A DNA stretch of 64,000 nucleotides from a virus, in the IMG/VR virus record IMGVR_UViG_3300025598_000020, one strand, 5' to 3'. The notes beneath the pieces are model-generated. The model searched no databases and was not told the origin of the DNA. It saw only the letters and a program-made list of their open reading frames with translations. Both the position numbers and the translations under genes were made by a program. Below are positions 1-64,000 of the stretch, piece after piece. Numbering within the stretch: position 1 is the first letter of the stretch; each line of letters opens with the position of its first letter.

Positions 1-24
1 TGCTTCCACTACACTATAACCACC
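1..24 (-). tRNA. 5' part of a tRNA cut by the window edge (possibly His)
   Basis: Minus strand GGTGGTTATAGTGTAGTGGAAGCA resembles an acceptor 5' strand plus D arm with an extra G-1; anticodon is outside the window. Confidence 0.55.
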
Positions 25-25
25 A

Positions 26-143
26 TAGAATAGGTGAGGACTTATTATCCTCGTGACGTCCGTACCCGGCTGTTCCTTTCCGGTTCACTGGTAAATTCCA
101 GCTATACTTGGTGCGGCCTTTCGGTCCGTGCCGGACTATTCTA
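26..143 (-). ncRNA. Putative structured ncRNA in the tRNA array
   Basis: 8-bp closing stem TAGAATAG/CTATTCTA enclosing four hairpins, one GAAA-capped. Confidence 0.55.
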
Positions 144-149
144 AAGAAC

Positions 150-223
150 TGGAGCGGGATACGAGAATCGAACTCGTGTCCGAACCTTGGCAAGGTCCCG
201 TTCTACCATTTAACTAATCCCGC
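150..223 (-). tRNA. tRNA-Gly(GCC)
   Basis: Cloverleaf; anticodon loop TT-GCC-AA; TTCGA T-loop; U73; encoded CCA. Confidence 0.95.
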
Positions 224-230
224 TTTAATC

Positions 231-722
231 TTACAATGCTTCTGCCATTTCTTGTTCTGCCAGAATACGTTTCAAACGGTCTGCACAGAATGATGCTGCT
301 GGAGCATCTGGTTTAACCATTGGTGTCATGTTACAAGTGCCTTTTATATATCCAATTGCTTGTTGGACAACACAGGATGAACCATAAATGTCTTCTTTGT
401 TCAAGTCTAAGTGAACTTCAACATGATGGTCTTCCAGAACTTCCTGGAGACTTTGGAACAATTCTGAAACCTTATATACTTCTGTCATCAAACGCATAGC
501 AGGTTTAGATTTTTTATGGTCATAATCTAACTCACGTTCAACATAACCAAAGATTTTACAGCCATGACGGCCATCAATATGAACTACGACAGCCAAAGCA
601 TAATCTGCATACCATACACCATCAACACGAACTCTTTCTGAATCTGCACCAAGATAAACTTTAGTATCTGGTCCTTGTTTTTTTAAGAATTCTTTTACCG
701 CTTGAATGTCGAAATTTTTCAT
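231..722 (-). CDS. RNase H-like protein, YkuK family
   Basis: Motifs VYLGADS, RLMTEV, VEVHLDLN, KPDAPAASFCAD. Confidence 0.75.
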   Translation of the reverse strand: MKNFDIQAVKEFLKKQGPDTKVYLGADSERVRVDGVWYADYALAVVVHIDGRHGCKIFGYVERELDYDHKKSKPAMRLMTEVYKVSELFQSLQEVLEDHHVEVHLDLNKEDIYGSSCVVQQAIGYIKGTCNMTPMVKPDAPAASFCADRLKRILAEQEMAEAL

Positions 723-736
723 ATCAATCCTTAAAT

Positions 737-810
737 TGGCATCCCAGGAAGGACTCGAACCCTCACAAACGATTTTGGAGACCGTTGTGCTGCCATTACA
801 CTACTGAGAT
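737..810 (-). tRNA. tRNA-Trp(CCA)
   Basis: Cloverleaf; loop CT-CCA-AA; G73; CCA end. Confidence 0.93.
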
Positions 811-811
811 A

Positions 812-1006
812 TTATTTCTTTACTAATGGATTCTCCACATCATCATAGCGGAGTCCCAACTCATCCGAAATTCGAGCCAACTCATCAAGAGCCTTCTCTT
901 GTTTCGATTTCTTATCCTTACCAAATATTGCATCCCAATTACTAGCGAACTTTTCTTGAGATACACTATATGGTCTAGGACTTGAACCTTTGCCACCGTC
1001 ACTCAT
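812..1006 (-). CDS. Small hypothetical protein (MSDGGKGSSPRP...)
   Basis: AAGGAG Shine-Dalgarno upstream of ATG at 1006; fills the gap between two tRNAs. Confidence 0.7.
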   Translation of the reverse strand: MSDGGKGSSPRPYSVSQEKFASNWDAIFGKDKKSKQEKALDELARISDELGLRYDDVENPLVKK

Positions 1007-1025
1007 ATTTAACACTCCTTATAAT

Positions 1026-1101
1026 TGGCTCCCCTTCGTGGGTTCGAACCACGCTTCACGGATTAACAGTCCGCCGCCTACACCTAGTTTGCTTAAGGGG
1101 A
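1026..1101 (-). tRNA. tRNA-Asn(GTT)
   Basis: Cloverleaf; loop CT-GTT-AA; CCA end. Confidence 0.93.
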
Positions 1102-1108
1102 ATAAAAA

Positions 1109-1184
1109 TGGTCTCCGTAGAGGGATTTGAACCCCCACTACCTGCTCCCAAAGCAGGGGCGCTACCAGGTTACGCTATACGGAG
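1109..1184 (-). tRNA. tRNA-Pro(TGG)
   Basis: Cloverleaf; loop TT-TGG-GA; CCA end. Confidence 0.93.
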
Positions 1185-1189
1185 AAAAA

Positions 1190-1255
1190 TGGAGCAGTCA
1201 TTACGATTCCCACGTAAATGTTAGGTGGACCCTAACACGGTTACTATCCGACTGC
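1190..1255 (-). ncRNA. D-armless tRNA-like RNA with Gly-type acceptor end
   Basis: GCAGTCG/TGACTGC acceptor stem plus TCCA; anticodon-like arm with TCC; 5-bp T-like arm; no D stem. Confidence 0.65.
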
Positions 1256-1262
1256 AAAAAGA

Positions 1263-1336
1263 TGGTGCCCCATGAGAGAATCGAACTCCCGTACCCGGAT
1301 TACAAAACCGGTGTAATGCCATTATACTAATAGGGC
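1263..1336 (-). tRNA. tRNA-Thr(TGT)
   Basis: Cloverleaf; loop TT-TGT-AA; CCA end. Confidence 0.92.
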
Positions 1337-1353
1337 GTATACTTATATATCTA

Positions 1354-1427
1354 TGGTGGACCGTGAGAGAATCGAACTCTCAATCTCGGCTTGCAAAGCC
1401 GATGTTATCCCATTTAACTAACAGCCC
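1354..1427 (-). tRNA. tRNA-Ala(TGC)
   Basis: Loop TT-TGC-AA; G3-U70 identity pair; CCA end. Confidence 0.95.
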
Positions 1428-1434
1428 ATAAAAT

Positions 1435-1519
1435 TGGTGGAGACGACTGGAGTCGAACCAGTAGTGCCAGAGGCGGCGGATTTACAGTCCACTGGGGTTA
1501 CCAATTTTCCTACATCTCC
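1435..1519 (-). tRNA. tRNA-Tyr(GTA)
   Basis: Long variable arm; loop CT-GTA-AA; CCA end. Confidence 0.95.
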
Positions 1520-1524
1520 AAAAT

Positions 1525-1710
1525 TAGGATAAGCTACTTGTTTCCACACAAGCCCTTAATTGAGCGGTTACTCTGTCCATTCCTTTTATTCTACAGTCTG
1601 TGTGCAGAGGAATACTGCCTATCAGATTCTGGATTTCTCCGCTAACGGTCTTCTGCCACCGGATCTCTATCGTTAATCAAACGCCACTTTTACGAAAGTA
1701 GTAACGGGAT
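1525..1710 (-). ncRNA. Putative ~185-nt structured ncRNA between tRNA-Ile and tRNA-Tyr
   Basis: No ORF in the track; several hairpins and a long-range GTTACT/AGTAAC pairing. Confidence 0.55.
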
Positions 1711-1711
1711 T

Positions 1712-1785
1712 TGGTACCCAGTAGAGGTATCGATCCTCTGATTAACGCTTATCAAGCGTTTGTTATACCATTTAACTAACCGGGT
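1712..1785 (-). tRNA. tRNA-Ile(GAT)
   Basis: Loop TT-GAT-AA; variant T-loop ATCGATA; CCA end. Confidence 0.9.
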
Positions 1786-1790
1786 AAACT

Positions 1791-1865
1791 TGGCGGTCTA
1801 TAGGGGTAACGATCCCCTTCTTTTGGCGTGACAAGCCAACGTGCGTCCATGAACACTTACAGACC
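1791..1865 (-). tRNA. tRNA-Asp(GTC)
   Basis: Loop TT-GTC-AC; variant T-loop ATCGTTA; G73; CCA end. Confidence 0.9.
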
Positions 1866-1870
1866 TAAAT

Positions 1871-1953
1871 TGGTGCCCCAACCGAGACTCGAACTCGGAT
1901 GCCGAAGCAGTGGCTTCTAAGACCACCGTGTCTACCAATTCCACCATCGGGGC
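1871..1953 (-). tRNA. tRNA-Leu(TAG)
   Basis: Long variable arm; loop CT-TAG-AA; CCA end. Confidence 0.95.
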
Positions 1954-1963
1954 AAAAAACTTT

Positions 1964-2038
1964 TGGTACGGGTGGAGAATTTCGAAATCTCGACTCTCTG
2001 GTTAAAAGCCAGATACTCTGCCTCTGAGTTACACCCGC
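1964..2038 (-). tRNA. tRNA-Lys(TTT)
   Basis: Loop CT-TTT-AA; CCA end. Confidence 0.92.
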
Positions 2039-2042
2039 ATAC

Positions 2043-2170
2043 TACCATTTGTTTTGCTGACGCACTATTTGCTAAGTCTCAACGGAATTGGTGGCCACAC
2101 TACCGTTTATCGACAGAGTTACTCAAGGTTGACGTTTACCTCATGGCTTACATCAGCAAAACAAATGGTA
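2043..2170 (-). ncRNA. Putative structured RNA closed by an 18-bp perfect inverted repeat
   Basis: TACCATTTGTTTTGCTGA (2043-2060) pairs with TCAGCAAAACAAATGGTA (2153-2170). Confidence 0.55.
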
Positions 2171-2240
2171 TTCCGTACGAGGATCGAACTCGCCTGCGTA
2201 AGTTGAAAGCCTACTGACCTCACCAGAAGTCCAACGGAAT
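2166..2240 (-). tRNA. tRNA-Glu(TTC)
   Basis: Loop CT-TTC-AA; CCA end. Confidence 0.93.
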
Positions 2241-2255
2241 AAAAATACACTTAAC

Positions 2256-2268
2256 TTTTTAAAGAACA
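2256..2268 (-). promoter_or_regulatory. rrn-type boxA antitermination element
   Basis: TGTTCTTTAAAAA versus boxA consensus TGCTCTTTAACA, just downstream of a promoter. Confidence 0.7.
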
Positions 2269-2296
2269 ATTGATTGATTTCTCAATTCATGGATGA

Positions 2297-2324
2297 ATTA
2301 TAACACAACCAACAACTTTGTCAA
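2297..2324 (-). promoter_or_regulatory. sigma70-type promoter inside the tRNA array
   Basis: TTGACA-N16-TATAAT. Confidence 0.8.
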
Positions 2325-2350
2325 ACACTGTTGTAAAAATACAACAAACT

Positions 2351-2426
2351 TGGAGTACGTGACAGGAATCGAACCTGCATAAAACGGATTTGCAATCCGC
2401 ACCCTAACCGTTCAGGTCACACGTAC
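2351..2426 (-). tRNA. tRNA-Cys(GCA)
   Basis: Loop TT-GCA-AA; U73; CCA end. Confidence 0.93.
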
Positions 2427-2500
2427 ATGAATATGGCCCCGTTTTTTTGTCATTCTCATTGAGGTGTACGGGAGTTCCTCAAATCAGTTGCAACACAACT

Positions 2501-2590
2501 TGGTGGAGAGTCAGGGAGTCGAACCCTGTGACCGTATTACTACGGTCTACGGATTAGCAATCCGCTGCATTACCATCCTGCCCACTCTCC
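2501..2590 (-). tRNA. tRNA-Ser(GCT)
   Basis: Long variable arm; loop TT-GCT-AA; CCA end. Confidence 0.95.
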
Positions 2591-2592
2591 AT

Positions 2593-2660
2593 ATCTCAGT
2601 TTGGATTCGAACCTTGTTCTAGTATTGTCTATCTGCGCTTCCCACAGTGCTGACCGAGAT
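2593..2660 (-). pseudogene. Degenerate tRNA or tRNA-like element
   Basis: ATCTCGG/CTGAGAT acceptor-like stem, D-like arm and GGTTCGAATCC; no proper anticodon arm and no CCA. Confidence 0.5.
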
Positions 2661-2663
2661 GAC

Positions 2664-2753
2664 TGGCGGAAACGGTGAGATTCGAACTCACGGACCCTTT
2701 CGGATCGTCTGTTTTCAAGACAGGTGCAATCAACCGGACTCTGCCACGTTTCC
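2664..2753 (-). tRNA. tRNA-Ser(TGA)
   Basis: Long variable arm; loop CT-TGA-AA; G73; CCA end. Confidence 0.95.
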
Positions 2754-2853
2754 AATAAACCATATAGAAATACACTACCTTCACCCACTTACGATTGGCG
2801 TAACCAGCGGAAGTTAACAACCTGCTCATGTGTTGCTATAATGTATTTTTATA

Positions 2854-2929
2854 TGGCAGGGGAGATGAGATTCGAACTCATGATACTGATTTCAAAGACC
2901 AGTGCCTTAGGCCTCTAGGCGACACCCCA
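2854..2929 (-). tRNA. tRNA-Gln(TTG)
   Basis: Loop CT-TTG-AA; weak 1-72 pair; G73; CCA end. Confidence 0.9.
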
Positions 2930-3012
2930 ACATACTCAAATACACTAAAAAATATCTAATGCGTTTGAGTATGGCCACTCCTTGCGGAATGGCCAAAAAA
3001 GAATACACTTAA

Positions 3013-3025
3013 TTTTTAAAGAACA
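3013..3025 (-). promoter_or_regulatory. rrn-type boxA antitermination element
   Basis: Second TGTTCTTTAAAAA, at the head of the tRNA array. Confidence 0.7.
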
Positions 3026-3032
3026 AGGTTGA

Positions 3033-3061
3033 ATTCTAACAGACACGATGGTCTTTGTCAA
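3033..3061 (-). promoter_or_regulatory. sigma70-type promoter at the head of the tRNA array
   Basis: TTGACA-N17-TAGAAT. Confidence 0.75.
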
Positions 3062-3087
3062 CCGTGTGTTGTTTTTACGCAACACCA

Positions 3088-3122
3088 AATAAAAAAACCT
3101 CAGAACTTTCGTTGTGAGGTTT
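3088..3122 (-). terminator. Intrinsic terminator (attenuator hairpin)
   Basis: AAACCTCA-CAACGAAAGTTC-TGAGGTTT running into a U-tract. Confidence 0.85.
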
Positions 3123-3149
3123 AGTGAAATTTAATTAGATTTTATTCTG

Positions 3150-3254
3150 TTATGTTCCACTAACCCCGTTTACATGCGCCCATGGTTGATTATCGCTACC
3201 AATAAATGGTGTGCGATACTCACATGTTAACAATGATTTGGACGTGAAAAACAA
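3150..3254 (-). CDS. 34-aa putative attenuator leader peptide MFFTSKSLLTCEYRTPFIGSDNQPWAHVNGVSGT (not in ORF track)
   Basis: AAGGAG at 3266-3261, TTG start 6 nt later, TAA at 3152-3150; last codons are complementary to the terminator 5' arm. Confidence 0.75.
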   Translation of the reverse strand: MFFTSKSLLTCEYRTPFIGSDNQPWAHVNGVSGT

Positions 3255-3288
3255 AATAAACTCCTTAATATACTATTATATATGCAAC

Positions 3289-3807
3289 TTAATTTTTAGA
3301 AATTGGTTTTTTCCAATTAATCTTTCTTTTCTTCAATGGTTCTTCTGGATTTCTAAAGCCAGAAAATACTTCCCATAATCTTTCTTTATGAACAAACTTA
3401 GTTAATAGACCACTTTCCATACCGTGTGCTTCTATTTCCCAAGGATGGTCCCAATAATCCATATTATCGGAATCAATCTTTAAATCATGCCATTTACTTA
3501 ATGTTTCATTTGTATGACCATAAGCAAATTGCTTAATATGCACCATTTCATGTGCAATTGTTTCTAATATATTTGGTACTCCAATATCTGGATTAACTTC
3601 TATTAGAAACTCTCTAGGCATATTCCTAGAATTATAACCTTCAACATATGCATAACCAAATACTTGCATGTCTTTTTTGAATTTGATTACGATTGAAGTA
3701 TAATCCTGCATCTGCTTAGTTAATAAACTATCAGCATAAAACTTAGCGGCCCTATGAACATAGGGGGTAAAGTTTTTATCGGGACTTCCAACAATCTTAA
3801 TAGACAT
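3289..3807 (-). CDS. Putative zinc metallopeptidase (HExxH)
   Basis: IAHEMVHIKQ and YWDHPWEIEA motifs. Confidence 0.7.
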   Translation of the reverse strand: MSIKIVGSPDKNFTPYVHRAAKFYADSLLTKQMQDYTSIVIKFKKDMQVFGYAYVEGYNSRNMPREFLIEVNPDIGVPNILETIAHEMVHIKQFAYGHTNETLSKWHDLKIDSDNMDYWDHPWEIEAHGMESGLLTKFVHKERLWEVFSGFRNPEEPLKKRKINWKKPISKN

Positions 3808-3827
3808 AGATGCTCCTTAAAGAAGCC

Positions 3828-3856
3828 ATTATACACCTATTTAGAGTACTTGTCAA
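3828..3856 (-). promoter_or_regulatory. sigma70-type promoter
   Basis: Consensus TTGACA-N17-TATAAT upstream of 3807. Confidence 0.8.
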
Positions 3857-4316
3857 CCTCCACACCACACTGTTGTAAAAATACAACACCTTGGTCATTT
3901 CGGTAATCTTCTTTATAGAAAACCTTACGAATTCCTGCGGTAAATATCTGTTTTGCACAGTCAATACATGGTGCATGTGTCAGAAACATTGTGGAACCAT
4001 CACCTGATTCACTGGATTTAGCCAGTTTAGCAATGGCATTTGCCTCTGCATGGATGACTTCTGGTTTGGTTGTTAACTTATAGTTTATCCACTGATTTGC
4101 TTGTTTTGGAAGCAATTGTTCACTATAATCACCATCATCACAATAGTGTTTAGTTTCACATTCATTAGTCCAACCTGGCGGCATGCCATTATAACCAATA
4201 GAAATGATTCTATCATCTTTTACAATGATAGAACCAACTTTCAATCGGACGGCAGAACTTAGTCCGGCTGTCCGACTTGCAATGTCCATGAAATAATCAA
4301 TAAACTTCTGCTTCAT
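3837..4316 (-). CDS. cd: dCMP deaminase
   Basis: GYNG, HAEANAI and PCIDC zinc motifs. Confidence 0.92.
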   Translation of the reverse strand: MKQKFIDYFMDIASRTAGLSSAVRLKVGSIIVKDDRIISIGYNGMPPGWTNECETKHYCDDGDYSEQLLPKQANQWINYKLTTKPEVIHAEANAIAKLAKSSESGDGSTMFLTHAPCIDCAKQIFTAGIRKVFYKEDYRNDQGVVFLQQCGVEVDKYSK

Positions 4317-4322
4317 AATATA

Positions 4323-4397
4323 TGGTGCGACCAGTAGGATTCGAACCTACCCCGTAAGAATTATGAGTTCTCGGCACTACCTCTATGCTATAGTCGC
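4323..4397 (-). tRNA. tRNA with CAT anticodon (elongator Met or lysidine-modified Ile2)
   Basis: Loop CT-CAT-AA; paired G1-C72 so not initiator; CCA end. Confidence 0.9.
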
Positions 4398-4404
4398 TTA
4401 ATTT

Positions 4405-4536
4405 TTATTCCATCAAAACATAATCTTCTTTACTCACACCACATTCGGGGCAAGTAACAGAATCAGGTAAACTTAGATAATCTGCTTCAGACAAGGTGTG
4501 TCCACAAACGACACAAACATAAACACGTTCACCCAT
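4405..4536 (-). CDS. Rubredoxin, 43 aa (not in ORF track)
   Basis: MGERVYVCVVCGH...LPDSVTCPECGVSKEDY: two CxxCG motifs; starts immediately after the rubrerythrin stop. Confidence 0.88.
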   Translation of the reverse strand: MGERVYVCVVCGHTLSEADYLSLPDSVTCPECGVSKEDYVLME

Positions 4537-4537
4537 T

Positions 4538-4987
4538 TTAGATACCTCCTAATACTTTAATATATGCTTCTGCATGGCGTTTTTCAACTTTAGCCAATGC
4601 GGCAAAACGTTTTTCTGCCTTAGCCAAGATAGCGGCAAATTGTGCGGCATGTTCTTTAGACTCAGCAATCTGCTCTTGGATTTCTTTCTGTGCTTCGGTC
4701 TTACCCTCTGCAACTGCAATGGCTTCAAACTGAGGATACATTGTAGTAAACTCATATGTTTCACCATCAATAGCAAGTTGTAAGCATTCCTTAGTGGTTC
4801 GCTTACCGACCAACAATTCCAAATGACCCCATGCATGTTTGATTTCTTGATCGGCAGTTTCTTCAAAATGTTTTGCAACATCTTCAAAGCCTTCTGCACG
4901 AGCCAACTTGGCAAAGTAACGATATTTAATATGTGCAATTGACTCACCGGCCAATGCACTTTCTAGGTTTTTCAAAGTAACTGACAT
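4538..4987 (-). CDS. Rubrerythrin-family di-iron protein
   Basis: NLESALAGES, EIKHA, GETYEFTTMY and EKRHA motifs. Confidence 0.9.
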   Translation of the reverse strand: MSVTLKNLESALAGESIAHIKYRYFAKLARAEGFEDVAKHFEETADQEIKHAWGHLELLVGKRTTKECLQLAIDGETYEFTTMYPQFEAIAVAEGKTEAQKEIQEQIAESKEHAAQFAAILAKAEKRFAALAKVEKRHAEAYIKVLGGI

Positions 4988-5003
4988 TATAATTCCTTTA
5001 ATT

Positions 5004-5078
5004 TGGTCCGGCGTAGAGGAATCGAACCTCTATTAATAGCTTAGAAGGCTACTGTTCTATCCGTTGAACTAACGCCAG
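5004..5078 (-). tRNA. tRNA-Arg(TCT)
   Basis: Loop CT-TCT-AA; CCA end. Confidence 0.93.
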
Positions 5079-5084
5079 AAGATT

Positions 5085-5369
5085 TTACTTACTGTAATCC
5101 ACGACATTTACAAGATTCATCTTTTCTTGTGCAGACCAATTCTTCAAATAATCATTATCTATGTCAAACAAGTCCAGATATTCAATCTTAGAAAGTTCAC
5201 GACTTGAACTAATAATTTCATCCAGATGTTGTTGAGAAAACTCTTTGAGTTCTTCACCACCAGTGGTATGCATGGTTACTTCATCCAAGGCATGACCTTC
5301 TTCTTTACATTCCACGACATAACGCATACGAAACATTGAAATGGTTTCAACAAGATATAATTTAGACAT
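5085..5369 (-). CDS. Hypothetical protein
   Basis: Co-directional 94-aa ORF overlapping the upstream stop. Confidence 0.7.
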   Translation of the reverse strand: MSKLYLVETISMFRMRYVVECKEEGHALDEVTMHTTGGEELKEFSQQHLDEIISSSRELSKIEYLDLFDIDNDYLKNWSAQEKMNLVNVVDYSK

Positions 5370-5565
5370 TTCTCACCTTCTCCAAGGAGTCTTTACGAAC
5401 ATAATATAATTGTTTTGTACGGTTATCCGATGGATCAAATCTTGTAACAGGTAGAAACTCCACACCATCCACAAAATTAGAATCCCAAGACGAATAAGTC
5501 CAATAGAACTCCGTAGGGTTCAATCGGCTACGCATTTTGATTGGATTGTTTTCAACTTTTTTCAT
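5362..5565 (-). CDS. Hypothetical protein (start reassigned to MKKVENN)
   Basis: ATG at 5565 lies just downstream of a TTGCCA-N17-TATACT promoter (5604-5576). Confidence 0.6.
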   Translation of the reverse strand: MKKVENNPIKMRSRLNPTEFYWTYSSWDSNFVDGVEFLPVTRFDPSDNRTKQLYYVRKDSLEKVRNV

Positions 5566-5618
5566 GATGTTGAGAAGTATATCACAAGAAGGGGACTTTG
5601 GCAAGCCCCCTTGTTCAC

Positions 5619-5687
5619 TTAGCGGAACTTTTCTGGATAATTCAGGCGTTCCCATTCCTCATCGGTAACAGGCCACCAATTATTCAT
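5619..5687 (-). CDS. 22-aa microprotein MNNWWPVTDEEWERLNYPEKFR (not in ORF track)
   Basis: ATG overlaps the hsp20 stop (ATGAATAA), suggesting translational coupling. Confidence 0.5.
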   Translation of the reverse strand: MNNWWPVTDEEWERLNYPEKFR

Positions 5688-6120
5688 CTTTAGATTTGAT
5701 ACCAATTTTCTTGATAGCATCCTGTGTTTTGACGATATTTTCCAACCAAACTTTTAACATACCGTTGGCTAATTCCGCATCTTTGATTTCAATCTTATCA
5801 TTGATTGTAAAGACACGTTCAAAAGCACGGTTTGCAATTCCCTTGTATAGGAAATGTTCGTCATCTGCATCATCTTTTGCAAGACCCTTGATGACAAGTT
5901 TGTTGCCGTCCATTGTGATTTCAATATCAGACTTAGCAAAACCAGCAACTGCCATTTCAATGACGTACTTGTTTTCTTTTACTTGTTTGATATTGTATGG
6001 GGGATAACCCATTGATTTGGCTGTATGCTCTGTTGCTCTGCGTAGAGCATCCATAGTTTCTTCAAAGCCAATGAATTGACCGAACAGGTCTTTGCCGAAG
6101 ACATCTTTTAGATATGTCAT
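5680..6120 (-). CDS. hsp20: Small heat-shock protein Hsp20/IbpA-like
   Basis: YPPYNI, EMAVAGF, YKGIANRAFERVF and NGMLKV motifs. Confidence 0.93.
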   Translation of the reverse strand: MTYLKDVFGKDLFGQFIGFEETMDALRRATEHTAKSMGYPPYNIKQVKENKYVIEMAVAGFAKSDIEITMDGNKLVIKGLAKDDADDEHFLYKGIANRAFERVFTINDKIEIKDAELANGMLKVWLENIVKTQDAIKKIGIKSKDE

Positions 6121-6275
6121 ATTTTTCTCCTAAAAAGCGAGTTAATAAAATGCGATACCCCGAAGGCGTATCATTTTCCAGCTTACTTTATACTGGACCA
6201 ACTAACGAGTGGTAGTGAAATCTCTCGGACGCCTTTTACCGTGAACGTCAAACAGCCCTAAGGTGGGCCTGTCTT
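6121..6275 (-). promoter_or_regulatory. Structured 5' leader of hsp20
   Basis: Five consecutive hairpins, the last C(UUCG)G-capped, ahead of the AGGAG Shine-Dalgarno. Confidence 0.55.
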
Positions 6276-6279
6276 ATAT

Positions 6280-6684
6280 TTATACTTTTTTCTTAGAGCC
6301 AATATTGTATTTCGGAACGAGTTGCCATTCATGTTTCTCTTTGTGAGAAATAATCTTGACTTGGCTAATGAAGATTGGTTCTGGAACTTGAATCTGAGAT
6401 TCATTGATAACCTTCACCAAACCCCAATCTTGTAACAACTTAACAATAGCATTTCTACGAGACAAATCATTCTCGGTCAAATCGGTTGGTTTACCATCCA
6501 ATGCAAACAATTCTTTAAAGTGAACTATGTAATACTTACCTTGTTTATGTAAAATATGACAAGATTGAAAAAGTGTTTTATCTTTTTTAGATGATACACC
6601 AATTCTTGTTAAAGTTTCACGGACCTTTAAAAAATCATCTGTTTCAGTTAATGTAACTTCAACTAGGTCTTGTATTCCTATCAT
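6280..6684 (-). CDS. regA: Translational repressor RegA
   Basis: DDFLKVRETLTRIG, QSCHILHKQGKYYIVHFKELF. Confidence 0.96.
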   Translation of the reverse strand: MIGIQDLVEVTLTETDDFLKVRETLTRIGVSSKKDKTLFQSCHILHKQGKYYIVHFKELFALDGKPTDLTENDLSRRNAIVKLLQDWGLVKVINESQIQVPEPIFISQVKIISHKEKHEWQLVPKYNIGSKKKV

Positions 6685-7069
6685 TATTCACTCCGCCTTT
6701 ATTTGTTTTTGCTTTTATCTCAGCGATTTGTTCATCATCAAGAATACGCAATGCTTCTTTGGCCTTTTCGTTGGAGTAACCAAAATACTGCTTGACACAT
6801 TCTATATCCTTTAAGACCTCGGCTTTTTGCCATGGCTGAAACTTACGTTTCATAGGTCTGATTGTATTTAGAAGATACTGGTATTGCATATCGGAATCTA
6901 AATCTGGATACAGATTCATTTCGTTTGCATACAATACACAGTCCATGTGAAAAGATAAAGCACGATTGACCACAAACTTATTATAGTCTTTATAGTCAAC
7001 TTCACCATCAAATACATTCTTCTTGGTTTGAAGAATAGACGGAACAATTTCTTTGAATAAATCAGGCAT
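6659..7069 (-). CDS. gp62: Clamp loader small subunit
   Basis: VNRALS...YANEMN, YFGYSNEKAKEAL; lies between gp44 and regA. Confidence 0.92.
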   Translation of the reverse strand: MPDLFKEIVPSILQTKKNVFDGEVDYKDYNKFVVNRALSFHMDCVLYANEMNLYPDLDSDMQYQYLLNTIRPMKRKFQPWQKAEVLKDIECVKQYFGYSNEKAKEALRILDDEQIAEIKAKTNKGGVNNDRNTRPS

Positions 7070-8001
7070 TATTTGAACTCACAATCCACCATGACTTCTG
7101 TCAAACAGGCAATCATATTGATTTCGTGGTCAGGAACAAAAGCGGCTTGATATTGATACTTAGCCAAGTGAAGAACCAATTGAGGAACCGAGTTTGGTTG
7201 TAATAGTTCATACAAACCATCATAAATCTTACGATAGATTTTTGCAGGATCATTGTCTAAGTTTTGTGTTACCCATTTACGAGCACCAGCAAAATCTTTA
7301 GACTTCAATGACTTGATAAGGTCAGTCAGTTGCACATCAGCAACAGAACCAAGAATACCCTTGTCAATATTACCTGAAACACCATATCGTTGCAATTCGT
7401 TTAGAATACGGCGATTGTCTGGAAAGTGTTTAGTGATGATGGCCGCAACCACATCTTTTTCGTATGTGATATTTTCTTGTGTAAGAATACTTTCAACACG
7501 TTTAAAGAAAGCGGTTGCCATCTTGGCTTTAGAACCATTTAACTTGTAGTCAATACAAGTGCAACGAGAATGTATAGGATCAATAATCCGATTCTTAAAG
7601 TTACAAGTGAATATGAACGAACAGTTGTTAGCAAATTCTTCAATGGATGCACGTAGGATCGCTTGTGCGTTAGGTGTAAGATAATCTGCCTCATCTAAGA
7701 TGATGACCTTGCGGCCGCCCATCAAAGAAACGGATGAAGCATAGTTTTTAATTTTAACACGGATGGTATCAACACCGTTCTCATCAGAACCGTTGATTAC
7801 GATATAGTCACAACCAACTTCTTCACACAAAGCCTTTGCGACTGTGGTTTTACCAACACCGGCGGTACCAGACAACAAGAGATTGGGAATCTCTTTTCTA
7901 TTAACATATTCTTGGAAAGTTGCTTTCAAAGAATCGGGAAGGATACAATCTTCAATCGTTTTAGGACGATACTTCTCCACCCACAACATGTGATTCGACA
8001 T
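7069..8001 (-). CDS. gp44: Clamp loader AAA+ subunit
   Basis: WVEKYRP, GTAGVGKTT, DEAD and SRC motifs. Confidence 0.96.
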   Translation of the reverse strand: MSNHMLWVEKYRPKTIEDCILPDSLKATFQEYVNRKEIPNLLLSGTAGVGKTTVAKALCEEVGCDYIVINGSDENGVDTIRVKIKNYASSVSLMGGRKVIILDEADYLTPNAQAILRASIEEFANNCSFIFTCNFKNRIIDPIHSRCTCIDYKLNGSKAKMATAFFKRVESILTQENITYEKDVVAAIITKHFPDNRRILNELQRYGVSGNIDKGILGSVADVQLTDLIKSLKSKDFAGARKWVTQNLDNDPAKIYRKIYDGLYELLQPNSVPQLVLHLAKYQYQAAFVPDHEINMIACLTEVMVDCEFK

Positions 8002-8063
8002 TCAATAACCTCATAATATAAAAATTCAGTATGACACGGCCCGAAGGCCGTGTCAAGTTAACA

Positions 8064-9191
8064 TTAGAACTGTGTGGCTGATAATAACCTGCGTTTAACC
8101 GGAGAAAGACTTTCAGTCAATTTTCTCCATTCATCACAGGATTCAGGAATAGCACAATCTCCTTTTAAACCACCAACTCGAAAATTGATATCTCTGGCAA
8201 AACAATATTCGTTAAATAAAACAACGAATCTTGAAGCATAGAATTCTCTAATTTTGATACCACCAGAATCTTCAACAATATCTTGTTGTGTTGTTAATGG
8301 GCCTTTACCATTAAATTTACGGCGTTCGGTAAAAACATATTTAATAAAGTCGTCAAAAGAACAAATCAATTTATTATTTTTTTGAATTTTATAAAATCTT
8401 TCACCAAATACTTTTTGGAATAAAACCAAACCTACAAATAAAAATCCTTTAATGTCTGTTTCAGTCAAATGCTCTTTCAATGAATGTAGAGAAATCTTAA
8501 CGTATTCTTTATTTGGTGTATCATCAAGACGCAAAGCTTCAATTAAGTTACCATATGATTCAAAGGTATGTGTAGCAACATAATCATTGCGGTTCGTATT
8601 GGCAATAGAAATGCCAAAAGGTTTTACAAACTCATATAAAGCAACTGCATCTGGGTCTTTAGCTCCATAAGCACCCTTAAATTTGTGTTCGGCAACCATG
8701 TTCCAACGGTCAATGTTGTCACTATTATAATTGTCGGATTCTATTTGTTTAATTTTGTCAATGTCAGTTTCACTATGAACTTCTAATGACACTTCAACAT
8801 ATGCATCTTTACCCAAAGTCAGATAACGTTGTGCGGTTCGATGATTGCCTTGGGTCAAAACTAATGTGCCGTCAGGACGTAAGTATGCTTTCATTCCATT
8901 TGCTTTGCCATAACAAAACCCATTATGTTTTTCTAGGTTTTTCATGGCTTTTTCTAAATTCAATTCGTCTGTTCTATTGTAAAAGTCATCACCGTAAAGA
9001 TATTTAACTTGAATTAAACATACAAATTTTGCTCCAGGAACTAAAACATTTGAGGCTTTTAATTCATCATATGTTGGTAAGTTTTGTGAGTACGTATCCA
9101 AAGGAACACTTAATGTGGACCTATAATAACTTAATTTTTTAGGTGTAAGTTTTGGATTTTTATCAACAATATCAATAATTTTATGTAACAT
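8064..9191 (-). CDS. Hypothetical protein with ParB/Srx-like motif (start reassigned to MLHKII)
   Basis: AAAGGAG upstream of ATG at 9191; RPDGTLVLTQGNHR resembles the ParB-like DGxHR motif. Confidence 0.55.
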   Translation of the reverse strand: MLHKIIDIVDKNPKLTPKKLSYYRSTLSVPLDTYSQNLPTYDELKASNVLVPGAKFVCLIQVKYLYGDDFYNRTDELNLEKAMKNLEKHNGFCYGKANGMKAYLRPDGTLVLTQGNHRTAQRYLTLGKDAYVEVSLEVHSETDIDKIKQIESDNYNSDNIDRWNMVAEHKFKGAYGAKDPDAVALYEFVKPFGISIANTNRNDYVATHTFESYGNLIEALRLDDTPNKEYVKISLHSLKEHLTETDIKGFLFVGLVLFQKVFGERFYKIQKNNKLICSFDDFIKYVFTERRKFNGKGPLTTQQDIVEDSGGIKIREFYASRFVVLFNEYCFARDINFRVGGLKGDCAIPESCDEWRKLTESLSPVKRRLLSATQF

Positions 9192-9279
9192 TTTTTCTCC
9201 TTTGGTTAACGTTACGTTTAAAAAATCAAAGGGGTATAGTCCTTTGATATTGGAAGTTGTAACTTCCAAATTCATTGTA

Positions 9280-9630
9280 TCAGATTCTACGCCATTGGTC
9301 AAGTTCTTTGACGTATAACTTACCATCAGGACCAGGAACAATATTCACCTGGACTTTTTTCTCTGTACCAGGTTTGTATCTTGGGCCTATACCCGATATA
9401 ACATACATGTTTGTTCCAAGGTATTTCTGTGGTGGCATTTCTTTACCGTATGTTGCACTCAATTGCAACACAGGTTTACTATCAATCTGTTTTTGTAGTT
9501 CTTCGGAAGGAATCTCGTCTTGTTTATATACAATACGTTCTTTCACTTCCTTGTAACCTTCAATACCAGCAACAAGTAGGCCAGCAAGGCCTAATGTTTT
9601 GGCAAAAGACCTACGAGTTGCTTTTTCCAT
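9280..9630 (-). CDS. Hypothetical protein with twin-arginine-like signal
   Basis: MEKATRRSFAKTLGLAGLLVAG N-terminus. Confidence 0.6.
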   Translation of the reverse strand: MEKATRRSFAKTLGLAGLLVAGIEGYKEVKERIVYKQDEIPSEELQKQIDSKPVLQLSATYGKEMPPQKYLGTNMYVISGIGPRYKPGTEKKVQVNIVPGPDGKLYVKELDQWRRI

Positions 9631-10012
9631 TTTTAGTGACCTTCTTTGCAGGTGCTTTTGCAACAGTTTTACGTGGTGTACGTTTCTTTGCAACAGGTTT
9701 TACTGTTTCAGCGACTTGTTCAACTTGTGTATCAGTCAAAGCACCATCGTCTTTTTCATACTTTGGTTCTTCAACAAATTTAATAGTAGCACTACCAATG
9801 GTTCCTGGCATAGGAATTGGATTCCCAACCAATTCTTCTTCTTTAAAAGCATCTTCAAGTTGTTGTGGTGTTGGTGATTCAATAACTTCTGTCTTTGTAA
9901 GAACTTCAGTTTTTTCAGGACCCAACTGAACCAAAGGTGCAGTTTCTACGATAGGTTCTGGTTGTTTTTCTACAGGTTTAGACTTGAATAGACCAAATAG
10001 TTTACTTAACAT
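9611..10012 (-). CDS. Hypothetical low-complexity protein with K/A-rich tail
   Basis: ORF overlapping both neighbours; P/E-rich body and basic C-terminus. Confidence 0.6.
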   Translation of the reverse strand: MLSKLFGLFKSKPVEKQPEPIVETAPLVQLGPEKTEVLTKTEVIESPTPQQLEDAFKEEELVGNPIPMPGTIGSATIKFVEEPKYEKDDGALTDTQVEQVAETVKPVAKKRTPRKTVAKAPAKKVTKNGKSNS

Positions 10013-10280
10013 CTTTAATACTCTCCAAAAGAGCCTCAAACTCTTTAAATTCTGCAACTTCTTCTTGCAGTGACTGGTTATATTGAACCTTGGCCATGCG
10101 TTTGATAATCTTCTTAGGGATTTTTAATTCGTCATGGGCAAGACTTACCATGTCAGCCATAGATTGTGATGTTGCTTTTGCTCGTGACATGCATACCACA
10201 ATTTCTTCAATGTAACCCTTGAGAGCTCTTAATTGTTTCTCATCAAAGGTGCCATATAATGTTTGAACTTGGTTAGTCAT
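10002..10280 (-). CDS. dsbA: dsDNA-binding protein, T4 DsbA-like
   Basis: IPKKIIKRMAKVQYNQSLQEEVAE helical pattern; 92 aa. Confidence 0.65.
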   Translation of the reverse strand: MTNQVQTLYGTFDEKQLRALKGYIEEIVVCMSRAKATSQSMADMVSLAHDELKIPKKIIKRMAKVQYNQSLQEEVAEFKEFEALLESIKDVK

Positions 10281-10282
10281 AT

Positions 10283-10951
10283 TTAGAAGGTACTTTCTTT
10301 AGATTCAATTGCAATCCAGTATTGAATTTCTTCTTTAGTGTTTTTGAAGTTAGCCAAACCTTTGAAAGAGATTTGAACATCATATGTTCCTTGAATCATC
10401 TTCAAGTTTTCGGTCTTAAACACAAGGTTGAAAGATTTACCATTACCATCACCAACCTTGATGGAACTGGTGTGTTGTGAATCATCCTTGGCATCATATG
10501 CAACAAGGTCAACAGTCTCACCATCAGACTTCAATGCAATATTAGGTGACGATAGAATTGCAGCAGAACGCATGATTTCTGCATAGTCAACATCAGACAA
10601 CGTGAAAGAATAATCAATCACAGCCAACTTGATTTCTTTTTCTGGAGGAACAACGATGGTATCTTTAGATGCCATGCGATACTTGGTCTTACTACGACCA
10701 CCTTGGAATGTAATATTAGATGCATCAAATTCAAGGTCAACATCACCCTTGAACATAGAGTGAACCAACAAGAACTGGTTCAAATCATAGACACAAAAGT
10801 CTTGTGGAAATTCATCTTTGAGAAGAGCTTGCGCCAAGACAGATTTACCAGCAGAAATTGTTGTCAATTTATTACCTTGTTTGAATTCAAGGTTTTGATT
10901 AATCGTAGAGAAATTCTTCAATACGGTAAGTGTTTCAGTAGATAGTTTCAT
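10283..10951 (-). CDS. gp45: Sliding clamp
   Basis: MKLSTETLTVLKNFSTINQN, YDLNQFL, YWIAIE. Confidence 0.96.
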   Translation of the reverse strand: MKLSTETLTVLKNFSTINQNLEFKQGNKLTTISAGKSVLAQALLKDEFPQDFCVYDLNQFLLVHSMFKGDVDLEFDASNITFQGGRSKTKYRMASKDTIVVPPEKEIKLAVIDYSFTLSDVDYAEIMRSAAILSSPNIALKSDGETVDLVAYDAKDDSQHTSSIKVGDGNGKSFNLVFKTENLKMIQGTYDVQISFKGLANFKNTKEEIQYWIAIESKESTF

Positions 10952-11346
10952 TTGTTTTCCTCATTATGTAAAGTTTCTTTGGAATAGATTGTATCATGTT
11001 CATAAAGAAACATCAAGCAGCACATAGCATGTGCCAAGTGATGAATACCAGATTCTGGATCATCTTGTTCGCCACGTTTCCAAGCCCACACATGTCTTTG
11101 TAATGCGTCAAAATATCTACGTTTAGAATCTGGAACTTTTTGCCAGTTATCTCGTTCATATTTCTGTGCACCAAAGGTGAGAACCTTTACGACTTCATCT
11201 AAAGCAAATGGTGGCAACAAACCATATTCTAGTTTGCCACCATCAAATTTGCGGCCAAGTTCTTGAACCTGTGCCGTGACGGAAACAGGAACATCGATAG
11301 GTGAAGAAACATCATCATCACTGTTGCGGTATCCTGTTGTTGTCAT
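10948..11346 (-). CDS. dATP/dGTP diphosphohydrolase-like protein (DUF5664 type)
   Basis: GRKFDGGKLEYGLLP, FGAQKYERDNW, DPESGIHHLAHA. Confidence 0.8.
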   Translation of the reverse strand: MTTTGYRNSDDDVSSPIDVPVSVTAQVQELGRKFDGGKLEYGLLPPFALDEVVKVLTFGAQKYERDNWQKVPDSKRRYFDALQRHVWAWKRGEQDDPESGIHHLAHAMCCLMFLYEHDTIYSKETLHNEENK

Positions 11347-11347
11347 T

Positions 11348-12166
11348 TTACATTTCTCCAACGAAATTAGCAACAGCTGGCATATCTCCGTGGAAGTGAT
11401 ATGTACCAATGTGTGCAGTTCTCATCCATGGACACAAGTAGATTTCTCCACCCAATTTACGCCACATTTGACAGAACATATAATCTTCTGACAGATAACG
11501 GTCTGAACCACCACCTGTGATAGAGTCTTTAGTATCAATCACGGTATCAAAGAATGCGTGAATATAACGAGAACCATCAAAGTTGGCTTGGCCAACGTGG
11601 TCTGGACGATAACGAATCATTGGATATGCTTCTTCCATTTTGGTGAAAACATCACGTTTAACCATCATGAAACCAGTACCAATTTCTAATACATCCAATG
11701 GTTCTGTCACGTTAAACTGTGCAGTACCTTTAACTGGATTGAAAACAAAGTCACCAACAACCTTTTCGAGAGTTTGTGGATCAATATTTGGATTCTTTTC
11801 CATAGCTTTAACGGCAGAACGCCACTTGATTGCTTTCTTAGGATAAGGACCACCGATAACATCTTTATCCAAAGCCAACATTGCGATAACATCTTGTGGA
11901 TTAAAGTTAATGTCTGAGTCAATGAACAATAAGTGTGTACATTCGGAACGGTGAATAAATTCATCAACCAAATAGTTACGAGCACGTGTAATTAGTGATT
12001 CATTGAACAAGAATGAGAATTTGACCTGAATGCCATATTGCATACAAAGTCCTTGCAAGTCCAAACATGCTTTCATGTATAGACCGTGATTCATACCACC
12101 GTACATTGGGGTGGCAACGAAGATACTATACTTTCTTAGTTCTTCTGTTTTGATTGAAATTTCCAT
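11348..12166 (-). CDS. GT-A fold glycosyltransferase-like protein
   Basis: ESLITRARN, LLFIDSDI (DxD), GTGFMM, LSEDYMFC. Confidence 0.75.
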   Translation of the reverse strand: MEISIKTEELRKYSIFVATPMYGGMNHGLYMKACLDLQGLCMQYGIQVKFSFLFNESLITRARNYLVDEFIHRSECTHLLFIDSDINFNPQDVIAMLALDKDVIGGPYPKKAIKWRSAVKAMEKNPNIDPQTLEKVVGDFVFNPVKGTAQFNVTEPLDVLEIGTGFMMVKRDVFTKMEEAYPMIRYRPDHVGQANFDGSRYIHAFFDTVIDTKDSITGGGSDRYLSEDYMFCQMWRKLGGEIYLCPWMRTAHIGTYHFHGDMPAVANFVGEM

Positions 12167-12183
12167 GTGAACTCCAAGTTAAT

Positions 12184-12209
12184 AAAAAATAGGAACCCCG
12201 AAGGGTTCC
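12184..12209 (-). terminator. Intrinsic terminator
   Basis: GGAACCC-TTCG-GGGTTCC followed by TATTTTTT. Confidence 0.85.
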
Positions 12210-12218
12210 GTGTGTCAA

Positions 12219-12485
12219 TTAAGCAGTCAAAGAAGCACCAGCTGCCAATGCGGTACGAACCAAAGATTTAGTTGGTGTACCAAGACGATAAACATTGATT
12301 TTCTTGCCGTTAACAGTCTTTGTGTTTGTATAAATGCAATGACCTTCTTGACGAAGTTCATCGATACGTGCAGAAACGTTCTTGATTCCGAAACGGCGTT
12401 GTGCAGACTTAACGGTGAAAGTGTTGTAACCTTCAGTTTGCTTCAAGGCGTTAAGAATACGGGTTTTTGCGGATAGATTGCTCAT
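12219..12485 (-). CDS. Small basic winged-helix DNA-binding protein
   Basis: RFGIKNVSARIDELRQEGHCIY HTH-like segment; own TTGACA-N17-TATGAT promoter (12564-12536) and terminator. Confidence 0.65.
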   Translation of the reverse strand: MSNLSAKTRILNALKQTEGYNTFTVKSAQRRFGIKNVSARIDELRQEGHCIYTNTKTVNGKKINVYRLGTPTKSLVRTALAAGASLTA

Positions 12486-12587
12486 AATATAGACTCCTAA
12501 TAATTTAAAAAAACTCTCATTGCGAGAGAATCAACATCATACACTTATGTATGTCACTTGTCAAGCATATTTGTGGTATACTTGTGG

Positions 12588-13850
12588 TTATCTACCAACT
12601 TGTGGTAGGTATTTGGCCTTGGTTTCATCCCAGGACAAATAAATCAGGTCATCATAGAATAAAGATTCATATGAAACCTGGTTTTTCTTTTGTAGTTGCC
12701 GAATCCTAGGTTTGGCATACTTACTTTTCCAAATGTTTGTGAGTGCTTCCTCGGATGTATCAAATGATTTAACCAAATCTTTGTCACCAATTTCTTTGCG
12801 GAGAAATTCATTTGTGTTATTATACAAAGGAGAGAAATAAATTCCACGTTGGTGTTCGGTACGAATCAACTCTTTTGGAATTTTTAGTTTGCCATAAGCA
12901 AAATTCAATGAACGATTCTTGTGGTCACGCTTTAGTGGAAGTCCTTGTGTGTTGGTTGCTTCCCACCATTCAAAGTATTTTCTCGTATGATTTTCTTTGA
13001 TCCATTTGTAAACCATGTTAGAAGTAGAACGCTTAGGCTCAAACGCAACAGAACCACTAGAGAATCCCATTTTCTGCCAATGTTCCAAACCATCATATTG
13101 AGAAAGCCCATTGGCTTTGGTCTTTCCATAGAGTGACGTTGTAGTAACGCCGACAAGAGTGTCTCCATAACGAACTTTCCAATCTAGTTGAACTGTATCA
13201 GACAAACACAACAAAGCCAACAACTTGCCGCCCATGTAATTATAACCAAGTGGTTGTAGGGGCACAATCGTAGAACCAATTGCTGTGTGATTAATCATGC
13301 CTTGTTGTGTCTTAACATCTCTAGACCAACCGATAGCATTGTCACGTGGTGTCAAGTCTAAGAAGTCGGATGAAATGCAAATAACACCAAGATACTTACC
13401 AGACCTACCATCAACAACGGTGTAAAATAGATTACGACCAATGTTAGAATTGTTTTTCATGGTAGACGAGAATGTACGAATGGCATTCCATGTTTCAGCC
13501 AAATCACCATTATGTAACTGCATAATAGGTTCTAACTTTTCATAATCATCTGGAGAACTAGGAACCCAAAAGTTGTTTTTAACTTTTTGAATTAACTTTT
13601 CTTGTTCTTTATTAACCATGTGTACTTCATCACCCCACAATGTAGATACATCTTTTACGGGATAACGTTCTTTGACTTCACACCATTTTTGGTACAAAGT
13701 GTATTCTCTAACATCCATTGAGGATGCATAAGTTAAATCTTCAATAAGTGTTTTCTTTAGTTGTTCTTCATCAATATGTTCATGGCCAGGATTGATTTCC
13801 TGCCATTCAACCCATTGTTTCTCAACGAACTCTAGCGGAGTTTTTGCCAT
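12588..13850 (-). CDS. DruA/DUF4338-like protein
   Basis: PLQPLGYNYMGGKLLALL and VTTTSLYGK...SQY motifs. Confidence 0.65.
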   Translation of the reverse strand: MAKTPLEFVEKQWVEWQEINPGHEHIDEEQLKKTLIEDLTYASSMDVREYTLYQKWCEVKERYPVKDVSTLWGDEVHMVNKEQEKLIQKVKNNFWVPSSPDDYEKLEPIMQLHNGDLAETWNAIRTFSSTMKNNSNIGRNLFYTVVDGRSGKYLGVICISSDFLDLTPRDNAIGWSRDVKTQQGMINHTAIGSTIVPLQPLGYNYMGGKLLALLCLSDTVQLDWKVRYGDTLVGVTTTSLYGKTKANGLSQYDGLEHWQKMGFSSGSVAFEPKRSTSNMVYKWIKENHTRKYFEWWEATNTQGLPLKRDHKNRSLNFAYGKLKIPKELIRTEHQRGIYFSPLYNNTNEFLRKEIGDKDLVKSFDTSEEALTNIWKSKYAKPRIRQLQKKNQVSYESLFYDDLIYLSWDETKAKYLPQVGR

Positions 13851-14475
13851 TTTTTTGTTTTGCCTGTTTCATCATTAGTGCTTGATATTGAGCCATTTTC
13901 TTAATCATTTTGTTTCGTTTATCTAAACCAGATTTGAGAGCCAATGGTTTTACACGGTCAGTATATACTATTCCGTTCATGTGGTCAAGCTCATGCAAGA
14001 AACAACGAGCAGAAATGCCAACATATTTTGCAGTATGTTCTTTACCATTAAAGTCTTGGTATTTTACCACAATTTCAGCAGGACGAGTAACACGCAATCC
14101 TAATAATGGAAAAGATAAACAACCTTCCATCATATGGGATTCTCCCGAAGATTCAATTACTTCAGGATTAAAGTGAGCAACATAATTATCACCAGAACCC
14201 ATCACAAAAACACGATATGGAAAACCACATTGGTTTGCAGATAATCCGATACCACTATTCTTCTTACAAGTTTCAACTAATGAAGATGCAAAATCATTTG
14301 GATTAATGATTGCATTATCGAAATCAAAATGCGGCATAACCTCACGTAGAATCGGATCATCAGGAGATACTAAATCAAAAGTTTCAATCGTTTCGATTTT
14401 AGGATTTACATCACCCTTTAATACATCAGAAGTGTCAAATTTAAAGACACCATCAATTGGTTTTATTTCACTCAT
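13822..14475 (-). CDS. def: Peptide deformylase
   Basis: GIGLSANQ, EGCLS and HELDH motifs. Confidence 0.95.
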   Translation of the reverse strand: MSEIKPIDGVFKFDTSDVLKGDVNPKIETIETFDLVSPDDPILREVMPHFDFDNAIINPNDFASSLVETCKKNSGIGLSANQCGFPYRVFVMGSGDNYVAHFNPEVIESSGESHMMEGCLSFPLLGLRVTRPAEIVVKYQDFNGKEHTAKYVGISARCFLHELDHMNGIVYTDRVKPLALKSGLDKRNKMIKKMAQYQALMMKQAKQKNGKNSARVR

Positions 14476-16187
14476 TTAGTCACCTGTGAGAAGTTATTCT
14501 TCTTTTCAAATTTAACAATGGACCTAAACTTATCAAAAAGTTGGTCACCTTTATGGCTGATAACAAAAATATTTGTTTCGCTGCCCATGTCATGAATCAA
14601 TTTTAAAAATTCATCCGTACCAACACCATCTAAACTGGAATCAAATACTTCATCCAGAATCAACAAGTTGGTATTTGTTGAGTTTTTCATCTTAGCAATT
14701 TGTCGCCATGTGAACAACAAAGCCAAGTCAATACGCATCTTTTCACCTTCTGAAAAATTAGAGTAACTAAACTCATCACGGTGTCGTGACTTGATTGTTT
14801 CTTCAAAGTTTTCATTCAAGTTAAAGTTGACAAAGAAGTCCATGGCTTTTAAATACTTATTCACCAATTTATTGATGATAGGCAGATACTGCTTGATAAT
14901 CTTTGTCTTGATACCATTGTCTTTCAACAATGATGCTGCGTATTCATGATAATGTTTATCAACAGAAAGTGCTTCTTGGTCTTTCACCAATCCAGACAAT
15001 TCTGTTTTCAAGTCTTTCAACTTTTGGTTATCTTCAGTTAAGGTATCTTTCTGTTTGGAAAGAACTTCAATCTCAGCATTAAGTTTCTTTGTATACTTAT
15101 TAATGGCCGAAATGGTTGAGTTGTGCTTAACGATTTCGTTGTTATGTTCCGTAATGTGTTTAGAGATTTTCATAATATCATCTAAACGGGTTTGCAACTT
15201 ACTATATTCTTTGTTTAATTCGCACAAACCATCTTTCTGTAACAACACTTTTGCCGAATGTTCGTTGATTTGGTCTTGTTTAAAATCAGCATCAAGAACC
15301 TGTTTACAGGTCGGACAGTTATCGTTGTTGTGGTAAAAAGCAATGTCTTTTTCAACCTTCTTAATAGAAGTTTCAATCTTGGCTTCTAGTTGGAGTAACT
15401 TTTTACTTTTTGTTTCAATAGACGCTTTGTCAGCAATCTTTTTGTTCAACGCATCGATATGTTTTTGAATCAACTCAATGTCTTTTGATAGTTGTTCGGC
15501 CTGTTTCTGATTTGTCTGTATTTCTTCTTTTCTACCTACAATTTCATATTCATTGTTCTTCTTGCTTTCTTCAATGTTTTGCTTTTGCATCTGAATCTTT
15601 TCAGACACAAGTTCCATTGCATACTTGTTTTTTGTAGTTGTATCTTTGATAGCTGACATGCGTTCTTTGATAAGACCGTTCATGGCAGTAAAGATTTGAA
15701 TGTCCAACAGTTCTTCAATGATTGTTCTGCGGTCAGCAGGAGTCAACTGCATAAAAGGAACAAAAGATGCCGAACCAAGGATGACAATTTGCGTGAATGA
15801 CTTATAGTTAAACTTGAGAATAGATTTCTCTAAGAAGTCTTGGTAGTCTTTTGCCTTAGCATCTTGATTCAGTAAATTACCATTAAGATAGATTTCAAAC
15901 GTATTAGGCTTGATACCACGAATAACTTTGTAGTGTTTCTTGCCAATAGTGAATTCAATCTCAACTACAGTGTCTGAATTGTTAATTGAGTTTACAAGGT
16001 TTGGTTTATTAATCTTACGAAAAGGTTTACCAAACAAAACAAAACACAGAGCATCCAGAATTGTGGACTTGCCTGCACCATTGTTACCAATAATCAAAGT
16101 GTTGGGAGATTTATCAAGTTTGATTTCAGTAAAAGAGTTACCTGTACTTAACAAATTCTTCCAACGAATAGTCTGAAACTTTATCAT
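14472..16187 (-). CDS. gp46: Recombination endonuclease ATPase subunit (Rad50-like)
   Basis: GNNGAGKS, CPTC zinc hook, FSEGEK, LDEVFD. Confidence 0.96.
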   Translation of the reverse strand: MIKFQTIRWKNLLSTGNSFTEIKLDKSPNTLIIGNNGAGKSTILDALCFVLFGKPFRKINKPNLVNSINNSDTVVEIEFTIGKKHYKVIRGIKPNTFEIYLNGNLLNQDAKAKDYQDFLEKSILKFNYKSFTQIVILGSASFVPFMQLTPADRRTIIEELLDIQIFTAMNGLIKERMSAIKDTTTKNKYAMELVSEKIQMQKQNIEESKKNNEYEIVGRKEEIQTNQKQAEQLSKDIELIQKHIDALNKKIADKASIETKSKKLLQLEAKIETSIKKVEKDIAFYHNNDNCPTCKQVLDADFKQDQINEHSAKVLLQKDGLCELNKEYSKLQTRLDDIMKISKHITEHNNEIVKHNSTISAINKYTKKLNAEIEVLSKQKDTLTEDNQKLKDLKTELSGLVKDQEALSVDKHYHEYAASLLKDNGIKTKIIKQYLPIINKLVNKYLKAMDFFVNFNLNENFEETIKSRHRDEFSYSNFSEGEKMRIDLALLFTWRQIAKMKNSTNTNLLILDEVFDSSLDGVGTDEFLKLIHDMGSETNIFVISHKGDQLFDKFRSIVKFEKKNNFSQVTK

Positions 16188-17254
16188 GCTTGTTCTAAGT
16201 TCAAGGCCTCCACGTATAATTCACGCATCATGGATTTAAGCCTGTTATTATCAATACCTTCATTCTGTAATGCATCAACATATTTGTTAATAATAGTTAC
16301 AGTATCCTCGGCTTCATCGATTGTATCACCTTCATTATCATCTGTCAAGTCTAAAGCATCTTCAACAATGGTAATATCGAGTGGATTTACCGAATACAAA
16401 TGATTCATGTATTGGTCGAACAGATATGGATTAGTTTTGTTGGCTACCACAACCTTAACATAGGTGTTGGTATATTTGTTCATATCAATTTTTAATACAT
16501 CAGAAATTGATAAAGCTTTATCATCATAGACTAACCTGTGAAACATGACATTAGGATTTTGTATAAAATCCAACTCATAGGAATCCAAATCAAAGAAATG
16601 GAAACCACGAGGATCAGCGTAATCTTGCCAGGTAAGTTCATATGGATTACCAAGATATTGAATATTCCCATTGTTAGACCTATGGTGATAGTGGCCGCTA
16701 AAAACATGGTCAAAAGTTCTAAAAACATTTCTATCTAATCCTTCTTCTGAAGGCATGCCACGGTGCATGGCAAAACCTGCAATTTCAAAATGGCCCATAC
16801 ACACCTTGGCCTTTGTGTTATTAATTTCATACATACAATCTTGGTAATTTTCTGGACAAATCCAAGGTATCATACAGATATCATTACCATCTACGTTAAT
16901 TGTTTGTGGTGTATCAATGACTGTAACATTACTATACTCACGCAACAACAAGTCTACTGAATTAACGTCATTAGTGTTTTTAAAATAAGTATCATGATTG
17001 CCAGCCAACATGTATACTTGAATATTCTTTTCTGCAAGCACATCGAAGAACATCTCCTTTGTTCGTTTTAGAGAATAAAAATTAACGTACTTACGTCTAT
17101 CAAAAGTATCGCCAAGTATAAGCAAATTGGTAATGCCACAATTATCCAGATTAGTAAAAAAAGTATCTCTATAAAACTTTTCATAGTAGTCCAAAAAGTG
17201 TGTTGAGTCATTTCGTGCTCCAAAGTGGGTATCTGTTATAATTCCAACCTTCAT
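16184..17254 (-). CDS. gp47: Recombination endonuclease nuclease subunit (Mre11-like)
   Basis: DTHFG, GDTFD, GNHD and GHYH motifs. Confidence 0.96.
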   Translation of the reverse strand: MKVGIITDTHFGARNDSTHFLDYYEKFYRDTFFTNLDNCGITNLLILGDTFDRRKYVNFYSLKRTKEMFFDVLAEKNIQVYMLAGNHDTYFKNTNDVNSVDLLLREYSNVTVIDTPQTINVDGNDICMIPWICPENYQDCMYEINNTKAKVCMGHFEIAGFAMHRGMPSEEGLDRNVFRTFDHVFSGHYHHRSNNGNIQYLGNPYELTWQDYADPRGFHFFDLDSYELDFIQNPNVMFHRLVYDDKALSISDVLKIDMNKYTNTYVKVVVANKTNPYLFDQYMNHLYSVNPLDITIVEDALDLTDDNEGDTIDEAEDTVTIINKYVDALQNEGIDNNRLKSMMRELYVEALNLEQA

Positions 17255-17784
17255 AATATGATTTTATGACCTTTCTTTCGGTTTTCTGTTCGTGTCAAAA
17301 TTTTTAAGTTATCTTGATGGTGTAATCCACCAGCAGCAATAGGAATAATATGATCCACTTCATGTGGTATTCCTGTTTCTAAACTAAGATTACGACATTC
17401 TTCATATATCTTTTTAATCATATCAAAATTTGCATCATTTGGCAATTGATTTTTAACTCTGGCCCTTCTTTTTGCCGCTTTGGTCGTATTTGCAATTTTA
17501 CCTTTTTCCGATTGGTTATACTTTTTATCAATCTCTTTTGCTTTATCTTTATTGTTTTCCCAGTATAATTGAACTTTTTCTTTTGTTCTATACTTAGACA
17601 TTAAGTTTTTGTCATATAACTTGGGTAAATTTCGTTTTACATTACATTCAACACAACTATAACTTGAAACATGTTTTTTTGTTGAACCACAAATTTTACA
17701 TGGAATACCATCGTAAATTTTTTCGCCGTTGTTTATAGCGTTTAATCTATTTTCTTTAGAAGATGATGGAAATTGATTAGGCAT
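17251..17784 (-). mobile_element. Free-standing HNH homing endonuclease
   Basis: CxxC pairs and EVDHIIPIAAGGLHHQDNL...EN; TATAAATA late promoter at 17816-17809. Confidence 0.85.
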
Positions 17785-17829
17785 AAATGCTCCAAAGTGT
17801 GTATGTTTTATTTATACATTTTGGTGCTT

Positions 17830-18354
17830 TCATTCTAAAAAGTTTTCAATACCCTTTGGTTTTTTGGTAGACTTTTTATCGTCTTTCTTTTTCTGTTGGC
17901 CTTCTTCATAGTTCTCAATGAACTCAGCAATGTTATCATACAGTTCAAACTGCCTGTTACCACCACCCTCAGTTTCCAACATTTCAAATTCATCCAAAAT
18001 ACCAAGCTGTTCCGTAGATTTGTACTTCACATAGAGTTGTTTTTTCTCTTTCTGAATCCTACGTAAGAATGCATAATATATGATTTGAGTGAAATAGGCA
18101 AATGGATTCTTTGACTTAGTAGGATCAAAGTTCTCAAAGTACATGAGACAATTTTCAATACCATCTCCTATCATATCTTCTCTGTGAGGATAATTGATGA
18201 AGTTAGGTTTATGTGATAGTCCTTCGGCAATCTTCATCCAACATTCACCAATATAATTTGGTATTGGTTCATTAGGATTGGTAACTTTACGTTCCTTATA
18301 GGCAATTAAAGCTTGTAGAAAGTCTGCGTTGTTGATGTAATGTTTAGTGCTCAT
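17830..18354 (-). CDS. gp55: Late-transcription sigma factor
   Basis: HYINNADF, PNFINY, NPFAYFTQIIYYAFLRRIQKEKK. Confidence 0.96.
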   Translation of the reverse strand: MSTKHYINNADFLQALIAYKERKVTNPNEPIPNYIGECWMKIAEGLSHKPNFINYPHREDMIGDGIENCLMYFENFDPTKSKNPFAYFTQIIYYAFLRRIQKEKKQLYVKYKSTEQLGILDEFEMLETEGGGNRQFELYDNIAEFIENYEEGQQKKKDDKKSTKKPKGIENFLE

Positions 18355-18424
18355 TCAAATATACCATAATTTTTGTTGACAAATCGCTTGACAAGTGTTA
18401 AAGTCTCGGTGTTGACCATTGAGA

Positions 18425-18823
18425 TTAATGAATTGTTTTACCTTCTGTATCAACTTCCATGTTCTCAAAAGCTTGGACAATTAGTCCTTTAATTCTTTCA
18501 CTAAGTTCTTCTTGAACTTCTTCATGGAACTCACTTTCAGATTCCATTCTTTTGAGATTATCTACAGAGTTTTCATAGTATTCAGCAAAGTCTTCGGTTG
18601 GTGTTGTGATAAACAAAATATCTTTGTTGTTTAAAATAACTTCATTCTTTTGTACCAGTTGTTGAGGTAAGAAAAAACTCAACATGATGTGAGAGGTTGT
18701 ACCTCTGTTTGTCACATCAAATATCATTGGGTCAGTCAAAAGATAATGGCCTTCCATTATTTCTTCTATAACACTAATGATATCACTTCCATTTTGTAGT
18801 CGGACAAGTTTTACATTGTTCAT
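18425..18823 (-). CDS. Hypothetical protein of T4-like phages (possible Sm-like fold)
   Basis: VKLVRLQNGSDII start; lies between uvsW and gp55. Confidence 0.6.
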   Translation of the reverse strand: MNNVKLVRLQNGSDIISVIEEIMEGHYLLTDPMIFDVTNRGTTSHIMLSFFLPQQLVQKNEVILNNKDILFITTPTEDFAEYYENSVDNLKRMESESEFHEEVQEELSERIKGLIVQAFENMEVDTEGKTIH

Positions 18824-20310
18824 TTTTTTAGTCCTATCTTGTAAGTTTTAAATGGAAACTTCTCTTCCGTATATATCTTCACTCGTTCCACAAAATGTCG
18901 TAATGTAAAATTCATATGTTTTCCAACCCTCATATCATCTGCAATATCATACAATGTGGCAATTTCTTTACCTTCTGAGTTTCTAAGTCCACGGCCAATA
19001 GACTGTAGGTTTCTCACTCTGCTTTTAGACGGAGATGCAAAGATAATATTATGAAGGTTCTTAATGTTAATACCGGTACTAAATGTACCAAAAGATGCCA
19101 CAATAATGGCATCATTTTCTAACTCCATAATCCTTCTGATTTCTTCTCTGTCCTCTGTGTCTGTTCCACCGTGGACAAAAAATACTTTTCGATTACCTAT
19201 CTTCTCCGTATTCTTAATCATATTATACAGGAGCTTGCCATGTTTATCAACCATTTGATATAATATTAATGTATTATTACCTAAACTAACCGCTAGATTT
19301 TTAATGAATTTATTTCTAGCCTCACATGCAATTAGGTACTGAATTTCTTCTTGATAATCTGCCTTCTTCATTTCATCACAAACATCTTCAGGATGTTTCA
19401 ATATCAAGCATTTAATTTCAAAAGAAGAAGCAATCTTCTTATCAATCATCTCCTTAGTGGTGATTACTTTCTCCACTGGCCCAAATAAACCCTCTAATAC
19501 TAACTTGTGTGTTTTAGTACCATCAAGTGTTCCAGTAAGTCCTATGCGATATTTGGTATTGATACATGCAGTAAGAATTGAAGTTAATGATTGTGCCTTG
19601 AATAAGTGTGCTTCATCACCAATGATATAATCAAACTGTTCAAAGTATTGTGTAGGCATTTTATACAATGACTGCCATGTGGAGATAGTTACAGGTAAAT
19701 CGGTGTGTTTTTCTTTACCCTGATATATTTTGTGTACATTTTTTTCAGAATCCCAGCCATAGTCTTCAAAATCTTTAGAAAGTTGTTCAACCAAAGATGT
19801 TGTTGGTACAATAATAAGGCCTTTGAGTTGTTGATAATCAAATAGTTGTCTCACCAACATATAAATGATTAAAGATTTACCTGAAGCCGTTGGTGAAATA
19901 AGCATTGCACGGCGACTTTGCATTGCATGAATAAATGCATTTATTTGGTGGTCGTGAACCTCAAATGGTAGACCTAGAGTTTCAATAAACTTCTTAGCAT
20001 GATATAAAGAGAATTCATCTTCCACAAAGTTGTGTGAGAACGCATAATCTCTTTCGGTGCAGAATTCTTCAAGGTATCTTAATAGACCAATGTAAAGATT
20101 GTTGTTTCTCAGGTCAAACAAACGAATCTTGCCATCCCAGATTCTGTTTCTGAATGCTGGAACAAATTGATGGCCTGGTACAAAAAATGTGAAGAAGTCT
20201 GACAATTCTTGCGCCACATGACGTTCACATTTTACTTTGAGATAAACCTCATTAACTTTGGTTATCTCTAGGTGTTCTTTATTGTCCTCCAATGAATCTC
20301 TCCCAATCAA
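18820..20310 (-). CDS. uvsW: SF2 DNA helicase UvsW
   Basis: PTASGKS, DEAH, TGT, QSIGRGLR. Confidence 0.95.
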   Translation of the reverse strand: MIGRDSLEDNKEHLEITKVNEVYLKVKCERHVAQELSDFFTFFVPGHQFVPAFRNRIWDGKIRLFDLRNNNLYIGLLRYLEEFCTERDYAFSHNFVEDEFSLYHAKKFIETLGLPFEVHDHQINAFIHAMQSRRAMLISPTASGKSLIIYMLVRQLFDYQQLKGLIIVPTTSLVEQLSKDFEDYGWDSEKNVHKIYQGKEKHTDLPVTISTWQSLYKMPTQYFEQFDYIIGDEAHLFKAQSLTSILTACINTKYRIGLTGTLDGTKTHKLVLEGLFGPVEKVITTKEMIDKKIASSFEIKCLILKHPEDVCDEMKKADYQEEIQYLIACEARNKFIKNLAVSLGNNTLILYQMVDKHGKLLYNMIKNTEKIGNRKVFFVHGGTDTEDREEIRRIMELENDAIIVASFGTFSTGINIKNLHNIIFASPSKSRVRNLQSIGRGLRNSEGKEIATLYDIADDMRVGKHMNFTLRHFVERVKIYTEEKFPFKTYKIGLKK

Positions 20311-20713
20311 TATAAGACTTCAATTCCCATGCACGTTGTTTGATTTCACCCATGATAGACTCTACCACGGTTACCACTTCTTCATGGTAAATCTTTTTTT
20401 CTAGTAGTTTGATTAGGTCTTGGTCAGATTCTAGGTAAAATGAAATGTCAGACTTGAGTGTGAATCGGAATGGCTCCCAACCTTGTTCATCCAATTCTTC
20501 TTGTGACATTTTGCCTGTATAGTATTCCCATTTGAGTTTACGCATACGCAAGTAATCAAAGTTGGCTTTCTTTGCAGCCATTTTATTCTTAATCAGAACG
20601 TCAATGTACTTACTGTGTAGTTTTGGGATTTTTAGGAGTTCTTTGCCGGGTTCCGTTTGGTCAATATCGGCGTCAGATTCCCAGGACTTTAAGATTTCAT
20701 CAAGTTTGTTCAT
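20279..20713 (-). CDS. uvsY: Recombination mediator UvsY
   Basis: IPKLHSKY, WEYYTGK, IDWERF. Confidence 0.9.
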   Translation of the reverse strand: MNKLDEILKSWESDADIDQTEPGKELLKIPKLHSKYIDVLIKNKMAAKKANFDYLRMRKLKWEYYTGKMSQEELDEQGWEPFRFTLKSDISFYLESDQDLIKLLEKKIYHEEVVTVVESIMGEIKQRAWELKSYIDWERFIGGQ

Positions 20714-20728
20714 AATATAAAAGTAAAG

Positions 20729-21256
20729 TTAATAATTTTCTATATCAAAGTATTCGTATCTGAATGTTGCATTTGCTGTTATGATTGTGTCAGCAGACTC
20801 TTTTGTGTCAAACTGAATATCCGACAATGAGACCGGAAACATTCTATGAAATTTTATACTAATCAATGGATTATTTAGTGCTGACATTACGGTCAAATTT
20901 GAATCAGAATAATAACTATCTGTTGCCGTAAATGTGTTTTGTAACTGATTATTCAGTGCTCTATCAGCCAAACTTTTTGGTGATGCAATGGCTAACATCC
21001 ATTTATATAACTCAATCCAAGACTGAGCTTGTTCATCAACCATAAAAGTAACATTGAATTCATTGTAATTAATTTTGGTTCCTGCAATAGGAACATTCAC
21101 TAATGGTGTATTGAATTCGGTTGTACCGATGCTTGCACCAGGTAAGTTTGCTTCCTGGCAGAAATACTGAACCGTTGGCAGTCTATTGAATGCCAATATA
21201 AATTTTGACGGTTGTAAAAAATTGGTGTTAGCTGGTGTTCTGTTTAATGCTGTCAT
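20729..21256 (-). CDS. gp3: Tail completion / tube terminator protein
   Basis: NFLQPSKF, YFCQEANLPG, FPVSLSDIQFD. Confidence 0.88.
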   Translation of the reverse strand: MTALNRTPANTNFLQPSKFILAFNRLPTVQYFCQEANLPGASIGTTEFNTPLVNVPIAGTKINYNEFNVTFMVDEQAQSWIELYKWMLAIASPKSLADRALNNQLQNTFTATDSYYSDSNLTVMSALNNPLISIKFHRMFPVSLSDIQFDTKESADTIITANATFRYEYFDIENY

Positions 21257-21274
21257 ACATCTATTTAGGACACC

Positions 21275-21304
21275 AAAAAACCGCCCGAAGGCGGTTCTTT
21301 TTTT
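21275..21304. terminator. Bidirectional intrinsic terminator
   Basis: CCGCC-CGAA-GGCGG stem flanked by A and T tracts. Confidence 0.8.
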
Positions 21305-21419
21305 ACTTTATCTGCGTAGTAAAAGACACAGGCACATCAATTTTTACAGGTTGTTTTACAAACCTTTGAACTAATTTTTGAATAAATTCTTTAATTAGTT
21401 CCATGATATATCTAATCAT
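21303..21419 (-). CDS. 38-aa small protein (not in ORF track)
   Basis: MIRYIMELIKEFIQKLVQRFVKQPVKIDVPVSFTTQIK fills the gap between the 21421 stop and the terminator. Confidence 0.45.
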   Translation of the reverse strand: MIRYIMELIKEFIQKLVQRFVKQPVKIDVPVSFTTQIK

Positions 21420-21420
21420 A

Positions 21421-22176
21421 TTACTTTACTTCAACAGACAATGAAGCAGGAACATCAACAGAAACTTCAACTGCTGGTGCAGGAGTTGGTTCTGCTGCAA
21501 CTGCTGTGGCAATTGCTGCTGTAGTTTCTGGTGTTGGTTCTGTACCTGTAGCGGCAGTAACAACGGCTGCAACTGCTGCTGCGGCTTGTTCTTGTGCTGC
21601 TGGATCAGTTACTGCTGGTGCTGCTGCAACTGCGGCAACGATTGCTGCTGTAACTGCTTCAGGACTTGTAACTGTTTCTGCTGGTGCTGTTGCAACTGCT
21701 GCGACTGCGGCTGTAGCTGCTGCGGCTGCTGTTGGTTCTTCAATTGCTGGTGCTTCAGCTTGTGCTGTTGCAACTGCTGTAACAACTGCGGCAGCTTCTG
21801 GATGGTCAGCTGCAGGAGAAGCATCTACAACTGCTTGAACAGCAGCTGCGGTTTCTTCTGGTGTTGCTGCTGGTGCTGCTACAACTGCTGCAACGGCATC
21901 AACAACTTCTGCTGGTGCAGGTTCTACTGCTGGCGCTGGAGCTGCAATTGTAACTGAACCTGTGATTTGTGCACCCAAAGCATTACCAGATTTATCAAAT
22001 GTTTGTGCTGTAATAGCAAATTCGCCTGCTTCAACATTTTCAAATGTAGCAACATATGGTGCTGCTGTTAAAACTTGGTCTGGTGCACCAGCCAAAGTAA
22101 CTTTGATACCGGCTGTTTCTGTGCCGGCTGGAAATTGTTGTTCTTGAGAAACAACTGTAACGACTACTGTAGACAT
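21421..22176 (-). CDS. Ala/Pro/Thr/Glu-rich protein with N-terminal Ig-like beta domain
   Basis: AAGGAG Shine-Dalgarno; ~80-aa beta-rich N-terminus then a low-complexity stalk. Confidence 0.65.
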   Translation of the reverse strand: MSTVVVTVVSQEQQFPAGTETAGIKVTLAGAPDQVLTAAPYVATFENVEAGEFAITAQTFDKSGNALGAQITGSVTIAAPAPAVEPAPAEVVDAVAAVVAAPAATPEETAAAVQAVVDASPAADHPEAAAVVTAVATAQAEAPAIEEPTAAAAATAAVAAVATAPAETVTSPEAVTAAIVAAVAAAPAVTDPAAQEQAAAAVAAVVTAATGTEPTPETTAAIATAVAAEPTPAPAVEVSVDVPASLSVEVK

Positions 22177-22223
22177 AATAACTCCTTTATAAAGTGGTAC
22201 GGAAACTCTCCATACCCAAATAT

Positions 22224-22850
22224 TTAGGTAGGATCAATGTTTCCGAATAATGACAAACAAATCTTTACACACTTCCATCCTTTGTGTTGTTTCAATATGC
22301 CTTGGGAAACTTTGACCATATTTCCTTGGTCTAAACCGTTGTTCTTACAAAATTCTCTTAAATTATTGATGGTGTGTGTTGTGCCTTGGGGTGACGTTAC
22401 GTTCCAACTTTTTGATAAAGCTTTTGATACGGAATCTTTTTGTGACTGTGGTTGTTTAAACCCTATTCTGCTTAATCTCAATTTCTCAACATCATATACA
22501 CCAGAGTTCCACCTTTGTTTTGCCTTATCACTATTTTTTTTGTTTGATTCTATTGTGTGTTTATCAAACCCACCATCCAATCCATTTTCGTTTTTTAAAT
22601 TTGCCCATTCTGTTGATTCCACAATGTTGTTGTCTTTTGAAAAATTCAAAGCAAATTTTTCCAAATCATTCTTGTCTGTGAATAGTTGACACCAAATTGT
22701 TTCAACATGTTGTTCGCCGTGTTTTTTGATATGTTTTTTCCAATATTTACCTGATCCCAGGTATTCTATTGGACTTTTTTTGGTCGTTTTACCAAAATAT
22801 TTCAATTTGGTTAATGTGTGCTGCTTTATGTACAGATATGTTGGTTTCAT
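22224..22850 (-). mobile_element. GIY-YIG-like (Seg-type) free-standing homing endonuclease
   Basis: YLYIK...KYFGKT, YLGSGKYW, C-terminal NUMOD-like HKGWKC; directly downstream of gp23. Confidence 0.75.
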
Positions 22851-22887
22851 TTTAATAATTGTTAAGAACTATATGTATTTATCAAAC

Positions 22888-22916
22888 AAAAAAAGGGAAT
22901 CTTGCGATTCCCTTTT
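22888..22916 (-). terminator. Terminator after the major capsid gene
   Basis: AAAAGGGAATC-GCAA-GATTCCCTTTT plus T tract. Confidence 0.85.
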
Positions 22917-22971
22917 GAATTGTCACTCTTTTTGGTGACTTTACTATATTTTTACATATAGTTTTAAACCA

Positions 22972-24333
22972 TCACATTAGGTTTTTAACTGCGAACAGTC
23001 TATAGTAAACGTTAGATTGTGCATCTAAACGACCGTTACCAGCTGTTAGACCTTCTGCAAATGGGTTTGCAACCATACCGTAACGGGTTTTGAAACCAAT
23101 TTTTGGTTGGAAGGTGAATTGGTCAACTGCACGAACCATTTGTAGAGGAACGTATGGGCAGTAGAACAAACCAGCGTCATAAGGCGAAGAACCTTTATAA
23201 CCGATTGTAACTAATTCTTGGTTAGATGTGTAACCACCATAATATGGATCGATGTACACTTTGATACGACCATGCAACATACCAGCAAATGTATTGCCTG
23301 TATCGTCAACTTGTAGGTCAGCTTGTAGGGATGGAGTGTAAGACAACACACCAGCCATAGCCATAGCGGAAGCAACGTCTGAAGAAACAATCAGAACGTT
23401 ACCTTTGCCTCTACGAGTTTGTTTTGCAATAACGTTAGCATCACGTTCGATTTGGAAAATCAAACCTTTGAAACGTTCAACAGACCAACGACCGTTGGAG
23501 TCTGTATCCAAGTCAAAGTAACCAGCTGTTGTTGTACCGTATTGAGCACCAATCTTAGCAGTTGTATAGATTGTACGGATAACTTCTCGGTTAATTTCAG
23601 CAAGAATTTCTGTAGACAGAATGTTAGACAATTCTGTTTCAGCGTCAAGGCCGTGAATTGCTTTCAAGTCTTGTGCTAGTTCTAGAGAATATTCAGCTTT
23701 CAATGCACGGCTAGATGCAGTAACAGTAACTTTCTCGATAGAGAATGCCATTTGTTGGAACACTGCGTTAGCATCAGAACCTAGGTATTCAGCAATGCTT
23801 GTTGGCATAGCAGTACCAGTTGTGATTGTGTTAGCACCAGCAACTGCTGTTTGTGTGTTAGACAATGTATCGCTTACACCAGCAGCATCACCTCTGAAAG
23901 CTTGTTGACCACCGTAGGTAGAACCGTAGTTGGTATAAGAAGTGTTACCAGAGAAGATTGTGTTAGCTTCGTTATAAAAAGCTTCAGAACCTTGTTGGTT
24001 GCTGTAACGAGCACGCATTGCGAAGATTAGGCCTGTAGGACCTGTCATTGGCTGAACGCCTGCAACGTCATAAGCAATCAAGTTAGGCAATGAACGGCGA
24101 ACCAAACTGATTAAGATTGGGTCGAAGTTGCTGATACCAGAACCAGTAACGTTAGTTGGACCTGGATCGGATGCAGTTTCGTTCAACATACGACGGTCTT
24201 GAGCCATCGCTTGTGCTTGGTTTTCCAATACTAGAGCGGTAACGCTTCTTTTGTATGGGTCTTTAATGGATTCCAATTCTGGGTGTTCCAAGATTGGTTC
24301 CCATTTCTTTTGTAGTTCTTCTGTCATGAACAT
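22972..24333 (-). CDS. gp23: Major capsid protein
   Basis: FDPILISLVRR, GVQPMTGPTGLIFAMR, ELAQDLKAIHGLDAE, FQPKIGFKTRYG. Confidence 0.98.
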   Translation of the reverse strand: MFMTEELQKKWEPILEHPELESIKDPYKRSVTALVLENQAQAMAQDRRMLNETASDPGPTNVTGSGISNFDPILISLVRRSLPNLIAYDVAGVQPMTGPTGLIFAMRARYSNQQGSEAFYNEANTIFSGNTSYTNYGSTYGGQQAFRGDAAGVSDTLSNTQTAVAGANTITTGTAMPTSIAEYLGSDANAVFQQMAFSIEKVTVTASSRALKAEYSLELAQDLKAIHGLDAETELSNILSTEILAEINREVIRTIYTTAKIGAQYGTTTAGYFDLDTDSNGRWSVERFKGLIFQIERDANVIAKQTRRGKGNVLIVSSDVASAMAMAGVLSYTPSLQADLQVDDTGNTFAGMLHGRIKVYIDPYYGGYTSNQELVTIGYKGSSPYDAGLFYCPYVPLQMVRAVDQFTFQPKIGFKTRYGMVANPFAEGLTAGNGRLDAQSNVYYRLFAVKNLM

Positions 24334-24371
24334 GTGAATGTCTCCTATTGTTTAACTTAAATTTTTATTGA

Positions 24372-25640
24372 TTACACTCTTTTATTAAGAATGCCAACGA
24401 CTTGTTCCATCAAAGGATCCAAAGACTTAGTAGTCTTTTTGTCTTCTTCAATGTGGACTTCATCATCTAAAGCAGAATTGTCTGCAACTTTTACGTCAAC
24501 GTTGAAATAAGATTCAACTAATGTTGACAACTTTGCCGCAAATTCTTCTTCAGTAGTAAATTCCACACCCTCTGCGAGTGATTTCAATTTTTCTACTTGA
24601 GTTTGCGATAGGCCTTCACACACTGCGTAGATAGCCTCAATTTTTTTATGTTCGTTTAATTCTTTAGACATTTCAACGCTACGGTTGATTTGTTCATTCA
24701 ATTGAGATTCCAATTCAGACACTTTGTCTGCCATTTCGGCAACAACATCAACTTTGTCTTCAGGAATATCAATGTAATGTTCAACAAATACATTGCGTAG
24801 AGCGCCGATAAAGTCTTCAGCAATTTCAGCACGTAGACCAGATTCTACGGCCAATTCGTTTTCTTTCATCCATTCTTCAGCCATATAGTTTAGATAGTCA
24901 TCAACTTTGGATGCCAAATCTTCTTTAACTTGTTCTACGGCTTCATTGAATTGTTCTACCAAGTTAGACTCAACTTGTTCAGCAATAACTTGAATACGAG
25001 CAGCAACGGCAGCTTCAAAAATTGTAGTTGCTTTAGCAGCAAATTCTTCTGATAGGTTTTCACCAGCCAACAATGCACGAACGTCATCAGACATATCTAA
25101 TGCTTCCATGTTAACGTGTTGTGCTTGTGAACCTGCTGTTTGTGAACCATCATAGTGCTGGAATGTAGAACCTTTGTTCATGCCGAATGTGTTTGCTGGC
25201 AATTTACCTGCAATACGGTCACGAATTTGGTCAATATGGTTAGTCATTGTTGCAACAGTAGTTGGGTGCATAACGTCTTTACGACCCATAGTTTGTTGTG
25301 GTTGACCAGAATATGTATTGTAACCAACTGTACCTAGGTGTTGGTCGTTCTTTTCAGAACCAACAGGTGGTGTTGCACCTGGAGGAGTTGCGCTTGGAGT
25401 ACCTTTTAGGTAATCTGGCAATTCATCATCATTAACTTCTGGTGAATGACCAATAATACCTGCATCTTTTTCGCCATAGGCTACTGATGCTTGAAGTCTA
25501 TCGTCACCAACTTCACCTTTTTTGTGAGCATCTTGGCCACGCATACCTCTTTTTGCCATAATATTAGAATCAAAGGTTTCTTTAGAACCTTCACCTAATA
25601 CTGCTTTAGCGGCTTCTGACAGATTGAATCTTTTTGACAT
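24372..25640 (-). CDS. gp22: Prohead core scaffold protein
   Basis: LSEEFAAKATTIFEAAV, VDDYLNYMAEEWM. Confidence 0.92.
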   Translation of the reverse strand: MSKRFNLSEAAKAVLGEGSKETFDSNIMAKRGMRGQDAHKKGEVGDDRLQASVAYGEKDAGIIGHSPEVNDDELPDYLKGTPSATPPGATPPVGSEKNDQHLGTVGYNTYSGQPQQTMGRKDVMHPTTVATMTNHIDQIRDRIAGKLPANTFGMNKGSTFQHYDGSQTAGSQAQHVNMEALDMSDDVRALLAGENLSEEFAAKATTIFEAAVAARIQVIAEQVESNLVEQFNEAVEQVKEDLASKVDDYLNYMAEEWMKENELAVESGLRAEIAEDFIGALRNVFVEHYIDIPEDKVDVVAEMADKVSELESQLNEQINRSVEMSKELNEHKKIEAIYAVCEGLSQTQVEKLKSLAEGVEFTTEEEFAAKLSTLVESYFNVDVKVADNSALDDEVHIEEDKKTTKSLDPLMEQVVGILNKRV

Positions 25641-25668
25641 TTAAAAATCTCCTTGATTTTGTATTGAA

Positions 25669-25676
25669 TATTTATA
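25669..25676 (-). promoter_or_regulatory. T4-type late promoter
   Basis: TATAAATA upstream of gp22; related (T)ATAAATA sites precede structural genes at 27493, 30194, 32019, 37748, 45252, 50297, 54470 and 55257. Confidence 0.75.
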
Positions 25677-25678
25677 GG

Positions 25679-26323
25679 TTATAGTTTTTTCATGAAGTTT
25701 TCAAATATGCGAAGACTTACTGCTTCGACATCCGCACGTGATGCTGATTTGATTTCTCTAATCGCTTGTGCGTGTTCTACTTCAGTCCAAACACCATTTA
25801 CCAACATCCATTCTTTTCCTTCCATAATGCCTTGAACAAATGCTCCAGGCGCAGAAGGGTCTGCTACAATATCCGCCGCTGTGGCTAGATAAAAGTCGGG
25901 TTGAACAACATTAACACCGTTAACATTTTTCAATGAACCCATACCTCTTGAAGAAACTCCTAGTTGTGCACCGCCTTCAATAAGTTGACGAGCAATTTGA
26001 CCCATTGGAGTTTCTAAAATTTTTGCTTTACCAATCCATTGATTACCGTCTTCACGTAAACCAACAATCATGTGTGATACACGGTCTAAGTTAATGGTTG
26101 GAGAATCTGGATGTCCTAGTTCACCAAAAGCACGGTGCTTGTTGATGTATTCTTCTGTGTAACGATGAACTTCTTTTTTCATCGTATTGTATTCGTATAG
26201 GCGGCCATTTTTGTTTTTCTTTTCAGCAACAAGGAATGGACCCTCTATGTACAGTTCTTTTTTACCATCTGCACCTTCTGTCAGATAGTTGACTGTTTCG
26301 TTGATTTCTTTAATGAGTTTCAT
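25679..26323 (-). CDS. gp21: Prohead protease
   Basis: NKNGRLY, GELGHP, GVSSRGMGS, DIVADPSAPGAFV. Confidence 0.96.
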   Translation of the reverse strand: MKLIKEINETVNYLTEGADGKKELYIEGPFLVAEKKNKNGRLYEYNTMKKEVHRYTEEYINKHRAFGELGHPDSPTINLDRVSHMIVGLREDGNQWIGKAKILETPMGQIARQLIEGGAQLGVSSRGMGSLKNVNGVNVVQPDFYLATAADIVADPSAPGAFVQGIMEGKEWMLVNGVWTEVEHAQAIREIKSASRADVEAVSLRIFENFMKKL

Positions 26324-26334
26324 TATTGTACCTA

Positions 26335-26850
26335 TTATGGTGTTACGTTGTATGGTCTATAGTTGAATGCAGCAGGATCATTAAATTGACCACGTTGATA
26401 GTATTCGTTTTGTTTACGCAACTCAATAATTAGTGTGTAAGCGCAATTTGCTACCAAACCAATAGTTTGAACGCCGATGTCACCTGTTGCACCAACTGCA
26501 TTATTTGGAATAGAAACCATACCTTGGTCTTCTGAATATTCACCGCAAAGGTCCATATTCATGATAGGCACATTATTTGCTGCACCGTTGCCAGTCCAAA
26601 ACAATTCAACATAGCCCTTTTGTTGTGAAGCAATATTGTAACCAATTCTAGTTACAGTTAAACCGTAATAAGACAATGGTGTTCCGTTTGGAATAACATT
26701 GTTATTACTTGTCAAAGCACCATATAGTGTATTTGCCGCAATACGGGAAACGTTATATTCTTGGCCAGAACCATCAAAATTGGCAGTCAGTTTGATAACT
26801 GCCTTTTCTGTAGTGTCTCGCAAGACTTGATATGTGAAAATATTTGCCAT
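26335..26850 (-). CDS. Hypothetical virion protein (paralog B)
   Basis: Shares N- and C-terminal motifs with 26865-27470. Confidence 0.7.
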   Translation of the reverse strand: MANIFTYQVLRDTTEKAVIKLTANFDGSGQEYNVSRIAANTLYGALTSNNNVIPNGTPLSYYGLTVTRIGYNIASQQKGYVELFWTGNGAANNVPIMNMDLCGEYSEDQGMVSIPNNAVGATGDIGVQTIGLVANCAYTLIIELRKQNEYYQRGQFNDPAAFNYRPYNVTP

Positions 26851-26864
26851 GTTTATTCCTAGTC

Positions 26865-27470
26865 TTACGGTGTAATGTTGTAAGGCTTGTAGTTGAATGC
26901 TGCTGGATCGTTGAACTGACCACGTTGATACATAGCATTGTTTTTACGCAAAGAAACAATTAATGTATATGAACAGTTTGCAGCGGCACCTTGTGTGTAA
27001 ACACCGATATCGCCGTTACCTACGTTGGCTGTAACAATATATCCGTTGGCCAAAGTACCAGAATTATTAGTAATAGAAGGTAGTTGTTCACCCAAACCAA
27101 ATTCACCAGAAGCATTTAAATGGAAAATTGTTGCTGAGTTTGCATATTGTGCTGCTGGAGTTGCACCTGCACCGTTCCAAAATAACTCAACAGAACCTTG
27201 AGAGTTTGCACTTGTACTTGTAAATGGCATGTTAACGTAGTATTTCAAACCAGTTAATTGCAAATCATAGTAAGACAACGGAGTATTTGCAGAACCACCT
27301 TGATTATTTGCTACAAGAAAACCATTGGTTGCCAACGCATTTGAAAGTGAATTTGCTTGAATGCGTGTGTTATTAATTTCTTGACCAGAACCATCAAACA
27401 CTCCAGTTAACTTAATAACAGAGTCTGTTTGTGTATCTCTTAAAACTTGATATGTGAATTTATTGGCCAT
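26865..27470 (-). CDS. Hypothetical virion protein (paralog A)
   Basis: Late promoter upstream; ends YQRGQFNDPAAFNYKPYNITP. Confidence 0.7.
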   Translation of the reverse strand: MANKFTYQVLRDTQTDSVIKLTGVFDGSGQEINNTRIQANSLSNALATNGFLVANNQGGSANTPLSYYDLQLTGLKYYVNMPFTSTSANSQGSVELFWNGAGATPAAQYANSATIFHLNASGEFGLGEQLPSITNNSGTLANGYIVTANVGNGDIGVYTQGAAANCSYTLIVSLRKNNAMYQRGQFNDPAAFNYKPYNITP

Positions 27471-27507
27471 GGTTCTTCTTTAAAATATTATCTATTTATA
27501 GTTAAAA

Positions 27508-27807
27508 TTAATAACCTTCTTTTTTCATTTTTTCTTTCTTCATTTTCATTTTTTCTTCTTCATCTTCTTCTTCACTCATGCCGTGCTTTGGCTTTTCTTC
27601 TTCTTTTTTCATGTGCCATTTTTCTTCTTCTTTTTTCATTTTCTTTGTTGGCATCATTTCTTCTTGGTTCAATAAACCTTGAGCAATTTCTTGTTTCTTG
27701 GCTTCAATGTGTGCAGTTACACGGTCATGAATTCCAGCATACAGTTCTGCTCTAAAATTAACTGCGTCATCACTTACTGCGTAATCGATTAGGTCTCTTG
27801 CGTTCAT
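27508..27807 (-). CDS. Prohead core protein, gp67-like
   Basis: Small E/K/M-rich protein directly after the portal gene. Confidence 0.6.
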   Translation of the reverse strand: MNARDLIDYAVSDDAVNFRAELYAGIHDRVTAHIEAKKQEIAQGLLNQEEMMPTKKMKKEEEKWHMKKEEEKPKHGMSEEEDEEEKMKMKKEKMKKEGY

Positions 27808-27819
27808 TTTGGTCTCCTA

Positions 27820-29499
27820 TTAACCGTTGATTAATTTTTTAACAACATCTAAAACTGGTTTGTAACCTTCATCCACTTTTTCTGGATTTTTTTCTTTACT
27901 TTGATCCAATTTCATATCTAGGTCATTTTGGTGTTCTGCACCATCCATTTGAATTTGTGACAACATTTGTTGTTGTGCAACATCATTTGTAACTTGAACT
28001 GGCAAACCAATACCTGCTTCTTTTTCTTCTTCAATCTCGTCTTGCATAATCTTGATTTCATCATCATTTAGTCTCAACACATTGCGTTGAATCCAAGCTT
28101 GTGAAAAATAACGGCCAGTATATGGGTCAACTGAACTTAACAATTGCAATCTTTGTGTCATCAGTTCAGCATCTTTAAGTTCACTGAAGTTATTATCTTT
28201 GATAAAACTATAGTGTACGTGTTCTTTAAATTGATCCCATTCTTCATTAGTACAAACACCTTTAAGTACCAACTGAACTCTTAGCGCTTGATGGAACAAG
28301 TCAGAAAACTTGTTACGCATACGAGCAACAAACTTAGCAAACTTCAACTCATCTCTTGTGATTTCACCAACACGACCTAAAGAGAACCCGGATTGGTTAG
28401 GATCAAGTCTGGAGACTGGAACGTTCAATGATTTATACAGTTTCTTCTCAAAGTATTTAACGTCTTCCAACTCACCTAGGTTCTGTCCACCTGGTAGTGT
28501 AGTAATCTCTGTACCTTTGCCACCTTCTCTACGTGGCAACCAGAAGTCTTCCATCATGGATAAGAACTTACGGTCATCACGGACTTCACCTGTATTTGCA
28601 TCATAGACAAGTTTGTTTTTATACTTAACCATAATATCACGTAGGTATTGTTCTGCCTTCAATTTAGGCAAATTACCAACGTCAATATAGAAAATTCTAC
28701 GTTCTGGTGCACGAGAGATACGATAGATAACTGTCGCATCTTCAATCATACGCAACTGATTCAATGGCTTAATTGCTTTGTGCAGGTAAGATAATACAAC
28801 CGCACGGCGACTATCCATAAGTCCACTAACCACAGAAATAACAGAGTCGGTAGTAATTCTGGTACCAACAGGCCCATAATTGGTTGAAGTGCCTGTCGTA
28901 ACTTTATCATTGTAGATGTAATATTCATTAACAACATTCATTACCTCTACACCGGTACGTTCGTCTTTTTGTTTCTTAATTTCACGAATCTTACGCATCT
29001 TGCGTGGATCAACGTAACGTAGTTCTTTAATTCCGGTTGTAGGATTTTCTTTGTCTACAATAATATGATAATATAACTTTCCGTCAATATAATATCTACG
29101 GAAAATATCTTGAGCCATGTTGGTATAGTTCAACAAACGCAAGATAGTATGAAATTCTGTTTTAATAACTTTTTTAATTTTATCTGGAACATCCAAATCG
29201 TCTAAAACAATTTGAATAATCTTACCGTCATCATCTTGGCAAATCGCTTCATTGACAATATCGTCAATAGCCGATTCAATTTCAGGCTGCATAGCCATTT
29301 CACGGTAACGAGATATGAGTTCTACCTCGTTTTTTGCAGTACCGTCTAAGTCAACATACGTACCATAATAGGCCGCAGAAGTAATTGTTAACGCACCATC
29401 ATCGCTCGGTGGTGGACTGAACGATTGTTGCGTTGCTTTGTTTTCTTCTTCCTCTTGACGAGAAATAGTAAAACCAAATAGACTAAACTTTTGGGCCAT
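27820..29499 (-). CDS. gp20: Portal protein
   Basis: YRISRAPERRIFYIDVGNLPK, EDFWLPRREGGKGTEITTLPG. Confidence 0.98.
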   Translation of the reverse strand: MAQKFSLFGFTISRQEEEENKATQQSFSPPPSDDGALTITSAAYYGTYVDLDGTAKNEVELISRYREMAMQPEIESAIDDIVNEAICQDDDGKIIQIVLDDLDVPDKIKKVIKTEFHTILRLLNYTNMAQDIFRRYYIDGKLYYHIIVDKENPTTGIKELRYVDPRKMRKIREIKKQKDERTGVEVMNVVNEYYIYNDKVTTGTSTNYGPVGTRITTDSVISVVSGLMDSRRAVVLSYLHKAIKPLNQLRMIEDATVIYRISRAPERRIFYIDVGNLPKLKAEQYLRDIMVKYKNKLVYDANTGEVRDDRKFLSMMEDFWLPRREGGKGTEITTLPGGQNLGELEDVKYFEKKLYKSLNVPVSRLDPNQSGFSLGRVGEITRDELKFAKFVARMRNKFSDLFHQALRVQLVLKGVCTNEEWDQFKEHVHYSFIKDNNFSELKDAELMTQRLQLLSSVDPYTGRYFSQAWIQRNVLRLNDDEIKIMQDEIEEEKEAGIGLPVQVTNDVAQQQMLSQIQMDGAEHQNDLDMKLDQSKEKNPEKVDEGYKPVLDVVKKLING

Positions 29500-29558
29500 A
29501 TTTTTCCAGTTATCAGTTCAAAAACACATAAAAGGGGACCGTAATCCCCTCGACAAAA

Positions 29559-30173
29559 TTAAGATGTAGTAACAGTAGTATTTGTAGATGTCCAGTATTG
29601 GTATGCAAATGTTACTGTGAATTCTTCAATAGTATCATTTGTTCCCCAATCTAAATCGATTGGAGACATATCAACTGGGAACATACCTACAAAGTCGTAT
29701 GCCTTAATAGCACCAGCCAAACCATCAGCACCACCAGTTTTTGCATACTGGTAAACGTGAGCATCAGATGTATAACCTAATGCTTGTGAGGTGTTGAAGT
29801 TATTTGCTTGTACGGATGTACCTCTCAAGTTACCTTGATTACTATTGATATAGTTCATCCAGGCTTCAATAGAATTGCGAATGATGAAGTTTTCATCGTT
29901 AACAATTGTAACTGTCCAATCAGCAAATGTTCTGTTGCCAGCAAACTTTACTTCACGACCAAAGTAATACATTGGGACAACACCCAATGTAGAACCTGGA
30001 AGTTGAGCAGCCTTTGCCAAGAAAGACAAAGATGTGCTTGAACTGCCAGCCGCAGGATTAGCACCAGGTGCATTTTGTCCAGTTGGAATATTTGGAATAC
30101 TTACCTGGAACAAATTTGGGCGTGCGCCATCGCCTGTTAGGCGTGTTGTGAAATCGCTAATTTGAAATGCCAT
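29559..30173 (-). CDS. gp19: Tail tube protein
   Basis: GARPNLFQV, GNRTFADWTVT, IEEFTVTFAYQYW. Confidence 0.95.
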   Translation of the reverse strand: MAFQISDFTTRLTGDGARPNLFQVSIPNIPTGQNAPGANPAAGSSSTSLSFLAKAAQLPGSTLGVVPMYYFGREVKFAGNRTFADWTVTIVNDENFIIRNSIEAWMNYINSNQGNLRGTSVQANNFNTSQALGYTSDAHVYQYAKTGGADGLAGAIKAYDFVGMFPVDMSPIDLDWGTNDTIEEFTVTFAYQYWTSTNTTVTTS

Positions 30174-30199
30174 TTTATTCTCCTATTTGTTCTTATTTA

Positions 30200-31966
30200 T
30201 TAAGCTGTTGTAGTGATAATTGTTGAGAAATTAACACCAGTTCCAACTGCAACAAAATTCAACTGGATAAAGTTAATAGAACGAGCAGGTTGAATGTAAA
30301 TGTCACCAATAAATTGATTGCTATTAATAACTTGTGGTGTGTTATTAGTGTTATCACAAACAACTTGGAACGCTTGAATACCACGTTGACCTTGTACGTT
30401 ACGCAAGAAAGGAGTAACTAAAGAAACAAACTGCGCTTGTGTAAATGCATCATTGAATTCAAACAATGAATATTGAGCAGCCTTCTTAATTGCTTGTTCA
30501 AGTGTGATAAACAATCTACGAACGTTGATACGGTCAAATGCAGATGGTTGTGTTTGCATTGTCTTATCACCAAACAAGACTGTACCTTGTCCTGGGAACG
30601 AAGCAACTGGATTAACAGCAACTTGATACAAAGCATCACGTTGTGATTGTACTGGATTCCATGCCAATTTGATAACGTTCTTGATAACACCACGATTGAA
30701 ACCGGCAGGAGACCACCATGGATTATTGGCTGTGTCTGTGTATACACATAGACCTGCAATATCACCATTCAATGGAACCCAACGATAAACGTTATTGTAT
30801 TTGTCAAACATGTATTTCCAACCAGAGTCGGCAAAACCATAACTTCCTGTTGGTCCACCAGTGATTGAAGACAATGCATTAATCCATGACAATACGCTAG
30901 TTTGTTCACTACCAGAGTTGTTTACTACTGCGGATTGTGGTGGAGAAATAAAAGTAACTGCATCACGGCGTGTGGCTGAAATGTTGATTGCGTTTGATTG
31001 AACTGCCAAACTTGTATATGGACCAGTCATAATCAATGAAACTGAAACTTGTGTAGAATCTGCAAACAAGTTTTGTGCATTAATAATGTCAGCATCAGTG
31101 ATTGTTGCATCTGTACCAGAATACAATGGTAATGTATAAACACCAGACAATGTAGCAAAAGAAGTATTTGCTGTTGCTTTACCCCATGTGGCATTTGTAG
31201 ATGAATAATTTACTGGATCAACTGCAAAGATGTATTTTGATTGACTGAAAATAGCATTTTTGTAATAGTTTGATTGACCATTTGCGTCAACACTGTCAGA
31301 AGCTTTAGACAAATATGCAAAAGTTTCTAGAACCGTACCTTTTGTTCCTGTAAACAAACCGCCTGTGTCAACAACTGCAATGTGAATTTGGTCGTTGGCT
31401 GCACCTAATTGTGTGCCAGTATAACTTGTACTTGGTTGACTATTGAAGTAACCAGACAATGCTGTGTTTGCATAATTTGTGTTAGCAGAGTTGTAAAGTG
31501 GAACACTCCAATTTGCAAACTGATTTGCTGTTGCGCCAGCATCAATAACAGAAACTGTCAATGAGTTGCCTAAAGCACCAGGATAACGTGCAACGAAAGC
31601 ACCTAATGAGTTTGCGGCGCCAGATGGCAAATAACTGTATTGGAATGCATTTGCATTTGCAATTTGAACTTGTGCATTTGCATTTGCAGTAGCGTTGTAA
31701 GTTGCATTATTGGCTGCACGAACAATATTCAAATTATTACCGTAAGCTAAGAAAGAAGCCGCGGTAAAGAACGAAGCATAAGTGTTGCTATCTGGTTTAC
31801 CAAAAGTGTTCAATAAAACTGTTTCGGATGATACTGGAATAACTGTTTGTGCTGGACCCCATACAAAAGGTCCTGCATAAGCGCCTGCTGTGGTCAGAAC
31901 GGAAGGCACAACGGTAGTCAGGTTAACTTCGTTTACGCTTACGCCTGGAGATAATAGATTTGCCAT
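30200..31966 (-). CDS. gp18: Contractile tail sheath protein
   Basis: SPGVSVNE, WWSPAGFNRG, FDRINVRRLF, PARSINFIQLNF. Confidence 0.96.
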   Translation of the reverse strand: MANLLSPGVSVNEVNLTTVVPSVLTTAGAYAGPFVWGPAQTVIPVSSETVLLNTFGKPDSNTYASFFTAASFLAYGNNLNIVRAANNATYNATANANAQVQIANANAFQYSYLPSGAANSLGAFVARYPGALGNSLTVSVIDAGATANQFANWSVPLYNSANTNYANTALSGYFNSQPSTSYTGTQLGAANDQIHIAVVDTGGLFTGTKGTVLETFAYLSKASDSVDANGQSNYYKNAIFSQSKYIFAVDPVNYSSTNATWGKATANTSFATLSGVYTLPLYSGTDATITDADIINAQNLFADSTQVSVSLIMTGPYTSLAVQSNAINISATRRDAVTFISPPQSAVVNNSGSEQTSVLSWINALSSITGGPTGSYGFADSGWKYMFDKYNNVYRWVPLNGDIAGLCVYTDTANNPWWSPAGFNRGVIKNVIKLAWNPVQSQRDALYQVAVNPVASFPGQGTVLFGDKTMQTQPSAFDRINVRRLFITLEQAIKKAAQYSLFEFNDAFTQAQFVSLVTPFLRNVQGQRGIQAFQVVCDNTNNTPQVINSNQFIGDIYIQPARSINFIQLNFVAVGTGVNFSTIITTTA

Positions 31967-32037
31967 TTTTTTCTTCTCCTTGATTTATTATGAGTTTGGC
32001 ATTTGAATACCATAAGATTATTTATGAAACACTATTT

Positions 32038-33717
32038 TTATAAATTCTTCATCATATCTCTTATAAATGATCCATAGGTGTCTCCACCAACTGATGAGTC
32101 CCATAAATCTCCATCCATCAACTCAAGTCCATGATTTAAACCATCTTCAATGATTGGCTCTGGTAGAGTTTCATCGTCTACCTGATTCATATGTTCTACT
32201 TGAAACTGTTTACGAATGTCGTGGCTTACAATCTCTTTGAAGTATTTTTGAGTTGTGGCCCAAGCAAATGTCACTAAACACATCACCAAGTCATCATTTG
32301 AACCTTCTTCAGCAGCAAATGAGTTTTTGTCCTGCACAAAAGTGGTCAATTCTGAGATAACATCAAAGTCATTGATAATCATCTTGTCACCCTCAACCAA
32401 CATTTTTAAATTAGCGCAACCTATACGTTTCACTTGAGGTGACATTTTTAAACCTAACTGTACACCTCTTGCAAAGCCAGCAGACAGTTGTTGTGGTTTC
32501 TTGTTACCTGTGAACACCTTCCATAAGTTTTCATACTCAAGTTCGCTATGTAGAATGTCAGCAACCTGTGGTGTGTTATTAATTTCAACCAACACATATG
32601 CATCATTATATAATCTTGCTGTATTGTAAATTACAGTTGGAAACAATACTGGATGAATTGACGAACTGTGGTATGTGGCAACCATTTTATATGGCATAGC
32701 AGAAATATCCATGACCACAAATGCTGATGCATCCATGTTCTTGCCTTCTGAAACATCAACACAAATTGCATATAAGTGGTCAGTTTTCTTTTCACCATCT
32801 TCTTTTATTGGCATTTCAAAAATATTAACCTTATCGTGGTTAGCAATCGGATCCATATATGCCAATTGTGCCAATTTCTGGCCAGAGATAAGCGTATTGG
32901 TAGAACCCAAGAACTCACACTCAAACTCTTGTCTGAATTGTTCTTCTGAGGTGTTACGAATAGTTTCTTCTTTCCATACTTCATCACGGCCTGGTACCAT
33001 AGACCAGTGAATCTCGAACGGTTGATAACCACTTTTCTTACCAATTGCATCCATCCACATCTTATAGAATAGATTCATACCGTTTGGTGTAGACACAATA
33101 ATAATCTTTGTCGTTTTACCTGATGAAATTACAGGGTAAACTGAGTTAAAGAATTCGTGTGCAATATTTGCCGGAACGAAAGCAAACTCATCCAAGAATA
33201 CACAGTTAAAAGAACCACCTCGAATTGCAGCAGAAGATGTTGAGTCTGCACGAATCTTAGAACCATTTTCAAGTTCTACGTTACCTTTGTTCCAGATTAC
33301 AACACCTTGTTGCAACCACATTGGTAAGTTTTCATATGCCAATTGGTACTTTGCAAGAATATCCCGTGCAAGAGAACCTTTGTTGGCCAGCACGGCTACG
33401 TTTTGTGTATCGTTGAATAGTGTCAACCAAAGAAGATACGCAACGGAGGTGGTGGTTTTACCAACCTGGCGAGGACATTTGGTGATAGCAAAACGATTCT
33501 TGTGGAACAGACGAATCATGTCCTTCTGAAAGTCCCACATTTCAAATGGCATCAAACCACGGTCAACGTTAACAATCTTGATATATCGTTCCGCAAAGTA
33601 AACTGGATCCTTTGCACACTTCATGAACTCTTCTACTTGTTCTTTAGTGTATTTTAATTGAATACCGACCTTCTTTAATAAAGGATTGTCACGGTAACTA
33701 TCTTTATTTTCACTCAT
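32038..33717 (-). CDS. gp17: Terminase large subunit
   Basis: PRQVGKTT, FLDEFAF, STPNG, DDLVM; no intein-sized insertion. Confidence 0.97.
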   Translation of the reverse strand: MSENKDSYRDNPLLKKVGIQLKYTKEQVEEFMKCAKDPVYFAERYIKIVNVDRGLMPFEMWDFQKDMIRLFHKNRFAITKCPRQVGKTTTSVAYLLWLTLFNDTQNVAVLANKGSLARDILAKYQLAYENLPMWLQQGVVIWNKGNVELENGSKIRADSTSSAAIRGGSFNCVFLDEFAFVPANIAHEFFNSVYPVISSGKTTKIIIVSTPNGMNLFYKMWMDAIGKKSGYQPFEIHWSMVPGRDEVWKEETIRNTSEEQFRQEFECEFLGSTNTLISGQKLAQLAYMDPIANHDKVNIFEMPIKEDGEKKTDHLYAICVDVSEGKNMDASAFVVMDISAMPYKMVATYHSSSIHPVLFPTVIYNTARLYNDAYVLVEINNTPQVADILHSELEYENLWKVFTGNKKPQQLSAGFARGVQLGLKMSPQVKRIGCANLKMLVEGDKMIINDFDVISELTTFVQDKNSFAAEEGSNDDLVMCLVTFAWATTQKYFKEIVSHDIRKQFQVEHMNQVDDETLPEPIIEDGLNHGLELMDGDLWDSSVGGDTYGSFIRDMMKNL

Positions 33718-34135
33718 TCATGCCTTTAATCAACTTATTGAGTTCTGATGTTGAACCGACAAAGAATGCTGCTTTATCAATATTTGTGGTACTTGCTTGA
33801 TTCTTTTTATCCATATCACGCATTTGTTTTTGAACTGCAAGAAGTTCTTTGTTGGCGTCTACCACATTTTTAAGTAACGTACCATAGACTTCAAAAGCAC
33901 GTGGATGTTGACCGTCTTTTGCAATTTGTAAGATTTCGGCCATTGCATCTTTACCTTGGTCAATCAAGTCTTGTAGATTGGCCTTAGTTTGTTCGTATGC
34001 ATCGGTCAAATCTTCTTCAAGTGTTTCTTTATCTACAACCGCAGGTAACTGTTGTTTTTTTACAACAGGCACCACCGGTGTTGGTGATGAAGTTACATCA
34101 AAGATTTCTTCCATGTTTTTATCAAAATTATTCAT
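33710..34135 (-). CDS. gp16: Terminase small subunit
   Basis: HPRAFEV, FVGSTSEL; upstream of gp17. Confidence 0.92.
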   Translation of the reverse strand: MNNFDKNMEEIFDVTSSPTPVVPVVKKQQLPAVVDKETLEEDLTDAYEQTKANLQDLIDQGKDAMAEILQIAKDGQHPRAFEVYGTLLKNVVDANKELLAVQKQMRDMDKKNQASTTNIDKAAFFVGSTSELNKLIKGMNE

Positions 34136-34153
34136 AGTTTAATTAAAAATTAA

Positions 34154-34984
34154 TTAACTTGTTGTGCCTTTGATGATTACATATTGAATCACTGGTGCTT
34201 CAGCTGTAACTGTTGTAATACCACGAACAGTAACGTTTGCTTGACCTGCACTTGTGTTTGCAGCAAAAACATAGTTACCTAGTGTGCCACCACTAAAGTG
34301 ATTCAATAATATAAAATCATTTGCAGCAATTGTAGAATTTGTTAATACAAAAGTATTTGCAGCACCTGCAGCCAATGCTTGTGAGAACAATGTAATTTGA
34401 CCTGATGGTTTGTTCAAGGTGACACCAGTAGTTCTACTTGTTGATTGTGTTACAGTACCACCAGCACCTGTTGAATAACCAATACCGTTACCGGATGTTT
34501 CTATCAAACCACCAGTGAATACATTGCCTGCAACTCCAACACCACCTGAAATAACTATTGCACCAGTTGTTGTATTAACAGAAGTATTAGAACTTTGAAT
34601 AAAAACTTCTGTGAAAGGTGTAAATATAACATCACCATAACCATCTGGATCGATAGTTAGATTAGAAGCAGAACCTGTTGCTGTTGTGATTGTGGTAGAA
34701 TAAAGATTGCCTCTAACGTTTGCGGTGCCAGTAATCAACAAGTTACCTGTTAGTGTACCACCTGTATTTGCTAAATCTGAACCAGCCGCATTAGCTGCCG
34801 CATTAGCGGTATTCCAAACTGTTTGCAAAGTGATTGCATTAGCTGCATACCAACCACCTGCTGTACTACCATCATGTACTGTGACTTGATTTAATGTAGT
34901 ATCAACAATCAATTCACCAGAGGCGCCAGTAATACTAGCAAGGTTACTTGTTGTATATCTTCTAAATTGTAACGTCTTTGACAT
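34154..34984 (-). CDS. Short fibre protein with Mtd-like N-terminal domain
   Basis: LQFRRYTT...GELIVDT...VHDGSTAGG. Confidence 0.7.
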   Translation of the reverse strand: MSKTLQFRRYTTSNLASITGASGELIVDTTLNQVTVHDGSTAGGWYAANAITLQTVWNTANAAANAAGSDLANTGGTLTGNLLITGTANVRGNLYSTTITTATGSASNLTIDPDGYGDVIFTPFTEVFIQSSNTSVNTTTGAIVISGGVGVAGNVFTGGLIETSGNGIGYSTGAGGTVTQSTSRTTGVTLNKPSGQITLFSQALAAGAANTFVLTNSTIAANDFILLNHFSGGTLGNYVFAANTSAGQANVTVRGITTVTAEAPVIQYVIIKGTTS

Positions 34985-34995
34985 TTTTTAACCTT

Positions 34996-36060
34996 TTATG
35001 TATTTGGATATTCCGTAATGGTAGTATTAATGGTGAATGGTCCAGAATTAGCCGTTTCGGTTGACATATCTTCCACACCAACATCAGTTCTTAAATCATC
35101 TGAACCAGTTTCTGATGACAAATCTTCAAATACATCACCGTAAACTGGAGAAACAACAATTTTAGCAAGTTCAATTGGTACAACTTTGTAGTTTAAAAAC
35201 TTTCTGGTTGCTTCTGATGTTTGGCCAATAATATTTTGATTTGAAACAAAATTGCCTGTCAGGTCAGAAAGAACCAAATTGTAGTTTTGATATGAAACTA
35301 CTTTACCAGTTGCTGTTGCAAATGAAGGTGATGTACCTTGATATGCAATTTCACCAATCTTATATTTTCCTGTGCCGACTTCATTCATTTCAAACAGAAC
35401 ATTATGTTCATCATCTATATTATTGTATATATTTGTGATGGATGTTTGAATTAAACCAACATTGTCATTAATGACACCAAAAATAAAACCTTTAACTGTG
35501 AAGTTTAAAGTCCAAATAACCATTCTGGTATCTGAATCTCTATCACCTTCATAAGTTACATCATATGTGGTGTTATTTAGTACAACAGGTACTTCTTTTA
35601 TGATTCCCATTTCTGGAATCATGTTAACTTTTATCGTATAATCTGGTGAAAAATATGGTAAAATATGTTCTATAATTTGATTGCCATCTTCAATATTACG
35701 AACATAAAGATAAAGACTAAAATCAAAGTTATATGGTACTGGTGTATATTGTGAGAGGTATTGTGAACCTGTATATGCAAAGTTCTTTATATTTGTTTGT
35801 TGTTTACGGCTTGCGTCATATGAAATACCGTTCATCTCATATGACATACGTGGCAAAGCCATTTGAATCTTTTTATCAAGGTTTGGATCACCTTGTAGAC
35901 GCATTACATACAATTCTTTTGTTGCATAATCCAATGGAACAATAAATCTTTCTTGTTCTGTTTCATCTGGATTATAACGAATCAACGTAATGTTATCAAA
36001 CAGATTGCCAAAAGCAACTGTTAGTTTACGAATCATTCTATTGTAAGTGGTATTAGACAT
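34996..36060 (-). CDS. gp15: Tail terminator / sheath stabilizer
   Basis: FGNLFDNI, LPRMSYE, PVPYNFDF, QIIEHILPYF. Confidence 0.92.
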   Translation of the reverse strand: MSNTTYNRMIRKLTVAFGNLFDNITLIRYNPDETEQERFIVPLDYATKELYVMRLQGDPNLDKKIQMALPRMSYEMNGISYDASRKQQTNIKNFAYTGSQYLSQYTPVPYNFDFSLYLYVRNIEDGNQIIEHILPYFSPDYTIKVNMIPEMGIIKEVPVVLNNTTYDVTYEGDRDSDTRMVIWTLNFTVKGFIFGVINDNVGLIQTSITNIYNNIDDEHNVLFEMNEVGTGKYKIGEIAYQGTSPSFATATGKVVSYQNYNLVLSDLTGNFVSNQNIIGQTSEATRKFLNYKVVPIELAKIVVSPVYGDVFEDLSSETGSDDLRTDVGVEDMSTETANSGPFTINTTITEYPNT

Positions 36061-36941
36061 TATAAACCACCTATCGGATTAGTCTCAGATGTATTTAATA
36101 TCGCAGAAGCTGAACTACTAATTAAACTATTATCATATGGTTCTTTTACTGCTGGAACTTCTAGAGGATCGTATGTTGTTACAACATAACTTGCTCCACT
36201 TGTGTTACCAATAACTACTTGTCCGTCTGCAAACACACCTGAAATATTGGTTACTGCCATTTGTGATGCAGATGGAACCCAAGATTGAATTGTAGCCACA
36301 GCTGTTGCATTGGCGTAAGTATTATCAGGAGATTGAAATACCAATTCTTGTAAATTGTATGTTCCCGAACCAGTACCAGTATTCAAATGTATTGTGTAAG
36401 CCGAATCATATACAACAATGTCAATGTCCGGTATACCAGTAGAAATAACTTCTTGTGAGTATTTGAATTTCTCTAAATCCAATTCATAAAAATAAGGCAA
36501 TTTTCTACCCAATTGAAAAAAGTCTTTTGTTTGATTGGTGAATTTAATCTCATAAAGTTCACCTTGGCCATTCAAAATTGGAATATAGATTAAATCACCT
36601 TCACGTGGTCTTGTGAATGTATTTTGTGGTACTCTTTGACTGAAAGTTCTTTTAGAAACAATCACTGAAACTTGATTGCGAATTTCCAAACCAAACTTGG
36701 TAAACATTTCTCTGTCGCCATTATATTCTGTGGCATTAGAAAGATACATTTCCAACGGAAAAGCGGTATTAAATTTCTTAACCGGATCTTCACCATAAAG
36801 AAGGTCACGAGCTGCATCGTTATCATTAGGAAGATAATAAGCATTAAAACCCATAATTTTTATGGATTCTACAATTAAGTCTTCAATGATTTTTTGGTCT
36901 GGTCTAGACCCATAAAGATTAAAATATTGACTTGTTGCCAT
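36060..36941 (-). CDS. gp14: Neck protein
   Basis: LYGEDP, KFGLEIR, RPREGDLIY. Confidence 0.92.
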   Translation of the reverse strand: MATSQYFNLYGSRPDQKIIEDLIVESIKIMGFNAYYLPNDNDAARDLLYGEDPVKKFNTAFPLEMYLSNATEYNGDREMFTKFGLEIRNQVSVIVSKRTFSQRVPQNTFTRPREGDLIYIPILNGQGELYEIKFTNQTKDFFQLGRKLPYFYELDLEKFKYSQEVISTGIPDIDIVVYDSAYTIHLNTGTGSGTYNLQELVFQSPDNTYANATAVATIQSWVPSASQMAVTNISGVFADGQVVIGNTSGASYVVTTYDPLEVPAVKEPYDNSLISSSASAILNTSETNPIGGL

Positions 36942-36942
36942 G

Positions 36943-37725
36943 TTAGTTCAAGAACCATTCTAGCGGACCGCCATAGTTTTCAATCATGTCTTTCTCTAAT
37001 CTGGCAATTTCTTCCATAGCTTCATCATAAGTTTCTTTGCCATTTAATGTGACACCACCAGGTAGTTGTAGTCCACCAAATTTTTTCATGTTCTCACCCC
37101 AAGTTCTCTTAATGAGTGCTGTGGCATATTCTTTTAACCAACGGTCATTCCATACATTTGGATACTCATTCGGATCAATTGCACCATAACATTCTGATAC
37201 AACAACTTGACCCACACCTACTTCGTAACCACTACCCCAAGCCCAATCAATATACAGTCTCTGCATATTACGTACAAAACGAATAGGAACTTCACCAGTG
37301 AACTGTAGTTCCAAAGAACGTAAGTGTTGTTGAGTTAATGTGTAATTGATGTAGGACGCAGAAGTAAAGTCATACAACTCATTTAGACGCAATTGGTATC
37401 TCAAGTCAAACATATTTATAGTTGCTTGAGAATCAGTCAAAGGAAAAATACGGGTGATACCAAGAATACTTACATTGTTACCGTTTGCATCTGTAGCTTG
37501 AGATGCATCCAGATATTGGTGAGCAATGTCATCTGCGGTAACATAGTGAATCCAGTAGAATTTTTGTGCACCATCAAAGTGGTAGTCTTGCCAGTATTGA
37601 ATAGCATCATCAATACGGTCGGATACTTGGTCTTCATCTACGTTGATATCAATGACAGGCGCACCCAGTCTACGTAAACAATAATTTGTAAAGTCTTGTC
37701 TATTTAAAATTGGTGCTGAAGCCAT
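36943..37725 (-). CDS. gp13: Neck protein
   Basis: CLRRLGAPVIDINV, WLKEYATAL, LPGGVTLNG. Confidence 0.94.
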   Translation of the reverse strand: MASAPILNRQDFTNYCLRRLGAPVIDINVDEDQVSDRIDDAIQYWQDYHFDGAQKFYWIHYVTADDIAHQYLDASQATDANGNNVSILGITRIFPLTDSQATINMFDLRYQLRLNELYDFTSASYINYTLTQQHLRSLELQFTGEVPIRFVRNMQRLYIDWAWGSGYEVGVGQVVVSECYGAIDPNEYPNVWNDRWLKEYATALIKRTWGENMKKFGGLQLPGGVTLNGKETYDEAMEEIARLEKDMIENYGGPLEWFLN

Positions 37726-37757
37726 GCAAAAATCTCCTGTTATTCCCTATTTATCTA

Positions 37758-39026
37758 TTAGATTTTTAGGGGACCAGGAAACCTCTCTCCTCCATCTTTT
37801 ACAGCAACCAACCACGCACTTGTGACACACACATTTAGACTTTTCAACCAATCATTTGGAAAGTGTGTTTCTCTACGATATTCTTGGAATCTAATAGATT
37901 TATTATCTATAAAACCAGCCAAATATGCATCTGTGTAATACAAGAAACTGTTTTCATTCCAATAACTTACATGAGTTGGGTCTTGAAAAGCACCACGACC
38001 ATCGGTACTCGGTACTTCAATAAATGCCCAACCACCATGTGCCAATACCCTATGTATCTCACCCATAATCTTAGTCTTGTCGTGCAAGTGTTCTAAGATA
38101 TGACTTGCATTTAATACACCAACTGAATTGTCTGGTAAAGGAATACCATTGTTTAAGTCACAAACATAATCAGCAGTATCTCTAAGGTCAACTGTTGTAT
38201 AACCTTCATATGGATTTAACCCACCACCAATGTCTACACACAATAAACCTTTATCTTTGGCATCTTTTTCTGCCAGAACTCTCGCATATTGTCTTTGTAA
38301 CTCTACAGTTTTGACTTGAATGGCTTCATTTCGTTCAAGGAAAGTATTATCTCCCGTGATTCGATATATGTATAAGACTTTTGGTACACGAACCATCTTT
38401 GTGTGTATGTAGGTTCTGATACACAATTCATGGTCATCACAGATAGAAAGTTCTGAATTGTGACCACCAATTTCTTCATATACAGTTTTACGCCAAGAAC
38501 GAACGTGGTCTGGTGCAAACCAAATGTATTGTAATGCTTGACTTGTTGGTTCAAAACTTTTCATTGCATGAAGTTCTTGACCTTTCCAGTTGAACATTTC
38601 AAATGTCCATCCGTTACCTTCATCATATGGTACAAACTCATTCTTCATGTGAAGAACTGCATTGTCACTATAAACAAAACCAACTGTATCGTCTTGGTAA
38701 GCTTTGTTCAATTCTTCTAAACAATCTGGTGTGATTAAGTCATCATGGTCCATTTCAACCAGAACATCGCCTGTGGCCAATGCAAATGCAACTCTCTTTA
38801 CTGCACCAACATTACTGTTTTTATCTTCTGTTCTAAAGATTTTAACTTGCCAGTCATCTTTTATAATGTCTGGAATGTTTTCGATAACACAATTGTTATT
38901 TAAGAATAATACCCATTCCCAGTTTTCATATGTTTGATTTCTAATAGAATCATAAAGTTCTAATAAAAACTTAATATTGTTTGGATTATGTTCGGGTGTT
39001 ATTAAACTAAACTTCAAATTTTTCAT
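37758..39026 (-). CDS. GT2 glycosyltransferase fused to a SAM methyltransferase
   Basis: FSLITP, NQTYENWEW, MDHDD; C-terminal VDIGGG, HILEHL, RVLAHGG. Confidence 0.85.
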   Translation of the reverse strand: MKNLKFSLITPEHNPNNIKFLLELYDSIRNQTYENWEWVLFLNNNCVIENIPDIIKDDWQVKIFRTEDKNSNVGAVKRVAFALATGDVLVEMDHDDLITPDCLEELNKAYQDDTVGFVYSDNAVLHMKNEFVPYDEGNGWTFEMFNWKGQELHAMKSFEPTSQALQYIWFAPDHVRSWRKTVYEEIGGHNSELSICDDHELCIRTYIHTKMVRVPKVLYIYRITGDNTFLERNEAIQVKTVELQRQYARVLAEKDAKDKGLLCVDIGGGLNPYEGYTTVDLRDTADYVCDLNNGIPLPDNSVGVLNASHILEHLHDKTKIMGEIHRVLAHGGWAFIEVPSTDGRGAFQDPTHVSYWNENSFLYYTDAYLAGFIDNKSIRFQEYRRETHFPNDWLKSLNVCVTSAWLVAVKDGGERFPGPLKI

Positions 39027-39030
39027 AATA

Positions 39031-40704
39031 TTAATCAAAGAAGAACAAGTGTGTTAATCTACCAGTTTCATTATCTTGGCCAAAGTAATTGCCTGCCGAA
39101 TGAATGCTTTGTGCATCCATAATCACAAGTCTATTATATAAATTGCCTGCATCGGCAATAGTTTCAAACTTGGATGCATCATAGAAACCTCCTGCAAATG
39201 CACCTTCTATGTCATCATCACTCATGTGCATAGTTCCGTTTAACCTGGACCGATGCAGTCTTGTTCCTGAATCTACTGGTGCATTGGGTGTTAGATAAAT
39301 CATTGCCGCCCACTTTTGCAAGTCATGGTGGTAAACCTGTGGGTCTTCTGCCGTTACAATTTGAAAACAACCATTATGTCCGTGTTCTTCCCAATTGTTA
39401 ATCTTTTCACCAATAATAGATTCAAATGCTTCTTTTATGCCATCAAATCTAAATGGACCTGAGCGTTGTCCTTTATAATACTGAATATCTCTTTTGTATT
39501 CAGCTTGAAGTGCAATTTGTCTTACTTCATCTGGATTAGTATAAAAGTTGTCAACAACAAATAGTTTCTTTTTCATGTTCACATTTACATAAGATATTTT
39601 AGGTGGGTTCAATTTGTCTAACGCATAATTATGTAGGTCTTGTATTCTGGTGCCACCATCATGGTACATTGAACGGTCTATCATAACAACATATCTTGGA
39701 AATGCACAAGTTCTTTCCGGCTGAATCATGATTGATGTATACTTTAACATACTTTCATAATCACCCAACTCATTATATGTGTGTGCTAAACCCCACCAGT
39801 GGTCATTTCTTCCTGTGGCAAATCTGTCTGCATCAAGAAATGTTTGTATTGCTTCATCAACATCACCAATAAATTTCAAACATTCGGCCGAAAATATCTT
39901 GGCCATGTAACACATTTCATCTTCACCTTGTACATTTCTATGGAATACGTATTCGTTGAAATAGTAAATACAACGTCTGGCAAACTCTTTTCTTTGTGTT
40001 TCACCTAATGGAAATGAATGTTCTTGATATGCATCAAAGTAACTTTTACCAATGTACCAAAAATGATACCAATCGGTTAGTATAGAGTTTTCTTTAATCA
40101 TCTTTTCTTCTAAGATGAGTGCATCAGAAATAAATTTGGTTGGATTTGACCAACTCTGGCCTTCATTGAAACCAATTTGTCTGATTGTTAATGGTAAATC
40201 TACACGTTGAAAGTTTTCACCTGTGACGCCATCATCAAGATAGATTGTTTCGTGGCACGGATCATGGTTGAAACGCCATTTCAATTTGGCATTCCACATC
40301 CATGCACGATAATAAACACTTGAACCTGCTACTGCTGGTATATGAAATGATTGTATTGAAGTATCATCAAGTAAGGACCAATCAAAGTCATCATCGATTT
40401 CTAAGACTTCATCACAATCCATCTTAAGAATCCAATCACAACCGTGTTCAATATTTTGTGTATATTGAATTAAGTGGTCACGATTCCAACCAAAGCCAAC
40501 CCATCCTTCTTCTACATCGTAAAGAACACCTGGTATTTGTTTTTCTGTAAAGAAGTCTTTAACAATTTGGTCTGTACCGTCTGTTGAACCGTTGTTTTGT
40601 ATTACGAAATAATCAATATATTTGTAACATGATTCCAACATTCTTCTCATCACCGATGCTTCATTACGAAACATGGTGGTCATAACAATTTTCACCTTCT
40701 TCAT
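39031..40704 (-). CDS. GT2-like glycosyltransferase, TPR-like repeats and C-terminal 2OG-Fe(II) oxygenase-like domain
   Basis: MFRNEA, GSTDGT, MDCDE; C-terminal HHD, IYLTP, YNRLVI, HSA, GRLTHLFFFD. Confidence 0.8.
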   Translation of the reverse strand: MKKVKIVMTTMFRNEASVMRRMLESCYKYIDYFVIQNNGSTDGTDQIVKDFFTEKQIPGVLYDVEEGWVGFGWNRDHLIQYTQNIEHGCDWILKMDCDEVLEIDDDFDWSLLDDTSIQSFHIPAVAGSSVYYRAWMWNAKLKWRFNHDPCHETIYLDDGVTGENFQRVDLPLTIRQIGFNEGQSWSNPTKFISDALILEEKMIKENSILTDWYHFWYIGKSYFDAYQEHSFPLGETQRKEFARRCIYYFNEYVFHRNVQGEDEMCYMAKIFSAECLKFIGDVDEAIQTFLDADRFATGRNDHWWGLAHTYNELGDYESMLKYTSIMIQPERTCAFPRYVVMIDRSMYHDGGTRIQDLHNYALDKLNPPKISYVNVNMKKKLFVVDNFYTNPDEVRQIALQAEYKRDIQYYKGQRSGPFRFDGIKEAFESIIGEKINNWEEHGHNGCFQIVTAEDPQVYHHDLQKWAAMIYLTPNAPVDSGTRLHRSRLNGTMHMSDDDIEGAFAGGFYDASKFETIADAGNLYNRLVIMDAQSIHSAGNYFGQDNETGRLTHLFFFD

Positions 40705-40705
40705 T

Positions 40706-41284
40706 TTATCTCCACTTGGGCCCATCAAACCATGCGGCTATACTGTATCTTTTTCCTTTGGTTACTTTGCCTGCCTTGTGTCTTAACATTGAAGGAAAGA
40801 ATATAGCAGTTCCTTGTTCTCTGACATCTGGGTCAAGTGATTGAGTTGCTTCTGTGATAGTAAAATCTCCACCCTCATAATCAATATTTGGGTTAGATAA
40901 CTGAATGACACAGGATAATTTTCTGTGATAATCTGGATCATTATTCAACCAAAATACATCGTGGTGTTCTTTATATTCACCTTCATATGCTGCATCATAT
41001 TCAGCAAACTGAACAAACTCTAATTTGGAAATGTGAACGTTGAAGAAGTCTCTGTTGGCTTCAATAGCCATTTTCCACAAGTCATCAAACAACCAAGTGA
41101 AATTTGGGTCTTTGTCACTTAGAAATGTGACTCTACTTTTGCGAATAGAAGTATCTACTGCTGTACTGATACCATTAACGCCAACAACGGCATCTTGAGA
41201 TGGTAATTTCAATGCATCATTTATAAGTTTATAACAAGTATTAGCATCATAACGATGCTTAAAATAACACCACTCACCCTTCAT
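40706..41284 (-). CDS. 2OG-Fe(II) oxygenase (prolyl-4-hydroxylase/PKHD-like)
   Basis: HxD (HHD), RKLS, YEGGDF, FPSMLRH, RYSIAAW. Confidence 0.88.
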   Translation of the reverse strand: MKGEWCYFKHRYDANTCYKLINDALKLPSQDAVVGVNGISTAVDTSIRKSRVTFLSDKDPNFTWLFDDLWKMAIEANRDFFNVHISKLEFVQFAEYDAAYEGEYKEHHDVFWLNNDPDYHRKLSCVIQLSNPNIDYEGGDFTITEATQSLDPDVREQGTAIFFPSMLRHKAGKVTKGKRYSIAAWFDGPKWR

Positions 41285-41291
41285 AACAACC

Positions 41292-42596
41292 TCACAATTT
41301 TGAATTCAAATAATCTATTTGTGCCTTTTGCTCTTTCAATGCTTCAATCAAAAGTGGTACAACTCTTTCATACATAACGGTCAAATAATTTTCACCAGAA
41401 ATGCTGTTACCATATTTATCTGTGTCAAAGGGAGCCTTTTCAATGACTTCTGGTAACACATCGTTAATTTCTTGTGCAATCAAACCAACTTCACGTTCGT
41501 TTCCTTGATAACCAAACGACCTAGCCAAATCATTTTTAGTGTAGTAAACACCATTCAATGTCATAACTTTTTCAAGTGCTTGATTGATTTTGTTTATAAT
41601 ATCTTTTAGTCTACCATCAGAATAGTATGCAGTGATATTACCTGTTGCTTGAATTGTACCTGTTGGTCCAGCAGATGTATTAACACCTAAAGCTGAAACT
41701 TGTGTTGGTGCCGGACCAGTTGGGCCTGTTGATCCTTGTGGTCCCTGAGCACCAGTTGGGCCTGGACTGCCAGTGCTACCTGTTGGTCCAGTGGCTCCAG
41801 TTGGACCTGTAGGTCCTGGTGAACCTGTGGGTCCAGTTGGTCCAGGTGCTCCTTGATAACCAGATGGTCCAGTACCACCTTGTGGTCCCTGAGCACCAGG
41901 TGAACCTGTTGTGCCGGTTGAACCTTGTGGTCCCTGAGCACCAGATGTGCCAGCAGGTCCTTGTGTGCCTTGAAATCCAGAAGGTCCAGTAGAACCTTGT
42001 GGTCCTTGTGGTCCTGGATTACCTTGTGCACCGGAAGAACCTTGTGGTCCTTGAGCACCGGGAGAACCAGCTGGACCTTGTGTACCTTGGAAACCAGAAG
42101 GTCCAGTGCTACCCGTAGTTCCTTGTGCACCTGGTGTTCCAGTTGTGCCCGTACTTCCTTGTGGTCCTTGAGCTCCAGTAGAACCTTGAGGTCCTTGTGT
42201 GCCTTGAAATCCAGAAGGTCCTGTACTACCAGTAGAACCTTGAACACCGGCAGGTCCTTGTGCACCGGTTGGACCCTGAGGTCCTTGTGCACCAGACGCA
42301 CCAGTAGGTCCTTGAGTACCTTGAAAACCTGCTGGTCCTGTACTACCAGTAGAACCTTGAACACCCACAGGTCCTTGTGTTCCTGCCGGACCTTGCGGAC
42401 CCTGAGCACCAATAGTGCCAGCTGCACCTTGAGCACCTTGAACTCCTTGTGGTCCTTGTGCACCAACAGTGCCTTGAGGTCCTTGTGGTCCTAAAATGTT
42501 CGTTGTAGAACCAACCCAAACACCATTTGCTGCAACGACTGATGTAGTACCAACAGTCAATCCATTTTTAACTACAAAATTATTTGCTGTTGCCAT
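41292..42596 (-). CDS. Collagen-like fibre protein with C-terminal S74 intramolecular chaperone
   Basis: 87 uninterrupted Gly-X-Y triplets; YYSDGRLK autocleavage motif, GLIAQE. Confidence 0.9.
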
Positions 42597-43908
42597 TTAC
42601 TTTTTCCATTAATTTTGCAATTGTTTGTTGTTGTTCTTTAATTGCTTCTACAAGAACTGGTATCAATTTGTGATAATGAACTGTTAGATAGTTTTGACCA
42701 GATTTACTTTTTCCATTCTCATCTACGTCAAAAGGAGCTGGTACAACAATTTCAGGTATATGTGTTTGAATTTGTTGAGCTATAACACCAACATGTCTTG
42801 TTAAATCTCTTTTGTAACCAAATTTTTCTGCATGTCTATTTTGACTAAAATAAATTCCACTCAAAGACATAACTTTTTCCAATGCACCATCAATATTGCC
42901 AATAATATCTTTCAGTCTTCTATCTGAATAATAAGCAATAATGTTACCTGATGCTTGAATCGAACCTGTTGGTCCTGCTGGTGCAGAACCTACACCAAGA
43001 GCGGATATGTTTGGTGTAGATGTTGTTGTTACACTTCCAGTTGCACCGGTTGGTCCAGTACTACCAGTGGGTCCTTGTGCGCCTGATGGTCCTGTAGGAC
43101 CAGTAGAACCTTGTACACCTGAAGGACCAGGTGATCCAGTAGGTCCAGTGGAACCTTGTGCACCACTACCACCTTGTGGTCCTTGAAATCCTGATGGACC
43201 TGTACCTCCGGTTGAGCCGGTTGAACCTTGTACACCGGCTGGTCCTGGACTACCAGTTGACCCTGTTGTTCCTGTTACACCAGTTGTTCCTTGTGGTCCT
43301 TGGAAACCAGAAGGTCCTGTGCCGCCTGTGGCACCAGTTGATCCTTGAACACCAGCAGGTCCTGTACCTCCAGTTGCGCCTGTTGTACCTGTTGTGCCAG
43401 TTGGTCCTTGTGGACCTTGAAAGCCAGAAGGTCCGGTACTACCTGCACTACCTTGAACACCTTGAAAACCAGCAGGTCCGGTACTTCCCGTAACACCTGT
43501 TGTTCCTGTTGCACCTGTTGGTCCTTGTGGACCTTGGAAACCAGATGGACCTGTTGGTCCTTGAGTACCTTGAAATCCAGAAACACCTGTTGTTCCAGTG
43601 CTACCTGTAGTACCTTGAACACCTGAAGCGCCAGTTGGCCCCTGAGGACCTTGGAAACCAGATGGACCTGTTGGTCCTTGAGTACCTTGAGCACCAGGTG
43701 AACCTTGTGCACCTGAACTTCCTGGTGTTCCATTTGTTCCTTGCACACCGGCCGCGCCTTGAACTCCTTGTGGTCCTTGTGCACCTGGACTTCCTGTTGG
43801 TCCAGTATAAGAAGATGCTGCTGAAATCCAGACACCATTGGCTGCAATAACTGGAGTTGTACCTACAGTTAGTCCATTCTTAGCGACAAAATTATTTGCT
43901 GTTGCCAT
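42580..43908 (-). CDS. Collagen-like fibre protein with C-terminal S74 chaperone
   Basis: 86 Gly-X-Y triplets; [14 protein letters not shown]. Confidence 0.9.
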
Positions 43909-43909
43909 C

Positions 43910-45220
43910 TTACTTTAGTCTCTCTTCCAGAGATTCTATTTCTCTTTGTTGTTCTTTGATTGTCTCTATGATTAAAGGAATTAATAATTCATATTGTACT
44001 GTTAGGTAGTATTCTCCAGATTTGCTGCCGTCTTTTCCATCATTGTCAAATGGTGCACGTTTAATTACTTCAGGTAAAACTTTATGTACCTCTTGTGCAA
44101 TCACACCAACATAATTTTTATCATCGGTGTACCCATATTTTTTTGCAAGTTCATTATTTTTATAAATGATACCACTTAATGTGTATAATTTTTCAGCAGC
44201 ATTATTGATTGTTTCAATGTTATCTTTTAATCTTATGTCTGAGAAATATGCCGTGATGTTATTTGTTGCAACAATTTGGCCTGTTGTTGTTACTGCAGCA
44301 GTACCAACACCCAAATATGTGGCTGTTGTGCCTAATGTTCCGCTAGGGCCAGTTGCACCTTGATATCCTGATGGTCCTGTGCCGCCAGCTGGACCTTGTG
44401 CGCCTGGTGAACCTGTTGGTCCTCCACCACCCTGAGCACCAGGTGAACCTGTTGGTCCTGTAGGTCCTTGTGCACCTGTTGGTCCAGGAGAGCCAGTAGA
44501 ACCTTGTCTGCCAGCTGGTCCGGGAGAACCAGTTGGTCCTTGAGTGCCTTGATAACCGGATGGTCCAGTAGGACCTTGAACACCTTGGAAACCAGATGGT
44601 CCAGGAGAACCAGTAGAACCTTGTTGACCTGCTGGTCCAGGAGTTCCAGTTGGTCCAGGTGGTCCTTGATAACCTGATGGTCCAGTGGAACCTTGAACAC
44701 CTTGAACACCAGAAGGTCCAGTGGAACCTGTTGGTCCTTGAAAGCCTGATGGACCTTGTGCGCCTGCTGGTCCCGGAGCACCTTGTCTGCCAGCCGAACC
44801 TTGAGTGCCTTGAGCACCTTGAACACCTGCGGGACCAGTACTACCTGTTGGACCTTGAGCACCTGGTGTTCCTGTAGGTCCTTGAGCACCTTGAGCACCT
44901 TGGAAACCAGATGGTCCAGTAGAACCTTGAGCACCTTGTACGCCAGAAGGTCCAGGTGAACCTGTTGGTCCTTGAGCACCTGATGTACCTGTGGAACCTT
45001 GAGCACCAGGAGAACCTTGACTTCCTTGTGGACCGTTAGACCCTAATGTACCTTGTACACCTTGAGGACCCTGAGCTCCTTGTGCACCAGAAGTACCAGT
45101 AAATCCTTGTGGCCCAGTAATATTAGTACCAGGTCCAGTCCATTGTCCGGAAGAATTGATGACATTTGTAGTATTTACGGTTAAACCGTTCTTAACTACA
45201 AAATTAATTTGAGTTGCCAT
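43910..45220 (-). CDS. Collagen-like fibre protein with C-terminal S74 chaperone
   Basis: 88 Gly-X-Y triplets; [14 protein letters not shown]. Confidence 0.9.
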
Positions 45221-45257
45221 TAAGGTTCACTATCCCCTTTTTATTATAATCTATTTA

Positions 45258-48200
45258 TTAGACTGAGATTGTATCCCTAACAAGATTGATTGTCATTGAT
45301 GTTGCACTTACTGGATTAATTAATAAACTTAATGTAGAACCAGAAATTGATGCGTCAAAAGTTCCAAGAATAGTACCTGTTGTAACTTCACCATACTGTG
45401 TTAAGTAAGCTGTAGTGCCGTTTTGTATCAACAATAATTCAATCGTATGATAGTTGCTGCCTTGTGTCATTTGTACCAAATATTTGGCCGTGCGATATGT
45501 TGATGTTGACCAAGTATCAATTGCAGTTTGTGATGTTGTTGCAGTTGTAGATTGAACAATTGTTGTGTTAACTGTAGCAGAACTGTTTGTAATTGCAACT
45601 GAGTTTGATGTTGTTGTACCAACTACTGTTAATTTGGTTGTAGGCGAACTCGTCCCAATACCCAGACCTGTGCTGGTCAGGCGCATTTGTTCGGCGTTGT
45701 TTAAAGTAAAAACTGTATAAGCAGGTGAATCAAGTTTTAATCCATTGACATTTGTGTAATCTGCTTGAACAGAATAAACTCCTGAATCATTCCATATTTT
45801 GCCAATAGTTGCTGCGCCGCCATTGCCTTGCTGGATAGTTCCATTTACAAAAAATGTTGACCCATTCCACGTCAGCGCAGAACCATTAACCACATAACCT
45901 GTACCATTCGCATACATCACGCCATTGTTTGTGAAACCTGATGCAGCAAGCTTGGTGTTTGCGGTTGCAAATGCACCATTGGCATATACGCCTGCACTGT
46001 TAGCTGTATTATATGCAGAATTGGCCTGAACAAAAGAAGCGTTTGCTTGTACAAAGATTGAATTTGAAAAACTAAATGGTGCAGCTGCCGTATTTTGTGA
46101 TGTAGAATCAGCAAATTTGATTGGTAAATTCTTCATTACCAAACCAACATTATTCTTAAATCTTGCTATTTCATTACCAGTATTAACACCATTTGCAGTA
46201 AAGATAATGTCGTTTGGTGCACCTGTAGCAATAATCATGTTACCGCCGCCGGTATTTGTGTTGCCATAAGCAATCAAATATCCGTCATTTGGTCCAATCA
46301 TTGTGTAACCACTATAATTGTATGTACTACTACCCATACCTAAGTCAAGGAATGTATCGCTTGCAGTACCATTATCGGGTGTAATAAAGATATCAAAAGA
46401 AGCATTGTTGCCGCTATTGATATTTTGCATGTTAAGTCCAGAGTAACCGTTATAGTTACTGGACATTTGGAATACCATCTGAGGTTCTAAGAAGTAACCT
46501 GATGGGATACCAGCGTATAATGCACCAAAACCGTTTGAGGATGAACCAAAGAATTGACCAGTATTACCTGTGATGGTTGAATTGATTACATTACCGGTAA
46601 AATTAATATTACCACTAACTGTTAAGTTACCATTGATTGTGGTGTTACCAGAAATTGTACCACCAGTAGATGAGAACTTAGTATTAGCAACAGTAAAGGC
46701 ACCATTAGCATATACACCAGCAGAAATTGCTGTAGAGTTGGCTATATTTGCTACTAAAAATGCAGAGTTGGCATATACACCAGCAGAGTTAGCAGTATTG
46801 AAGGCCGCATTTGCTTGTACAAAAGCACCATTAGCATATATGCCTGCTGAGTTTGCTGTTAGATAAGATGAGTTGGCATAAGAACCTGCACTATTGGCAG
46901 CCGTAAATGCCGAGTTGGCATAAGAACTGGCTGAAGCTGCATTGGTAGTTGCAGTATTTGCTTGTGTGTATGCTGAGTTAGCATATGAACTTGCTGCAGC
47001 TGCATTGGTTACAGCTGTATTTGCCTGATTAAATGCCGAGTTGGCATAAGAACTGGCGGCACCTGCATTGGTTACAGCTGTATTTGCTTGTGTGTATGCT
47101 GAGTTAGCATATACACCAGCAGAAATTGCTGTAGAGTTGGCTATATTTGCTACTAAAAATGCAGAGTTGGCATATACACCAGCAGAAATTGCTGTAGAGT
47201 TGGCTGTATTTGCTACTAAAAATGCAGAATTGGCATAAGAACTGGCCGCACCAGCATTGGTTACAGCTGTATTTGCTTGGTTATATGCTGAATTAGCTTC
47301 TGCAAATGCACCGTTAGCATATGAACTGGCCGCAGCTGCGTTAGATATTGCAGTATTTGCCTGAGTGTATGCTGAATTGGCATAAGAACTGGCTGCAGCT
47401 GCATTGGTTACAGCTGTATTTGCTTGGTTATATGCAGAGTTTGCTTCAGCAAAAGCACCATTTGCATACGAAGCTGCAGCAGATATGTTTGTATTTTGTG
47501 TTGCATCGACACCAGTTTGTAAAGTGAACTGAGTATTAGCATAGTTATAAGCTGAATTGGCATATGAACCTGCTGATAATGCATTTGCATTGGCAGTATT
47601 TGCTTGGTTGTAAGCTGCATTGGCTTCTGCGAAAGCACCGTTAGCATAAGAAGATGCAGAAGCAATATTAGTATTTTGTGTTGCATCTATACCAGTTTGT
47701 AAAGTGAACTGGGTATTAGCATAGTTATAAGCTGAATTGGCTTCTGCGAAAGCACCGTTAGCATATACGCCGGCCGAGTTTGCAGTTGAAAATGCAGAGT
47801 TAGCATAAGAACTTGCAGAGACTGCATTATTTGCAGCGGTATTGGCAGCCGTAAATGCTGAATTGGCATATGAACTTGCTGCAGCTGCATTGGTTACAGC
47901 TGTATTTGCCTGATTAAATGCCGAGTTGGCATAAGAACTGGCTGCAGCTGCATTGGTTATAGCTGTATTTGCTTGTGTATAAGCTGAATTAGCAATATCT
48001 CTTGCAACATTATCAATTGCCGAACCACCACTAATTGTATTGGCAAAAGCATACACTATATTTGCCAAGGCAAAAGCACCATTGGCATATATGCCAGCAG
48101 AGTTAGCAGTTGAAAATGCACTATTAGCATAAGAACCAGCTGCATTTGCAGTTGAATATGCTGAATTGGCTTCGGCAAAAGCACCGTTAGCATATATGCC

Positions 48201-50270
48201 AGCAGAGTTAGCAGTTGAAAACGCAGAGTTGGCATATGAACTGGCTGCAGCTGCATTTGTGGTTGCAGTATTTGCCTGATTAAATGCTGAATTAGCATAA
48301 GAACTGGCTGCAGCTGCGTTGGTTACAGCTGTATTTGCAGTTGAATATGCAGAGTTTGCTTCTGTAAATGCACCATTAGCATATAAAGCTGCACTGTTAG
48401 CTGTACTATATGCCGAATTGGCTTCTACGAATGCCGCATTAGCTTGTACAAAGATTGAATTTGAGAAACTAAATGGCGCAGCTGCCGTATTTTGTTTAGT
48501 GGAATCTGCAAAAGTGAGTGGTAAAGATTTTAATACAAGACCCGTATTGTATTTGAAACGAGCAATTTCATTACCTGTTGTTGCACCATTTGCAGCAAAA
48601 ATGATATCTTTTGGTGTATTTGTATAAAATATTAAATTACCACCACCGGTTGTTGTATTACCTGAAGCATAAACATAACCATCATTCGGTCCAAACAAAT
48701 TATAGTTTGGATTTGAGTATGTTGAACTTGTAATACCCATGTCAATATAACCATCATTTGCAGTACCGTTGTCGGATGTTGCAGTATAATCGGCCGTTGC
48801 ATTGGCACCATTGTTCAGATTTTGCAAGTTTATCTGTACATAATCACCATAATTACCACTTGATTGTATAATTGTTTGTGGTTCAAAAGTAAATCCTGTT
48901 GGAACACCAGCATACAAAGCGCCAAAACCATTTGCACTTGTACCAAAAAATTCACCAGTGTTACCGGAAATTGTTTGATTGATAACGTTACCGGTATATG
49001 TAATGTTACCTGTAACACTCAAATCACCGGAAATAGTGACATTACCAGAAATTGTACCACCGGTAGATGAGAACTTACTATTGGCAGTATTGAAGGCCGC
49101 ATTTGCTTGTACAAAAGCACCATTAGCATATATGCCAGCAGAGTTTGCTGTTAGATAAGCTGAGTTGGCATATGCGCCAGCAGAATTGGCTGCTGTGAAA
49201 GCACTATTGGCATAAGAACTGGCTGCAGTTGCATTAGTTGCAGCGGAGTTAGCCTGAGTGTATGCTGAATTGGCATAAGAACTGGCTGCAGCTGCGTTGG
49301 TAGTTGCCGTATTGGCCTGAGTGTATGCTGAATTGGCATATGAAGATGCTGCTAACGCATTGGTTACAGCTGTATTTGCTTGTGTGTAAGCAGAGTTGGC
49401 ATAAGAACTGGCTGCAGCTGCATTGGTTACAGCTGTATTTGCTTGTGTATAAGCTGCATTGGCTTCCGCAAAAGCACCATTTGCATATGATGCTGCCGAA
49501 GTAATATTAGTATTTTGCGTTAAGTCTACACCAGTTTGCAAAGTGAACTGGGTATTAGCATAATTGTATGCAGAATTTGCTTCTGCAAATGCCCCATTAG
49601 CATAAGAAGATGCGGAGTTTGCAGTTATAAAAGCAGAGTTGGCATAAGAACTAGCCGCACCAGCATTGGTAGTTGCCGTGTTTGCTTGGTTATATGCAGA
49701 GTTGGCAGTTAATCTTGCAACATTATCAATTGCCGAACCACCACTAATTGTATTGGCAAAAGCATACACTATATTTGCCAAGGCAAAAGCACCATTGGCA
49801 TATACACCAGCAGAAGTTGCTGTAGAATTTGCAAGATTGGCTTCTGCATATGCTGAATTGGCTTGAACAAACGCTGCATTGGCCTGTATGAATGCTGGTT
49901 GTGCATATGTGCCTGCATTGTTGGCAGCATTGAAGGCTGCGTTAGCTTGTAAAAATGCTAAATTGGCCTGATTGTATCCATTACCTGCTAATACGAATGC
50001 ACTATTAGCTTCTATAAATGCTGCATTGGCATATGCACCAGCAGAATTGGCTGCTGTGAAAGCTAAATTGGCTTGTATAAAACTTGAATTGGCTTCAGAA
50101 AATAAAACGTTTACAGTATTTTGTGTAGCAATATAGTGACCGCCTCTGGTCACACCGTCTTGTAATACTAAAGTGTTGGCTTGTGTATCAACAGTAAGTT
50201 CACCAATGACACCAGTAAATGCCGCAATCTGTGATGTATTACCTCGTCTTAATTGTAATTGTGTTGACAT
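45258..50270 (-). CDS. Long tail fibre-like protein (Mtd-like N-terminus, Ala/Asn heptad repeats)
   Basis: QLQLRRGNT...GELTVDT; many ANSAY/F repeats; two duplicated globular blocks. Confidence 0.8.
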   Translation of the reverse strand: MSTQLQLRRGNTSQIAAFTGVIGELTVDTQANTLVLQDGVTRGGHYIATQNTVNVLFSEANSSFIQANLAFTAANSAGAYANAAFIEANSAFVLAGNGYNQANLAFLQANAAFNAANNAGTYAQPAFIQANAAFVQANSAYAEANLANSTATSAGVYANGAFALANIVYAFANTISGGSAIDNVARLTANSAYNQANTATTNAGAASSYANSAFITANSASSYANGAFAEANSAYNYANTQFTLQTGVDLTQNTNITSAASYANGAFAEANAAYTQANTAVTNAAAASSYANSAYTQANTAVTNALAASSYANSAYTQANTATTNAAAASSYANSAYTQANSAATNATAASSYANSAFTAANSAGAYANSAYLTANSAGIYANGAFVQANAAFNTANSKFSSTGGTISGNVTISGDLSVTGNITYTGNVINQTISGNTGEFFGTSANGFGALYAGVPTGFTFEPQTIIQSSGNYGDYVQINLQNLNNGANATADYTATSDNGTANDGYIDMGITSSTYSNPNYNLFGPNDGYVYASGNTTTGGGNLIFYTNTPKDIIFAANGATTGNEIARFKYNTGLVLKSLPLTFADSTKQNTAAAPFSFSNSIFVQANAAFVEANSAYSTANSAALYANGAFTEANSAYSTANTAVTNAAAASSYANSAFNQANTATTNAAAASSYANSAFSTANSAGIYANGAFAEANSAYSTANAAGSYANSAFSTANSAGIYANGAFALANIVYAFANTISGGSAIDNVARDIANSAYTQANTAITNAAAASSYANSAFNQANTAVTNAAAASSYANSAFTAANTAANNAVSASSYANSAFSTANSAGVYANGAFAEANSAYNYANTQFTLQTGIDATQNTNIASASSYANGAFAEANAAYNQANTANANALSAGSYANSAYNYANTQFTLQTGVDATQNTNISAAASYANGAFAEANSAYNQANTAVTNAAAASSYANSAYTQANTAISNAAAASSYANGAFAEANSAYNQANTAVTNAGAASSYANSAFLVANTANSTAISAGVYANSAFLVANIANSTAISAGVYANSAYTQANTAVTNAGAASSYANSAFNQANTAVTNAAAASSYANSAYTQANTATTNAASASSYANSAFTAANSAGSYANSSYLTANSAGIYANGAFVQANAAFNTANSAGVYANSAFLVANIANSTAISAGVYANGAFTVANTKFSSTGGTISGNTTINGNLTVSGNINFTGNVINSTITGNTGQFFGSSSNGFGALYAGIPSGYFLEPQMVFQMSSNYNGYSGLNMQNINSGNNASFDIFITPDNGTASDTFLDLGMGSSTYNYSGYTMIGPNDGYLIAYGNTNTGGGNMIIATGAPNDIIFTANGVNTGNEIARFKNNVGLVMKNLPIKFADSTSQNTAAAPFSFSNSIFVQANASFVQANSAYNTANSAGVYANGAFATANTKLAASGFTNNGVMYANGTGYVVNGSALTWNGSTFFVNGTIQQGNGGAATIGKIWNDSGVYSVQADYTNVNGLKLDSPAYTVFTLNNAEQMRLTSTGLGIGTSSPTTKLTVVGTTTSNSVAITNSSATVNTTIVQSTTATTSQTAIDTWSTSTYRTAKYLVQMTQGSNYHTIELLLIQNGTTAYLTQYGEVTTGTILGTFDASISGSTLSLLINPVSATSMTINLVRDTISV

Positions 50271-50313
50271 GAATAATAGCCTTTGTTAACCTTTTTTATT
50301 TATGTTATTCTTT

Positions 50314-50931
50314 TTAGTATACTGTGCCTAAATCCACATCACCATATATTTCTATGCCTGTATCCACTGAGCCCAAATCTATGTATGGAAAACCACTACT
50401 AGAAGATGTATTTGCAGTAATTGTTATTTGTGATGTTGAAGGATTTGCAGTAATAACAACACCATCACCACCAACAAATTGTACTGTTTGACTGGTACTA
50501 CCACTAATGGTATCACCCATAGTATCTGTGAAAGCATTAAAACTTGTTGAAGCTAAACTATATGCAGAACAAGCAGTGGAATATGCAGAACTGGCTAAAG
50601 TATATGCTGAATTAGCCTCATCAAATGCCGCATTTGCAGTTGCTCTGGCCACATTATCGGATGAACTACCGGAACCAGAAGAATTGATTGTAACTGAATT
50701 TGTTACTGTATTGGTTGTTAGAGTAACATTGTTGCCTGCCACCAAAGTCAATGGTGAGTTTGCACTATTCGCAAGTACAGTTGACTGTCCTGATACTACA
50801 ATCGTACCAAAAGAGTTACCACCTTGATTGGAGACTTGTAAATCCCATGCATAACCATTGTATACCCAAGTCTTATTACCTACGGTATAACTTTGTCCTA
50901 CTGATGGAGATGATGGAAAATTTATTGCCAT
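50314..50931 (-). CDS. Putative virion structural protein
   Basis: [25 protein letters not shown] start; S/T-rich. Confidence 0.65.
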
Positions 50932-50934
50932 TTA

Positions 50935-52599
50935 TTATCCTATGTAAGCCACAGACCAATTGTCGTTGCTATCAAATATGATTGTACCAGAACTTGCAAT
51001 TAATTGTAGTGTATCGCCTACCGCCAGTTTCACAATGTTGGCGCCACCGGCATGGTTCATTGAAGTGTTTGGACCAAATTCAACCATAATACAAGTTGTT
51101 GTCCCACCACCAATTGCAGCAGTTTTTCTAACTAAGGCTTGAGCAATACCACTTGAACTATTATTATATGTTCTAATCACTAAATTAACTTGATATAAAC
51201 CTGCAACAGGCGCTGTAAATATACCAGTAGTTCCGTTCAGGTAACTTCCTTGATTATATTCAATATTCCAATTGCTATTCGTTAATGTGTTTGAGGAAGC
51301 AACTGAGCCACCATTACCTCTTACACAAAATGCTGGACGATTTGGTGCATAACCAGCAGCAATACCGTTTGTTGTTGTATTACCTGCAAGTGTTAAGTCG
51401 CCCGCATCACTCAAAGAAAATGATGTTATTAGGTATGCACTATTAACAACTTGTAATTCACCAACAGAACTTAAACGGATTGTTTTGTTTCCGTTTGTTG
51501 CGCCAGCAGATGTATTTGTAAATTTTAATACATCTGCATAACCTGTACCACCAATTGTATTGGCTGCAGTAATAGACAATCCTGAACCTGTTGTTGTGAC
51601 AGGTTGATATGTTATACTTACATTTCCTGTTATACTTCCACCAGTGTTTGCAAGTGCGTTGTTTGCTTTGGAGAAAGCACTATTAGCATATGAACCAGCT
51701 GAGTTTGCGGCAGTAAATGCTGAGTTTGCATAAGAACTGGCCGCATTAATAGAGTTATTTTGTGTAAGTTCTATGCCTGCTAAATTCACCGTATTGGATG
51801 CTGCGGTATTAGCTGCCGTAAATGCTGAATTGGCATAGGCACCAGCAGAATTAGATGCTGTGAAAGCTGAATTGGCATAAGATCCAGCACTATTAGCAGT
51901 TGAAAATGCACTATTAGCATAAGAACCAGCTGCATTGATGGAACTGTTTTGTGTTAATTCAATACCCACCAAATTAACAGTATTGGATGCTGATGTATTG
52001 GCTGCATTAAATGCCGCATTGGCTTGTGCAAAGATACTATTAGAATATAGTAATAATTCTACACCGCTGTCATAGATTGTATTTGAACTAACACTATTGA
52101 ATGTAGAAGTTGTGACATTACTTTGAGCACCAGTTGGTCCAAATTCTGCCCATATTGGATATGCCGTGTTGCCAAAGTTTTCATACATTACACCTGTATT
52201 AGAATTCAACCACAAATCGTTTGAATTTGGATTACTTGGTGCAGTATTTTGATAATATGTTTGTGTTTTTGCATTGGCTGCTGAGTAGACAATACTGCCA
52301 TCTAATGTAATTGTCTTACTAGTAGTATTAGCAAAAACACCAATACCATTTGCGCCTTTGAAACTTAGAGTGTCTGTGTTAGATGTTGCAAGTATTAGTG
52401 AACCAGATACGTTCATTGTTGAGAACGAATTGGTAAACTGACCGCTAGAGATATATGTTATTGTACCTGTAGCATTTTTATAATACAACTTTCCATCGTA
52501 GTAGTTAAGTGCCAACTCACCATAATTTAGTGATGCTGGTACGTTACCTGATACGCCAGATTTTCTTAGTTGAATTGTTGTATTTGCAATTGTTGCCAT
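50935..52599 (-). CDS. Tail fibre protein with C-terminal C1q-like globular domain
   Basis: N-terminal IQLRKS...GELALN; C-terminal PAF, TGIFTAPVAGLYQV, VKLAVGDTL. Confidence 0.75.
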   Translation of the reverse strand: MATIANTTIQLRKSGVSGNVPASLNYGELALNYYDGKLYYKNATGTITYISSGQFTNSFSTMNVSGSLILATSNTDTLSFKGANGIGVFANTTSKTITLDGSIVYSAANAKTQTYYQNTAPSNPNSNDLWLNSNTGVMYENFGNTAYPIWAEFGPTGAQSNVTTSTFNSVSSNTIYDSGVELLLYSNSIFAQANAAFNAANTSASNTVNLVGIELTQNSSINAAGSYANSAFSTANSAGSYANSAFTASNSAGAYANSAFTAANTAASNTVNLAGIELTQNNSINAASSYANSAFTAANSAGSYANSAFSKANNALANTGGSITGNVSITYQPVTTTGSGLSITAANTIGGTGYADVLKFTNTSAGATNGNKTIRLSSVGELQVVNSAYLITSFSLSDAGDLTLAGNTTTNGIAAGYAPNRPAFCVRGNGGSVASSNTLTNSNWNIEYNQGSYLNGTTGIFTAPVAGLYQVNLVIRTYNNSSSGIAQALVRKTAAIGGGTTTCIMVEFGPNTSMNHAGGANIVKLAVGDTLQLIASSGTIIFDSNDNWSVAYIG

Positions 52600-52602
52600 C
52601 TA

Positions 52603-53127
52603 TTAAAAACTTCCGCCATCCTCTATTGGATTTATAATTGTTGATGTCGTAATCAATTTATTTTCATCAATTTTCTTACGCTTTGCCGGAGTTAATTGCA
52701 AATAATTTATTTGTTCATTCAATGATTTAATTTTTGATTCATAATCGTCACGAGTTTTTTGGTGTTCATCTCGTTCTCTAATCAATTCATTTCTAAATGT
52801 ATCAACATGTTGAACTTGATGACGCACATTTTCATATTCATGTTTCACACTACTTAGATTATTGATTTCTTTTCTCAAGTCTTCAATAATTCTATCTTTA
52901 TTTTCAGATATAGTTCTCACTTGGTCACTCGCAATTTGTTGAGAACTTGATGTTTCTTTTCTTAGGTTCTCAACAATGCTTTCTAATTCTTCAACTTTTT
53001 GATTTAATTCACCAATTGCTTCGTCACTTATTTTAAGATTGGTCTGTAATGAAATATTTCTCAGTACAGCATCTTGCATCGTATTGGTCACCATTTCAAT
53101 ATAATAGTTCACATATTTCTCACTCAT
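52603..53127 (-). CDS. Coiled-coil hypothetical protein
   Basis: E/K/N-rich heptads; ends DGGSF like its neighbours. Confidence 0.7.
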   Translation of the reverse strand: MSEKYVNYYIEMVTNTMQDAVLRNISLQTNLKISDEAIGELNQKVEELESIVENLRKETSSSQQIASDQVRTISENKDRIIEDLRKEINNLSSVKHEYENVRHQVQHVDTFRNELIRERDEHQKTRDDYESKIKSLNEQINYLQLTPAKRKKIDENKLITTSTIINPIEDGGSF

Positions 53128-53158
53128 CTCAAACTCCTAATAAATCATAATATAGTAT

Positions 53159-54439
53159 TTAGAAGCTGCCTCCATCCATAGTTGTTGTCCACACTGGAAC
53201 ACCTGCATTTGTGACAGTCAAAACTTGATTAGAATATGTTTGGTCTGAATTACCCGCAGCTGCAGTTACACCTAATCCACTGGAACCATTTCCGTATGTA
53301 ATACCATTTGTTGTGAATGATGTTTGTCCTGTACCACCTTGGCCAACTGCAAGTGCATTAGTCAGTGATAGTGTACCAACTGTTGCATTTGTAATATTTG
53401 CAGTTGCAAATGTACCTTGGAAACCATTAACGTTTGTATATAATGTGGCAGTATTTGCCTGTGTAAAATAATTGTTACTTAATGTATTTGCTATTGAAGC
53501 ATTAGTAGCCGCAATGTTTGCAAACAAATAATAGTTTTTAGAACCTGCATCACGCAACAAACCAGTAATATTGTTTGTTGATCCGTTGTTATACAATCCA
53601 TAGAAACCAATATCAATTACGTCACCCGTAGTATTATTGGCTGCCAACTCAATCATTGAGTCATTGGTTTGTACAATAGATGTATTGACGTATGTTGCGG
53701 TACCAGAAACAATCAAGTTACCAGAGATAGAAAGGTCTGTACCAATTGTTTGTGGACCAACACCAGAAGTATTAGAACGTAAAATTGTATTGTCTGTACC
53801 AATCAATACCGTCTCTGAACCACCAGAACCAGTTACTGTTGTCGTAATACCAGATCCATTACCCTCAATTGTTAGTGTACCACCACCAGATTGTGAACCA
53901 GAACCTGTGTTACCAGATACAGTGAATGATGTTGCAATTGTGTTATTGGAAATGGCGGTGATACGACCTTTTGCATCTACTGTGATAGATGGAATTGTTG
54001 TTGTATTACCGTATGTACCAATGTTGGAGTTAACTGTTGCTAATGTGAATCCTAATTCAACGTTGGCAGTACCATTAAATGCTACGTTAGCCGCAGTAGC
54101 ATCACCATACGCACCAAAATATGTCGTTTGTGTTAATGAATTTGCTGAGTTAGCAATTAAACTACCAACAGTAATACCTGCCGCAGTAATATAACCAACA
54201 GAAATGTTACCGGATGCATCACGTTTAACAATGGTGCTTGGTGTATTTGCACTGGTCGCATTGTCAATTTGCGAAGTGTAGTATTGGCCACCTACGTTTA
54301 CAACACCAGTACCTGTTGAATTACCAATAAAAATGGTATTTGACAGATATGAATATGCTAATTCACCTGCCTTAAGCGAACTTGGTGTACCCGTTGCGGT
54401 AGAACGTTTAATTAAAATACTTGTATTGGAGATGGCCAT
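53159..54439 (-). CDS. Tail fibre / baseplate-associated protein
   Basis: ILIKRSTATGTPSSLKAGELAY start; G/T/N-rich; ends DGGSF. Confidence 0.7.
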   Translation of the reverse strand: MAISNTSILIKRSTATGTPSSLKAGELAYSYLSNTIFIGNSTGTGVVNVGGQYYTSQIDNATSANTPSTIVKRDASGNISVGYITAAGITVGSLIANSANSLTQTTYFGAYGDATAANVAFNGTANVELGFTLATVNSNIGTYGNTTTIPSITVDAKGRITAISNNTIATSFTVSGNTGSGSQSGGGTLTIEGNGSGITTTVTGSGGSETVLIGTDNTILRSNTSGVGPQTIGTDLSISGNLIVSGTATYVNTSIVQTNDSMIELAANNTTGDVIDIGFYGLYNNGSTNNITGLLRDAGSKNYYLFANIAATNASIANTLSNNYFTQANTATLYTNVNGFQGTFATANITNATVGTLSLTNALAVGQGGTGQTSFTTNGITYGNGSSGLGVTAAAGNSDQTYSNQVLTVTNAGVPVWTTTMDGGSF

Positions 54440-54489
54440 TTTAGGTCCTTTTTATAATTGTTATAAGACTATTTATTGGAAAAGGTAAA

Positions 54490-54861
54490 TCAAAAAGTTC
54501 CCCCATCAATATTACCATTCGTTAACTGAGCAGAATTATTTGCTAAATAATATGCTGTATTGGCTTCAGTTATAGCGTTGTTAGCCAAAATCAATGCAGT
54601 ATTTGCTTCCGACAATGCTGAGTTGGCTGTACCACTTACTCCGCTAGCCAATGAATATGCAGTGTTGGCTTCAGCCAAAGCGGAAGTAGCAAGACCATAG
54701 ACTGAATTGGCATAAGTGTATGCTACATTTGCTTCTTGAGAAGCTGCATTGGCTGTTGCACCAATCACAGTTATTTCTGTTGCTAAGTTGGCTGAACCAA
54801 CAAAAGTGGTTGTACCCCTAACAGAAATATTTTGATTTGGATTTACTGTAAAGACTGCCAT
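54490..54861 (-). CDS. Small structural protein with Ala/Asn repeats
   Basis: EANTAY repeats; ends DGGTF. Confidence 0.6.
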   Translation of the reverse strand: MAVFTVNPNQNISVRGTTTFVGSANLATEITVIGATANAASQEANVAYTYANSVYGLATSALAEANTAYSLASGVSGTANSALSEANTALILANNAITEANTAYYLANNSAQLTNGNIDGGTF

Positions 54862-55226
54862 TATACCTCTGATCCGTATGATGAAGATACACCAGTAACT
54901 CCAGGATTAACAAAAACTTGGCCCTCTACCACTCTTGTGATTGTATTACTTGAATCTTTGATGGTGATATCGTATACCAATTTACCTGCGGGAACATTAG
55001 CAGAATTTGCAGCAGATAAACTTAATTGTACAATTCCACCATTAGCATCTACAATTGAGGTTGTAAAATTAATAAAAACGTTACTGGAGTAATAAGATTT
55101 TTTGGCCTGTGCAGCAACAGTGAACCCTGTCAAATTATAACCATTACCATAAAGGTCGGTCAATGTGGTCTGAGAATTGAATGTTGAACCTTGGTCAAGG
55201 TACAAATCTGCGTAGGCTGCTGGCAT
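54861..55226 (-). CDS. Putative baseplate/fibre adaptor (Ig-like fold)
   Basis: LYLDQGSTF, YNLTGFT, GKLVYDI, RVVEGQVFVNPGVT. Confidence 0.65.
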   Translation of the reverse strand: MPAAYADLYLDQGSTFNSQTTLTDLYGNGYNLTGFTVAAQAKKSYYSSNVFINFTTSIVDANGGIVQLSLSAANSANVPAGKLVYDITIKDSSNTITRVVEGQVFVNPGVTGVSSSYGSEV

Positions 55227-55296
55227 GATAATATCCTATAGGTGTATACTACAGGATATTTATGCCTTTATTAACCAGAAGTATACCTGAGTGTAC

Positions 55297-58200
55297 TCAT
55301 TTATTATTTCCTTTGAGTACATCTATCTCTGCTTTGAGTTCTTTAATGGCCGCAAATGCAAGAGCACACATTTTTTCGTAATCTACTGCAAGAATTCCGT
55401 CATCTCTCAATCTTACCGCTAGTGGGAATACTGATTGAACGTCTTGTGCCACAACACCAAAGTCTTGTTTACGTACATAGTATCCGTCTTCACCACCACG
55501 TGCCTGAATGACTTCATCTTTCCAGTCAAATGTTTTACCACCAATTGTTGTGACTATATCAAGTGCATTTGAAATGTCTTGAATATTTTCTTTAAGACTT
55601 ATGTCTGAAGAATAATATGCAGTAATATTATTGGCCGCACGAATCTCACCAGATGCTCCAGATGCACCGGTGCCTACGCCAAATGAACCAAATTGAACAC
55701 TACTACTTGTTCCAAAATTACTAGAAATGGTGTTTGCCGCAGAAAAAGCACCATTAGCCTGCGTAAATGCTGAACCTGCATAAGAACTTGCATTGTTGGC
55801 CGCAGTAAATGCTGAATTTGCATATGAACTGGCTGCAGTTGCATTTGTGGTTGCAGTATTAGCCTGATTGTATGCTGAATTGGCATATGAACTGGCTGCA
55901 GCTGCATTGGTTGTAGCCGTATTAGCCTGATTGTATGCTGAACCAGCATATGAATTGGCTGCAGCTGCGTTGGTTGTAGCCGTATTTGCTTGTGTGTAAG
56001 CTGAATTAGCGTATGCACCAGCACTGTTAGCCGCAGTAAATGCTGAATTTGCATATGAGGCCGCAGAAGCAATATTCGTATTCTGTGTTGCATCTATAGG
56101 ATTTTGTACAGTATTGTTGGCATAGTATGTCACCAACTTACTTGTTAAACCATCAATTGCTAATTGAATTGTATTAGCAGTAGATGAAATATTACTATTA
56201 ACTGTAAATGCAATACTGTTCGCATAATTGGAAGCCCAATAGTAACTTCCTGAACCACCAGTTGTTAAAACATATCCAAAAGTTGCTCCTGTTGGTAAAA
56301 TGTTAGTTAATGCACCACCAGATGTTGTTGCACCGGTACCGCCAGATGTGATTGGCAACGCTGTGCTTAATGTTAGGCCATTAAATGTTGGAGATGCTGA
56401 TGTTCTCAGGTCTTGTGGTGTATTAACATACAGTGTGTTAACTTGTCCAGATACAACAACACCATTGTTACTAGAAAATGTTACTGCACCAGAACTGGCT
56501 GTTGCTGTGCCTGTAGTACCAAAGAATGTATTGGTTGAGGTATTTGCTCTAGAATATGCTGCATTTGCCTGAGAGAATACTGCAAGTATATTTGAAGATA
56601 TATTTGTATTCAGAGTTGATACGTTTGAAGATATATTTGTATTCAGAGTTGATACGTTTGAAGATATATTTGTATTCAGAGTTGATACGTTTGATGTCAA
56701 ATAATTCAATAGTGTATTTGCAACTGCTGATGCGGCAACTGTTGATGTACTTGTAGATATCAAACTATTGCTAATCAAATTAGCAGTCATAATCTGAGAG
56801 TAGTTTGTACCGTTGTTTACATCAAGTATATCCCAATATTTTGAACCTTCATTCCAACGAATTGATGCATTTGCACCAGAAGTTCCTCTATTTACATTTA
56901 ATGAAGCATTTTGACCTATTGTCGCATTTGCATTTAATACAAAAGTGTTACTATTGTAAACTGTAGAACCATTAATAACAAAGTTACCACCAATAGATAA
57001 TTGGTTTGAAACACTTAAATTATTAATAAAAGCTGTTGCATTATTGGCGAATAATGTTGAAGTAACATTTACTGTTGGTGTAGTAACACTAGTATTTGCT
57101 ACAACGAAATTTGAGTAAGATGTTCCGGTTACAGAAATTGCGGCAGTATTGATACCAGAATTTGCTTGTGTAAAATTAACATAATCTGTTCCAGTAACCG
57201 ACATCGATGCAGCATTAACAACTGAATTGGCTTGTAATACATTAACGAAACCTGTTCCTGTTGCAGAAAAAGTTGCTGTATTAACTGAAGTATTAGCCTG
57301 TACAGCATTCAGATAACCAGTAGTTGTGACACTTAATGTAGATGTGTTAACTAGTGTATTTGCTTGAACTGCATTTAAGTAACCAGTAGTTGTAACACTT
57401 AATGTAGATGTATTAACTAGTGTATTTGCTTGAACTGCATTCAGATAACCAGTAGTTGTAACACTTACAGTACCAGTATTGATACTTGTATTTGCTTGTA
57501 ATAAATTAGTAAATGTTGTACCTGTGACACTTAATGTAGATGTATTAACTGAAGTATTTGCTTGTAATAAATTAGTAAATGTTGTACCTGTGACACTTAA
57601 TGTAGATGTATTAACTGAAGTATTAGCCTGTACAGCATTCAGATAACCAGTAGTTGTGACACTTAATGTAGATGTATTAACTAGTGTATTTGCTTGTAAT
57701 AAATTAGTAAATGTTGTACCTGTAACACTTATAGTACTAGTATTGACACTTGTATTGGCCTGAACAATATTCAGATAACCATTAGTTGTAACACTTAATG
57801 ATGCGGTATTGATATTGGTGTTAGCCTGAATAATTGGCACATATAAATTTGTTGCACCAATAATTGTATTCGAAAACTGTGCGGCACCTGTAACAAATAT
57901 AGTATTAGAAATGCTGGTGTTTCCAGATACAGAGAGTGTACTACTTAGTGATGTGGCACCAGTAACACCTAGTGTTCCACCGACTGTTTCATTACTTCCA
58001 ATTGTTAATGTTCCAGATACGGTTGCATTATTTGCAACAGAAAGACCTGTACCAGAACCGTATGCGGAAATTTGTCCATTTGCAAAAAGACTTAATGCTG
58101 TGTTGGTGAAGTTAACTGTACCACCAACTCTAAGAGTGTTTTGAATGTATGCGGAAGAGCCAGTGCCTTGAACCTGGAATGCACCAGCAACAATAGCAGC

Positions 58201-58383
58201 AGTATTAACCTGTAGACCAAGAGAACCATCACCTAAAAATAATGTTCCAGATGGTTTTGTAAAATTGTTGGCCGCAAGGTCGTTATTTTGTTGTAGTAAT
58301 CCGTTAGTCGAAACCACCCAATCAGAGAATGTGTTGGCGTAACTTAAAACCGGAAATACTTGTGCTTGAGAATAATTAGCCAT
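55297..58383 (-). CDS. Tail fibre/spike protein with 22-aa beta repeats and C-terminal S74 chaperone
   Basis: NTSTLSVTTTGYLNAVQANTLV repeats; YYSSDISLKEN, GVVAQD. Confidence 0.85.
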   Translation of the reverse strand: MANYSQAQVFPVLSYANTFSDWVVSTNGLLQQNNDLAANNFTKPSGTLFLGDGSLGLQVNTAAIVAGAFQVQGTGSSAYIQNTLRVGGTVNFTNTALSLFANGQISAYGSGTGLSVANNATVSGTLTIGSNETVGGTLGVTGATSLSSTLSVSGNTSISNTIFVTGAAQFSNTIIGATNLYVPIIQANTNINTASLSVTTNGYLNIVQANTSVNTSTISVTGTTFTNLLQANTLVNTSTLSVTTTGYLNAVQANTSVNTSTLSVTGTTFTNLLQANTSVNTSTLSVTGTTFTNLLQANTSINTGTVSVTTTGYLNAVQANTLVNTSTLSVTTTGYLNAVQANTLVNTSTLSVTTTGYLNAVQANTSVNTATFSATGTGFVNVLQANSVVNAASMSVTGTDYVNFTQANSGINTAAISVTGTSYSNFVVANTSVTTPTVNVTSTLFANNATAFINNLSVSNQLSIGGNFVINGSTVYNSNTFVLNANATIGQNASLNVNRGTSGANASIRWNEGSKYWDILDVNNGTNYSQIMTANLISNSLISTSTSTVAASAVANTLLNYLTSNVSTLNTNISSNVSTLNTNISSNVSTLNTNISSNILAVFSQANAAYSRANTSTNTFFGTTGTATASSGAVTFSSNNGVVVSGQVNTLYVNTPQDLRTSASPTFNGLTLSTALPITSGGTGATTSGGALTNILPTGATFGYVLTTGGSGSYYWASNYANSIAFTVNSNISSTANTIQLAIDGLTSKLVTYYANNTVQNPIDATQNTNIASAASYANSAFTAANSAGAYANSAYTQANTATTNAAAANSYAGSAYNQANTATTNAAAASSYANSAYNQANTATTNATAASSYANSAFTAANNASSYAGSAFTQANGAFSAANTISSNFGTSSSVQFGSFGVGTGASGASGEIRAANNITAYYSSDISLKENIQDISNALDIVTTIGGKTFDWKDEVIQARGGEDGYYVRKQDFGVVAQDVQSVFPLAVRLRDDGILAVDYEKMCALAFAAIKELKAEIDVLKGNNK
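56591..56694. repeat. Three perfect 33-bp coding tandem repeats
   Basis: TTTGAAGATATATTTGTATTCAGAGTTGATACG x3, encoding an 11-aa unit (SNVSTLNTNIS). Confidence 0.9.
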
Positions 58384-58411
58384 TTTTGCCTTTGTCTATC
58401 ATTGCCTTTTT

Positions 58412-58609
58412 CTATTTATTCAACAACGCCTGAAGCATTTTCTTTATCTCACCCACATCGGACTTCAAAGAATTTAATTCTTCTTCCATCTGTTTCTTCT
58501 TTCTATATTCAACTAAGGCTGCATAATTGGTATTTAATACAGCCTTACTTTCCATATCTCTCACTAAGTGTGGGTGGTCTTTGACTTTTGCTATTTTCAT
58601 ATTCATCAT
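58412..58609 (-). CDS. Small hypothetical protein of T4-like phages
   Basis: KVKDHPHLVRDMESKAVLNTN plus C-terminal coiled coil. Confidence 0.75.
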   Translation of the reverse strand: MMNMKIAKVKDHPHLVRDMESKAVLNTNYAALVEYRKKKQMEEELNSLKSDVGEIKKMLQALLNK

Positions 58610-61600
58610 TATGCAGTCGCAATCGCACGGAAGTTTTTAATTTGTGGTGTGATTGATGGATTACTTGAATACATTACAACCTTAATTGCAAATGTATTGA
58701 AGTTGTTGTATAATGCACCAGTTGTAATATCATTATATGAAATATTCAAAGCTTGATATGTGTCTGTTGTAAATGTGGTTGCATCTGTGTAAACAACACC
58801 AGATCCTGGAATTAGAATTGGGTTCATTAACACATATGGATTATTGTCAAAGTTGTTTGCATCATTAGAATTTAATACTTTGTAATACACTTCAATCTTA
58901 GTACCAATTTGACGGTTAACATCCAAAACAACAGTTATACCAGTTGACTGGAAGTTATTGTTCAAAGTAACTCGGCGTGTGATGTAACGTGCGGCCGCAG
59001 TACCATTACCAAAACCACCCAATGATTCGGAAACTGTATTGGCAGAATAATATGGTTTGATGGTATTTTGAACAAGGATAGTGTTCAAACGATCCAAGTC
59101 AATAACTGGAGATGTCCATCTATCACTATTTGTAACAGTTGGTTCAACAATCAAGTCGCCAGCAGTACTGTGTGTTTGTCTTGCTGAGAAATTGTAGTTT
59201 TGATGTGGTACAACTTTTACAGCAGAAGACAGTGTATTAGCAGATAAATTAGTTGTTTTAACTGCATAACTGATTGAATCTATACCATTAAATGATAGGT
59301 CATTATTCATCAGTTGCAACAAATCAAAGTTTGCGGTTGTTGGTGCAGAGTTAGCAGTTACATCAAATGTCACAGTTCCACCAGCAAAATCACAAATCTT
59401 CAAGTTAAAACACAATGTCTCAGACGGTGCAGGTATCCATGTAGAAGCATTTTGTGACTTGAATAGAGAAGCTGCATAATTCAATTGCGATAATGTAGCA
59501 TTTTGGCCATAAATTGTTTGACCAACTTTAGATGAATACATTGTATAATTGTTGGAGTTTGTTGCAACCATCAATGAATATTGACCTGGTGCCAAATAAA
59601 TTGGATGGTCAAATGTAAATGTTGTTGAAGGTCCAATGTTATTAGTAATCGAACTTGATGAGGGAACATTGATATCGGCAGGATTCATGTAAACAACTGA
59701 ACCAGGAATCTCATTTACAGAATCAGGATAACCATTAACTGTTGGTCTGATACGAACAGAGACTGGAATTGTAGGATCAATAGTTGCGAAATACAAATCT
59801 ACTGATGATAAGAACACACCATTAGGATATTGTGCTGCATTGACATAGAAGTTTTGTGATAATGGATCGACTGCACCAGACGTGGCATTTGCTGTAGTAC
59901 TGGATGTTGCGGATGCAGTTGCAGAGGCTAAGACTTTTTGAACAATAGCCGAAGAAGCTGTTAGTGTTGAAGCATCAACACCTTGAGCAACAGCAGTTGA
60001 CCAAATTTGTTCTCCAAGTGAAGCTATTGATGATGCTAATGATGATGCTCCAAAACCTGAAGCGGAAGCATTTCCTGGAGCGGTTTCACCAGTTATTGAT
60101 TGTGCTGCATTTACAATAGATGTATATAATCCACCATTATCCGATACCAAAGCTCCTTGATACCCCGCAACACCTTGAGTTTTTCCTTGACCCGAAATGA
60201 TTGATTGTCCATCAATACAAATTTTGGTCACAACAGTTGTTAATGGATCGGTTGAACTACCAAATAATAAGGGTTGATAACCAGTATTTCCATCACTTCC
60301 ATTATCTGCTGGAGGACCTGGATCATTTGGCACATCAACAACTTGTGGTTGTGGTTTAGCTGTCGCCTGTGGTGGTCTTGTTGATACTACTGTTGTTTGT
60401 ACAGTTTGCAATGTTCCTTGTGAATAGAAAGAAGTTGTTGCATACGAATGTGATAGAGCTGGAGATATGATACTATCAGACCACTCTACTTTCAAAGTTC
60501 CTGTTGGAAATAATAAAGCATTAGCTGAATTATTTAATGAAATTCCAAGAATACTTGCGGTGTTTTGTGCTGCCGCAGTAACTCCATTAGGAATTGTTAA
60601 TGTGCCTGATGCACTACCATTAATATCTGTAACTAACTGTGAACTTTGTGTTGGTGCTTGTGCAGTCAAAATAGCTTGAACTGTATTGCTACCTGTTACA
60701 GTAACATTAGGTGTTGAAGTATAACCAGCACCAGTTTGTACTAGATTAACTGCAATAATTTGTCCACCAGATACATTGGCTGTAAAGACAGCTGGAGATG
60801 TATTTGCACCAGTAATACTAATAATAGGTAAGTTATTACCATTAGTGTATCCTGAACCAGCGTTACTAATTGTCAGATTGTAAACTCTATCTGTAAATCC
60901 TGGTGTAACAAAACCATCTACATTTATACCATTGATATATGTGTGAATTGGTGTAAATGGTACCATACCATTAACATTAAAAGATACTGGAACACTTCTG
61001 GCATAAGGAATAATTGCACTAGACAGAACTTGAGTTGTGGATGAAACTTGAATTGGTCCACCTTGCAACGCAGAAGTTAATCCTTGAGACTGAATTGCGT
61101 TGGTAATTCCAGTTGTATCTCTTGTGATAGAAGCTTGGTCACTGGAGTTTACAATAGTATCAGTTGGTTGACCGGTCCAGTTTAGTTGCCAATCGTTCCA
61201 TTGAGAACCATTGCCTGTTCCATTAACTGCAGCCGTCCATGCAGCTTGGTCTTCTGTTGTAATATTGATATTTGGTTGTGTGGTTGTTGAATACCATACA
61301 TCACTTGATGGTGAAATTGTTGCATCACCATGAAAACTATAAACATTAAATGGATTAACAGAAATAACTTCTGTAGCTACATTTTGATAAATTAGTGACG
61401 CTTCATCATAAGAGAAGGTGATTAAATTATTATTGATTGATAACTGGTTGTTTGTTTTATTGCCAGGTGAAGTTACAAAAGTACCTTGACTTTGGTTGAC
61501 ATAATAATTGGCAACATTAGATAAGAATGTTGGTCTTGCTAATTGACTAACAGGATCGATAGCAATTGCATAATCAGGATTTTTCACATCACCAACACTT

Positions 61601-64000
61601 GAACCAGTGAAACCATCAACCAAGTAACCATTCTTAAACAACAAGTTCAAACCAGTTGAATCGGTTACACTAGAACCAGTAACTTGATTTTCCAATATGG
61701 ACAGAGCCGTAAATTGTTCCAAATTACCAATACGTTTGTCTAACACACCAATATCACGCATGGAATATTTACGAATGATATTAGGTGTTACAACAATATC
61801 ACCTTTAGAGAATGTATATGGTGCGTAATTGAGTGTAAACAGCGTCAATGTTCCAGGAACATCAGAAGGTGTTACAGGATTTGTATAAGAACTTGTGCCA
61901 GTAATTGTTTTGAATTGACCATTAGGATACAATACAATCTTATCTGTTCTAGACAAATAATAACCATAAGTTGCTGTGATGAATTCATTAGCAAATGGTG
62001 ATGGCAATTGGAATGTACTTAAACCAGTTTGGCCAACACCATCTGTTCTACGTGGTCTAAAGTCAATAACATCTCTCAGATTATATGTGGTACCATACTG
62101 TTGAGATGTGAATGATGGAATATTTGGATAAGAAACAGGATATGAATTCACATCAAAGAATCCTGTACCACCTGAATGTGTAAAATAAGTTAGAGTTACA
62201 ACAACATTACCTTTTGCTGCGCCACTAATATTTGTGATTTTACCATGGTCATAGAATGTGTCTCTTTGACCATTGTCTAATGTGTAATTTGCAATATTGT
62301 TTGAAATTTGCGACCACACAGTTACAATTGTATTTGGTGTATTGGCTACATTGGTATTTGCTGTAGACATGTAAACATGACCATCAGTAAATGAAACATA
62401 TGTGTTGCTAGAATAAATTGCGGTATTAGACCATGCACCAACATAGTTGGCTGTGTTGCCTAACTCATAAACACCAACATAATTATAAACATCAGAGTAA
62501 CCAACATCAATTGCTGTGTTTAATGTATTTGCAGAAACAAGAACTGCAACATTTGCTTGTAGTGTTTTACTCTTGATTGTATCGTTTGTTACACCAACTG
62601 TTGCATAGATTGTAGCAGAACCACCAAATCCGCCACCAATATTGATTGTGGCTTGTGGTGTTGCAGCACTATTATTGATTGTGATAGTTACGTTGGCACT
62701 GTCCATTGGAATAAATTGACCAGCAGTATAACTTCCACTTGTTGATGTTGCTACAACAGCAAAATATTGTTGAGCTTGAGATGAACTGATTGTTCCTGTA
62801 CCTGGATAGAACTGTTCATTAGTACCATTTGATGTAATTGTATATGAACCGTTTGTAAAACTTGTAGCAGTAAAATATCTGCGTGTACTATAGTTTACAG
62901 AGGAAACATTTGAGATGTTTGTCTGTGGCAATGGGAAAATCAAAGATTGATATGTATTATCAACTAAGTTGGCTGATGCAACTGTATTTGCTGAGAATGT
63001 AACACTTGAATAATTGTTTGCAGAACCGGGGATAATGAATGATTGTACGTTTGAGAATGAGTTGTTGGCCAACTTGACATCAAACATAAATGCTTTATAT
63101 GCAGTGTTTGCCAAAGTGCCGCTATCATAATCAAAATCACGAATACGAGCATATCCAATTTTTGTATTTGTGTTGGCTGTGCCAAAATGCACATTGTGTA
63201 ATTCTACTTGTGTACCAACTTGGAAGTTAGGTATTTCACCATTCAAATTTTTAATTGTGGTGTAATTACCATAATATGTGTCAATTTGCTGGGCTGATAG
63301 AACATTGATATCTCTTGCTTTGCTCAATACATAATTTGTCGGTGCACGATGTTCTACTGGATAACCATTTAGATAAACTTTACCTGCACTAATTGAAGAA
63401 AAGAATACATTAGATGTTGCATTACTTCCTGGAACACTATCAACAACTCTTAGGTTAAAAGGTTTAACAATGAAATCACCAGAAGTATCAGATACAGATT
63501 GAGCAATTGCTGCCGAAACATCAGTTAACACTGGAACATTTACAATATCTTCAACAGTACCAGCATTAATTCTAACCAATTCAATAAATTTACCATTAGT
63601 TAAGTTACCAAAAGCAATTGTTTGGTCACTTACATATGGTTGTGATGCAAGTACAAGTTGAATGCTGTAACGATCCGCACCGGGAGCTTGATAGTTAGAT
63701 GCACCAATTGCAGGATCCAACAAAGAAGGATCGGATGTAGAATCTATAATTGTTTCTTCTACTGTGTAACCAACAACAACAGATGGATATACACTTAAAG
63801 AATTAGGAACAATAGATGATGCATATGATTCAACAAAAACTCCATTGGTGAACCAAACACCAGCATCAATACTTACTTCCATAGCCTTAACAGAAATGTT
63901 ATTTGTGATAACAACTGCTGCATTAGTTACATCACTTGTTAGTGGTTTATTTACTGTAAGTGATGAAGATGAATCAATAGAAACAACTGTGGCTAAAAAA
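58609..64000 (-). CDS. Very large virion structural protein (DUF4815/VrlC-like), 5' end beyond the window
   Basis: Frame stays open from 63882 to the window end; APGADRY, DNGQRDTFYD, DFRPR, PLSQNF, LFKSQNASTW. Confidence 0.85.
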   Translation of the reverse strand, partial: FLATVVSIDSSSSLTVNKPLTSDVTNAAVVITNNISVKAMEVSIDAGVWFTNGVFVESYASSIVPNSLSVYPSVVVGYTVEETIIDSTSDPSLLDPAIGASNYQAPGADRYSIQLVLASQPYVSDQTIAFGNLTNGKFIELVRINAGTVEDIVNVPVLTDVSAAIAQSVSDTSGDFIVKPFNLRVVDSVPGSNATSNVFFSSISAGKVYLNGYPVEHRAPTNYVLSKARDINVLSAQQIDTYYGNYTTIKNLNGEIPNFQVGTQVELHNVHFGTANTNTKIGYARIRDFDYDSGTLANTAYKAFMFDVKLANNSFSNVQSFIIPGSANNYSSVTFSANTVASANLVDNTYQSLIFPLPQTNISNVSSVNYSTRRYFTATSFTNGSYTITSNGTNEQFYPGTGTISSSQAQQYFAVVATSTSGSYTAGQFIPMDSANVTITINNSAATPQATINIGGGFGGSATIYATVGVTNDTIKSKTLQANVAVLVSANTLNTAIDVGYSDVYNYVGVYELGNTANYVGAWSNTAIYSSNTYVSFTDGHVYMSTANTNVANTPNTIVTVWSQISNNIANYTLDNGQRDTFYDHGKITNISGAAKGNVVVTLTYFTHSGGTGFFDVNSYPVSYPNIPSFTSQQYGTTYNLRDVIDFRPRRTDGVGQTGLSTFQLPSPFANEFITATYGYYLSRTDKIVLYPNGQFKTITGTSSYTNPVTPSDVPGTLTLFTLNYAPYTFSKGDIVVTPNIIRKYSMRDIGVLDKRIGNLEQFTALSILENQVTGSSVTDSTGLNLLFKNGYLVDGFTGSSVGDVKNPDYAIAIDPVSQLARPTFLSNVANYYVNQSQGTFVTSPGNKTNNQLSINNNLITFSYDEASLIYQNVATEVISVNPFNVYSFHGDATISPSSDVWYSTTTQPNINITTEDQAAWTAAVNGTGNGSQWNDWQLNWTGQPTDTIVNSSDQASITRDTTGITNAIQSQGLTSALQGGPIQVSSTTQVLSSAIIPYARSVPVSFNVNGMVPFTPIHTYINGINVDGFVTPGFTDRVYNLTISNAGSGYTNGNNLPIISITGANTSPAVFTANVSGGQIIAVNLVQTGAGYTSTPNVTVTGSNTVQAILTAQAPTQSSQLVTDINGSASGTLTIPNGVTAAAQNTASILGISLNNSANALLFPTGTLKVEWSDSIISPALSHSYATTSFYSQGTLQTVQTTVVSTRPPQATAKPQPQVVDVPNDPGPPADNGSDGNTGYQPLLFGSSTDPLTTVVTKICIDGQSIISGQGKTQGVAGYQGALVSDNGGLYTSIVNAAQSITGETAPGNASASGFGASSLASSIASLGEQIWSTAVAQGVDASTLTASSAIVQKVLASATASATSSTTANATSGAVDPLSQNFYVNAAQYPNGVFLSSVDLYFATIDPTIPVSVRIRPTVNGYPDSVNEIPGSVVYMNPADINVPSSSSITNNIGPSTTFTFDHPIYLAPGQYSLMVATNSNNYTMYSSKVGQTIYGQNATLSQLNYAASLFKSQNASTWIPAPSETLCFNLKICDFAGGTVTFDVTANSAPTTANFDLLQLMNNDLSFNGIDSISYAVKTTNLSANTLSSAVKVVPHQNYNFSARQTHSTAGDLIVEPTVTNSDRWTSPVIDLDRLNTILVQNTIKPYYSANTVSESLGGFGNGTAAARYITRRVTLNNNFQSTGITVVLDVNRQIGTKIEVYYKVLNSNDANNFDNNPYVLMNPILIPGSGVVYTDATTFTTDTYQALNISYNDITTGALYNNFNTFAIKVVMYSSNPSITPQIKNFRAIATA

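Follow-up and report, generated by a model that had tools for sequence, protein, structure and literature searches.

Within the tRNA cluster of a freshwater T4-like phage we find a 66-nt RNA that appears, from its sequence, to be a descendant of tRNA-Gly from which the D arm and the variable loop have been lost. We give about an even chance to the reading that it is a functional D-arm-less tRNA-Gly descendant serving as an extra-ribosomal glycyl-RNA or tRNA-Gly mimic that is kept off ordinary decoding. The window (the whole stretch of 64,000 nt of viral DNA analysed here) also carries phage genes for a gp44 clamp loader, a gp46-like nuclease, a dCMP deaminase and an RNase H-like protein. The RNA, its two neighbours and its parts are as follows.

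1263..1336, minus strand: tRNA-Thr(UGU), upstream neighbour, 7 nt away, a spacing typical of the cluster (ARAGORN and Rfam)
1190..1255, minus strand: D-arm-less tRNA-Gly-like RNA, 66 nt (sequence; 91 bits with covariance model R1)
1109..1184, minus strand: tRNA-Pro(UGG), downstream neighbour, 5 nt away (ARAGORN and Rfam)
1249..1255, minus strand: 5' strand of the acceptor stem, GCAGUCG (G1, C2, A3, G4); pairs 1-72, 2-71 and 4-69 invariant
1238..1248, minus strand: 11-nt linker in the place of the D arm, with a conserved AAC at 1240-1242
1232..1237, minus strand: 5' strand of the anticodon-like stem; compensatory changes in 6/6 pairs
1225..1231, minus strand: loop GGUCCAC, with G32-C38 as closing pair and a probable pentaloop GUCCA holding C35 and C36 (from the 32-38 pairing)
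1219..1224, minus strand: 3' strand of the anticodon-like stem; covariation in the 34-sequence alignment
1213..1217, minus strand: 5' strand of the T stem, UUACG; 4/5 pairs covary, G53-C61 invariant
1206..1212, minus strand: T loop UGGGAAU; U54 and A58 kept, the usual U55 C56 replaced
1201..1205, minus strand: 3' strand of the T stem, CGUAA; pairs 49-65 U-A, 50-64 U-A and 51-63 A-U
1194..1200, minus strand: 3' strand of the acceptor stem, 7 bp, the last pair being G-U
1190..1193, minus strand: discriminator U73 and encoded CCA, invariant in 34/34 sequences

The minus strand of 1190-1255 reads letter for letter as given in a preliminary description made from the sequence alone, and most of the architecture proposed there holds. 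The three stems do pair, and 34 distinct homologues keep all of them with compensatory changes; the CCA is indeed encoded and the D arm replaced by a linker of 10-11 nt (11 nt in the window); and the T loop lacks UUCG, as had been claimed. The hairpin loop has to be amended in part: its sequence stands, and the size of 7 nt assigned to it probably does not, since positions 32 and 38 always pair and would leave 5 nt. A single U lies between the hairpin and the T stem. Several features of a canonical tRNA are retained, namely the 7-bp acceptor stem, the 5-bp T stem with G53-C61 and the discriminator followed by CCA, and the acceptor/T helix comes to 12 bp. As a single sequence the RNA folds only modestly better than its shuffles (z -2.66), so the case rests on its relatives.

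As relatives we used 80 contigs of uncultured viruses that carry large tRNA clusters; they were reached via the RNase H-like gene at 231-722. Homologues occupy the equivalent cluster slot in many of them, and in total about 40 sequence variants are present in related uncultured phage contigs. The covariance search of phage relatives that had been suggested at the outset was productive: the family model (R1) recovers one copy in the window (91 bits, E ~1e-20, the next best match being tRNA-Gly(GCC) at 20 bits) and dozens of copies in the relatives. For position counts 65 R1 matches were tabulated, and 34 distinct sequences of classes A and B were aligned. In this alignment 97.5% of the stem cells form standard pairs, changes on both sides are seen in 14 of the 18 pairs, and none of 500 shuffles reaches the observed pairing and covariation values; when the 3' partners are slid along, pairing falls to 31-55%. 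RNAalifold independently arrives at the same three helices, and the divergent class C covaries in its own right.

The pairs that never vary among the 34 sequences are G1-C72, C2-G71, G4-C69 and G53-C61, whereas acceptor pairs 5-7 covary and pair 3-70 is G-C in 23 sequences and A-U in 11 (A-U in the window). Invariant single positions are U73, CCA, C35, C36 and A58-A59-U60 of the T loop, in which position 55 is G in 33/34 and position 56 varies. Both A's of the linker motif AAC are invariant and its C is found in 33/34, the rest of the linker being variable in sequence and length. Judged from these comparisons, the structure is under selection. The earlier argument that intact stems speak against decay is therefore strengthened by the compensatory changes, and the situation that would have spoken for decay (a normal tRNA in the relatives, with random decay here) was looked for in them and is not what is seen.

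One complete relative is without the element, which is thus dispensable. Two further arrangements were noted: locus L136 carries tandem D-arm-less Gly-like genes at 2465-2602, one of the UCC type and one of the GCC type, and in L158 class A and class B occur at separate sites (8219-8285 and 12394-12459). An exact 17-mer has no match in the viral collection, in which a gapped pattern does find matches, and in the GenBank phage collection the 66-nt element has no homologue, matches around the site being confined to the canonical tRNAs. R1 matches neither of the cultured phages S-CREM1 and S-CRM01, a weak negative given that the initial screen returned no candidates at all. In prokaryote genomes, where at least 120 pattern matches were obtained, R1 matches none of the 80 loci scanned, and these 80 loci yield no cellular copy or host clue.

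Standard tools largely overlook the element. It is not called in the window by the bacterial model of ARAGORN, and the Rfam tRNA model (RF00005) does not match it, whether the cut-off is the gathering score or E<=10. The ARAGORN/ARWEN check proposed in the preliminary description was successful in part: in ARWEN mode class B relatives alone are called, as mitochondrial-type tRNA-Gly(tcc), and the window element and all class A copies are missed. Other tRNA-like genes, full-length at 75 nt and with an ACCA end, are missed by ARAGORN too (L026 5663-5737, L021 5594-5668, L054 1375-1449, L009 7162-7236 and L018 10478-10552), several of them with the anticodon CAU and an unusual T loop, for example GGAUCGUUACC. 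In many relatives ARAGORN reports a 92-nt 'tRNA-Ile(tat)' after tRNA-Ser(gct) (for example L007 3767-3858 and L008 4208-4299), which is unusual in length and anticodon; the window has a 74-nt unstructured gap (2427-2500) at this place. An element of about 75 nt between tRNA-Asn and tRNA-Pro (L014 5304-5377, L060 1164-1238, L062 3939-4013, L075 4720-4794) has paired ends GGAUCG...CGAUCC and no CCA, and is unrelated to the Gly-like family.

In the window, 78 nt separate tRNA-Thr(UGU) from tRNA-Pro(UGG), and the element fills this gap in a minus-strand cluster with 18 tRNAs called by ARAGORN; the order Thr-element-Pro recurs in a subclade of the relatives. Two plus-strand ORFs across the site (982-1224 and 1127-1330) were taken as spurious because they run through tRNA genes. 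Among the tRNAs, also on the minus strand, lie the RNase H-like gene (231-722) and genes for a dCMP/cytidine deaminase (3837-4316), a rubrerythrin-like protein (4538-4987) and an Hsp20 small heat-shock protein (5680-6120). Directly downstream of the element in relatives we find an 81-aa GroES-like ORF and a small conserved protein; since both also occur away from the element, no specific gene link is seen. The gp44 of the window is about 60% identical to cyanomyovirus gp44. Nonetheless, a cyanobacterial host is not supported, because the photosystem genes psbA/psbD (PF00124) are absent from 5 complete or near-complete relatives.

Other parts of the cluster, all on the minus strand, are conserved as well. 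The 127-nt gap between tRNA-Glu and tRNA-Lys (2039-2165) is 87-95% conserved in diverged relatives and folds with an invariant 17-bp closing helix, and the palindromic loop of its inner hairpin changes yet stays palindromic (GGCC, GCGGCCGC, CUAGCUAG, UUGCAA); here the cluster probably encodes a further stable small RNA. The gaps at 1520-1711 (192 nt), 2241-2350 (110 nt) and 2754-2853 (100 nt) are about 80-92% conserved across relatives, much like the tRNAs themselves, and may be further non-coding RNAs or regulatory regions. Between two tRNA-Ser genes lies a 73-nt tRNA-like remnant (2591-2663), present in a few relatives, with a 7-bp acceptor stem and a GGUUCGAAUCC T-loop region. Its T stem is broken and CCA is missing, which gives it the look of a decayed tRNA.

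The bacterial glycine identity set has been defined as G1-C72, C2-G71, U73, C35 and C36 (PMC9976931). None of these positions varies among the 34 class A/B sequences or is lost from any other variant found, so that the glycine determinants named in the preliminary description (G1-C72, C2-G71, U73 and an xCC anticodon) agree with the published set. Canonical phage tRNA-Gly share the ends GCGG...CCGC-UCCA, some of them with A3-U70 as in the window element, and of the 65 tabulated matches, 46 follow a canonical tRNA-Gly (mostly UCC) at a distance of 5-8 nt. Of 63 loci that carry the element, 56 have a canonical tRNA-Gly(UCC) too; the element therefore adds to the normal gene and does not replace it. 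The window itself has only tRNA-Gly(GCC) in range; in the close relatives L001-L003, Gly(UCC) stands further along the cluster, and the equivalent spot falls beyond the window start. Among the short units of these clusters that combine a 7-bp acceptor stem with NCCA, only the Gly-like ones are without a D arm. The linker may hold 1-3 bp of a former D stem in some variants, and in some classes 3-4 bp of it are retained; the D arm of a tRNA-Gly ancestor has thus been lost in a graded manner across the family.

To predict EF-Tu binding we used an additive T-stem model (Table 2 of PMC3239215). Its predictions for all 850 unique canonical tRNAs of the window plus loci L001-L080 follow the known pattern of tight Gly, Ala, Asp and Glu bodies and weak Trp, Val and Thr bodies. 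Predicted means are -10.24 kcal/mol for canonical phage tRNA-Gly(UCC), -10.57 kcal/mol for tRNA-Gly(GCC) and -9.06 kcal/mol for the elements (-9.2 kcal/mol in the window). Consequently, by a model that was calibrated on cloverleaf tRNAs, the element would bind about 1.2-1.5 kcal/mol more weakly than canonical tRNA-Gly, and the gap to tRNA-Gly(GCC) exceeds the 1.3 kcal/mol that marks an outlier in T-stem binding (PMC3239215).

The preliminary description had pointed to the non-ribosomal tRNA-Gly of Staphylococcus, and the analogy gains support from these values: the same model predicts -9.5 kcal/mol for the Staphylococcus cell-wall tRNA-Gly, so both have a T stem predicted to be weak, that of the element (-9.0 to -9.2) being the weaker of the two. 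In Staphylococcus these RNAs are the FemXAB donors of the pentaglycine bridge and have evolved to avoid translation (PMC3239215). Both are extra RNAs with glycine identity beside normal copies (for the element, the 56/63 loci with Gly(UCC)), and both lack the contacts between D loop and T loop. The element differs in that it is phage-encoded, D-arm-less and probably endowed with a 5-nt loop, and in that its relatives have no Fem-type enzyme (PF02388 and PF13480 are absent from 5 complete or near-complete relatives). The non-proteinogenic tRNAs of Staphylococcus, by comparison, retain the complete cloverleaf and an anticodon loop of 7 nt.

In decoding tRNAs, U33 and a purine at position 37 are near-universal, and the hairpin loop of the family departs from this. 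Complementarity between positions 32 and 38 is never broken (30 sequences have G-C, 3 have U-A, and other classes A-U), and RNAalifold gives the anticodon-like arm 7-8 bp with a 5-nt loop, from which we take the nominal 7-nt anticodon loop to be probably a pentaloop. This is GUCCA in class A (the window included) and in class B, where it is closed by U-A; UACCC in class C, with variants CACCC and UACCU; UUCCC in L029; and UGCCC in the second copy of L136. L037 has a 4-nt loop (GCCA) and L010 a 6-nt loop. The stems are intact with every one of these loops, which have no positions but C35 and C36 in common. We rejected a kissing interaction of the CC loop with the T loop, because T-loop variants without GGA keep the same hairpin loop.

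The main rival to a glycyl mimic, which we regard as rather unlikely, is that the RNA, for all its minimal body, truly decodes as a tRNA-Gly(UCC), for example as a back-up that goes unseen by tRNA-cleaving defences or turnover. NCC stands at the anticodon position in every class, the acceptor/T helix has the 12 bp noted above, and class B passes for a mitochondrial-type tRNA-Gly(tcc) in ARWEN mode. In addition, an engineered D-arm-less tRNA-His ('mini HisT') is accepted by the HisRS, EF-Tu and ribosome of E. coli, with RNA stability (PNPase) as the limiting factor (PMC11551756). The missing D arm is therefore by itself no ground to exclude decoding, and evasion of tRNA-targeting defences has been proposed for phage tRNAs whose anticodon loops are altered (PMC10264068). 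Against this, G33 is invariant in classes A and B and position 37 is C or U in others, so that neither U33 nor purine-37 is conserved; the Watson-Crick pair 32-38, mostly a strong G-C, leaves 5 nt, and natural variants with 4 and 6 nt have intact stems. The mitochondrial-type combination of a 7-nt loop, U33 and purine-37 is accordingly not what the family displays. The T stem is moreover predicted to be too weak for glycine by the margin given above, a decoder would be redundant with the adjacent canonical tRNA-Gly(UCC), and one class has A34. Bacterial Gly decoders are not known to use A34.

Under the reading as an extra-ribosomal glycyl-RNA, the element would be transcribed with the tRNA cluster and excised by the normal tRNA-processing enzymes; such processing is most likely in view of the 5-8 nt spacing, which is like that of tRNAs, and the U at -1. 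Host GlyRS would then probably glycylate it via G1-C72, C2-G71, U73 and CCA together with C35/C36. E. coli GlyRS charges acceptor microhelices too, which would make glycylation of the element more plausible. Without a D-loop/T-loop elbow, with a 5-nt loop and with a T stem that is not tuned for glycine, it should be a poor ligand and largely avoid EF-Tu and the ribosome. The glycyl-RNA could subsequently act off the ribosome, with a Gly-tRNA-using enzyme or a Gly-tRNA-targeting host factor as its partner; FemAB, Acetyltransf_6, L/F transferase and peptidyl-tRNA hydrolase were not found in 5 complete or near-complete relatives. As to what it does there, we only tentatively suggest a minimal glycyl-RNA that imitates charged tRNA-Gly, either as a decoy substrate or inhibitor for host immunity directed against Gly-tRNA-Gly or as a glycine carrier of an undescribed phage pathway. 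Acetyltransferase toxins of the TacT type (GNAT family) acetylate Gly-tRNA-Gly and recognise U73 and G71 (PMC9976931); both are invariant in the element, and a decoy role is therefore possible but speculative.

It might be argued that charging is not needed, and that an uncharged look-alike of tRNA-Gly would suffice to block or divert a tRNA-Gly-recognising host protein, for instance a tRNA-directed defence nuclease. The literature describes tRNA-targeting immunity as widespread, and the element has kept the acceptor end and the CC loop and shed the parts that contact the ribosome. We nevertheless consider this unlikely: the conserved set, encoded CCA included, coincides with the GlyRS determinants, the literature searched on tRNA-targeting immunity offers no tRNA-Gly-specific nuclease, and a decoy against a multiple-turnover enzyme would have to be abundant or to bind tightly. 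It seems very improbable that the element serves the polycistronic tRNA precursor only as a spacer, for processing or structure, and has no role after excision. Its place inside tRNA clusters with tRNA-like spacing would fit, as would the conservation of other inter-tRNA gaps, but a spacer would not need U73-CCA, C35/C36 and G53-C61 unchanged across about 40 variants, and in two loci the element is solitary, with the nearest tRNA called on the same strand 1.9 kb away. Decay of a tRNA-Gly copy after tandem duplication, which the adjoining canonical tRNA-Gly of most relatives and the failure of tRNA finders might suggest, is refuted by the covariation, seen in place of the broken stems and uncompensated substitutions of pseudogenes; the truly decayed remnant of the same cluster (2591-2663) does have a broken T stem and lacks CCA.

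D-arm-less tRNAs are well known from mitochondria (mammalian mt-tRNA-Ser(AGY), nematodes, mites). The element resembles these in having a short connector for the D arm, an extended anticodon stem, a non-canonical T loop and a length of about 60-66 nt. The mitochondrial RNAs are proven decoders with U33, a 7-nt loop and co-adapted partner proteins (PMC7609411, PMC12221289), whereas in the element U33 and R37 are not conserved and 32-38 are paired. The mini HisT mentioned above likewise places a D-arm-less body in a bacterial setting, but this is a man-made RNA of histidine identity whose anticodon loop is canonical. According to a 2024 study all known bacterial tRNAs are cloverleaves (PMC11551756), and phages go unmentioned in a 2020 review of natural tRNAs with non-canonical structure. 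Our literature searches returned D-arm-less tRNAs only for mitochondria and the one engineered case; they returned no phage D-arm-less tRNA, and no natural RNA of this kind described for bacteria or phages. The tRNA cluster of phage T4 also encodes stable RNAs of unknown function, species 1 and 2 (rnaC/rnaD), which are processed together with the tRNAs. Like the element, these are small non-tRNA RNAs in a T4-type tRNA cluster; they are longer (about 120-140 nt), and we know of no glycine identity set in them.

Overall, the family makes clear that phage tRNA clusters contain conserved genes which standard tRNA finders overlook. A D-arm-less and probably chargeable tRNA body would already exist naturally for the bacterial system, and its compact 62-nt scaffold is of interest for the engineering of orthogonal tRNAs. 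For the interplay of phage tRNAs with tRNA-targeting immunity the element provides a testable object, a mimic seemingly built for charging and not for decoding. If the proposed role is true, the element would become the first aminoacyl-RNA without a D arm to be known in nature outside organelles, and would represent an RNA counter-defence or cofactor of a new kind.

Follow-up and report, generated by a model that had tools for sequence, protein, structure and literature searches.

The control of tRNA genes is ascribed to their promoters, through growth rate and the stringent response, and to processing, and leader peptides are known to attenuate operons for amino-acid biosynthesis and a few others. 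To our knowledge, a translation-coupled feedback loop on tRNA genes is not known in cells or viruses, and full-text literature searches turned up no account of tRNA genes governed by a leader peptide. The closest described systems are the E. coli and Salmonella attenuators trpL, hisL, pheL and leuL, with which the phage locus considered here shares a short leader ORF, the alternative pairings 1:2, 2:3 and 3:4 among four RNA segments, a stop codon beside segment 2 and an intrinsic terminator. In mycobacteria, leaderless poly-cysteine short ORFs that open the transcript have been described as attenuators that act via ribosome stalling (bioRxiv 10.1101/834739).

The locus lies on the minus strand of an uncultured viral sequence, IMGVR_UViG_3300025598_000020; the window referred to below is the whole stretch of 64 kb that was analysed. 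Judged by comparison with related sequences, a conserved terminator switch, with a putative leader stocked with nearly all amino acids, heads a tRNA array in this phage. The reading preferred here, with a rough probability of 0.6, is a ribosome-mediated attenuator of the trpL/hisL type whose leader contains nearly every amino acid once or twice and which senses a shortage of charged tRNA.

The locus and its relatives

The elements of the locus are collected in Table 1. The window DNA occurs in freshwater and lake metagenomes, and its clamp-loader gene (8001-7069) is approximately 60% identical to genes of T4-like cyanomyoviruses. Nearby genes encode a dCMP deaminase, a rubrerythrin together with a rubredoxin-like protein, and Hsp20.

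Table 1. Features of the leader region and the start of the tRNA array, with positions in the window
Feature	Coordinates	Strand	Description
P1 -10 element	3275..3280	-	TATAAT; aligned in all variants
Shine-Dalgarno (SD) site	3261..3266	-	AAGGAG; 6-nt spacer to the TTG start at 3254
Leader ORF	3150..3254	-	34 sense codons and TAA (3152-3150); TTG start; all 20 amino acids
Segment 1	3235..3254	-	Opening part of the ORF, roughly codons 1-7; predicted partner of segment 2 in the ribosome-free transcript
Central hairpin inside the ORF	3188..3221	-	Codons 12-23; detected by RNAalifold; nearly invariant nucleotides
Segment 2 (arm A)	3155..3167	-	Last codons of the ORF
Segment 3 (arm B)	3116..3129	-	Predicted antiterminator with segment 2; its 3' half pairs with segment 4
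Intrinsic terminator (3:4)	3088..3122	-	Hairpin 3122-3095, GAAA loop, U7 run; -11.8 kcal/mol
18-bp palindrome	3067..3084	-	Between the terminator and P2; conserved in relatives
Promoter P2	3033..3061	-	TTGACA, 17 nt, TAGAAT; TG before the -10; score 11/12; conserved in all relatives
boxA-like site	3013..3025	-	Conserved; closer to rrn boxA in L125 and L129
tRNA-Gln(UUG)	2854..2929	-	First of 16 tRNA genes running to 150

Relatives were gathered with the help of a neighbouring 172-residue gene, which recruited 80 viral contigs at 50-99% identity, and more were obtained by means of a nucleotide pattern, a degenerate peptide pattern, a protein profile search and a covariance model. A conserved module, comprising the -10 element, the ORF, the hairpin, the 1:2 and 2:3 pairings, the terminator, the promoter, the boxA-like site and tRNA-Gln, was found in approximately 100 uncultured relatives, which are not independent samples. 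The profile search, run against 1.84 billion proteins, added only five members (P0001-P0004 and the divergent P0008), and a resemblance between the core and a Kazal-type repeat protein (P0005) was considered fortuitous. Among 50,697 phage isolate records, blastn and tblastn revealed no relative of the region or of the peptide, and the degenerate peptide pattern had 0 matches over 185,579 prokaryote genomes, so that no cellular counterpart was found there. The nearest record (G001) is without the leader region, and a protein scan with the gene adjoining the divergent leader L129 matched only the contig of L129 itself.

Leader ORF and its start signals

An earlier note, made from the letters of the window alone, had described an AAGGAG motif and a TTG start opening a 34-codon ORF, and both the ORF and its peptide as written there were confirmed on the minus strand. 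From the position of the -10 element of P1, the transcript is predicted to start near 3269-3268. The -35 element of P1 is poor in the window, and a promoter scoring 12/12 sits upstream at 3856-3828, so that transcription may also come from the latter. A subgroup of the relatives has a good -35 at 17 nt from the -10 and an ATG 6-7 nt past the TATAAT, an arrangement that looks like the signature of a leaderless message, and all SD-type variants carry a GGAG-type site 6-8 nt ahead of a TTG, GTG or ATG. The ORF is open in each of the 41 unique variants (41/41), where it spans 31-44 residues and begins with either an SD-led start or a leaderless ATG.

The pattern of change within the ORF bears on the idea of a non-coding RNA element, such as a riboswitch, a T-box-like tRNA sensor or a small RNA, in which the ORF would be incidental. 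Such an element would be expected to show what is seen here in the form of strong nucleotide conservation, a highly structured transcript and a -10 element and terminator of its own. Among the relatives, however, the start signals switch between the SD-led and leaderless types while the frame is kept, the indels in the alignment of the ORF are multiples of three, and each of the other five frames of the same leader DNA contains 1-4 stops. Moreover, no Rfam family matched at E values up to 10, T-box (RF00230) included, and the UGG of arm A lies within a helix and not in a bulge. A purely non-coding element is therefore scarcely credible.

Competing pairings of the terminator switch

RNAalifold on a plain MAFFT alignment detected the central hairpin only, the arms being out of register, and the arms were therefore assessed by per-sequence folds, permutation tests and a covariance model. 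A simple consensus scan missed the terminator because of an internal C/C mismatch, and folding brings it out. The earlier note had proposed a 13-bp antiterminator overlapping the 5' arm of this terminator, a geometry that the folds confirm and that co-varies across about 100 relatives. In the window, the 2:3 pairing of 13 bp has a folding energy of -14.5 kcal/mol when the 3' arm of the terminator is withheld, and it recurs in every variant with 12-20 bp and an overlap with the 5' arm of the terminator of 7-14 nt (7 nt in the window). At least four sequence types of the terminator stem occur among the relatives, each of them matched by arm A, and the arms of different lineages (e.g. L082/L091, L048, L092 and L117) may be wholly different and yet complementary.

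In a permutation test with fixed windows and 14 sequence types, the energies of the cognate 2:3 pairs summed to -232.9 kcal/mol as against -187.8 +/- 8.7 for permuted pairs, and 0 of 100,000 permutations were as low. In the covariance-model alignment, which is fitted to the structure and thereby favours it, 80.5% of the 2:3 positions were paired as compared with 44-55% in slid alignments, 7 of 13 pairs showed double changes, and 0 of 500 shuffles matched this result. Peptide residues in the stretch encoded by arm A change freely without loss of the pairing, so that it is the RNA, and not the peptide, that is conserved there.

Arm A can also pair with the 5' end of the ORF (around 3254-3235) before arm B exists, thereby enclosing the central hairpin. 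The cognate value for this 1:2 pairing was -293.5, as against -260.8 +/- 10.7 for permuted combinations (P=0.0013); it is weak in the leaderless subgroup and present in the divergent leaders. Folding of the transcript from about 3268 to the U-run gave -49 kcal/mol (z = -4.8), the ground state combining the 1:2 pairing with the terminator. The stop codon of the window lies 2 nt past arm A, and in every variant tabulated it is no more than about 8 nt from the inner end of this arm, except in the divergent L129, where the distance is 18 nt. The predicted 1:2, 2:3 and 3:4 pairings together make up the complete trpL scheme. On one point this changes the earlier picture, in which failed initiation was expected to allow read-through: the 1:2 pairing, which had been missed, should favour termination, and the default without a ribosome should thus be termination, as in trpL.

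The same observations can be set against the view that the ORF simply encodes a small protein that acts in its own right, for example near tRNA metabolism or against host defence, and that its 3' end and the terminator are structured by coincidence. Good start signals, a frame that is open in all variants and changes in the core that are almost all synonymous would be expected of such a gene, and phage genomes contain many small genes, the 26-residue peptide Stp of T4 being one precedent. A small protein gene, on the other hand, has no need of an arm A that co-varies in two alternative pairings, one to the 5' end of the ORF and one to the arm of the terminator, nor of a pairing that persists while the C-terminal residues vary freely. 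In addition, the wider family conserves the completeness of the composition (see below) and not the peptide sequence, PHROGs contains no family for the leader peptide, and just the five extra members noted above turned up among 1.84 billion proteins. An independent peptide function as the whole explanation is thus distinctly unlikely.

Amino-acid completeness of the leader peptide

The composition of the peptide sets the leader apart from leaders with repeated regulatory codons. The earlier note had counted 19 different amino acids in residues 6-28 and 17 kinds within an 18-residue stretch, and had listed a spread of synonymous codons for Ser, Leu, Thr and Gly; recounting gave the same numbers, and all of the listed codons are present. 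With the composition of the long ORFs of the phage, the probability of at least 19 kinds in a random 23-mer is 8e-6. The leader provides the sole 23-residue stretch reaching 19 kinds among the approximately 45,700 such stretches in the six frames of the 64 kb, where about 0.4 would be expected. The chance calculation suggested by the earlier note therefore has two sides, since the composition is improbable for any one stretch (P=8e-6) but not significant for this single sequence after multiple testing. As the composition of one stretch may be luck, the weight rests on its replication in relatives.

Among the close variants (33 unique sequences), 20 kinds of amino acids were found in 22/33 and 19 kinds in 9/33, for which the null probability is 1e-4 to 1e-3, and 1e-4 to 5e-4 for a random 34-38-mer. 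The mean number of kinds was 19.5 in the ORF frame, and the five alternative frames of this DNA gave 14.8-16.5. Five leader types with a different core had 20 kinds in 39 residues, 20 in 36, 19 in 32, 18 in 37 and 17 in 39 (Fisher P=8e-7). Moreover, a blind test was carried out in which viral contigs were scanned for the pattern of promoter plus boxA alone, and the upstream sequence was inspected where a tRNA followed. It yielded six further leaders with the same three-state architecture and 18-20 kinds in 31-41 residues (Fisher P=7e-10); like the other P values for completeness, this one assumes an i.i.d. composition and comes from lineages that share ancestry, and such values are to be taken as indications and not as exact probabilities. 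Three of these six leaders (L141, L204 and L207) have peptides without similarity to that of the window and nevertheless show the same architecture. The survey upstream of the tRNA arrays of relatives, a check that the earlier note had put forward, thus revealed short ORFs with kept diversity and co-varying stems, and a near-complete set of amino acids is retained even where the peptide sequence is unrelated.

How the set is kept can be followed in the close variants, in which residues outside the frozen core relocate rather than vanish. The His after Trp has been lost in eight variants, four of which gain a His near the N-terminus; Cys occupies at least four different places among the variants; and Ala is among the residues lost at one place and regained elsewhere. 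Glu and Tyr are gone from the core of L006 and present elsewhere in its peptide, and Arg, Phe and Ile, all changed in the core of L129, are likewise found at other positions. Overall, the ORF contains no runs of one regulatory codon and has 17-20 kinds in 31-44 codons. The exception is L015/L016, with only 15-17 kinds and poor start signals, where the leader may be decaying. Codons decoded by the 18 tRNAs of the window are no more frequent in the leader (64%) than genome-wide (66%). On this comparative evidence, completeness of the amino-acid set is regarded as a selected property of the family, the peptide sequence itself being unconserved across the wider family.

The claim that nearly all amino acids are sensed has its bounds. 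A stalled ribosome covers approximately 12 nt beyond its A-site codon, and a stall anywhere within about the final 8 codons should mask arm A. Stalls that spare the critical part of this arm are confined to 23-29 codons with 16-19 kinds, and His, Val and often Ala or Trp fall at the border of the masking zone. The securely sensed set accordingly comprises 16-19 amino acids in place of 19-20, and the caution of the earlier note that stalls at His27/Val28 may partly mask the arm is upheld. For a set of 17 kinds in 25 residues, P is only 0.015.

Central hairpin and invariant core

Besides the switch itself, the relatives share a hairpin inside the ORF that was absent from the list of elements in the earlier note. 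In the main family, 14 codons (residues 12-25 of the window) are almost invariant in their nucleotides, and the flanking protein is only about 51% identical. The degenerate peptide pattern gave 50 matches, of which 46 are identical in their nucleotides and the other four differ solely at synonymous third positions. In the hairpin alignment, 94% of the cells pair, and there are two double changes, one from G-C to A-U and one from A-U to G-C. The changes seen are G-C to G-U, A-U to G-C (in L127) and G-C to A-U (in L129); the last turns an Arg into a His, and an Arg codon arises two codons upstream. A shuffle control for the hairpin was not significant, since there is too little variation. Divergent leaders have a hairpin of different sequence at the same place. 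Within the core, the third positions of most codons are base-paired with a first or second position of a different codon of the hairpin, and the combined demands of coding and pairing thus freeze the core sequence. By analogy, the hairpin is a candidate RNA polymerase pause hairpin, which might synchronise polymerase and ribosome.

An invariant core raises the question of whether the attenuator might be real and its signal something other than tRNA supply, namely an arrest peptide (with or without a small molecule), a phage or host protein or a ligand bound to the hairpin, or the overall speed or availability of ribosomes. The invariance of 14 codons in both peptide and nucleotides exceeds what a rule of composition needs, the hairpin is kept, and a single codon per amino acid makes a weak starvation sensor, its sensitivity being low in comparison with the codon runs of classical leaders. 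However, much of the invariance of the main family is explained by the double duty of coding and pairing, as the few changes that do occur are either wobble or compensatory and are almost all synonymous. When the locus is compared with the arrest peptides TnaC, SecM and SpeFL, the core of the main family is indeed invariant, but in the three unrelated leaders of the blind test neither the peptide nor the hairpin sequence is preserved, and the architecture and the completeness persist all the same, which agrees with neither a particular arrest peptide nor a single particular ligand. A signal other than tRNA supply is consequently rather unlikely.

The tRNA array and its own promoter

The earlier note had placed at least 16 tRNAs downstream of the element, and sixteen were found (2929-150). 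tRNA-Gln(UUG) is the first tRNA behind the element at every locus with enough sequence (45/45 unique upstream regions), and in the relatives it heads an array of 15-18 tRNAs. The sequence upstream of the ORF varies among relatives, which indicates that the element belongs to the tRNA array and not to the neighbouring gene. The separate promoter past the terminator, which the earlier note had listed as a caveat, is also present (P2, Table 1). It is followed by a site at 3025-3013 that we take to resemble the boxA of rrn operons; in the relative L125 this site reads TGTTCTTTAACAA. Six public metatranscriptome runs shared a few short words with the window; the contigs of four of them that map to it cover tRNA-Gln (2850-2933) and stray pieces, and are uninformative on the expression of the leader.

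Downstream of the terminator, the tRNAs have a strong and conserved promoter of their own in P2; read-through can therefore do no more than supplement its output, and the gain may be small. The arrangement could also suggest a mere boundary, in which an efficient terminator keeps transcription arriving from upstream out of P2 and the tRNAs, and the varied amino acids of the leader arose as a by-product or by chance. It would agree with the position of P2 immediately after the terminator, with the terminated form being the ground state of the transcript and with the lack of significance of the single-sequence statistic after multiple testing. A boundary, however, calls for neither a conserved ORF nor a co-varying competitor helix that overlaps the 5' arm by 7-14 nt, and completeness is replicated in leaders found blind and is specific to the ORF frame. 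That the element serves only as a boundary is hence highly unlikely, and attenuation by a translating ribosome is taken as the basis of the scheme that follows.

Proposed mechanism and implications

We infer that the ORF is translated, that its translation is coupled to the polymerase and that the coupling affects tRNA output. Transcription would start at P1 or, in the window, possibly at the promoter at 3856-3828. RNA polymerase would then make segment 1 and the central hairpin and probably pause, and a ribosome initiating at 3254 would melt the hairpin and trail the polymerase. With smooth decoding, the ribosome at the stop codon would cover segment 2 while segments 3 and 4 emerge, so that the terminator could form and transcription would end at approximately 3091. 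A stall at any codon up to about codon 25 would hold or separate segment 1 and leave segment 2 free; segments 2 and 3 would then pair, no terminator would form, and the polymerase would continue through P2 and boxA into the tRNAs. If there is no ribosome, the 1:2 pairing would form, with termination as the default. The net effect would be extra transcription of phage tRNAs on top of that from P2 whenever any of many aminoacyl-tRNAs is short.

In its widest form, the proposal is that the leader performs a general audit of decoding capacity, in which the ribosome would stall whenever almost any one charged tRNA is lost, thereby opening the terminator and raising the level of phage tRNAs. This broader role is put forward tentatively, at somewhat less than an even chance. 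The loss of charged tRNA might come from starvation or from cleavage by host anticodon nucleases.

If true, this would represent a new use of a classic mechanism, with a translated leader of nearly all amino acids gating a tRNA array, and it would provide a regulatory logic for phage tRNAs, namely to make more of them when decoding falters. It would also tie in with work on host defences that cut tRNA and on phage tRNAs as counter-measures. Moreover, such a leader could offer synthetic biology a compact natural sensor of general decoding stress.

Comparison with known systems

Beyond the shared architecture, the phage leader resembles the trpL-type leaders in that the G-rich end of the peptide is imposed by the stem. 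It differs from them in several respects. Instead of codon runs, it has nearly all amino acids once or twice; tRNA genes, and not biosynthetic genes, lie behind it; a strong promoter stands between its terminator and the downstream genes; and it has an extra conserved hairpin within the ORF between segments 1 and 2. The use of mixed codons for several amino acids is shared with the leaders of ilvGMEDA (Ile/Leu/Val) and thr (Thr/Ile), but these address two or three amino acids with repeated codons, whereas the phage leader has 16-20, mostly in single copy.

T-box riboswitches likewise combine a terminator/antiterminator switch with tRNA status and precede genes of the translation apparatus. Unlike the phage element, which has a conserved ORF and no T-box match, a T-box works without an ORF, by direct binding of uncharged tRNA. 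The mycobacterial leaderless short ORFs would be the nearest analogue of the phage subgroup with an ATG at the start of the transcript; they carry runs of one amino acid and belong to bacterial operons, and the abstract on them mentions no such terminator switch (bioRxiv 10.1101/834739).

Finally, the locus shares with rrn operons the tandem promoters before stable-RNA genes and a boxA-like site past the second promoter. What sets it apart from the rrn operons is that, between both promoters, the phage has a terminator and a leader that is, as far as the sequence indicates, translated.

Upstream transcription and the leader RNA

The promoter within the last part of the dCMP deaminase gene (see the table) probably drives the gene of a 172-residue protein and, in the phage of the window, the leader as well. 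This protein has more than 300 relatives in viral contigs, and a relative in one cyanophage record is annotated as "WLM protease domain protein"; the 172-residue protein matches PHROGs without known function, and no Pfam family was found for it. In the full-length minimum-energy fold of the leader RNA (3088-3268, minus strand), the A-rich loop that separates the two antiterminator arms is base-paired with the Shine-Dalgarno region, and terminated leader transcripts may thus be closed to new ribosomes.

Leader variants among relatives

The leader variant of two related loci, L015 and L016, contains just 15-17 kinds of amino acid and lacks a clear start signal, with both antiterminator and terminator intact; it may represent a decaying copy. 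The leader of another locus, L216, lies ahead of a promoter-boxA-tRNA-Glu unit, with tRNA-Glu in the place of tRNA-Gln. A motif of 9-10 residues in common with the leader core was also found in P0005, a Kazal-like repeat protein of 264 aa, and this likeness was judged to be due to chance.

Features in and around the tRNA array and in the leaders of relatives
Feature	Position	Strand	Context
Rubrerythrin gene, then separate 43-residue rubredoxin-like gene	4405-4987	(-)	flanked by tRNA-Met and tRNA-Arg
Sigma-70-type promoter, perfect (12/12)	3828-3856	(-)	within end of dCMP deaminase gene
Gene of 172-residue protein with HExxH motif	3289-3807	(-)	no Pfam family
18-bp palindrome	3067-3084	(-)	between terminator and -35 of array promoter P2
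boxA-like site	3013-3025	(-)	3' of P2
Hairpin-bearing extra spacer	2973-2994 and 2931-2972	(-)	between boxA and tRNA-Gln
RNase H-like (PF04308) gene	231-722	(-)	inside tRNA array, between tRNA-Trp and tRNA-Gly
L015/L016 leader variant	~3015-3107 in L015		replaced core
L216 leader, 31 codons	upstream of pattern match at ~3483	minus	all 20 amino acids

Elements of the tRNA array

The rubrerythrin and rubredoxin-like gene pair is a split rubrerythrin. The palindrome ahead of P2 is kept in most relatives, the locus L129 being an exception, and may be a binding site for a regulator of this promoter. The interval from boxA to tRNA-Gln is ~70 nt longer in window-type phages, the extra part containing one G+C-rich hairpin and a second, A/U-rich one; tRNA-Gln lies 168 nt from the U-run, versus 91-130 nt in most relatives. 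The boxA-like site is also kept in relatives, following the P2 promoters of L125 (where it reads TGTTCTTTAACAA), L129, L020, and L074, which suggests an rrn-style antitermination of the tRNA array.
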